DNA of 64,000 bases from Novakomyces olei (taxonomy: Eukaryota), in the NCBI GenBank assembly GCA_016906335.1, contig JADEYG010000005.1:186001-250000 (forward strand), in the 5' to 3' direction. Shown one piece after another: positions 1 to 64,000 of the stretch. The notes under the pieces were generated by a model. That model searched no databases, was not told where the DNA came from, and was given only the letters and a program-made list of their open reading frames with translations. Both the position numbers and the translations under genes were made by a program. Position 1 is the stretch's first letter. Each line of letters opens with the position of its first letter.

Positions 1-15645: not shown

Positions 15646-16710
15646 TGGAGTGTTCCGTGCTTTGTAAATTCATTAGAGTCACTTATGTTTCTGGCGACAG
15701 CAGGTTCTGTACACATACCTTCTTTATCGTGAAAGCACACGCACAACCCGATTAGTTGAGCCAATAACCCTAACCCTGACCCTCTATCAACTAACTGCTA
15801 CACAAGACTAGTTTTTGACAAAAGCAAGTAATGAAAAGTAATGAATCAAATAGATGCAAAGGCACCCTATATTGGACAAAGTAATGCTGTAATGTCCAAG
15901 CATACCTTTTCAAGTATCACGTTACGCAAATATTTCAAGAAATAGGTCAGTTTTCGGGTTGTTTACGGGCAGCGTGCGTGAGCTGTCAAGCCCGGGAATA
16001 CCCAATGCGCCGTATGCGTAGATAAACCGGCGAAAGAATGAAACCTGACTGATGAGCAAATATGAAATATACAGATCGGATGGCAATACACTGCGCGCCT
16101 GTTTACGGCGGATCAGATTAGATACAGTGCATTTGTAACGGAGAAATATGATTGATCACCTGTTTAATTGCGTGCAAGGAAACGTGCGCAATATGCACAG
16201 ACTGTAAACAAGCAAGCAAAGTAGTCGATCATGTTTTACTATTTTTATTTAAGACAACGGTTTTATCTTCTTCAAAAACTTTATTTGGCCTTTGACAAGA
16301 ATCTGCAACAACAATCTGCTTAAACGAATACGCTGTTGATCATTGTCTTTTGCCAGATACTATTTTTACTATTAAACGACATATATCTTCCAAGGGTTTT
16401 GCATAGCACCAAAAATAATTGGCGTAGCGCTATAAAAAACCCAAAACAACGAGTCGTTTATCATTATTGTTGCATCGATCATACTGCCTAATCGGGTACC
16501 GGCCGATAAGAAATAACGGTAAAGATTGCGCGTGATTCCTACCACGCAGATCAGCGAGAAAGTATAAAACACAAACATTTTTCTTGTTGCCTCAGTATAC
16601 AAAACTAAGCAGCGGCAACAGCCTTACGGCCTTGTACTATTGATATGCTATTCGCTTGACACACTTTTGCTTGAAATATTCTGACTCAACTGAATCGCAA
16701 TACTATAACA

Positions 16711-17433
16711 ATGTGGAGACTTCCAGTGGAAATGCTCGACATGATTGTGTCGTACTTGCCAGCTCGCGATCTTGCCCGGATCGCTTGCTCGTCACAGGTG
16801 CTTTGTAGCCTTGTGCGGAAGCATTTACGGGCTCGTATTGAGCATCGACTGGCGCAGCCACAGACAAGTATTCTCTTTGAAGGTTACGAGCCGGCAGAGA
16901 GGGCAGAAACGCCATACTATATCGCTCAGTACCAGGGAACACGCTCGGAAAAGTACGCGACGTACAGCGAGTTTAAGATTGCAGCCAGCGGGAAGACTGC
17001 TCCAAAGTACCATTTCCGCCTTAACGACAATGAGAGCTTTGTCCAAATGATAATGCAAGCAAACGTGATTAAAACAGACGCTCGTGGCCGTCTGTGCGAA
17101 ATTGTACCCTTGTTTGATAACGTTACCCGCCTCTTACGCTCTTGGCTCGACACTACCGACTTTGAATCGCAGCGGCTAATTTGGCTCGACAAGGACCGTT
17201 CGTTTGGGATCCGTGTCAAATTGCTGGAAAGGAAGTGTGATGAATTAATACGCGATCAGTTCGGAACTCGGTCCACAATTTTACAGAGCCTTGCTGAGCG
17301 TCATGGCGATCTTGCCACTACGTATGACGTAGAATTCGATTCTGTTGTCCTCAAGTCGAGTCACGTACTTTCTATGCTTGATGATTTCAATCAAAAAGCA
17401 AACACGTCTTGCTTTGTATACGCCCTGCAATGA
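16711..17433 (+). CDS. F-box protein
   Basis: N-terminal F-box LPVEMLDMIVSYLPARDLARIACSSQVL; 240-aa intronless ORF. Confidence 0.8.
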   Translation: MWRLPVEMLDMIVSYLPARDLARIACSSQVLCSLVRKHLRARIEHRLAQPQTSILFEGYEPAERAETPYYIAQYQGTRSEKYATYSEFKIAASGKTAPKYHFRLNDNESFVQMIMQANVIKTDARGRLCEIVPLFDNVTRLLRSWLDTTDFESQRLIWLDKDRSFGIRVKLLERKCDELIRDQFGTRSTILQSLAERHGDLATTYDVEFDSVVLKSSHVLSMLDDFNQKANTSCFVYALQ

Positions 17434-17655
17434 AGTGCACATTTCGTTACACTATTTCATGGAATTGATCTGATTGTGTTTACGAAAGACTGGTTTTATG
17501 CACCCGACAATGGACATTAATCTGCCTGCCTTTTATCGGAGAATTCAAAAGGGCTCAGCAGTTTGCATTGAAAATGTAATTAAACTATGGGGACCGATTA
17601 CTTGTTTAAGCCTAAAGTTTAAAATCAAACGTCCGGGGGGTTTCAGCTTTTTGAA

Positions 17656-18503
17656 TTATCCTAATCGACTTGATACCAGCTTGGCTATCTCGCGTGGATC
17701 AGCAGTTCCTTCCTTAACGCGACTTTTGACTGCCGCCATACAACGACCCATATCGCTCTTAGATTTGGCACCCAACTGGCTCAGTACATCGTCTATAATA
17801 GTGGCCAGTTGCTGTGATGTTAATTGCTCTGGCAGCAGTGTCTTGAGCAAACCTGCCTCTGCCTCCTCTTTCTCTGCTAAATCTTGTCGATTTGCTTTTA
17901 GGAATTCAGCTGCGCTGTCCTTACGTCGAGATACTGCCGTTTGCACAAGAGCGATTACTTGCGCGTCTGTTTGTATTGGCGATTTGCCTTTACTCGCGTT
18001 CAGTACTTCTGACATTATAGACTTCAAATAGATTAGATTGATTTTGGATTACAGATAGACTAATTTAACGAAAACAATTCAAACCAGCTCATAAATATCT
18101 AGATTGTGATATTAAAGAGCGATTTAAATTTAAAAAAAAATTCAGTCGCAACAAAGGATTAAGGTTTGACAATTTGAATATTAACAAAAAATACAAAAAT
18201 ATGAAAAAATATAGAAAAATAATAAAAAATTATATTATATTAATTGCCAACATAACGACGAGACTTATGCCCAATTTCTTACCCTGAGTACTGTTGATTT
18301 GAATCTGTCTTTGTTTTTCATCGCTTCTTTCACACTATTTCTGGAGAATTAGAAACATGTTCTAATTAGACCAAAAAGCCTTCTTACTTGATCGCGGCAA
18401 GAAGAGGCGGCTCTGCGGGTGCAGTTCCGGCATACCCGCAGCGGGCTCCCGTCGAAAATGGAGAGCGCCAATGCCTTGCTGACCTGGAAAAAGATCGAAG
18501 CAT
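17656..18503 (-). CDS. AIM41: Mitochondrial YqeY-domain protein Aim41, 3 exons
   Basis: Presequence MLRSFSRSARHWRSPFST; exon 2 VKEAMKNKDRFKSTVLR; exon 3 RRKDSAAEFLKANRQDLAEKEEAE...LLPEQL...DMGRCM. Confidence 0.85.
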
Positions 18504-18614
18504 TTGTAAAGTGTATAGAATATTGACCAACGCGCCAAAAGACCTTGTCTGACTGATAGTGGTGCAGTACTAAATAAGCAATTCAATGTAGGTGAACTCG
18601 TATGAGAAAACGAA

Positions 18615-18617
18615 TAA

Positions 18618-18656
<39 letters not shown>

Positions 18657-18660
18657 ATAT
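18615..18660. repeat. (AAAT)n tract between divergent AIM41 and ARV1 starts
   Basis: Tetranucleotide array read directly. Confidence 0.9.
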
Positions 18661-18742
18661 TGAATGGATGAATGAATTAATTTATAAATCAACGAAAACG
18701 TTACTAAAGCTCGCGAAACTCATGCAGGAAAATGTGAACTTA

Positions 18743-20082
18743 ATGTTACGCTGCGTTGAATGCTCAGATCCAGTGACTTCTGTCTACCAAGAGTATTCAA
18801 AAGGTAATCTGAAGCTTACTCAATGTGTAAGAATCTCAGTGTTTGCCTTTCTTTCTGCCTTTTTTATCTTCCTTTAACTGATGACAAAAGCCGAATTGCA
18901 AACAGTTTGCAGACAAGTATATCGAGTTTGATAATGTTATTATCGCGATCGATGTTATTCTTTTAAAGCCTCAGGCTTACCGTCATCTGCTCTTCAACAC
19001 CTTTGGTAGTAGCAATGACAGCATGGATCGTAGGGTCCGCGATATGGCAATTCTTATTGTGCTTTTCCGCGTCTATCTGATGTGGAAGCTGTTGGATTCG
19101 GAACAGCAAGTATCTCATCAACCTCAAATTGCAGCAGCTCGAGCAGCAGCAGCCGAGTTTTTGCCTGCAATTGTCAATTTACCCATAGTCTTGCAGTATT
19201 TGGTGGTTTTAGGGCTCTGTGCGCTTGAAACTTTGACTATGCATTTGGCCGTTCGGACTGCAGCAAGCTATTTTTTCAATTTTAAGCGTCGCAATATGCT
19301 CTCAATGGCTCTAATAATATCGTCGATGCTGCAGGTTTTCCCCGTTGTTATGGTTATATGGTCTTATTACCTTGCGCCCCTTGCTTCCTCTGTCGAATGG
19401 GCCACTATTTTCAATAATGCCGAAGCTTTTAGAAGTAAGTCATTATACATTTGTTTATTCGTCTTTGAAATTGTGTATTCTTGACCTTTTAAGTCTAGCT
19501 CAGCTTCTGGACCTTGCTAATCCATTCAATTGGTTTTCATTTTGTCTTCATTTCTTCTGAAAACTGTGTTTCTCAAGGGGTTCTTATTCGAACTTTTCCT
19601 GGCCTTCTACCTTCCACATATTTATGAAGATTGCCGATACTGTTGTAAATTCTTCATTTGCGTGGCTCGACGGGCTTCAATTTATCTAAATGCACAAGCT
19701 CGTTGTCTCATTCTCTAGCCTTCCTGCGCGAAGCATTTAGTTGCATTTTATACTACGACGTGCTTTCCCTTCCCTTTGGTTTCACATTCTTTACTTTTTC
19801 TTTTCTTTTTTATTCTATTTTCTTTTTCCTCTCCTTTATGCTTCAGCGTTTGCCCGTCACTGCGTGCATGAATCTTGTCGCTTTGCTTACACTAACTCTA
19901 CAGTTTTACTGGAAGTCCCGTTCTGGCAAACTCTTCTCCTCGTTTTAGCTGGCCGACTGGCGCAAGCAGCGAGCGTGTACGCCGTTCTGGCTTTTGCAAT
20001 GCCCAGTGTCGATGCCAGTTTAAGCGTGCGACACCTCTTACTCGAAGCCGGTGGATCCGTCATGAATCATTTAATAATGTAA
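18743..20082 (+). CDS. ARV1: Arv1 sterol homeostasis protein, spliced
   Basis: CVEC...VYQEYSKGNLKLTQC / PNCKQFADKYIEFDNVIIAIDVILLKPQAYRHLLFN (Arv1 homology domain). Confidence 0.92.
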
Positions 20083-20246
20083 CATTGAAAACAACTGATA
20101 AATCAAACAATTGATCTATTAGTTTCTTAATTAATTAATAAATTAATGCAGTAGCTCGACTAGTATATAATACGTAATAAACATTGTATTCGACACGTGC
20201 AATTTGAGTATATTTATTACAAAGCGAAACAAGCTCTACACATACT

Positions 20247-20723
20247 TTAGACAGAGTAGCCGACCAAATGACGGCGGCCAATGATCTCGCCGAGGCTGAA
20301 AATCCCCACAATTTCAATACTGCGCAGAATATAGTAAGCAGAATGCTTTTGGAAAGCAGCAGCGTATCCCGAAACCGGCGTAGTTCGGACAAAGTTCCAT
20401 GCAGATCGGTAAGTGCTCTCAATATCGGCGAGTGATGGAGGAGCGAGCCGTTCTCCACGGTAAACACGCTTCACCAATTCGGCTGTAAATTTGGACCAGT
20501 AAGTGACGGGCCCTTGCATCTTACGAACAACGCCCAAACGACCGGCCACTGATCCGGCACTGCGAAGCAAAGCGGCTCCTCTAGCCGGTGCTGATTTTGC
20601 GAAAGAGCTCGCTTGATCACGAACCTGTTGAGCACGTGACGCGGCTGACTCGGAAGCATTGCCGCGCACGGCAATGCGTACCGGTGACAGGAAAGGCAGT
20701 CGGGTAAAGCGGGCCAAAGACAT
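20247..20723 (-). CDS. ATP20: Mitochondrial ATP synthase subunit g
   Basis: Presequence; YWSKFTAELVKRVYRGERLAPPS; EIVGIFSLGEIIGRRHLVGY. Confidence 0.93.
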   Translation of the reverse strand: MSLARFTRLPFLSPVRIAVRGNASESAASRAQQVRDQASSFAKSAPARGAALLRSAGSVAGRLGVVRKMQGPVTYWSKFTAELVKRVYRGERLAPPSLADIESTYRSAWNFVRTTPVSGYAAAFQKHSAYYILRSIEIVGIFSLGEIIGRRHLVGYSV

Positions 20724-21270
20724 TTTGTACGGTTTCGACTAGTAAGGTTATTTCCAAAGTACTAGAGACAATATAACGAGTGGAGCGGCTGCGATGGTAA
20801 AGGAGATAAACGGTACAGACTGCCAATCGCTAAACTATAAAGACGCCACTATTTATTGAATGAAATGTACGGGCAATTGCCGGCGGAAGGGTGCTTACCT
20901 GATCAGTTTGTGCCTGCCAAAAGACTTGTTGTGACTGAGAAAATGCGTAAAAGAAATTTGTTCGATTATATGTGAAGGCAAATTGAATGTATATACGGTC
21001 GAGCACACAGCCTAAGAATAATACTGCAATTAGCGTATGATTGATATAGAATTAAGTAATGACTAAAAGCATCGCTAGTAATAATTAATTTGATACAATC
21101 AATATATACAAAGCTAATGTTAGTTTTAGGGTTAGGGTTAAAGTCAAGGTTTACCAATTGGACTTGCAAACATTCGACCTCTGTCCACTAATTCTCAGCT
21201 TATTACTATACAAACTAGTTTTATTCCTCATAACTATATGCATTCTTACTATCTGCCTCTGGGTATTTAC

Positions 21271-23769
21271 TTATGCGTCTATTAGGGCAGCTTCAAGCTC
21301 CTTACGACGTTGTAATAAGCCTTCTCGCCGTGCTAAAGTGCTTTCGAGCACTTGCAGCTCGTGTCGCACTTTACATTCATCGTGAACGGGCGAGTCGAGC
21401 ACATTCTCGTTCTTATTTCTTGCATTTTCGATACGCAACAGCTCCCACTCGTGGCCGCTGTCGCCTAAGCCCAATACGAGCTCCCATTGGTGAAACTTTC
21501 GCAGCGTTGGCCTATGCGATATCGTAATTAAAGCTGTTTGTAAATAGATGCAAGTGAAAACTCAACTATAATTAAGAATAAAAGAAAAAAAAAGTTGTTG
21601 AATATAAAATGAATAATCAAGAGATCCGAAAGAAAAAAGGATATTCGTTTGTTAAATGCCTTACTTATTCCCTGGTCTAGTGCCGCCTGGTACATAAAAG
21701 ATTCTACGTCGGCAGAAACGGCACTAGTAGCTTCATCCAAGACTGCAAAAGACGGAGAGAAATAAAACAAACGAGCCAACTGAGCTCGTTGCTTCTCTCC
21801 ACCAGAGAAGACATCTCGCCACTCCTTTCGAGCCTCCATTCCGCCTTCACGAGCGGGAAGATAGGCCAGTTTAACCGTTTCCAAACATTTGTTAACATCA
21901 TCATCACTTTTGCCCCACGCTACCATATTATTGTAGCGATGAGGGTATATAAATTGCTCTCTCAACGTCCCCTCTGACAAATAGGGCCTCTGTGGTAGGA
22001 ATAAGATTTCCCCATCTTGAGGCCTTGACACTAGGCCACGAAGAGTAGGCCATAGTCCTGCCAGTACACGAGCTATTGCCGTCTTGCCAACACCATTGGC
22101 ACCGGTAATGAGCAAGCTCTCTCCTCTTCTAACAGCAAGAGCAAGCTTATTACACAAGGTCTCGCCAGGGAGTAAGGGAGACGGGCCCGGTGCTATGATG
22201 GGAACATCTTCCATTCTTACTCCATCATAATTTAGTTGTAAAGTACCTTGAACATCGGCCAGAGACAGTTCGCTTCCTTTTTCACCATAATCTGAAAAAT
22301 ACACGCGATGAAGCTGCGTCATTAGTGCGTAGACCCTGGCAGTGTATCCAGCCAGCTCTGAGATATCCTTGTACGAATACATAAGGCGGCCTGACATTAG
22401 AACAGAGAACAAACAAAAAGTGAATGAATGAATGAATTAATAAATAAATGAATAAATGAATGAATAAATGAAAACAGATTAAAATAGTTTCTTCATATCT
22501 CTTACCTCCAGCGTCAGCTAGAGTCAGCATGAGACGCTTATTTGTTATGAAAGCCTGAGCATGATCACTCTCCGCCAAATGGTCATTTTGCGACACGATT
22601 AGGAGCGGCCCTGCACAAGACAAAAGCCCAATAGCACTCCAAGCATATTTAATGATATAGTCTTCCAGCATACCGTATCTCGCTCCAACTAGCAAGCTTT
22701 TATGAGTATGTTGAGCAAGAGCATTATATGCGTTCGCTAAAATGCCTCTTTCACGCTGAGAACCATTGTAAAAGGCGACCTCCTCCGAGTTTGTAATAAG
22801 CCGGGCATGAGCACTGCGAAACTTGCCTTCCAGACGAGCAGTAGCGGCGGCAAGTTTCCCAAAAGCGGGAGAGACTGTTCGCAACAAAAAAGCGGACAAA
22901 GCATAGTTGGAAAACAAAAAAGCCACAGACGGCCCTCCCAGAGAATGAACCAGCTGTCTCATAAAAATGATCATATCCACCATCGGCTTTCCAATATTCG
23001 CATAAATCCGGGCTGCGGCATCGCAAAATTTGCTTATATCAGCAGTAATATACTGGTCGATAGCTTCAATGCCGCTGTCGCCGCTGAGAGACTGTATCTT
23101 GTAAAAAGTCATGTGTTCGTTCAAATAAAGATCATGTGTGTAACGAACAAGTCGCGTGCGGAAAGCAATAGAAACTTTGCTTTGCAAATAGCGAATCATG
23201 GCATTTGTATAACTAGCCGGACCAGCCAGGGCAAACCAGTATAGTAGTCCCTTTACAAAGCTCAGCTTCCTAGCGGAGATAAGGTCGCGAACTAGAGCCC
23301 CATCTAGTCGAGCGACCAGCAGACTCAAATAGGTTCGAGCCACAAGAAAAAGCATTTGCAATAAAAGCAACCCAGACTCCCGGCTGCGTAATCTTGGACA
23401 CATAATCGTCCAGAGAGCCATAAACTGGCGAACAAAATTTGTATTCACGCCCGGTTTACTGCGAGTCGAGGCAGCAGAAGACTTGGCACCGGTACCCATA
23501 TCAAGGAAAAGCCTTTTATGTGCATCAAAAACGACACGTCTAGTGGGCCACACGACGACACGGCCTTCGGAATTTGAATTTGCGTCATTTGGTGGAACAA
23601 AAAGCTGCCTTGATCCATTTTGAAGACTTGCACTCCGCCTCTGCCTTGATTCTAAGGACTGCAGAAGCCTTCGATTCATTGTTAGCCGAACAACAAGAGA
23701 CAATATTAATGCAGCAATTGCAGCCGCAGCCGCAGCCTGCGGCCGTCTTAATTGCCGCCTCAACGTCAT
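21271..23769 (-). CDS. PXA1: Peroxisomal ABCD half-transporter (Pxa1-like), spliced
   Basis: FDAHKRLFL; EAA motif LITNSEEVAFYNG; Walker A GANGVGKT; signature FSGGEKQR; Walker B LDEATSAVS; introns ~22506-22392 and ~21665-21504. Confidence 0.88.
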
Positions 23770-23888
23770 CGTGTTCGTGTACTGTGCCTTGTCACATGAA
23801 TGAGTCACAAACAAGAATATTGTGGGGTACGGCAATAACGATTACTTGTACGAGTATTGTACAGTAGCCCGAGGTCCGCCGATGTTAC

Positions 23889-24063
<175 letters not shown>

Positions 24064-24271
24064 TATATAATAATACATATATATTGATTAGATATAGATA
24101 TCAATTTAAATAAACAATTAAATTATTATTAATTAATTATTATATATAAAAGTTATTATATCATTTACAATAAATATTAAATATTTTGTTTTTTAATATT
24201 ATTATTATCTAATTTAATTATATAATTAAATTAAATAAAAATATCAGCATCAAACGTTCCAGTGCACACAA

Positions 24272-24607
24272 ATGTCGTTGGCAGAGAAACGGTCACTACG
24301 AGCATGTATGCTCTGCTCTATTCTTCTACCGGAACGGCGATTCGTGCAGGCTGGCTGTCCGAACTGTCAAGAGATAATGGAAGCAGCGAACGCCGCTTTT
24401 GACGAATATACATCACCAGTGTACGAGGGGACAGTGGCTATGATCGAGCCCAAGGACTCGTGGGTTGCACGGTGGCAGCGATACGAGAACTTCACTCCTG
24501 GCTTATATGCCGTTAAAGTCTCAGGCCGACTCGGTGAGGAAATTCAAAGTGAACTTGCGCGAAGGAGAATTTCGTACCGTCCGCGCGACGGCAGTGTTCA
24601 AGAATGA
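24272..24607 (+). CDS. SPT4: Transcription elongation factor Spt4
   Basis: LRACMLCS...GCPNC...SWVARWQR...PGLYAVKVSGRL...YRPRDGS. Confidence 0.97.
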   Translation: MSLAEKRSLRACMLCSILLPERRFVQAGCPNCQEIMEAANAAFDEYTSPVYEGTVAMIEPKDSWVARWQRYENFTPGLYAVKVSGRLGEEIQSELARRRISYRPRDGSVQE

Positions 24608-25481
24608 TCTGTGGTTATTTTTCAAATAGTACAAAAGCATCAAATAGTATAAAAGCAGGGAATATGTTTCAAAGTTGGCGTGGGGCTATATGGGGCTTTG
24701 ATTATGTTTAAATCAAGGGAGCATTTAACTGGTATACGCATTGACCGCCAGTATTATCTTCTGTGTACTTGACTTTTGTTGTTGAAGGCATTCGGGACTC
24801 CAAGGCCGCTACCGAGTACCAACGTCTACGGATCTTAGAGAGTGGTATGCAGCGTAATATTCTATACATTTGATGGAGAGGAGAGCAGTATATATCAGCA
24901 AAGAAGGACCTCGACGCTCGACCGACTGACTACAAGATCAAATAATAAAAATTAATTATCAGCAAACTAAATAAAAGAAACGGAATTAAAGACAAACTAG
25001 ATGTTAGAGTCCAATCAAATATTAGAGCAAATCTAATACTGAATACGTTTTATAAGTGAATAATTTTAGCAAAGCAGAAGGAATGCCATGGAGAAAAAGT
25101 GAATCTTGTTTCGATTACGAGCACCGTCTTAACTGCTACTAGAACGTTACGCCTTCATCCGCTGATATAGTTCACTCCAATAAAGGAATGATATTTGTGA
25201 ATAAAAAAATTACGAATTCGAGGTAATAAATAAATAAATAAAAGTTACTTGTAGTGGACGATAATACAATTTCTGTTGTTTATCCTTTGAGCGGTAGATA
25301 AAATCGAAAATCGTATAATAATCCTGTTCTGAATTCTTTAAATACCGTATCCACACGTAAACACAAGTGTCATATGAGACCGCGTGACACAAAGCGCCTT
25401 TTTTGCGTCAATGGCGATCATCGCTATTGACGCAGAAACCTTTTCTGAAACTGAAGCAATCCTTGCGGAATATTTTTCAGT

Positions 25482-26907
25482 ATGACTCCCAAATCGTACA
25501 TGTCGCCCACAAAGGCGTCAATGGCAAAGCGCAAAGACCATCAAGAGGAATCGCACCCCGAAACGACGACGCGACTCGCGCCGTCTCGTCAAAGACGCGG
25601 AAAAAGTGCAAAGCAGGCGAGTATCGAATTTTTAGAAAGACAGAAATCTGCTTTGGCGCTCAATTTACAGGCGCTGCGGGCCGAGAATGAACTGTTGACA
25701 GAGAAGATTGATCGCCGGCCGTCGCCGCGCAGTGTCTTGAACGATATAATGTAAGCATTCGGCCGTAATTGCTCGCACCATATCTATCGGCACAATGTTG
25801 AATACAATACTTTATTTGATAATTAATCTAACCTGTATAGGGATTATCTCGTTAATAATGACCCGGAGATCGAGGCAACAGGTTCGCAGACGGCAAAAAT
25901 TCCTTCGGCTTATCCGTTGCCGCCAACGCTCTCGAATTTTACTTTTTTTTCGAATTTCAGTGTTGTCCGCGATGACAGGGGAGAGCCGGTGAGTGGGGTA
26001 GATGGCCACCGGATTCAAGAACGGCATGTTACTCTAAAGTACCTGGAGTTTACTGTCAGCATCGATTTTACTGTGGACTTGACAGAGGCTGCCGTTACGG
26101 AGATTAAAGATGTGCAAATAGTTTCGTGGGCACAGTCGGAAATTCTCAACTCCATTTCAAAGTATGCCGTATCCAATTTCTTCAGCAGCTGTAGTACGGG
26201 CTTTGTTTATTTTTTGAATTTTAAATACCTGCTCCTCAAATTTCTTTTGGAGATTTTTAATATCCTCTTGAGCACCTGGATATTGCTTTTATTCTGCCAT
26301 TCTTCTTTTTTTTTCTATAATTTAACTTCGTTTCTCTTTTTATTAATGAATTGCTTTCAAATCCGTTTTAGTCTGATTACAAGTCAGTCTAAATCAAAGT
26401 TTTTACATTTTATTTACAGCCTTTCTTCTCAGCATATGTGTTTTGCCGCCTGTTGACTAACGTTCAAGGTACAAAAGTCATCGTCATTTGAATAATATAG
26501 TATACGGAGCTGTTGAATATGCAAAAATGGCCTATCGGAGAGCAGCTTTCTTCGATCATTTACAAAGATCTTTTTGCAGTGATTCTTTAGGGCCTGTAAC
26601 CGTCGATAGCAAACTTGGGTTAGCGTCTATTTCACTAAAAGATGAAATAAAAACGGTGGTGCTTTATTGGCATATTTCTTTGGACGCACATTTTGCTGAT
26701 GCTCAAAGTAGTGTCTCTGCTGAATGCATAATAGCAGAATCATTAGGTCAAAAAGAAAAATCAGGTCAAAAAGAAAAAGCAAGAGAAGCACGGGCTCTAA
26801 CAGATCTGCCGGAATTAGTGGAACAGCTAGTGGGAATCAGAGGAATCGAGCATGGCCTAGCTTCTGTTGTCGAAAGTCTTTGCGAACCCACAAAAACGCG
26901 CCTATAA
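25482..26907 (+). CDS. Coiled-coil plus RWD-like protein, possibly kinetochore CENP-P/Fta2/Ctf19 family; spliced
   Basis: Three ORF pieces joined by GT-AG introns; N-terminal coiled coil; segments SWAQSEI and YGAVEYAKMAYRRAAFFDHL resemble the CENP-P pattern. Confidence 0.5.
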
Positions 26908-27366
26908 CAATACATTTTTTATTTTAAATCTCTCTTTTTACTGGTGAGTTTGGAAAGATACCTTTACTGGGTAAAACCGTTTTTTGTTTGACATCTTTTG
27001 TACTTCTTTTATCAGTCAAATGCCGCCCAAATTGCTAGTATGCGCAATTTTTTCTGGACTTGTATATATGAAACACTGTTTATAATTTATCTAATCCTGA
27101 TCAATCCCAATCGCGTTCTGTTTCCATGCGTGAATCGTGGACTTTCCCCTTGCTCAATTTCGCCAAAAACTTTTTGCAATAAGCGGTCAGTATTAGTATA
27201 ACACCAGTCTATAATTATTTTCAAACAATGCTGGACTACTGTCAAAAATCTATTTTTGCAGTCTTGTTAACAAATAAACAACTTGATTATTGCTACCAGC
27301 AATTGTTTCTACAATCGGTTATTATTTATATATATATATATATTCATTTTCAACATTATTTCTCTC

Positions 27367-28764
27367 TTATGATAAATCAGCAAGCTCGCACCGAATGAAC
27401 GCGTTGCCCCTCCAATGAGCAACGGCGAGAAAAGTCCTTGTTCCTTGCAACAAATGAGCCGCAGTCATAAACTCGATGAGTTTCCCATCAGTCCAGAAAA
27501 TAAGTTCTGCTTTGTAATTGTTGGATTTTTTTAAAAGGAAAGCAGCAGCTGGCAGAATGACATTAGTTTCCATATTCCCGGTTGCCGTTTTGGCCTTAAA
27601 TTTCTCGGCATCTGGAAATCCAGCAACTACAAGATCTCCATTAGGCATACTGTTTATATTATCCAACATCGATCCCACGCGAACTGCCCTTGTCAAGTTT
27701 AAACCTTGAGGTTCGCGATCGTAAAGAGCCACAATCCCACGCATCGTATCGGCCACTGCAATCTGATTGGTCCCGAATACGCGCTGAATACCGTTGGGAG
27801 AGCTCAATGCCTGAGATTCGATGGCGCAAACATCGTCTTTGCAATGACCAACTCCGCCGGCAGAAACCCAGGGACCGAATTTATCCTCAAATTGCCGTTT
27901 AAGTCCAGTCCTTGACGAATGGTCATTGGTAAAATAGAACTCTGTCGGCGCAACAAAGGCAACATCGTTCGGAGTACCGATAAGCGGGTCATCAAAAGCC
28001 CGTACGAATTCTGCAACTTTGCTATTGATTTTATGCCTGAACTGAAGCACATTTGAATGGTAAAGATTGTGATTTACCACGTTTATATAGACGGAATTGC
28101 CGTTATCACTCTCATCAGCCAGAATGGACAGACCGTGCGAGCGGTACGTTCCGTTATAGCCTTGCAACTCGAGAAACTGCAATTTATCGTTCTCAATATC
28201 GTACGTATAAATGCGATCATACATAATTGACGTAGTGTTGGGGTCTGCGTGGCCTTCAGGAGGGTAGAATTTTCGTCGCTCTTCCGATGGTACTCCAGCT
28301 GGCCGTTAACATACAGTCGCAATAACGCAAAAAAAAAGAGGAAGGAAAAAGCGTACATGGAAGAAAAGTAACAAAAAATCTAAAATTAAATATAAAGGGA
28401 ATCGATAGAAATTGAAACGCGCATTTCAGTAGGCTACAAAAAACAATAAGAATTGCCGATGGCACTTGTCCAAAATTTTGGACCAAGGAAATAAACAACA
28501 AAGAAAATCGAACATACCCATAAAAGCAATTTTAGCCGGGTGGTAAATTTCAATATCTTCACTGTAGAATCCGTGCGTGTCTATAACACGGCAATTGTCG
28601 TCATTAAGGGGCCCGTGATCAGAGTACTTGTAGATATAGCGCGAATTTGATGAAAGCTTTCCGCCAAAAAGTTCGAGAAACACTTCAATCCCAACATTGC
28701 GCATTTGATAGGCGGCATGCGCAAAGAAAAACACCGTGATAGCGACGGCCACCAAGTTCACCAT
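27367..28764 (-). CDS. Paraoxonase/arylesterase-like six-bladed beta-propeller, spliced
   Basis: N-terminal signal anchor; SEDIEI; SHGLSI; INVVNH; PNDVAFVAPTEFYFTNDH; SPNGI; LDNI. Confidence 0.85.
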
Positions 28765-29444
28765 GTTGGAATCGTGGGGGTTGTGTACGGTACTAATATT
28801 TATTTTATTTGGTAAATAATTTATTTATCTGTATACAATTTATCTAATTAATATATTTATTTTTATTTGCAAAAGCGGTCCTTATCGAGCCAGGACGGCA
28901 GAGATGAACAGTTTTGTATCAGCATTTCTCTGTTCTTCAAATTTTGTCTTTGCTTTGCCGCATTGCCATACTATCTTTTACTCGACTCTGCTTTAAAGAC
29001 GTACAATAAAATTTGTATAATGTTGTACAACTCTCTTTACTAGACAATCCCACATTTCAAAACCGCCGGAATATTTAAATACCAATTTCAAACTTGCAGT
29101 TGACAAATTTTCCGCCTTTACGACTTGAAATATTAATATCTCAATACTTTCTCGTTTTTGCAAGATCGATCTTGTAGGGAGAAATCTAGTTTGTTCCTAT
29201 CAATGTGGGATGCCCACTCAATATAAGACAGGCTGTATTTATTGCTATTCTCATAATTTTCCTATATCGTCATAGCGTGAATGTCAGTATGTGTAAAATC
29301 CCCCTTATTCGGTCTGAACCTGATACATAAGTAGCCGAAATAGCGCTTAAACATGCGGTGAATGCACTGTTTCACTAGTGAGTCTCAACACTTGCAGAAC
29401 AACCAAAACTGACAGAGTACATTGTGCAATTCGCAAAACTATAC

Positions 29445-29928
<484 letters not shown>

Positions 29929-30151
29929 CATCATCAATTATTATGATCAAATTATTATGATCTTTTTCAAAGGCATAACTTGTTTGTCCGGCGAATTATA
30001 TTAAGCTTATCATAAACGTCAGGCATTATGTAATCAACATAATCACGTGTAAGTATACGTATAATCTTTTATTTATTCGCCTATATTATTTACGAATGAA
30101 TAAATAACCCGACAGGAGCAAAATAAGGCTGTCGCAATCTGATCGAGAGTG

Positions 30152-31946
30152 ATGCTACCAAAACTACGGCGCGAAGGCCCGACGTCGTACGTCTTTCACA
30201 ATTGGGCAGAGACTTATACGTGCCGCCCGGCTCGTGTACTTTTCCCCGAGTCTGAATCGGAGATTGTAAAGGTGAGCGCACGTCTTTTTAGTCGGTCCTT
30301 TTCCCCTGGAGTATAAGATTTTGATTTGTTTGCCGGTTCATTCTAGATTGTCTTCCACTGGCACTTTTGAACTATTTTCTGACCTGTTTCTCCCAGTGCG
30401 ACAGCTCATAAAGCCCTTGCATGGCTATTATTATCTCCCTTGTGCTACTATCGATCTCTATAATGAATAACTGTTTATTCTAACAAATCGGCAGATTGTC
30501 AATGACGCTCGGAGCAAAGGAAGTACAGTGCGCGCGGTGGGCGCAGGCCACTCTCCGTCCGATATTGTGTGTACAGTGGGCACGTTGGTCTCTTTGGCGC
30601 GTTTGAACAGGATTTTAAACGTGAACAGGCAAGCTTTTCTTGTCGAGTGCGAGGCGGGTATGTACCTGTCACAGCTGCAGTCACAGCTCGATGCGCTCGG
30701 CCTCGCTTTACCAAATCTGGGAAGTATAAGCGAGCAGAGCCTGGCCGGATTATTTGCCACGGGTTCTCACGGGTCGTCTGCCCAGCATGGACTCTTGACA
30801 GAAATGGTTCGTGGCATGACGATCGTTCTTGGCAACGGAGACCGCGTGAACTGCAGCCGGCTGGAGAATCGGGAACTGTTTCAAGCGGCTCTGATTGGAC
30901 TCGGCAGTATCGGCATCGTGACACGCATTACGATCAGTGTCCGAGAGCAGTTTGATATCCGATCGGCGGAGAGGGTAATCTCGTTTGAGTACATGCTGGC
31001 CCACTGGGCCAGTCTGTGGCACTCGGCCGAGTTTGTGCGGATGTGGTACTATCCGTACACAGACAAAGTCGTGCTCTGGCGGGGGGACGCAGTGCCGGCA
31101 GTGCCCGAGGCGAGAACGGCACACACAGTATGGGCTCAAGGATTTGACCGGGCATTGACGGCGGGGTACGAGTTTATGCTCTGGCTGTGCCGGTTCTTGC
31201 CGCAGCTTTTGCCGGTAACGGAAAAGATTTTCTTTTTCCAAAAGTACGGGTTGCAATGCCTACAGCAGACAGAAAGAATCACGGTTGACGAATCGGTAAA
31301 GCAGCTAAACATGAACTGTTATTTCTTGCAGTATACGACAGAATGGTCGGTAGGCAGCGAGTCTGCCGGCGAAGCTTTGCAGAGACTGCGTACTTTTATT
31401 CAACAGAGGGGTCAGTGTACGGAGGAAATTGGGGAAGAAAAGGCACACGCACATTCAGGACCGAAATTGCGGTCGGAACCTGTCTATACGCATTCGCCGA
31501 TCGAGATCCGTATCGTTAGACGCACCCAATCAGAGTACTTGGCCTGGCTTGACCCTAGTCGGGAGCACGATTATATTGTCTACATTGGACTGGTCATGTA
31601 TAAACCCTATAACAAACCCGTAAAGTACCATCGAATATTCACAGAGTTTGAACGCATCATGGTGTCCCTTGAAGGCCGGCCTCACTGGGCAAAGGCACAC
31701 GGGTTACCGCGCTCTGCGTTGCTGCAGCTTTACCCTCGCTTGAGCGATTGGACGGATCTCCGTGATAAACTGGATCCTGATGGTGTGTTTATAAGCAACA
31801 ATATAAGGAACCATTTCTATCCGCTGGACGAGGGCAACGTGGGGGATTTGGCAAATAAAGAAGAAGGGGCACGATTGGGGTTCCATCGGGGCTCACGGGG
31901 ACGATTGTACAAGGCGAGGGAGCCGTACTTTGAGGGCAAAAATTAG
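30152..31946 (+). CDS. ALO1: D-arabinono-1,4-lactone oxidase (intron 30272-30495)
   Basis: FHNWAETY...FPESESEIVK / VRAVGAGHSPSD (covalent FAD His); LPNLGSISEQSLAG; PIEIR; GRPHWAK; LDPDGVF. Confidence 0.93.
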
Positions 31947-32430
31947 ACGTATTTTCTTTCACAGGCCAATGTATTGCATTAAGGTCCATTTTTTGGATTA
32001 TTTAAGAGTAACGCGCTGATTAGAGGCGTTTGTACTTGCCAAAATTTCATGAGGGGAGCCGCCTTTGCAGAATAAATTAAACGTCAAGTCTAGATTTAGA
32101 GGCTGATAAAAATTATTCTAGACTTTTATAGATAATAGAATTATAATAATTGAAAAGCAATTTGGGCTACATTTAAATATTTATTTTCCACCCATAGCTT
32201 CCTTATTCTACACACTCTGTTGTATGCTTGTTTTCGCCCAATTTTTGAATACTTTAAAAGCCTTTTCCTATAATCCAAACATAAGGCAATCTATCGTCTA
32301 ATTATTCTGAAAACGTGTGACAATGCAGTCAATACTTATAAACATTGATATCAAATCTGGAAAAAAATACCCATATCTTTCTTCCTTTTAATTTTAATTT
32401 TTCCTGTCCTTTTCCCGCGTACTGTTCCGA

Positions 32431-33852
32431 TTAATCGCGATTGATTTGCGATTTTAATGAAGACTTAACCGCCAAACATTTCTCCTTCAAAACTTGTATG
32501 CTTTTCAAGAAAAGCTCTTCTGGTGGAGTTACACCAACAGATTCTATGGAAAACATGTAGTGATCACGCACACGGCCCAATCGCACTTTGTCTTTGAACT
32601 CTGGATGACGCAAACATTCTCTGGATACTGTATCTTTTCGGGGATTGGCCACTACAGCTTTAACATCATCGAGCTCCGTGTCATTCTCCAGTTCAATGAC
32701 GCCACGTGGAAAGCATCGAGCAAATTTCCTGGCGTCGTCACCCTTGATTGGTTTAAGGATGTGGATAGCCGGTAAAAGACGGTATGTTGCCGTGGCAACC
32801 GGAGAGAATTTTGCATGGTCATGGCCGACGCCAAGAATGCAGTGCACTGAAAGATCAATTTCCTGGCCTGGCCGAAGTTTGGCGATTAAAATATCAGGAT
32901 TTAACGGCCGAATAGGATCGTCTGCGAAGACAGAGGCCTGGCGGCCTTGTGGCTGCCACTGCAAGTCTCTTGCATATACTGGATATTAGACACCTGGCAA
33001 AGATTAAAATAGAAAATAGATTGAAAGATTGGATGAATTAATAAATAAAATAAAATAAAATAAAATAAAATAAAATAAAATAAAATAAATAAATAAGTAA
33101 ATAAATAAGTAAATAAATAAATAAATATTATACCCTTTGAATTGATATAGAGCTTGTCTGGATCCTCTTCCCTTGGTCCTGCATCACGATTGCGCTCACA
33201 CTTTACTTTGAGAGTCATCACAACAGTATCATAATCAGTGGGCGCAGGTGGTTCATCGCTATCAGATTCTGAAAATCGTTAGAATTTCATCTTGGGTGAA
33301 TAAACAGATAGTCAAACCTAGATCGACTGCACAGCGTGAAAATAAAACAAGATAAAGTTAAACATAAATATCGAGAGAAAGAATTTTAATATAAAAGACA
33401 GAAAGACTTGAGACTGAAGGCATACTAAACAGCCACTGGAACTGGTCAGGGTTCGCTTTAATAGGAATAAGTCCAAGGCGGTGAGCAAGCACTTCGTCCT
33501 GGATCACACTCGTATTGTTCATGATATAAACAGTTTCGATAGCCATCGTCGGTATTTCAGCTATCAAGATTCGCCTAAAAGCATTTCCAATAGAGGCATC
33601 GACGCCAATCAAATCAAACTCGAGATCGTCTCCGTGTTTGCCCCCGATTTGGACATCGAACTTGCGTGAAAAGTCCTCGAGCGACCAAGCACAGTCATCG
33701 TCGGCATTGTACCCAGGAAAATCTGTGCTCGTTACGTCAGTTACACGGTCTTCATTCACTCCAATTTCCCTTCGCTGATCAAAATTAGTAAGCGGTAATC
33801 AATGAGGAAATACCGCTCTCTTTAATTCGTCTGACTCTTTGGCCGACACCAT
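32431..33852 (-). CDS. RPC40: RNA polymerase I/III shared subunit AC40, spliced
   Basis: [76 protein letters not shown]. Confidence 0.96.
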
Positions 33853-33907
33853 TGAAGATTTTAGTCTGTCGATCGAAAACAAAATAATATTTAAATAAAT
33901 TTATTCA

Positions 33908-33984
33908 TTATAATATAATATAGTATAGTATAATATAATATAATATAGTATAGTATAGTATAATATAATATAATATAATATAAT
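33908..33984. repeat. (TATAA/TATAG)n pentamer tract between divergent RPC40 and TMEM184-like starts
   Basis: Read directly. Confidence 0.85.
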
Positions 33985-34068
33985 CCTTATCATCTAGAGA
34001 AAATCTAATCTATAAAGCCAAATCAACAAAGAACCATTGCCCGGCCATGTCTTTCTCTTAGCATCCGC

Positions 34069-36040
34069 ATGGCGGGCTCAGGTTCGGGCGCTCGTCTGCC
34101 GTGGCAGTTATTACTTACGGCTGGTGTGTTTGCATGGACTGCCGCGGCAATTTCCTCTGTTTGCGTCTTTGTGCACCTTAAACATTATGTGCGAGTACAG
34201 CAGCGATACGTGATCCGTATCCTTTTAATGTAAGGCTAAGCTGATATTTGACGGGCAATACTGACAATCTTTTATACGATAGGGTGCCAATTTACGCTGT
34301 TACGTCATGGGTCAGTCTGCTTTCTGTTGCAGTTGCTGCCTGGCTAGATCCTTTAAAAGAGATTTACGAGGTGAGTAGTTGGCATATCTTGCGTTAGTTT
34401 TATTCATGTATGATTCTTCGATATGAATACTTTCAATTTCACATCAGAAATGCAAGCCTTTGAAAAAAATGACGCTATTTAATATTTATTGTTATTGATG
34501 TTATCCGGATTTTCATTCACCATTTCATTCATTCATTCCATTTTTTATTTAATTTAATTTAATTTAATTTAATTTAATTTTATTTTTATTATCATTTGTG
34601 GTAATAGGAGTTCAATTTAAAATGTCGACTCTCAATTTAGTGCTCGAATACGATGTTTAAATTCAATTCTTTAATTCAATTTTACTTTATCAGTTCCACC
34701 GATATGAGATCTGACTGTTTCAGGCGTTTGTGATATACTGCTTCTTCAATTTATTGGTTGACCGGCTCGGCGGTGAGCGGCAGCTTATCATAATGATGCA
34801 CGGTCGCGCTCCTGTAGCTCAGCCGTTCCCAATGTCACACTTCCCCGCTATTGATCTGTCGGATCCGCATCATTTCCTGATGGTTAAAAGAGGCATTTTG
34901 CAGTATGCCTGGCTAAAACCGCTTCTAGTCGTGGCCACGTTTATCATGAATGCGACGGATACGTACCAGCAGGGCTATATAAGCGTAAAAAGCGGATACT
35001 TTTGGAGCGGCTTGGTGTATAATGTTTCCGTAACCATTTCCCTGTATTCATTGGCCCTGTTTTGGATATGCACAGCCCGTGATCTGGAGCAGTTTAGGCC
35101 ATGGCCAAAGTTTTTAGCAATCAAACTAATCATTTTTGCGTCTTACTGGCAAGGTTTCTTTCTGGCTCTGTTGCAATACTTCAATATTATTCACGATGTG
35201 GGCCACTATACCGTATCTAACCTTGCTCGAGCTGTTCAGGACACGCTTATTTGCCTGGAAATGCCACTGTTTGCTATTGGTCACTGGTACGCTTTTCGTG
35301 TAAGTGATTACTATCCAAAATCTGGTAATGTATCGTTTGCACGTATGCCTTTTTCATATGCTTTACGCGACGCATTTGGCTATGGCGATCTCGTAGTGGA
35401 TAATTTATCAGCTGTTCACGGATCTGCCTACAATTATCAGCACTTTGAACCTGGACAGCCAGGATTGCTTCCGCCGGAAGAAAGATCTCGAAGAGCAAGG
35501 CAGCGTGAAGGTCTGCGCTATGAAAACGGAGGTCTCGGAAAGCATTGGATCCCAAAGCCTGTAAATTCTCGAACTGGTTTACTGAGTGGGATGATGCAGC
35601 CAGCTCGACGGTACGTTCAAGTATCAGAGGCCGATGTAGAGCAGATGCGAGGTGCTATTCGTAATCAGTATCATCAAGGAATCGATCCTGAATCAAATGA
35701 GCCGACAGAGCAAGATGAACGTCTGCATTTTACGCCGAGTCCCTCACAGGAAAGATTGTATGATACGGCGAGGCATTTAGAGTTTGGTGACTATAACTAC
35801 CCCGTGATACCCGTGCATGAATCTTATTTATGCAACAACCATAATAATAACTATGCTGAGGATGATCATCATTACCAGACAATGCCTTCATTCGAGTCCA
35901 GCACTAACATTTATCCTTCCAATATCATGAGTGCACGATCACACGAATACGAAGGCTTTCTTTCTCAGCAAAGACGTTCTATTGCGTTGCAAAAGGCCAA
36001 GTTAAAGCAGGATGCTACCGCTGGCCAGTCAAGCAGTTGA
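34069..36040 (+). CDS. OST-alpha/TMEM184 family membrane protein (Hfl1-like), spliced
   Basis: QQRYVIRILLMVPIYA; YEAFVIYCFFNLL; VKRGILQYAWLKP; PWPKFLAIKLIIFASYWQG; QDTLICLEMPLFAIGHWYAF. Confidence 0.88.
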
Positions 36041-36337
36041 GTTTATTGAAAATAGAGCAATACTTCCACACTTGGTCCCAGTATTGACTCGTCTTTATAC
36101 TAGAATTCGTCTTTCTGCATTTTTATCGTATGTTTTTTTTTATTGGGTTGTTGATGTTCATATGTTGTCTGATTTTGCTTTCAGTATATGATGTTTTGAA
36201 TGATGACTAGTTCGAAGCGTAGAGCTGCAAATTTTCACCATTATGCCTGCGGGAAACGGAAGTATCGAGCTCCTTTCCCAGTTATTTACAATGATTTATA
36301 CGTATGCAGGGACACATTTTCTGCGCTGTGAAATATA

Positions 36338-37123
36338 CTACCGTAGGGATAGCGTTCCCTTTTTCTTGTACCGGTTGATTTCTTGTGCGGCGGAAGCGAT
36401 ATCGCTGATATTCGTTTCCAAAACCAATCCGCCAGAAACCACTTCTGCCAGTATGGTGTGAATTTCTTCGAAATGGAATATCTATCAAGTTAGTGGCATC
36501 AGTGGGAATTAAAAATTACACAAGGACACTGAAATAGGAAAGACGACATTTTTGCAAGAGATGTTAAAGCGCACACTAACCATAAATTGTGCAACTGCTC
36601 ATAAATGAGAAAAGAGAATAAAATAAAGAGTAAAAAGCCAGTGACGACGGCCTGGGCTAGAGAAGATGAATCAAATGCGGAAATATAAACAAAAATTTGT
36701 ATGCAACTGTGTACCATATCCAGTTCGGACACATTTTCGAAACATTGATCGAGTGATTCCACAAAAACTTGAATCAAATCGAGAATTCCCAAATCGCTTT
36801 CTGCCTCGTCCACAACAAAAACGAAATAGACTATATAACTTTGAGCGCCTGTATGCAGAAACAAAACCTTACGAGTCGCGTAATGCCTGTAGATTATGCG
36901 CACATCTTTCCCGCCAACGAGAGAGCTTCCCTCCAAGAAATTACAGGCCGAAGCAGGCCGTATTGACACCAGCCGAAATATTTCATCGAGCAAGACTTGC
37001 TGCATTTGCACGTCCTTTAAATTTTAGAATTAGACTTTTAAACAGACCGCTTACCACGGGACTATAAAATTTTGTCAGGCGCGCTTTGCCTTGGTTGTTG
37101 AATACCATTACGGCGTTGATCAT
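36338..37123 (-). CDS. APS3: AP-3 adaptor complex sigma subunit, multi-exon
   Basis: MINAVMVFNNQGKARLTKFY; CNFLEG; IIYRHYAT; FVFVVDEAESDLGILDLIQVFVESLDQCFENVSELD; ILAEVVSGGLVLETNI. Confidence 0.92.
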
Positions 37124-37379
37124 TGTGATGGTTTGATTCGATACGAGTATCGGCTTTCATTAAATAGAGTAGAATTATTTAAATATTAATTCTAATAGTA
37201 AATAAAATAAATAATACAATAAATATATAATAAATATACAATAAATGTACAATAAATATACAATAAATGTACAATAAATAAACAATAATAAATAAACAAT
37301 AAAAAATATAATAAAATAAATAATATACGGGCCAGCTAATTGTAGTCGACAGGTCGTTCGCAATGACATAAGTCACTCG

Positions 37380-40300
37380 ATGCTCGGCACCATACTCTCG
37401 CCGGTGGTATTGGCAGCCGAGACTTTCCGTCCAGCTCGAGGCGATCGCATTGGCTCGGGACACCAGCGGTCTCGGTTACGAGATCGGCTTGTGCTTTTAG
37501 TGAAACCGAATGGCATCGAGTTGTATCGCCTCGATCGCGCGTCTGCTCGAATCGACATTGTGTCTGAACAGTATGTGGCTCAGGGAATCCGGCATGCACA
37601 CTTTCTAGACTTGAGTGGCCGAGCGTTTGCAGAGGGCCGTCTAATGGCTTTGGACGAAGACACTAATGGGCCAATATGGAGCAGCCAGCAGGGAATCAAG
37701 CAAGAATATGGTTCTGCGCCTTTGCCAGTGCAAGACGAGCGTGAATCAAACACTGTATTTTGCATAACGGCCGAGGAAAAAGTTGTTGCTTTCCAGTTTG
37801 ATGCTGAATCCCTACAATTTTACACAATACCCGCAGCTGACACGTTAAATTTGCCAAAGACAATGGCAAATTTGGCGTACAGGACTCGTGCAGGCGATCC
37901 CTGCCTTTTGCTGTTCTCACTAGATCCTCGAGGTTTAATGGCCGTGCTGAAACCCGATGGAACAGTGTACGGCCGATCGCTGATTTACGCACAACTACAC
38001 AATACCCGTATAACAGACGCACAGATTCTTTCTTTTGATCCTTTAGTAATTGCGTTTATTATGGTACAAATGCCGTCTAAGCATGCAATTGGGCTCGTGA
38101 CAGTCAGTAAAGGCCGTCAAGATTCTGATTACGGTGCTTCATCTGCTTTTGCTCCCTCCACACCGATGACTGAAGTTCTGCCGTTGCCCTTTGATATGGC
38201 AACGCCGGTTTTTCTCGTACCCCTTTTGCATTTCTCCAGTATTATACTCGTGGTGACCATTGACGAGATCAGTATCGTAAAATCAAGCGACATTTCCTCG
38301 GGAAATCTCGCGTTTTTGCGCTTTCCTGTATCATTGAACGGCATTCCTGCCGCCTTTTCTCAGTCAAAGTTTAATCCGACCTTACAACAAGAAGAGTTTT
38401 ACGTCGCTACGGATAAAGGGCAACTGCTTCGGTTTACCTGTACTGCTGATTCTGTAGTTTCCACAGAATGTGAGGCAGTTTACCCGGTTGGACCTTTACT
38501 TTCTTGGCTTGCCACCCTTGATGGAAGCGATATTCTTCTTGCTTATGGCGACGGCCGTAATCATGCAGTCTATGCTGTCACGGGGACACAATGTGCTCTG
38601 GTCCAGGAACTGGCCAACTGGGCTCCGATCTATGATTGCCAAATTCTGGAGATGGCCGACAATGAAAGTTTTGTCCTTTCCAGTGGGAGTTCCAATAGTG
38701 GCCACAGTGCAAAGTTTGTGCAGCTTTCGAGAGGATTGCTCTCTTCAAGTCTTCAGATTGGTGCTCAGCTCGTGGGGTAAGATTAGAGAAATAAAAAATA
38801 GTATGAAAATAATGAGAATAAAAAAAATAATAAAAAAATAATAAAAAAATAATTAATTAATTATAAATAAAGAGAAAATAAAATAATAAATAAAAACAAT
38901 TAAAAAAAAAAAATAAATAGACGAAAAAAGGCATTTGAGCTACTAGTATATGTATGCTTACACAAAATTACTCAGATTGCTTATTATTGCAGTGCTACAG
39001 ATACATGGAGCTTTACGTTTAACGACGGATTAATTATAGTCGTGTCGTCTCCCTGGGCGACTCGATTCTATTTGCAAAGAAGCATGGGCGAGATGGAGGA
39101 GATTGAAATTTCCGTACAGGAACCTACAATGACTGTAGCGCTAGTGGAAAACGAAAAGTTGCTGAGGATTGGAACTGCAGTAGAGATGTTGGATTTAGAG
39201 GCATTGACAATGGAACCTTTAAACCTGCCAGAGAATAAAGTATGGGCGACAGTAGGAAATTTTCTGATTTATTACTGTGAAAAAGAGTCGATATTGGCTT
39301 TTCACTCAATCGGGAATTTGCATGATCCCTTTAATCTGGCGGAAAAAGCTCCTGAAATTTCCAGAATTTCAGTGCCAAGGGGAGACGAATTAATACTGCT
39401 GACGGCATCAAAAGATCCACAAAATGTTTATGTCTATTTGGCTTTCCAGTCGGGTTCATTTTACTGTGCTGTCTTTGCGCAAACCCAAATTCTGCAGCTA
39501 ATTGGACCTTTCCAATTAGACGCGCAAGAAGAACAATTGACGCGACCAAACTCTATGCTGGCTATTCAGCGCGACGATGGGCCGCATGTTGTACTTTCGA
39601 CGCTTGATGGAACAATTGTCGATTTATTATTGCAAAAAAGCATGACTTTGAACGCTGAAAATGCCTTTGAACTGATAAAAGTAGGCACTAAAAGTGTTGG
39701 CAGTGTACTGTCCCTGCTGCCGGGAAGCGATGAGTGGAATGATCATTGTTTTGCGTCCATCAACGGCACCTTGAAACGGGTCAATACAGCGAATCTGCAA
39801 CAAAAGTTTGATGACGTATTCATCCCGTCTCCGAGAGGCGAATTTGAAAGCTTTGGATTTAAAGCGTTTTCAATAACAAAAAATTGCAATGCAAAATCAT
39901 TTTTCCAAACAATTGTCTGCTTTCATGACGATGAAATGCTGATTGTGGACACGAGTCTTTTGCCTCATACGTTTGTTCGGGAATTTCCACTGGCAAAATT
40001 GCCCATGCGATTTTGTTTTGATTGGAGTCAGACTAGAAATATCGTGAATAATGCAAATAATCAAAATAAAATTGAAAGTACCCGAGATTCAAGATTCGTT
40101 TTTTGTGGAGACGAATCGCTGTCAGTGTACGATTGGGCTACGAAACGGCGGATTAGTATAGGCGGCCCTGCACAGAAATGGCAGCCAATCTCGTTATGTA
40201 TGGTGGATGACGAGGGCAATTCTTCTAGTCGAGTTCTTTTAGTGGGGTACAAACTCAGAGGACCGAATGCCTCTACCCGGCGACCAAGTTGGGGTGGAAT

Positions 40301-40856
40301 AGCGGCAATTAGATTCGCTCTAGACGCTGATGACGGCGGCAATTCGGCAGTCACGCAGTCTGGAGAGCCGGCAGAGTTTATGGAGCCTGTGCATTACGTC
40401 AAGCAGCTGTCAAGTAACCTTGTTGTTGGTGCTCACGGCTCGAGCGTTGTGTTTTTCACACTTTCAACACGTGAACTACAACTTGTGAATGTGGCGGCTG
40501 TCACATTGATATCGCCTGCGATTGCCGTTGAGCAATTGCACGATGGAATTGTACATGTGTACTGCCAATTTTCAGGCCTCGTAAAATTACGAGTCAGAGT
40601 CGAGAGCAGTAGCGTGATTTTCGTATCTGACACGCCCACCCTTAGCCTTTCATTGGCCGCAGGCTGCGCCCTGCCGGGTGATATAGACCGGCATTTGCTG
40701 GCAGATAAATCGGGGAGACTGCTCATTACCAGTCAGCAGGGCCAAGTACTGGATTGGCGCCAGCATGCGTCAATTACGACAAGACTACGCTGGTCCAGAG
40801 ATGGTAGTTTGTACGGAATGGCAATTGATGGAAGCGTGCAGTTGATAGACATTTAA
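37380..40856 (+). CDS. Mms1/DDB1-family multi-beta-propeller protein (intron ~38778-38975; start approximate)
   Basis: Two long same-strand ORFs joined by an intron; ELANWAPIYD matches the NWAP motif of the MMS1_N/CPSF-A family. Confidence 0.62.
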
Positions 40857-40956
40857 GGGGACTGTAATATATTTATTAAAGTGGTAATATATTTATTAAA
40901 GTGAGTAAAGCAATTATCAAAACAGGCAGTTTGTAAAAATGGTAATAATCAAGAGA

Positions 40957-41003
40957 GGACAGTGGGGGACAGTGGGGGACAGTGGGGGACAGTGGAAACA
41001 GTG
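40957..41003. repeat. 10-bp G-rich tandem repeat (GGACAGTGGG)x~4
   Basis: Read directly, between convergent 3' ends. Confidence 0.85.
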
Positions 41004-41027
41004 AAAAAGAAAAAGCAAAAATAATTA

Positions 41028-42878
41028 TTATACAGCCATATCCATCTTGATAGTGGGATAAGGATCGTACCCCCGCAATTCAAAGTCCGCCATAGTATAA
41101 TCGTCAATCGAATCAATAGCGCGATTGATATGCAGAGTAGGAAACTCGCGCGGCTCGCGTTCCAGCTGTTTACGCAGCGCGTCCACGTGATTCATGTACA
41201 CGTGGCAATCGCCCATAAGAACGATCAAATCGCCCGGAGACCGCCCACACACGTGGGCGATCATACGCAGCAGTAATGCGTATGACGCAATATTAAAAGG
41301 AACGCCCAACCCCATATCACATGATCGCTGGAAGAGGAGACACGACACTTCGCCAGAGTGTGGGGAAACAGAAAACTGACAGAGCACGTGACACGGAGGC
41401 AGTGCCATTTTGTCAAGATCTACAGGGTTCCATGCGGACATTATAATCCGGCGATTGTACGGATCAGTCCGGATCAGTTCAATAACACGTGACAGCTGAT
41501 CGACGCCCTGCCCCGTGTAATCGGCATGGCAATCCCGATAAGCGGCGCCAAAATGACGCCACTGAAACCCGTAAACCGGGCCGAGATCTCCTTCCTCCCG
41601 ATGCACAAGGCCCACGCGATCAAGGAATTCTCGGCTTCCATTCCCGTCCCAGATATGCACGTTTCGGGCAGCCAAGTTCCGAGCGTCCGTGTCCCCACGC
41701 ACGAACCAGAGCAATTCTTCCGCCAGCCCACGGAAGAATACCCGTTTGGTTGTCAGCAGAGGGAACCGGTTCCCACGCAACGAAAACCTTAATTGCGGGG
41801 GCGCAAATAGCGCTATTGTTCCGGTACCGGTCCGATCGGGCCGAGCCTCTCCTTTCCTCAAGATAAGCGCGACAAGATCGAGGTACTGCGACTCTGCCGA
41901 ACGCGTCTGAGAGGGCAGTGCAATCGTGGATTCTCGTTCTTTTTCCCTGTGATTAGCAGAGTCAGGGGGTTCACTGCTTTGCTTTAGAGGCGTAGCAGAC
42001 GCCTCTAGAGCCTTTCCGGGACTCGTATAGTCGACAGTCGGAGTAGCAGACTTTTCGTCAATTTTTTCTCGTTCTTTTTCCCGTTCTTTTCCGTAAAGTT
42101 CCCCAGTCTTGGCCTCAAGTTTTGCCGCTTCAAGTTTTGCCGCTTCAACGTCCGTCTCTGTCGGCTTCCCCTGCCGGTGCAGCCCCAGCTTCTTCACCAC
42201 GTATCCCACGCAATCCGCCCACTCTGCCATTCCGCCCATGCCGATATCGCGGCAGGCCAGCACCTTTTCTATCGGGTAGATGGTCTCAAAGTAAGGCAGC
42301 ATCGACAGAGTGTCCAGATGCTGCCGTGTGATTGGATGAGACCACATTGCCGTGTTCATTGCCGGCGCGGCAAACAGAGGCCGGCCGGGTGCCCACGCAC
42401 GCACGACGCTGCCCAGCAGGTTGTCACACAGCCCATTTGCTGCGCGGGCTAGCATATCTGCCGAGAGCGGGGCGATAAGAAGCACGTGCGCCCACCTGCG
42501 CAGCTCGATATGCAGCACGGGATCCCCACGCCGACCCTCCCACATCTCCCACTCATCCTTATCGCGCCATACCCGCGTAGCACCGGCCTTTATCAGTTGC
42601 GCGGGATCCACAAAGTGGATCGCGTTCTCGGTCAAAACGACCTGCACCTCCACGCTGGCATAGCGCACGAGTTCCGCCACGATAAGCGGCAGTTTCACGC
42701 TGGCAACCGACCCGGTACCCGCCACGAGCACGTGAGTTTTGCCGTCTTTTACGGCCGCCGTTGACTGCTGCTGTAAGTGCTCGCGTCCAGTCGGCGCGTC
42801 GACTATACGCGCATGAAGACCGCGCGGGTTCACTTCGTGCGCGTACATTTTAGGCGATCCTTCTTCCGCGTGAGCCAT
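41028..42878 (-). CDS. hal3: Fusion of phosphopantothenoylcysteine decarboxylase (Hal3/Cab3) and thymidylate synthase
   Basis: Single intronless ORF. N-half: [47 protein letters not shown]-half: [57 protein letters not shown]-terminus IKMDMAV. Confidence 0.97.
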
Positions 42879-42894
42879 CACGAGTGAGTGTACG

Positions 42895-42909
42895 ACGCGT
42901 TAAACGCGA
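42895..42909. promoter_or_regulatory. Tandem MCB-like elements (ACGCGT, ACGCGA) upstream of the Hal3-TS fusion
   Basis: ACGCGT at 42895-42900 and ACGCGA at 42904-42909; MCB control of thymidylate synthase genes is established in yeasts. Confidence 0.55.
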
Positions 42910-43599
42910 CGCTATATACCTAATTTGCTCGCGCAGAATGGATTTAATGGTTGGTTGGCTATTTGATTTGTAAGGCAAACTATTACGCCTGTTATTGTAT
43001 GAGTAACAAAAGTGTTGCAAGTGACTATATATAACAGTACTTATATTATTTCTTTGAATCAAGTCTTTTTACATTGATAATTCTGTCTCCATTACTCGCT
43101 GAAATATCTAAATTCTATATTCTGTCTTTTGGATTTAGATTTAATTATTTGAATAGTATATATATGTATTTATTTATATATATATATATATATTCCTGAT
43201 CGCGTCTCTGCCTTGGAGACCTTTACCGTTCTTCACTACAGTCAGATAGTTTACATCTTTTATTCAAACTCCAAAATAACTTTAATTCGACAGAATTAAT
43301 TAGAGGTGTATTATATTACTAATGTACGACTAAACTAATTAGAGCTATTTATATATGAATAACGCTCAAAATTACTTATTTCTACGGATTTTCAAGAGTT
43401 TGAGAGATATCCGTTGTTTGACAATTATACTAAGAATTATTCGTCAATGTAACATTGACGTGCTATTATCGACGCATTGCATACAAGCAAGACTGTACGC
43501 AAGATTACATTTGAAATTAATGTAATGCAGATTGCGGTGCGTGAGTCAAGTAAATAACACTATTTTATTTCTTAACGTTTAGTATATATTTTTATATAT

Positions 43600-43945
43600 A
43601 AAATTATTTATTATTTATTATTTATTATTTATTATTTATTATTTATTATTTATTATTTAATATTTAATATTTAATATTTAATATTTAATATTTATTATTT
43701 ATTATTTATTATTTATTATTTATTATTTAATATTTAATATTTAATATTTATTATTTAATATTTATTATTTAATATTTAATATTTATTATTTAATATTTTT
43801 CATTTATTATTATTTAATATTTAATATTTATTATTTATTATTTAATATTTATTAATTATTAATTATTAATTATTATTTAATATTTAATATTTAATATTTA
43901 ATATTTAATATTTATTATTTATTATTTATTAATTATTTATTAATC
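43600..43945. repeat. AT-only heptamer satellite (TTTATTA / TTTAATA)n, ~345 bp
   Basis: Mixed array of two 7-mers, almost no G/C. Confidence 0.95.
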
Positions 43946-43956
43946 AACTATTACGG

Positions 43957-46900
43957 CTAATCATCCTGGGCAGGCACGTCATCGTGGAAATCGAGTCCGC
44001 GCCGAGTCGCTTTTATTACGCCAATGCGAATAACAAAATCGCCAAACTTTTCCCCATCGCCTCTCTCAGCCGCGTACCGCTGCAGCAGCGGCCGCAGGAT
44101 TTCAAGGATAGCGGCCTCGTCGACGCTGGCACGGTACAGTTTATTCAGCCGTTGGCCAAAGTGCCCTCCGCCCAAGTACATATCGTAAACGCCCATTGAT
44201 TTTCCAACAAAAGCAATCTCGGCAACATAAGGCCGAGCACAGCCGTTCGGGCAGCCCGTCATGCGCATGACGATATGGTCCCGGAGCAGTCCGAGCTCTG
44301 ACATGACAGTCTCCACTTTTTCCACAAGGTGGGGCAGGTACCTTTCGCTCTCTGCCATTGCCAGTCCGCAGGTTGGAAGTGCCACACAGGCAGAGGAGGA
44401 CATGCGAAGGCCAGAGTAGTTTACGTTGTCCAGACTGTACTTGTGCAGCAAAGCCTTGACTGCTTCCAATTGGCTGTCTGGCACATTTGATACGTACAGG
44501 TGCTGGTTGCCTGTCAGACGGAACTCGGCCTGGCCGCCTTGCTTGAGCAGCTGTGCCAGTTCTCGTAAGCCCTCTCTGTCACGTCCTTCTACCCTTCCAT
44601 TCTCTATAAACATGCCAAAATGATTGACCTTTCTAGACTTTTTCAAGTCAGACTTTTTCAAGTCAGACTTTTTCAAGTCAGACTTTTTCAAGTCAGACTT
44701 TTTCAAGTCAGACTTTTTCAAGTCAGACTCTTTCAAGTCAGACTCTTTTGAGCCAGAGTCAGAGCCAGCTCCGTCTGTTGTAAACCAGCCAAACCTGTCC
44801 ATATTGTCTGTCAAAGAGTAGGCTCGAGCAGGAGCAAACTGCCACCCCAGCCTGGCCTCTACTTGGGCACGGAACCAGTCGAGGCCGTACGAGTCGATAG
44901 TGTACTTGAGCCGAGCGTGTTTGCGATTGCCTCGGTCCCCGTGGTCCCTCTGCACAAGCATCACTTTTTCACACACGTCCACTACCTGCTCTGGCGTAAC
45001 AAACCCGAGCAGCTGGCCGAGGTTTGGGTACGTTTTCTTGTTGTTTCGTGTGGCTCCCATACCCCCACCAACAAACACATTAAAACCAGCCAGCTCGCTT
45101 TCTGTCTCGCTTTCAGTCTCGTTTTCAGTTTCAGTTTCAGTCTCAGTCTCTGTCTCTGTCTCTGTCTCTTTTTTCTGTCCTTTTTTCTGTTCTTTATTCT
45201 GTCCTTTTTTCAATCCTTTTTCCTTTTTCAATCCTTTTTCCTTTTTCAGTCCTTTTTCCTTTTTCAGTCCTTTTTCCTTTGTCTGTCCTTTTTCCTTTGT
45301 CTGTCCCTTTCCTGTCTTTGCAATCGCAATCAGCCCTACATCGTGGGCAAACACGTCCACATCGTTCATCGGTGGGATGGCAATGGATATTTTAAACTTG
45401 CGTGGGAGGTACGTGGGCCCGTAGAGCGGCTCAGCGTCGGGAACATGTACCCGCTCCACCGCTGAACCGGCAATCTGCTCCTTTGCACCAGTAATAGTAT
45501 CCGTCAGCCATATTTCGTGGTACGCGTGCGTCTGAGGCAGCAGCCGGTCAGAGATGCGGCAGGAAACGGCATAGACAGCAGTATGAAGAGCATCTGACGC
45601 AGGTACACTCGACACCATTACGTTCCTATTAACATCGCCACAGGCGCCAAGAGTAGTGAGCAGAGCTCTATTAATTGCCTGCATACTGGAGCGTAAATTG
45701 CGCTTTAAAATGCCGTGGAACTGAAAAGTCTGACGTGTTGTCAGTTTAAAAGTGCCGTTGCCAAACGCTTCACTAATTTCGTCCATCTGCAGCCACTGCT
45801 CGGGCGAGCAGACGCCAGCGGATAATCTGACCCGGATCATAAAGGCATAGGCCGGTTCCAGGCCCTGCAGCTTCCGCTCCTCTCGGATATCCCGATCGTC
45901 CTGCATATAAGTGCCATGGAACTTTGTCAGCTGCGTATCGCTCTCTGCAATTCTGCCAGTTGACCCGTCCGCCAGTCCCTCGGCAATTGTGCCTCGAAGG
46001 TAGTCTGACTCGATCTTTATATCCTCATTTGTCAGCGGCTTTGGCTCCTCTGTATCGGCCTCTAAGGCGACTCCGAGGGCTGTCCACAGCTGCGGCTCCC
46101 ACAGCGAATACTGCGTCTCGTACCCGTCCGGATCCTGATCGTCTCCGAGGCCGATTGGCACTAGTGCTTTGGCTCCAAGAGCCGAGAGCCGAGCGGCCAG
46201 TTCTTGGCCGGGCCGGTTGTAGTAGAGTTTGTCCTCCTTCCGTGGCCAATAATTGCTATCGCCAAGGCCAAACGTGGCCGTCTGCAGCCCACGCAAGTCG
46301 AGATCAGAGGCAGATTTAATACGCTCAAAGAACTCTCGAGCATTCTGAGGCGGTTCGCCTTGTCCGGCAGTGCAGACAATCGCTACAAGTAATTGCTCTG
46401 TCGGCAAATCCTCAAACACGTAATCGTCCATCGCCATTACCTGCGGCCTCAGCCCTCTCGCTGCCGCTCTCCGCCCGAGTCGGGCGGCAACAGATTCGGC
46501 ATTTCCGCCATCTGACCCGTACAGGATTGTGATTGGTGGGCCTGAAAGATTGCTTACCAGAGCAGCCAAAGCGCGTCTCGCGTTGCGTTTACGCGTCAGA
46601 CGCGCTTCGCTGCCAAAACTGTGGGATAGACTGGCAGCAAAAGTGGGATGCTTACTTGCCACCATGGTCAAGTAATTTTGTCGCTGCAAAAACTGCTGCA
46701 ATTCGAGGCGAACGCGTTCCGAGTCCAGCACGAAGCCGCCACCGTCCGCGTCACGTGTCGGGTCGAAGCGGTAGAGCGGCCAATACCCGGAATCGACCGC
46801 TTTTTTCGTCTCCTGCAGCACTGTGATTGGCGAATCGGCCTCGTTCGTCATCGGCAGATACGCCAGCACAACTGCCGGACCGGAAAATTTGTCAGCCTCT

Positions 46901-48936
46901 ACAACTGCCGAGATTACTTGGGAATAACTGCTGTAAACAGCAGTGCTGGCGACATAGGCGGTTTGCCAGTTCATTGCGTACAGACCAACGTCTTTTTTAC
47001 GGTCAGAAGCAGCAGAGCGAACGCGTTCGGTATAGGGTGTCGAGTCAATCACGAGCAATTTAAAGGGCAGATCTTGGGACAGGAGAGTGTGCAGCCCAGC
47101 GTTGCCCAAGTCATGAGCCCAAGCGTCTGACGTCACTATCCACTCTGACTGGACGGGCAGCAGTCTGCCGGCTTGTTCTGCCAAATTGCTTACATCTGCG
47201 TCAGAATCCTGGTCAGAATCCTGGTCAGGGGTCAATGAGGTGAGTATTTGCACTGCCTTGTCAGCGAGCCGGGCCGCCTCTGCCTTGTCGGCTCCGGTAC
47301 GGAGCGCCAGGTACTCTGTCAAAACTGCTGATTGCTCAGTAGAAAAAATGCCGCCTTGCTTGACCAAACGGGTTAGTTTGGCAATAAACTGCCGTCTTTC
47401 TGCGGCTAAAGCGACGAGTTTGCCGACAGCAAACTCGGGAGTTTGTGAGAATATTGAGTGGGGAGGGAGGGCAGTTTGTGACCCGTCTTTGCCCGAATTA
47501 GCAACGTGTAATCTGTCACCAAAAACGTTTTGCAGAATCCTGTAATACGCATCCTCAAGGGCCGGAGCTTTACGTACCGGAGCCTCATAATCTTGGGCCG
47601 CGTTAATGCCGAAAAGCAGCGACTGAATGGGCTCTTGAGCCCTCACGTTCTGGACAATACCCCTTAGCGCCTGCTTCACTGTATCGCTTGTAATCCTGCC
47701 CAAGTAACAGTCGACAAAGGTGACGCTGCCACTGCCCAATGGCGTTGCAGCATCGCTTACAACCAGGTCTAAAAGCACGGGGCCCCATCGGGTCACGGGT
47801 GTGCGTATCTGCTCCAGGACAGCCACGGACTGGACAGACACAGGGAGCGCCTGTGCCAATTGCTCTGCAGACCAGGGCCGGTAAACCCGTGGTTCAACAA
47901 GGGCCACGTTCTTTGCATCCACATTGCCAGCGGCAATTTCTCCAGCGATTAAACTGCCATAGCTGCCAAACAAAAGGAGGACAGCGTCTGGCCGAGTAGG
48001 GCCAGTGTAAGTGAAAAATTTATAGTTTCGTCCCGTAGATGAGCGGATAATGGCAAAGGCTTCTTCAATAAGGCGCACTGATTCGTTCTCTCCCTTCACT
48101 GACCCGTTTCCGGTCCCGTTTCCATTTGCTTTTCCATTCGCTTTTTCAGGCACAATGTCTTTTCCACCAGCCGGAGCGTCAGACGCTGACGCCCCATTGC
48201 CGTCTCCATTCACTTGCTCCTTGCCACTGGCTCCCACGCCATTCTGGTGCACTTGGCTCGACTGATTGAGAGCCTTTTCTGCTCCAATACAAGGTGCAAA
48301 ATAGACCGATCGGGGCCCATCCCTTGCATTATTATTGTTATTATTATTATTAATATTATTAATATTATTTTTATTGTCATCATCATCATTGCCGCTGGCA
48401 GTATTAATTAGATTGGCTCCAGGAGACAAGAGCTCGGCTTCCAGCGCCGGTTCATCGGCAACTGCCGGCTCTACCGAATTCTGAGTGGCAGTAAACACGT
48501 GCAGCACTCCACGGCCGGAGCGGGCAGAGACAGAATGGGCGACGAGTGCCATATCTTTGGCCTCTTGAAGGGATCGCGATATCAGAATGACGAAACCAGT
48601 CTCTCGCAGCTCCGCGACTGCTCCATAATCAGCGGGATCCTCTGCCAGTGCGAGATGAAGCACAAAAGGCAATTTTGCCAGTTGAAACAAGTGCGGAACA
48701 GCTGTATGAAGAGCGTTTCCGTTACATAAAACTGCCGTGCTCGACTCGGCACTCGCTTGCTCAAGGACACGTAGAAATGGATCAGCATTTGCTTTTATTT
48801 CCACCAAACTGCCGGCAGATTCTACTGCCGAAAACGTTGAGGGAGTCGCACTGAAAACGGTTGCCGCCGCACGCTCGGCAATAGAGGCAACAGCTTGTTC
48901 TCGGCGGTTGTGCCGTTGTGCCAAAGAGGCCACCAT
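43957..48936 (-). CDS. MET5: Sulfite reductase beta subunit (PFOR-like + flavodoxin + siroheme domains)
   Basis: KKDVGLYAMN; flavodoxin ILYGSDGGNAE, TAGQGEPPQNA; TKFHGTYMQDDRD; TTRQTFQFHG; ACGDVNRN; YLPRKFK; CVALPTC and TGCPNGC siroheme/4Fe-4S ligands. Confidence 0.97.
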   Translation of the reverse strand: MVASLAQRHNRREQAVASIAERAAATVFSATPSTFSAVESAGSLVEIKANADPFLRVLEQASAESSTAVLCNGNALHTAVPHLFQLAKLPFVLHLALAEDPADYGAVAELRETGFVILISRSLQEAKDMALVAHSVSARSGRGVLHVFTATQNSVEPAVADEPALEAELLSPGANLINTASGNDDDDNKNNINNINNNNNNNNARDGPRSVYFAPCIGAEKALNQSSQVHQNGVGASGKEQVNGDGNGASASDAPAGGKDIVPEKANGKANGNGTGNGSVKGENESVRLIEEAFAIIRSSTGRNYKFFTYTGPTRPDAVLLLFGSYGSLIAGEIAAGNVDAKNVALVEPRVYRPWSAEQLAQALPVSVQSVAVLEQIRTPVTRWGPVLLDLVVSDAATPLGSGSVTFVDCYLGRITSDTVKQALRGIVQNVRAQEPIQSLLFGINAAQDYEAPVRKAPALEDAYYRILQNVFGDRLHVANSGKDGSQTALPPHSIFSQTPEFAVGKLVALAAERRQFIAKLTRLVKQGGIFSTEQSAVLTEYLALRTGADKAEAARLADKAVQILTSLTPDQDSDQDSDADVSNLAEQAGRLLPVQSEWIVTSDAWAHDLGNAGLHTLLSQDLPFKLLVIDSTPYTERVRSAASDRKKDVGLYAMNWQTAYVASTAVYSSYSQVISAVVEADKFSGPAVVLAYLPMTNEADSPITVLQETKKAVDSGYWPLYRFDPTRDADGGGFVLDSERVRLELQQFLQRQNYLTMVASKHPTFAASLSHSFGSEARLTRKRNARRALAALVSNLSGPPITILYGSDGGNAESVAARLGRRAAARGLRPQVMAMDDYVFEDLPTEQLLVAIVCTAGQGEPPQNAREFFERIKSASDLDLRGLQTATFGLGDSNYWPRKEDKLYYNRPGQELAARLSALGAKALVPIGLGDDQDPDGYETQYSLWEPQLWTALGVALEADTEEPKPLTNEDIKIESDYLRGTIAEGLADGSTGRIAESDTQLTKFHGTYMQDDRDIREERKLQGLEPAYAFMIRVRLSAGVCSPEQWLQMDEISEAFGNGTFKLTTRQTFQFHGILKRNLRSSMQAINRALLTTLGACGDVNRNVMVSSVPASDALHTAVYAVSCRISDRLLPQTHAYHEIWLTDTITGAKEQIAGSAVERVHVPDAEPLYGPTYLPRKFKISIAIPPMNDVDVFAHDVGLIAIAKTGKGQTKEKGQTKEKGLKKEKGLKKEKGLKKEKGLKKGQNKEQKKGQKKETETETETETETETENETESETESELAGFNVFVGGGMGATRNNKKTYPNLGQLLGFVTPEQVVDVCEKVMLVQRDHGDRGNRKHARLKYTIDSYGLDWFRAQVEARLGWQFAPARAYSLTDNMDRFGWFTTDGAGSDSGSKESDLKESDLKKSDLKKSDLKKSDLKKSDLKKSDLKKSRKVNHFGMFIENGRVEGRDREGLRELAQLLKQGGQAEFRLTGNQHLYVSNVPDSQLEAVKALLHKYSLDNVNYSGLRMSSSACVALPTCGLAMAESERYLPHLVEKVETVMSELGLLRDHIVMRMTGCPNGCARPYVAEIAFVGKSMGVYDMYLGGGHFGQRLNKLYRASVDEAAILEILRPLLQRYAAERGDGEKFGDFVIRIGVIKATRRGLDFHDDVPAQDD

Positions 48937-49913
48937 TAGTGCAAAAGCAATTTGAAATCAAACCAGAAAAATATGAAGAATACTGTATATCTTATATAGC
49001 AGTATACAGCACCAATGCCCTGCAATCTTGGCTCGAGACTGAGCACGTTGAGGGGTAGCAAGGGACTCGTTGCTGCCTGTCCTGCTGTGCTTTGGATTGG
49101 ACTTTTATTTTTCTTTTTCTTTTCTTTATTTTTTTTTTTTTTGGGGGATTGGAGATATACTGTCAAATTAATTCCTGTAGTTATCCCTTCATAATATAAT
49201 TATTATTATTAGCCCGCTAGCCAGAATTTTGCTTTTAAATCCCGAAAGAATTGGTATTCGGCTTGTCTGAAGCACACAATTTGAATTGTTTTGTATCGCA
49301 TTTATATCATTGGCTGGTTCATTCGATTGCGTGATAAGAAAAAATAGTCGCACCAATCACAGGCACGTACTTGATAGAAGCCAATAAGCGCACATTGGTT
49401 TATCGTAACGTGGTTTATGGGTTAAGACCTGGTTATGCCAGATGAGGAACGGGATGGGTTTTAAGGTGTTGCGGTTTTAGCCTATTACTAGCTAGTGCAG
49501 TTCGCTATAGCGCGAACCTAATTCGAGGGAAACAGTGGCTTGCCAAAACATCCTATTGCTAAATGGACATAAATAATGACTTGTTTAATTTGCTAATCCG
49601 TTAATTAGCAACCAGGAATTATGTATCTGCTGCCCAATGAACCATGTACCGCGAGAGTGAGCGAAGCCCGACTTGTCCAGTAATAAAGACGGGGTAACAA
49701 CGAACCAAAATATAAATAATTAAAATAATGTGCTAAATTCAACCGCCCCTTAAACCAATTCAATTCCTTGCTGAACAGCTTCCAATCAGAGTCATGACAT
49801 GGAATATAAAGAAAATTAACAAAGCTAAATATAAATAAAATGAATAAATTAAAATAAATTAAAAACAGACATGGCCAGTCTTTAATGAATGAACGAAACC
49901 CATACTAAACCCC

Positions 49914-52900
49914 TCACGCGTCCAGAATTTCAACATGTTTTTCCTGTTTTTCTGTTGGAATCTCAACACGGATTCTGCACCGTTTACTAACACATTTAGA
50001 TCTGCCGTCTTTTATAAGCATATCATTGCTACTGTGCAAAGACTGAACGCTACTGTCAGAATAATTTTCTACTTCCCTTGACCCTGAATCGCTGTCCCAG
50101 CTTCCAAGCAGGCGAACACTCCTTTCTCTCTTTGTTTTTCTCCTTTTCACGAGCTTTGGAGTCGACGACGGAGACGAAGACAATCTATCATCCCCGACCG
50201 ATTCAGTAGCAAACCAGCCTCGAGCTGGCTCTTGCTGCCTTTCACTGGCGCCTTTTACCGGTAAATAATCGGCGTCTAATCGTTCACCAAAGCTCGTGTC
50301 CTCAGACTTATGTTTTGCCAAAATCTGGTCCGTGAGTTTCTCAACATCCGGCCTCTTGCTCTGGAACAGAGGCACTGCCGATGCAATATAATCACGGTAA
50401 AGTTCCGAGGCATACTTAAACCGGTACCGCGATCGCGGTAAGGCCACACCAATTTGAGAGGAGGAAAATGGAGTTGAATCAGAGGCATTTGCAAATGTAG
50501 CCCGGGCAATTTCTGAGCGCATTGCCGCATCATCTGTAGCAGCTTTAGCATGCAGCAATTCCTCGTCAGTCATGCGTAATCTTCGCTCTAATACTTTGGC
50601 CTCCATACTATCCTGCAGAATTATTGTCTCCACATAAACAGGCCGCGTTTGCCCAATTCTATGGGCTCTTTTGACCGCTTGAGCTTCGATGTTTCGCTGC
50701 CAAACTGGATGCATGAAATAGACACGGGTTGCACTCGATACATTTAGACCGTGCGATGCAAAATTGAGGTTCATAATGAGGACACGAAACGTTTCTGTTT
50801 CGTTAAAAGTTACGAGATACTCGGCCCGACGGGCCGGTGTTAGCCCGGCCGTTGTGTAGATCAAATAAGTAACACCAAAGACGTCCAAAGCCTCAGAAAT
50901 ATAAAACATTACATCATCGTACTCGCAGAATATTATGATTTTTTCGTTTGCCTGATACTGCAGAATCTGGTCGATGAGGTAGTTTAATTTTGCAGAACTT
51001 GTGCCCAGAATTTTAGCATGCGATAACGGACTTTGCTCGAGAAGTCTTTCCCTCGTTTCTGTGGAGGAGGCAGACAAGTTGCGTGCACGTTGACCTGGTA
51101 TTAGAATGAAAAGAAGGAAATAAATAAATAATAAGTAGATCTTCAAATAACTATATCTATTCTTACCAGCCTCTTCATCGGTATCGGAATCGGAGCTATC
51201 AACATTGATGACAGAATGATTAACGTTATTAGCATTATGAGACGAATGCGCATCATTGCTAGTGCCATTCCTCCTTTTAACCAATTTGTCGTCACTTTTA
51301 CCCGCCCGCTCCCCGGCCAAGTCCAGCATGGACTCCCGGACTCGTGCCAGAGTTTGGCTATTGCTCGCACTACGCCTCACCTGAGTTTTACCCCTTACTT
51401 TAGTCTCCTGATCGACGTCAATAATCCCCTGATCATGATCTTGGCCTGTGCTCGAAGCAGCTCTTCGATAGAGGCCCTCGCGCAGCAGTGCAGACAAGTG
51501 CTGGTCTACTGGCTGCATAGCAATATTAGCATAAACTAGCTTTTGCATGTTGACCAGGGCACTGCCAGCAAAATGCCGGCTATCTGCCACTCTCTCAAGG
51601 TTCCAATAAGGTGCTACATCCATACTAAAGTCGGATAGCACGTACCCAACCTCATGAGTCTCGGCAAACGTCCGCCAAAGCCGGTTGTTTAATGCTTCGC
51701 TAATAAACTTCTTTGACTGTACTAAATCATACCTGTCAGACTCGCTCAACACTAATTCGCCCTTGTCCGCCCGAGTCAGGGCATTCTGAGCAATATTTAC
51801 TAGTCCAGAAGTGTATTCGAGCGACCAGCCCGTCCACCAAAACGTTGAATGGGTCATATTCGTTACAAGCGCGCGTAAATGGTTTGCATTATTCGCATGA
51901 AATAAATAATCCTGATCCTTGCGCTCTGAAGTAATTGCATTTGTAACAATCAGAGCACGGAAAATGTACTCTGTTAGCTGATTATTATAGCTTGGGGGGA
52001 CATAGACGATAGTACTGTAAAGTGGAGGCAGATCGACTTCGCGCTCAATATCCCGTGGCTGATTGCGGACCATTAGCCTCTGCATTATATTGCGAACTAC
52101 CTCCATATGGCCGGGCGCCCGTGACCTAAAGGGCACCATCAAATGCCTCTGCCAGTATCTCTCATCCGTAGCAAAGGGCTGTACTTTGAGAAACTTGCGG
52201 ACAATCACTCCAAGTCTTTCCAAGTCACCTTTCTCATCCACACCTCGAGTGAAGGCGGTCCTAGACTCGGAATTATTATTATTTTTAATATCATTATCAA
52301 TAATGATACTATCGTTTTCATTATCATTTTCCCGATTTATATCATTATTTACTGCAGCAATCTGCTCCATTCCAACGGAAAGACCAACTAATCCTCTTGT
52401 TGGTGTCCCCGTGCAACACCATCGTCGATCTACTCGTAATTTAGAGGCAATTCTTGTTGCATTTGAACCGCCAGATGACATTGAATGGCCTTCGTCGACA
52501 CACAGTCGTTTCCAGTGGATTTTCATCAAGGGCGACTGGTAAGGCTCCTCCCCACGAGGCCGGCAGCTGCAGTCTCTGACCCTAGTGGAGCCTATATAAG
52601 GACAAGAGCAGGACAGAGGTACTCCCATAAACTGCAGGCCTCCATCCCTCTCTTCCTTGGCAAACCGTGAATGAGAAATCAACACTAGATCAAATTTTAA
52701 CAGCTCTTTAACCGTCGGAATCGGCTCCTGACCCTCTGTAATCACAATCGTCCTCAAGCCTGGCTGAGGCATTCCAGAAGAGTTTACTGCTGTATCAGAT
52801 TCTGCATAGCAATGCTTTCTTATTTCATTTCTCCACTGAACAACAAGTGTATCAGGCACAACAACTAGTGTGGCCGTTGAAAGAATCATTGGTTCTCCAT

Positions 52901-54330
52901 TTCTTTCAATCCGGCCGGCAGTTACGGCCCGATGAATACGTAAGCTTGATCTGGGTGGGATTTCATAGACACGCGCGGGAGATTCACGAATAGCTTTTAT
53001 ACACGACGGAGGCATAACCATATTAAATGGAGTCCAAACAACACGATTCCTCACTACTGAAGCTGCACAAATAGACATCAGACTTTTAGGAGTGTTTGAT
53101 CGTTGTTCAGGTTGAGATGCATCGCTCCATAATGGAGGGAGCCTGGCAAATTCGTCTCGTGAAGCCATAATAAGTGCCAGGGTAATACACGTTTTACCCG
53201 TTCCCATTTCCTCGGAAAGAATTCCACCAGCTACGTCTTCGTACAATGGAGGATCACGGTATATTTCGAAGTCTGGGCTCATGAAATAATCCGTAGATCC
53301 ATCGGCCGCCTTTAGCCTTCGCAGGCAAGGTTCTGGGCAAAGTCCGGGCGATAATTCGCGTAAAAGCATATGAAACACAGTACGACGCTGATAGGGGTAA
53401 AGAGGTGTCTTCATACCGGGAATAGAGTCTTCCAACACTGTCTCTAGGTACTGTCGCTCTTGATCGCTTAATCGGCTGAGTGATTCATCGATAGGAGGGA
53501 GTCTGATTTCGTTGTATATCTGCACAAGCGATACGGAGTCGTCCTAGCTATGAGCAAAGGATATATTAAATCCAAAAGGTTGATAAATTAATCAAGAAAC
53601 GAGTATTTAATTGATATAGTAATATGAAAATTCATCGAATTAGAAATTGAGTATAACAAGCCATCGGTATTGCACGCTAATTCCATGGACAAGAGACGAA
53701 AAAGATGAAAAAGCCTAGCCTCTCAGGAGAAGAATTAAAGAGGAAATTATAATGAAAAGCAGTCAATGCAATAACGTTATGGTAATTGAGACCAATGTAT
53801 CAAAAGAATAGCACGAGCCATGAGACGAAAGGGAATCGTTTTGCAATAGTCAGAGTATGCAGCGAAACTAAACTAAAATAAAATAAGACAAAATAAAATA
53901 AAGGATAAGAAAAGAGACTTTAAACTCTTACAAAGTGCCCATAGATTGTACTTCGCGGGGACTCGCTGGGCTCGCCGCTCCAACTTCGAGGCGAAACATC
54001 AAGGCGCTGCAACAAACGACCAAAAGCCTTGTGAGCCGACCCCGGCAATCCACCAATTGCATTGATTTGTGCACTTGATGGGTAGCGGTAGAGCCGCACA
54101 AACATGAGCCGCTCATTGTGGCTGTCACGACGATAAGTGAAGATGGTTCCACCGCTATTCGAGAGTGTCCGTAAATCATTTAATTCAGAATTTGAATTTT
54201 TAGGCCAATTTGATCCGTAACCCCATTGAAACCAGCCATCAGCAGCCAACTCCGGTGGAGGCCATTCAGGTGGGATGGGGACGCCTTGCAAAACGCCTAG
54301 TGGCACGTACTGTCCGAAACTGCCCTCCAT
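49914..54330 (-). CDS. SNF2-family helicase/ATPase, spliced (introns ~53931-53544 and 51166-51095)
   Basis: LYPYQ; GGILSEEMGTGKT; TLVVVP...QW; WKRLCVDEGH; RWCCTGTP; SHGLNV; EAQAVKRAHRIGQTRPVYV. Confidence 0.9.
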
Positions 54331-54636
54331 ACATCAATGAGCCATGGACTAATTAATTTTATTTTTGTAGAATTAATTAATTAATTACCAAAAATACATA
54401 ATTTACATTTGACCGTAATTTAATAAATTAGATAATAAACTGAATACTACAAATAAAGCAATAATCATATTATTCAAATATTTACGTAAAGTTATAAATA
54501 ATAATCAATTATGCTAGGCGATTATCCAGTATAATGCACTTTTCATACTGTTTCATGAGCTTTTAATTGATATATATCAGAGCGCTATCTATCCCACTCG
54601 TGTACAGACTGCTACAGTCGGTATTATGTCATTCGT

Positions 54637-56143
54637 ATGATGCAAAGTTGGCTGGCTGAGCGGAATGTCGTAGCACTCCGAGCAGCGGGAATTGAACGGG
54701 GATTTGACAAAAATCTGCGCTGTGCTGCCTGGACTGTAATTCTGGAACAAGAGTGTCCGCTGGACGGCGAAAACGAGACCGTCCATGACGAATCACAAAT
54801 TCATCAGGTAGAGCTTGATGTAGCGCGGTCTTTTACCAAATGGAGCTCGCACTACAGCGAACAAGATTTGCAGTCGCGCCGTGGTGATTTGCTGGAGTTG
54901 ATGACCAGAGTACTGGACCGAAACCGCGATCTGCATTACTACCAAGTAAGCGCAACAATTAAAGTTCAAAATTGACTAGTTTGCAGGGTTACCATGACGT
55001 GTGCGAGCTCGTGTTATTGTCCTGTGGGCCGGAAAGTTTGGGAGTTGTGGAGCGGCTGAGTTTGATTCATCTACGGGGTAAACCAAGGCAATTGTTTATT
55101 CTAATTAATTTAATAATTAATTAATTTAATTTATTTTTAATCTATTTTTTATTTTATATTCTTATTCTTTGGTACTTAATTCTTTTTGCTCTGTTCAATT
55201 TCGATATATCTTCTTAACCGCTTTACCGTTCATGCTAATAAACAGACTTTATGTGTAGAGATATGCAGCCCGTTATGTGTATGATGGAGACTATACGGCT
55301 TATAATAAAGGCAGAGGAGCCGGAAGCCTTTCGAATATTAGACATGACGGGTTTAGGATTAACTTTTACGATATCATGGCTTTTGACCTGGTTTTCCCAT
55401 GATATTGATGACAAGCCAAAGCTAAATAGACTGTTTGATTTTCTTATTTGTTCCAGGTCACGAATGATCTTGTATGTGATTGCCGCGGTAAGTCTGTTCC
55501 TGGCTCTCCTTCGTCGCGTGCAAAAACTTTGCCATATTGCCAGTCTATTCTGGCTTCTTTCCAACTAGCCATTTTACATCATGTCTATCATACGCGTATC
55601 ATCTAATTTTTATATTGGAGATAAAGCTAAATAATTTGACTCTTTAGTTTTGATTATATATTTAAATTTTAATTGTAATTCTGTCTTGTCCATATTTTTT
55701 ATTTTCTTTTGAACTTTTCCTTTTGTCGACTTGCTAATAATTAGGAGGTAATTGAGCGGACAAGGTGTGCTAAACGCGAAGGCATTGACAACTTGGAAGA
55801 CATGCAAATTCTACTTTTCAAGTCAGAGGCTTTAAAAGATATTGAGCATGTTCTTGGAAATGCCTTGCATTTTGCCAAGAAGCACTCGTTTTCTAGTCTA
55901 CCTAAAGGCGATAGACCGAATTTCGGAATCCATGAGCTTCGGTATAGTGCAATGTGCACCTCTGAGTATACACAAAGAAGCCTGATAAAAACCTACTTGA
56001 CTGTTTTTGAAGAAGAGATTGACAACGTCAAATTGTCTGCTGGTGTTCCGCCTCAAGAACCTGGCTGGCATCCTTTTTTTATGGCTGCCGTTCTGTTTGG
56101 CATAGTATCCTGGACGACATTCTTACACATGAACTCGAAATAA
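54637..56143 (+). CDS. TBC-domain Rab GAP (Gyp8/TBC1D20-like), multi-exon, C-terminal TM helix
   Basis: QVELDVARSF; LHYYQGYHDV; FTISWLLTWFSHDI; RLFDFLI. Confidence 0.85.
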
Positions 56144-56452
56144 AGGGGAAATAAGAAATAAAATGGCAATAAAATAAGAGGAGCATCATAGAAGCACTAG
56201 ACATCTCAAATAAAAAACCATAAGCCTGTTGAACCAAACGGACAAGGCAATACAGCCGAGATATATAAATAAATTTTTAGACAAGATTGGCTTTATATAG
56301 TAAATAGTATATTCAAATCTAAATCAAAAACTCCAATCTTATAAATCCGTTCGCCCCTTCCTCATACTGAAATCATCATGCAAACCCGAATCCTCCCGTA
56401 CTGTATGCTACGTACATTGAATATCTTTATTTAAAAATGAATGTATACACAA

Positions 56453-58102
56453 TCACGAATCTTCATCGTCACTTGGCTCATTAATCTTCAACTGCTTCAG
56501 TCTTAGAGCCAGAAGCGATTGTTTAATAGGCGAGGGCATAGCAGAACTGCTCGAGGATGAAAACGACCCGACCGTTTCTCCGTTGAATTTGGCAAATTCC
56601 GATTGGCTTCTCTTGAAGACCAAAGGATCGAGATTGTTCTCAAACCGGTCGTTTCCGTCAAACAAACAAGACGAGTCTTGAGCTTGCGGCTGCCCTTCCC
56701 TTCCTGTTTCTTTTCGTTCTTGATCTCGTAATTGAATGATCCTCGTCCTTGTAGCATTCGACTGCTTTTTATACTCTGCCATGCCACTATCATCAGGCTC
56801 CCTGTCGGCCGTCATTGGCTTCCAATAAATATATTTAGGGTTCTGGTACTGTGTAACGACGTGCAATCGCTCTTTCCCGTCCGGCACACGATTGGCAAAG
56901 ACGACTTTTTGGACCCCGTGAACGTAATATTTACTGCTAGCCGTTGAACAAAGCTGAAGCTGAATTGCGTAGCGTAAGACTTCCTTCCCATCGCTGACAG
57001 AGTAATGTTTTTGCCGGATCATTGTCCGCGAGCTCGCGGGCATATCCGAACAATCGTACTGAATGAGAAACAATTTCAAGGCTGTTTTGTTCACATTTTG
57101 TAAAATAATCTGGATCTGTCCCCGTTGAGGGACACGGTACATATTGCGCTGGTGCCGTACACGTCCCCGCTTCGCTCCAGAGCCCTTTGACCGCTGGTTT
57201 CGTTTGGCAGACGACTCCAATTGCCGCTGGGACATAGCGTGTGAAATATCAATGTGGCCCACGTATGGCGAAGGGCTATCGTAATCCGGAACCTGGTAAT
57301 AGTACGCATTAAAGTCAACGGTTAAATGGGGCGGGCACCGTAGCGAAGCCGGCCCACATTTCTCGTGCCCCAGCACGCCCAGTCTAGCAATAAACCCTAA
57401 GGGTTTAGAGGGCAGAGTGGACATGCGTCCGTTTAAAATGCTCTCTTCGTACGATCCCACAAAGGACCCGAAAGGCTGCTCAATGCAGCCCGACGAAATA
57501 GAAACGCGTCTTGACTTGTTTCCCATTGGCGCATAAGGCACGTGCGACGATAGAGGCCTCGAATAAAGTGTTTGAGGGCTGCTTTCGTCTCGCAAAGATC
57601 TGACGAGCGGAGAAGAAGGACTGCGAAACGGAGTCTGACTGTGATTGTGACTGTGACTTTGATGGCTATTGTGGTTATTATTATTGTGGTTAATATGGTG
57701 GTGCTGAAACTGCCGAAACTGCTCTATCGGACTGAGGCAAGAATAATTGTTAAAATGAGGCGGCGGAGTAGTGGAAAGCAAGTGGGCCCCGTACTTTTCT
57801 CGAGCGTCTCTTTTGGCTTCGTCTTCGCCTCCGAAAACGCCACGGTGGAGCGGCAGGCAGGTTCCTTGCTGGTCCATTTTTTTCCCCATCTTCAGCTGTC
57901 TGACGGTGAAACGCTGATCCTGAGGAGAAAAGACCTCGCGGGCCAAGCTTTCCTCCAAATGTACCATTTCGTCATTGTACGACTGGGGCGCTACCATTCG
58001 GACGAGCAAAAGATCAGAGACGAGCACGGCCGTACTCGCACGCAGGTAAAGGCCAAGTAAATTGCTCTGTAGAAAATTGTCAGGCTCTTTTGTAAGTGCC
58101 AA
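56453..58102 (-). CDS. Atos/FAM214-like protein (DUF4210 + Chromosome_seg domains); start uncertain
   Basis: GSFVGSYEESILNGRMS; CPPHL...F.AYYY; PSPYVGHID; YRVPQRGQIQIILQNVNKTALKLFLIQYD; LRYAIQL. Confidence 0.85.
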   Translation of the reverse strand: MALTKEPDNFLQSNLLGLYLRASTAVLVSDLLLVRMVAPQSYNDEMVHLEESLAREVFSPQDQRFTVRQLKMGKKMDQQGTCLPLHRGVFGGEDEAKRDAREKYGAHLLSTTPPPHFNNYSCLSPIEQFRQFQHHHINHNNNNHNSHQSHSHNHSQTPFRSPSSPLVRSLRDESSPQTLYSRPLSSHVPYAPMGNKSRRVSISSGCIEQPFGSFVGSYEESILNGRMSTLPSKPLGFIARLGVLGHEKCGPASLRCPPHLTVDFNAYYYQVPDYDSPSPYVGHIDISHAMSQRQLESSAKRNQRSKGSGAKRGRVRHQRNMYRVPQRGQIQIILQNVNKTALKLFLIQYDCSDMPASSRTMIRQKHYSVSDGKEVLRYAIQLQLCSTASSKYYVHGVQKVVFANRVPDGKERLHVVTQYQNPKYIYWKPMTADREPDDSGMAEYKKQSNATRTRIIQLRDQERKETGREGQPQAQDSSCLFDGNDRFENNLDPLVFKRSQSEFAKFNGETVGSFSSSSSSAMPSPIKQSLLALRLKQLKINEPSDDEDS

Positions 58103-58259
58103 AGTGGCCGAGAAGAGCTCGCCGGTTTGGTCAGGATACCCGATCGGTTATGTCGTCTCGGGTCGATAATAAATTCCTTATCGCGGGTCGCAATTTTCAT
58201 GGGCACAATGTACTGCGATTATTACAGACAAGATACGTATTGAATTACTAGAAATATAC

Positions 58260-58443
<184 letters not shown>

Positions 58444-58496
58444 TTTTTCGATACAACACTGACGGCGCGATCTCGCCTGATTGCTCGACGGGGCCG

Positions 58497-61400
58497 ATGC
58501 CGCGAGAAGAACGGGTTAAAGGCGAATGGCGCCGGCAGCAGTCCGTCCCTTATTCTCGGCAGCCAACGCGCCAAAGCGAAAGACCCGGTTTCGCTGATTT
58601 GAATAATGATATTTTCGTAAGATGACAACAGATTGTGGACAGTACACTAATACGTACCCCCTCAGCAGGACGCCAACCGCAATGAGGGCAATGAAGGCTT
58701 ACGCGGGACTCTGAGAGGTCTGATTGGCCGAGTTGGAGCTTCCGTTTATTCGCTGTTTGGCAGTAGTGCGGCCGAGTCAGTGGCAAAGCATAGACCGCCA
58801 CTAAAGAAATCGTTCACTAGACGATTGGAAGAAGGAGACGCAAGCGAATCTTTGGGCCAAGAAGCGAAACCCGCAAAGAGCAGAGATTTAAATAGTGGAG
58901 ATTTAAATAGTGGAGATTTAAAGAGCAGAGACTTAAAGAGCAGAGACTCGGAGAGCGCGTCAAAGGAGGAAGCAGAGTATGCGCTGAGCCGTACTGACGT
59001 AAACAACGCTATTTCCCAGCGACAGAGGCCACGCAATGGGCCCTCTGAGAATACAGATCAAGTGGAAATCTTACAGGCAAGAGGTAAACGGCCATTTTCC
59101 CGATCGCCTTCACCTGAAACAGCGGGCAAAAGGTTAAAGCACGGAGCTACGGGTCCAATAATCGGCTCTGGTACGGTTCAGAGCGGAATTAAAGATCGGG
59201 AAAGCCGACAGCCTTCCTTTAATTACAGCCGCTCTTTCAATACACCCGCTCTCGGCCCGGGCAAGCACAGTTCCGGGGCTATTTTAGCCGCCTGGAGAGA
59301 GCATCAGCGCCATGTGCAGGAACTACGAGACTTGAATAGGAATGGTATAGAGGAATCCTCACCTAATTCAGCCCTCTGGCTGGGTCCGCTTACATTTACA
59401 CGGCCGGGAGAGCAACGGGGCCGGGTTGACTTACTCGCCAGAGACAGGCATAACTTGAAAGCACTCCGCAAGTTTGACGATGTACTGAAATCACGGTTCC
59501 CGAGCAGAAGGGAGACCTTTCAACGGCAATCCGATTTGAATACGACTAGTACTGATAAAAACAAAAACAAAAATATGCAAATAAATAGCCATGCGCCTAG
59601 AGCGGGCCTTGAAAACGGTGGATATGAGACTGGAAGTCTGCCGCCTTTGAGGCACCAGCGCCATACGTCTCGAGACTTTGTTGCGACAAACGATTTGCCT
59701 GCACAATTGTCTGGGGAAGAAGCAGAATCAGACAATGAAAATGGCAAAAGAAATAAACAAGACATTGCAGCCAATGTATCGATCCGAGCGCCAAGTCGTC
59801 ATGGACACAAGAGGCGGACAAGATCCGTAAAGGCGCTGGCTGATCCGTACGGCGGAGCAAGAGAAAGGGCTCTGGATGATGATGGTCTTCAGGATAGGCG
59901 AAACAGAAATCGGGTAAACGAAGCGGCAGGATCAGTGCCATTGGTGGACAATGAGGAAACGAGCAAAATTGAGCGGCCAGCGGGCGGCCAGTACAGCAGC
60001 CTGAAGGCCTTCTTTGAGCATAATAAAATATCAGTGCCTCCAGAACGGCGGAGGAGACCTGGCTGCTTTTCCGCTCTCGACGAGGATTTAGATCTGATGA
60101 TGGGCGAATCAGACGATGAACATGAACAGAATCCTGCGACCCAGTCACGGGCAAATGCCAATCAAGAGTCTGGCAAAGAAGACAGAATCCAGAACCGGCC
60201 TTTTGCTCCTGTTCCAACGAGTTCCAATGAGGCAAATTCAGGTCAGGTTTTGCCTTTTGCATCGCGCAAGACTGAGCCTTCAAAGCTTGCCTCTGAACCC
60301 GCTAATTCGCCTCTGAGCAAACCGGCTTTCCGTCCAAGGACTCCGCTAGTTACGGAGAACGAGGAACTGGCAGAGTTCCGGAGAAAGAGACGTATTGAGC
60401 AGGCAAACACAGAGTATGCTATCGTGAAACCGAGTGTTCCTCAGCAGAGCAGCAATTTTGCAAGCAATTTTGCCAACAATTCTGCCAGCAACCAACCTTT
60501 TGCTCCGGCAAAAAGCTCAGAGAGTACGTCAGAAATGGCAAAGAAAAGTAAAGATGCAGTAGCAGAAACAGCGGCCGGTTCAGGTCAGCATGCAAAGGAA
60601 AGCAAACCCGGTTTTTCCTTTGGCACAAGCAGTTTTCCAGGCGATAATCGACCGGGATTTTCTTTTAATCAACCCGGATCCGAAACAGCCAATGCAGGCA
60701 AACTGAAGGCTGAATCGGCATTCGGTGCGTCTGACCGAAATAATGCTGCTGCTTTGAGCGCTGGAGCACTCGATCAGAGCGCTAAATATTCTACGGCAGT
60801 TTCGAAAGAGCAATCGACTGTATCGAGCAGTATTGGCGGCGATGGCGAAATCCCAACTCCGCCGTCGTCCAAGGCAGCGTCCTTTGAAGGATACGAAGGC
60901 CGCAGTCCGTTTGCAACGTCTAATATTCCCCAGTCCCAAGTTCAAAGTGGGAAAAGGGGCCACGATAAGCCTGGAAACTTGGATAAAAGTGCCGGCAATA
61001 ACGATCAGGCTACAGGCGAAAAAGCCGTGTTTGAAAACAGAGTTAATAATACTAGCGAGAGCAGTAAAAGCGGATTCCAGTTTGGAAACATGTCGGCCGA
61101 GTCGCCCTTCAAGTTTGGTGGGAATGCCACACTTTCTTTCAAGCCTACACCGCCTGATACATTGGCAGACAAAAGTGGAACAAGTAAGGAAAAAGACGAC
61201 GGCAATAAATCTGACCCTGCGCCCGTAAAGGCGAATGGCTCAAGCGAGGCGAATGGAAACCTGGAAACTCCCGCCTTTTCGTTTGGAGGTGGGCAAAAAG
61301 GTACAAGCAACGCGTTTAGTTTTGGCCAGAATCCTTCTCCACTGAAGGTCAATGGAGGCTCAAATGCCGAGTTTAATACTGGCGCTAGCCCAAGTCTTTT

Positions 61401-62553
61401 GTCTGCAAAGAGCGACAAGAATCCAGTGGGTCAGAGCAATGAGCCCACGTTCAATTTTGGACAGAAAAGGAGCGAAAACGATACCCAGCAAGCAAGTCGG
61501 GAACCGTCAAGCCAGCCGAGTCCAAGTGCATTTTCATTTGCTCAAGAAAAACCTAAAGAAAACAGTCCAGCTTTCAGTTTTGGAGTTCCAGCGTCGTCCA
61601 CTGGCGACAAGGGCCCTTCTTCAAATGCTTTATTTGCAAACAAAGACTCTACAGCCGCCAAACCAGCTTTTACCTTTGGACTGCCGTCAAACGCTTCTGA
61701 ACCAAACGCTTCTGAACCAAACGCTTCTGAACCAAAAGCTTCTGAACCAAAAGCTTCTGAACCAAAAGCGGTGGAACCAAAAGCGGCATTCTCCTTTGCA
61801 GTCGATAGTAAACCCAGCACTGAACCAGTTAAACCAGCTGCAGATTCTGCAAAACCAGTTTTTGGTTTTGGATCTTCTCAGCCGGCATCTGAGGGTAAAC
61901 CAGGCTTCAGTTTTGCTGCTTCTCCAAGCCAGTCTGCCTTTACGAGCACTGGCAGTGCAGAGGCCAAAATCACGGCTCCATCGTTTGCCTTTGGCGCAGG
62001 CTCACAACCTGCCTCTGGGCCAAAAGACTTTAGTTTTTCATTTAAGCCCGCACAGGATTCTGCTGCTCAGTCTTCGGCAGATGGTAAATCATCCACTGCA
62101 GGTTCAGGAGGAGCCTTCAGTTTTGGAGGAGGAGGAGGAGGATTTTCAAATGCTTCTCAGCCACCAAATTCTCCGTTTACCCCATCAAATGCAGCAGCTC
62201 CCTCAACTCCTCAATCGGCTTTTGGCCAGTCTACAGGATTTGGGCAAAGTAGTCCAGGGTTTGGGCAAAGTACAGGGTTTGGACAGTCTACAGGGTTTGG
62301 CCAGTCGGCTCTAGCGCCTTCTCCAGTGCCTCAGTCGCCCCTACCTGCCTTTGGGTCTCAGCCACAGCAACAAAATTCTGCTTTTGCTCCTCAAAACCCG
62401 TCAGTATTTGGCAGTGCTCCAGACGGCGAGCCACAGCAGTCACAGCAGCCGTCTGGGTTCCAATTCAATGTTGGTGCAGCGCCTTCATCGAATGCTAATG
62501 CTCCACCGGGACGCAAAATTGCACCAATGAGAAGGCGGAGAACGGGACGCTGA
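58497..62553 (+). CDS. Nuclear basket FG nucleoporin (Nup124/Nup1/NUP153-like); exon 1 58497-58616
   Basis: Exon 1 MPREE...VPYSR spliced (GTAAG...ACTAAT...CAG) to an amphipathic segment GLRGTLRGLIGRVGASVYSLFG; many FSFG repeats; C-terminal GRKIAPMRRRR. Confidence 0.82.
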
Positions 62554-62860
62554 TTTATTTATTATTACTGTTTAAGCAACAGCAATAATAGACATCATTC
62601 TTTTATTTTCTCTATATTTCTTCAAATGATTATTTTTTTCGTCCATAATTTTGTCCATCAGAACCTGTTTCGAGTCGGGTTACGAGCATAGTCTCACATG
62701 CACGTTTCTACATGATTAATACATTTGTGTAAAATATCAACGCTAAATAATGGTAAAAACAAGTTGTGAATAGTAAAACAATATTTAGAATTAATGTATA
62801 AAGCAGGCTCGAAACAATTATGAACATAATCTTCAGACAATATGGACTAAACCAGCTTGA

Positions 62861-64000
62861 CTAGTTTTCCTGTTCCGGTTCGCGAATCGTAAAAGTCGCA
62901 ATCGCTTTTCTGGGCAGTCAGTACTGGACACATTTATACTTGCAAGCTTACAGTTTGTCGGTATACCAGGATGCGAGGATTTTGCTCCGCTGCTTTTCGT
63001 TCAGCCGAGACCTGGGAAAATCGCCCTTGGCGGTGAAGGAAACGGTATCCAGAATAATCTGGTGCTTTTCCAGCACCGCGTTTATTAGTACAAAGACAAT
63101 AGCCGACAATGCTTGCCGTGGCGTACTGTCCGATATTTCTACGATTGTGTGCACTGATCGACCGGCCTGGAACACGGCACTTCCGCCCTTCAGAATGTAC
63201 CAATGACAGGACTCGATGGTGGCTTCAATGTCAACAGGGAAGTAGAGCAGTCCGTTCAATTCAAACGTGTCCCCAATCGATCCGAGCAGGAACAGCATTT
63301 TGGTGAAAATCGCCGTATTTCCAGGCCCAGAGTGGACTTTGATTGGGTGCAGGAACCCAAGATCCCCGGTCCTGACAAATTTTTGCCCTTGATTTTGATC
63401 AGGAGCGTCCGTTATTTGAGCATTAAATCGAGCAATATCGAAGGGATCAACTGAGCCGTGGAACCCAGTGGCACACGAGTCTGCCGACACCCAAATCTCA
63501 CCGAATTCTCCGTATCTACATAGTGCATTTGTTTCCGGATTAACGATAGCCACAGTCGTTGACGCTGGAACCGTACCAAAGTCATACATAACTAGGCCAA
63601 AGAGCGCAACATTTGCATCGTGCGGGTCCAGCAGCTCTACTAAACCATGACGCAAAGCCCGTCTGTCAAGAATTATGCCCAAAGTTTCGGCAGATACGTA
63701 AGACTGAGCTGTTGTAAAGCAATTGAACATTGACGAATAAACGTTGCTGAAATCAGCAATATCGATATTAGTCGTTCGGAAACATTCTCTCAGCTGATTG
63801 AAGAAGAAGGGCGGTGGACGGGTATCGAACATTGTCATAACATTCCGCAGTTCCTGCAGCTTGTAAGTCTTGTTTGCCGACTTGGACGCGGCATGAGAGA
63901 GAGCCTGTGGCGTTATGTACGTGTCTTTTACTTTGTGCCGTGCAATAATTTGGAACAGTAGTGTCGGGCTCATGGCAAAGTCAAACGGCGTAAGAAACAG
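62861..64000 (-). CDS. DIP2/CPS1/Cmr2-like acyl-AMP ligase-like protein, 3' part only
   Basis: VAIVNPET; EFGEIWV; FVRTGDLGFL; FPVDIEATIE; FPRSRLNEKQRSKILASW; small terminal exon after an intron at ~62950-62911. Confidence 0.85.

Follow-up and report, generated by a model that had tools for sequence, protein, structure and literature searches.

A fused PPCDC-thymidylate synthase gene in a fungus outside the sampled Schizosaccharomyces crown

Is the joining of PPCDC to thymidylate synthase (TS) in one protein a peculiarity of the fission yeasts? The hal3 gene of Schizosaccharomyces pombe (SPAC15E1.04) is reportedly, from the work of Molero et al. in 2013, a PPCDC-TS fusion. A gene of the same architecture is present in the window, the stretch of 64,000 nucleotides of fungal DNA that was analyzed here. 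The initial annotation had given the fusion as described to be specific to the genus. A 2022 review mentions a TS domain only for the genus Schizosaccharomyces in the legend of its Figure 4 (PMC9604783). The locus raises the questions of which fungi carry the fusion, whether it arose once and what the fused protein may do.

A single frame for two enzymes

The window carries on its minus strand an ORF running from ATG to TAA without an internal stop (Table 1). Pfam matches to Flavoprotein (E 1.5e-28) and to Thymidylat_synt (E 1.8e-108) were found in its first and second part, respectively, confirming the earlier claim that PPCDC is joined to a complete TS in one ORF. The gene is called intronless on the basis of its open frame and of its co-linearity with four homologs, and no consensus splice donor of the tested patterns was found in the linker.

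Table 1. Features of the fused gene and of its upstream region (positions in the window)
Feature	Position	Strand	Basis or remark
Fused PPCDC-thymidylate synthase gene	41028..42878	-	one open frame, 616 aa (P0001)
N-terminal extension, residues 1-45, motif LHARI (21-25)	42744..42878	-	sequence
PPCDC (Hal3/Cab3-type flavoprotein) domain, residues 49-230	42189..42734	-	Pfam and catalytic residues
Linker, about residues 234-326	41901..42179	-	eroded PPCDC tail and Ser/Pro/Thr-rich stretch; no Met
Thymidylate synthase (ThyA-type) domain, residues 331-616	41031..41888	-	Pfam and conserved residues
MCB-type element: ACGCGT, 22 bases before the ATG, next to a further ACGCG core	42895..42908		putative function

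Both PPCDC catalytic residues that had been read from the sequence are present. In alignments with AtHal3a and human PPCDC, His123 (VLHIELR) and Cys209 (LACRD) fall on the conserved His and Cys, the latter being replaced by Ser in the AtHal3a mutant entry 1mvl. Neither position varies among the PPCDCs that were aligned (63 of 63). The PXMNXXMW motif, which together with the His and the Cys makes up the catalytic residues of PPCDC (PMC9604783), is perfect (PAMNTAMW, 172-179). The equivalents of His90, PXMNXXMW and Cys175 are all found on one chain, as in the self-sufficient homotrimeric PPCDCs (AtHal3a 1e20/1mvl, human 1qzu, 6eoa), from which the window protein differs by the added C-terminal TS and a short N-terminal extension.

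The TS half shows the complete ThyA fold and residues of stand-alone fungal TS (Pneumocystis carinii 1ci7/1f28; S. cerevisiae Cdc21), with the catalytic Cys, the Arg pair and the RSxD, Asn and HxY motifs. It keeps Arg476, Arg477, Cys496, Arg518, Ser519, Asp521, Asn529, His559 and Tyr561, all invariant in 44 of 44 aligned TS. AlphaFold2 run on a 5-sequence alignment gave a model (mean pLDDT 49, pTM 0.45) that was useless for the domain arrangement, and the TS half alone was used; it matched solved TS folds with Z of 24.6-26.5 and rmsd of 2.6-4.1 Å over 228-269 residues. The best solved-structure match of this half was the TS of P. carinii (458 bits versus 433 for the next). Unlike in the DHFR-TS of protists and plants, the N-terminal partner is an enzyme of the CoA pathway, and DHFR is encoded by a separate gene.

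Family searches of the window genome (G000), made exon by exon on an assembly that may be incomplete, matched PF02441 and PF00303 once each, both in the fused gene; with a single copy of each family, this gene has to provide the two essential activities. No Met is found between residues 217 and 480, so that the fusion would be the only source of a complete TS, barring initiation at a non-AUG codon or cleavage. One polypeptide would thus supply the only PPCDC and the only TS of the host. The PPCDC half would carry out the third coenzyme A step, by FMN-dependent oxidation (His123), decarboxylation and reduction (Cys209), and the TS half would convert dUMP to dTMP through Cys496, the two domains acting as independent catalytic units on a flexible tether. 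The fusion has been kept across lineages with only about 60% domain identity, although PPCDC and TS are not known to share a metabolite or substrate; what keeps it is a question raised by this locus. The biochemistry should resemble, by analogy, that of S. pombe Hal3, described as one polypeptide with PPCDC and TS activity (PMC4978486, PMC6695811), and the surprise to specialists should be moderate. A viable S. pombe strain is said to lack SPAC15E1.04 (PMC3815194). Such viability sits oddly with two essential activities and counts against our best explanation.

TS is an obligate dimer. PPCDC is a trimer whose active sites form between protomers (PMC9604783). As the active sites of both enzymes lie between subunits, an uncleaved protein would, by analogy with the separate enzymes, assemble at least six chains, an outcome to which we give even odds. 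With an intact chain and every domain engaged, the smallest closed assembly would have six chains, and open lattices are possible as well.

Distribution of the fusion and position of its host

Both domains were found in five of the 505 proteins examined, these being the query, P0002 and the clusters of S. japonicus, S. pombe and S. cryophilus. The 505 proteins comprised the query, the results of three homolog searches (best 120 of 7114, of 983 and of 2485 matches) and those of one search of cluster representatives (best 150 of 28387). The survey of Flavoprotein plus Thymidylat_synt architectures that had been proposed was thereby made and, among the proteins examined, returned only Schizosaccharomyces clusters, the query and P0002. 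The full-length homolog search scored 8000 candidates, among which a further fusion should outrank single-domain TS. Of the 150 matches listed when 50%-identity representatives were searched with the fusion alignment, none carried both domains; the S. pombe-type fusion was also missing, and because this positive control failed the search is uninformative on absence. No named PPCDC of Taphrina, Protomyces, Pneumocystis or Archaeorhizomyces appeared among the best-120 lists.

Unfused PPCDCs were found in Neolecta (262 aa) and Saitoella (434 aa), along with six further related proteins; all of these end in a short, mostly acidic tail as in Saccharomycotina. The Neolecta protein bears the source name 'putative thymidylate synthase', which seems to have been carried over, PF02441 being its one listed family. 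The TS chain of Pneumocystis (297 aa) is also stand-alone. Another arrangement was seen in the animal-like proteins P0007, P0008, P0010, P0013 and P0046 (533-552 aa), where a degenerate TS copy precedes an intact TS, as a tandem duplication.

Domain order and junction are common to the window protein, P0002 and the proteins of S. japonicus, S. pombe and S. cryophilus. P0002, encoded on a contig of 4712 bases, is 76% and 78% identical to the window protein in the two domains and shares its N-terminal stretch, a distance close to that between fission-yeast species. It constitutes independent evidence against the fusion being an assembly error and, judging from these identities, probably comes from a second species of the lineage beside the fission yeasts. 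No report of the fusion outside Schizosaccharomyces was found in the literature listings and passages covered. The wider range of the fusion, its second carrier P0002, the loss of the acidic linker and a possible MCB control are new.

Trees of each half were built, as had been suggested. For the PPCDC tree 44 of 242 rows were selected and for the TS tree 22 of 268, the latter including no named stand-alone Taphrinomycotina TS; this careful TS tree replaced a 47-row quick tree in which the outgroup did not hold together. In both trees the Schizosaccharomyces proteins formed a branch of their own (100/98 for PPCDC, 100/99 for TS) and the window protein and P0002 lay outside it. In the PPCDC tree the latter two paired at 100/99, inside an ascomycete group of unresolved branching that also holds Schizosaccharomyces, Neolecta and Saitoella. 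The five fusions were found on one side of a branch (70/0) present in 68% of bootstrap trees, and outside the branch uniting Saccharomycotina and Morchella (99/94). The free TS search separated the two fused groups, so that two changes were needed, and one clade was recovered in 24% of bootstrap trees; the tree in which the fusions were held together was 2.02 log units higher than the free tree, with a p-AU of 0.571. A single origin of the fusion is therefore allowed by both trees, though strongly supported by neither (70/0 for PPCDC; AU p=0.57 for TS).

In each domain the window protein is 56-61% identical to the Schizosaccharomyces proteins, versus 66-83% within the genus, and its TS is without the two TS insertions of Schizosaccharomyces. 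Neither the trees nor the identities place the host inside the branch that S. japonicus, S. pombe and S. cryophilus form. On the sequences compared, the host is outside the sampled Schizosaccharomyces crown, in both trees and at a greater distance than separates the members of the crown, which supports the view that it is no Schizosaccharomyces. From the two gene trees and parsimony we infer that its lineage is sister to Schizosaccharomyces.

DHFR, which is fused in S. pombe, is stand-alone in the host genome (L003:1405-2025). Cox11 is also stand-alone there (L004:1456-2205), and is fused as Rsm22-Cox11 in S. pombe (PMC8734313). As both genes stand alone, the other tandem fusions of S. pombe appear to be of later date than the PPCDC-TS one or to have been split here. 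Comparison of Spt4 with solved structures gave no usable placement. Novakomycetes are described as a class of budding yeasts sister to Schizosaccharomycetes (PMC7912804) and, from this described position, are the natural candidate lineage for the host. The main text of that paper contains no occurrence of hal3, thymidylate or fusion, and its supplements may hold ortholog tables.

The linker, Ppz and the origin of the fusion

The linker had been annotated as charged and about 90 aa long. It is indeed charged and 95 residues long (234-328), but nearly neutral in sum, with 19 D/E and 17 K/R (net -2), whereas the linkers of the other four fusions range from -12 to -23. It contains at most 7 D/E per 20 residues, compared to 11-16 in those four, and the PPCDC core is not followed by the short acidic stretch described for SpHal3, a feature that we do not count as defining this fusion type. 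By this comparison the acidic linker is lost in the window protein. P0002 has its acidic stretch at the same place as in the Schizosaccharomyces linkers. The linkers of the window protein and Schizosaccharomyces are only 13-20% identical and for this reason do not prove a common junction. The PPCDC tails of stand-alone relatives are usually acidic, and stand-alone fungal TS carry an N-terminal extension of 40-60 residues in which Ser, Pro and Thr are often abundant. A PPCDC tail and a TS extension joined together would resemble the fusion linkers, which suggests that the fusion may have arisen by an in-frame read-through type of event; the N-terminal extension of TS would then have been attached in frame to a PPCDC gene with an acidic tail.

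Compared to S. pombe hal3, the window gene has the same domain order, junction, catalytic residues and N-terminal LHAR motif, with 59% and 61% identity in the two domains. It differs by the charge of the linker (-23 in S. pombe), by the absence of the two TS insertions, by LHARI in place of LHARF and by a host outside the Schizosaccharomyces crown. The motif LH[AT][RKH][FI] was found in 20 of 242 PPCDC proteins, including all five fusions and Neolecta, and also in some Saccharomycotina. It was considered as a marker of Taphrinomycotina and rejected, as 8 of the 20 carriers fall outside the fused and Neolecta-like set. The stand-alone PPCDCs P0124, P0127, P0128 and P0238-P0240, which group loosely with Taphrinomycotina, carry the motif near the N-terminus and have acidic tails; basic residues precede the motif in several of them and its spacing in some resembles, speculatively, the BBxxxVTF Ppz-docking motif.

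Inhibition of Ppz is tied to a BBxxxV[TS]F motif and an acidic tail, and inhibition by SpHal3 is very poor (PMC9604783, section 5) or, as worded elsewhere, limited (PMC6695811). The window protein belongs to the same flavoprotein family as Hal3, Vhs3 and Cab3 of Saccharomycotina, and a Ppz-type phosphatase gene is present in the host genome (L035, the type being assigned from its layout). Unlike these proteins, it comes from a single gene with both catalytic halves and has no BBxxxVTF-type docking motif; both the N-terminal BBxxxV[TS]F and the acidic tail at the C-terminus of Ppz-inhibiting Hal3/Cab3 are absent. Ppz inhibition by the window protein is, on these motifs, probably absent, and the Ppz-type phosphatase of the host is unlikely to be regulated by it. 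With its neutral linker, the window protein offers a natural control for what the acidic tail contributes to Ppz inhibition.

Combined, these results lead us to infer that the window gene encodes an active enzyme pair from one transcript, that it stems from a single fusion and that its host has a sister-group position. We give a probability of about 80% to the joint reading in which the gene is orthologous to S. pombe hal3, derives from one fusion in the ancestor that Schizosaccharomyces shared with a sister lineage and encodes two independently acting enzymes. The fusion would have arisen once, in an ancestor common to Schizosaccharomyces and to the lineage of the host and of P0002. As it is present in a fungus outside the fission yeasts, it probably predates them and marks their kinship with a sister lineage. 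This would move an oddity of S. pombe back before the fission-yeast radiation, and provide a sequence character for spotting relatives of fission yeasts in metagenomes. An older fusion, a synapomorphy with a sister lineage and independent evolution had all been proposed; the synapomorphy fits best, and independent origin is allowed by the trees.

An independent origin would mean that the lineage of the host and P0002 fused PPCDC to TS separately, perhaps from neighbouring ancestral genes. The failure of free TS trees to join the two fused groups, the SH-aLRT of 0 for the PPCDC grouping and the poor alignment of the linkers all favor such an event. We nevertheless consider it improbable, because the same domains would have been joined twice in the same order within one small early-ascomycete group, one that accounts for all 5 fusions in the 505 proteins examined, because neither tree rejects one origin and because the acidic stretch of P0002 is placed as in the Schizosaccharomyces linkers. 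Somewhat less probable still is a fusion that was already present in an ancestor common to several Taphrinomycotina classes and later came apart in Neolecta, Saitoella, Pneumocystis and others. The PPCDC tree, unresolved at the base of its ascomycete part, leaves room for it, and the stand-alone P0124, the nearest unfused row, has an LHAKI similar to the LHARI of the window lineage; yet several independent fissions would be needed, and the acidic tails ending the PPCDCs of Neolecta, Saitoella and their six relatives are a Saccharomycotina-like state.

We attach the same small probability as to this older fusion to the host being a deep-branching, undescribed Schizosaccharomyces, in which case the fusion would still be confined to the genus. 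Among the matches listed, the best named full-length homologs are those of Schizosaccharomyces, and two domain trees cannot give the limits of a genus. Against this, the window protein is farther from the three species than they are from each other and branches outside them in both trees. DHFR, which is fused in S. pombe, is a separate gene in the host. So is Cox11, in contrast to the Rsm22-Cox11 fusion of S. pombe (PMC8734313). The least probable alternative, which we regard as very remote, concerns the protein itself: TS would be released through an additional transcript, through initiation at a non-AUG codon or through cutting of the linker, and no higher-order assembly would form. The length of the linker, its low model confidence and its poor conservation are in keeping with this, and the lack of an available Met before the TS core argues against it.

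Possible G1/S control and neighbouring sequence

ACGCGT is the MCB sequence, and CDC21 and RNR1 are MBF targets in S. cerevisiae (PMC5448814). As in the MBF target CDC21, an MCB-type element is found in the promoter of the fusion gene, and CGCG cores are present at -30 and -55. The element lies between a TATA-like box (TATATA, 42913-42918) and the ATG, a position that counts against MBF control. The chance of one ACGCGT in 50 bases is 1.5%, for an element noticed post hoc. Among 74 ORFs of the host genome (ATG-started, at least 150 codons, from 238,400 bases, some of the ATGs probably lying in internal exons), ACGCGT occurred within 50 bases before the ATG in 2 and within 300 bases in 6, fusion included. 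The start of the RNR large subunit (L037, G000:C15) is preceded by four ACGCGT in 400 bases, one of them at -25 in a similar context, and that of PCNA (L057, G000:C4) by two, with 0.12 expected in either case; no ACGCGT was found in 400 bases of the DHFR promoter. An MBF-type KilA-N protein with ankyrin-like repeats is also encoded in the genome. In the literature searched, S. pombe hal3 was not found as an MBF target. Transcription of the fusion gene at G1/S through MBF is, from these promoter sequences, about as probable as its absence.

A broader picture would combine a fusion, as a rare genomic change, that unites the fission yeasts and a sister lineage comprising two or more species, an MCB-driven wave at G1/S in which the only PPCDC is made together with TS, a six-chain cage or open lattice linking CoA and dTMP synthesis and the loss of a Ppz-regulating acidic tail; taken as a whole, it is doubtful.

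Also against MBF control, ACGCGT is not enriched in the window (14 versus 11.7 expected) and is equally frequent in coding and other DNA (0.30 per kb). A genome-wide excess of tandem ACGCG (468 versus 115) was rejected as evidence, as the reversed control differs in CpG content. Of 16 distinct tandem sites, obtained from 30 loci, all on C1, after overlaps were dropped, 12 lie in open frames of at least 90 codons and 10 of these in frames of at least 195. The window contains six tandem matches, three of which overlap inside the sulfite reductase gene and one of which is inside the fusion. The ATG of PCNA is directly preceded by a 3' splice-site-like sequence, which suggests an intron in the 5' UTR. 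A KilA-N/APSES protein without ankyrin-like repeats (L058:907-3165) resembles the StuA/Sok2 type, to which we take it to belong; to our knowledge, S. pombe has no StuA/Sok2-type protein.

The Pxa1-like transporter noticed in the initial annotation was recovered as an intron-split ABCD/Pxa-type peroxisomal transporter gene (ABC_membrane_2 and ABC_tran) at window positions 21528-23769, and we know of no Pxa1 in Schizosaccharomyces. Positions 1-5497 hold the end of one rDNA unit (part of the SSU, 5.8S and LSU), with a 5S gene 450 bases downstream of the LSU on the opposite strand. The 5S described as rDNA-linked is thus present beside the one rDNA unit that is visible, as a possible member of the repeat. 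Fission yeasts have many scattered 5S genes (bioRxiv 10.1101/2022.12.06.519325), and the 5S beside the LSU was set aside as a weak argument on the host, since one adjacent copy cannot tell linked from scattered genes. Single-copy-looking genes follow directly after the rDNA and 5S, including a MAP kinase kinase-like gene (5790-7036). The sulfite reductase beta subunit is encoded at 43957-48936 in one frame of 1659 aa with several low-complexity inserts of 5-6-residue repeats; this frame stops about 1.1 kb upstream of where the fusion gene starts, on the same strand. Long AT-rich simple repeats of the ATT type are found between genes (window 14169-14507, 29347-29934 and 43580-43950) and give spurious poly-Ile, poly-Leu and poly-Tyr frames.
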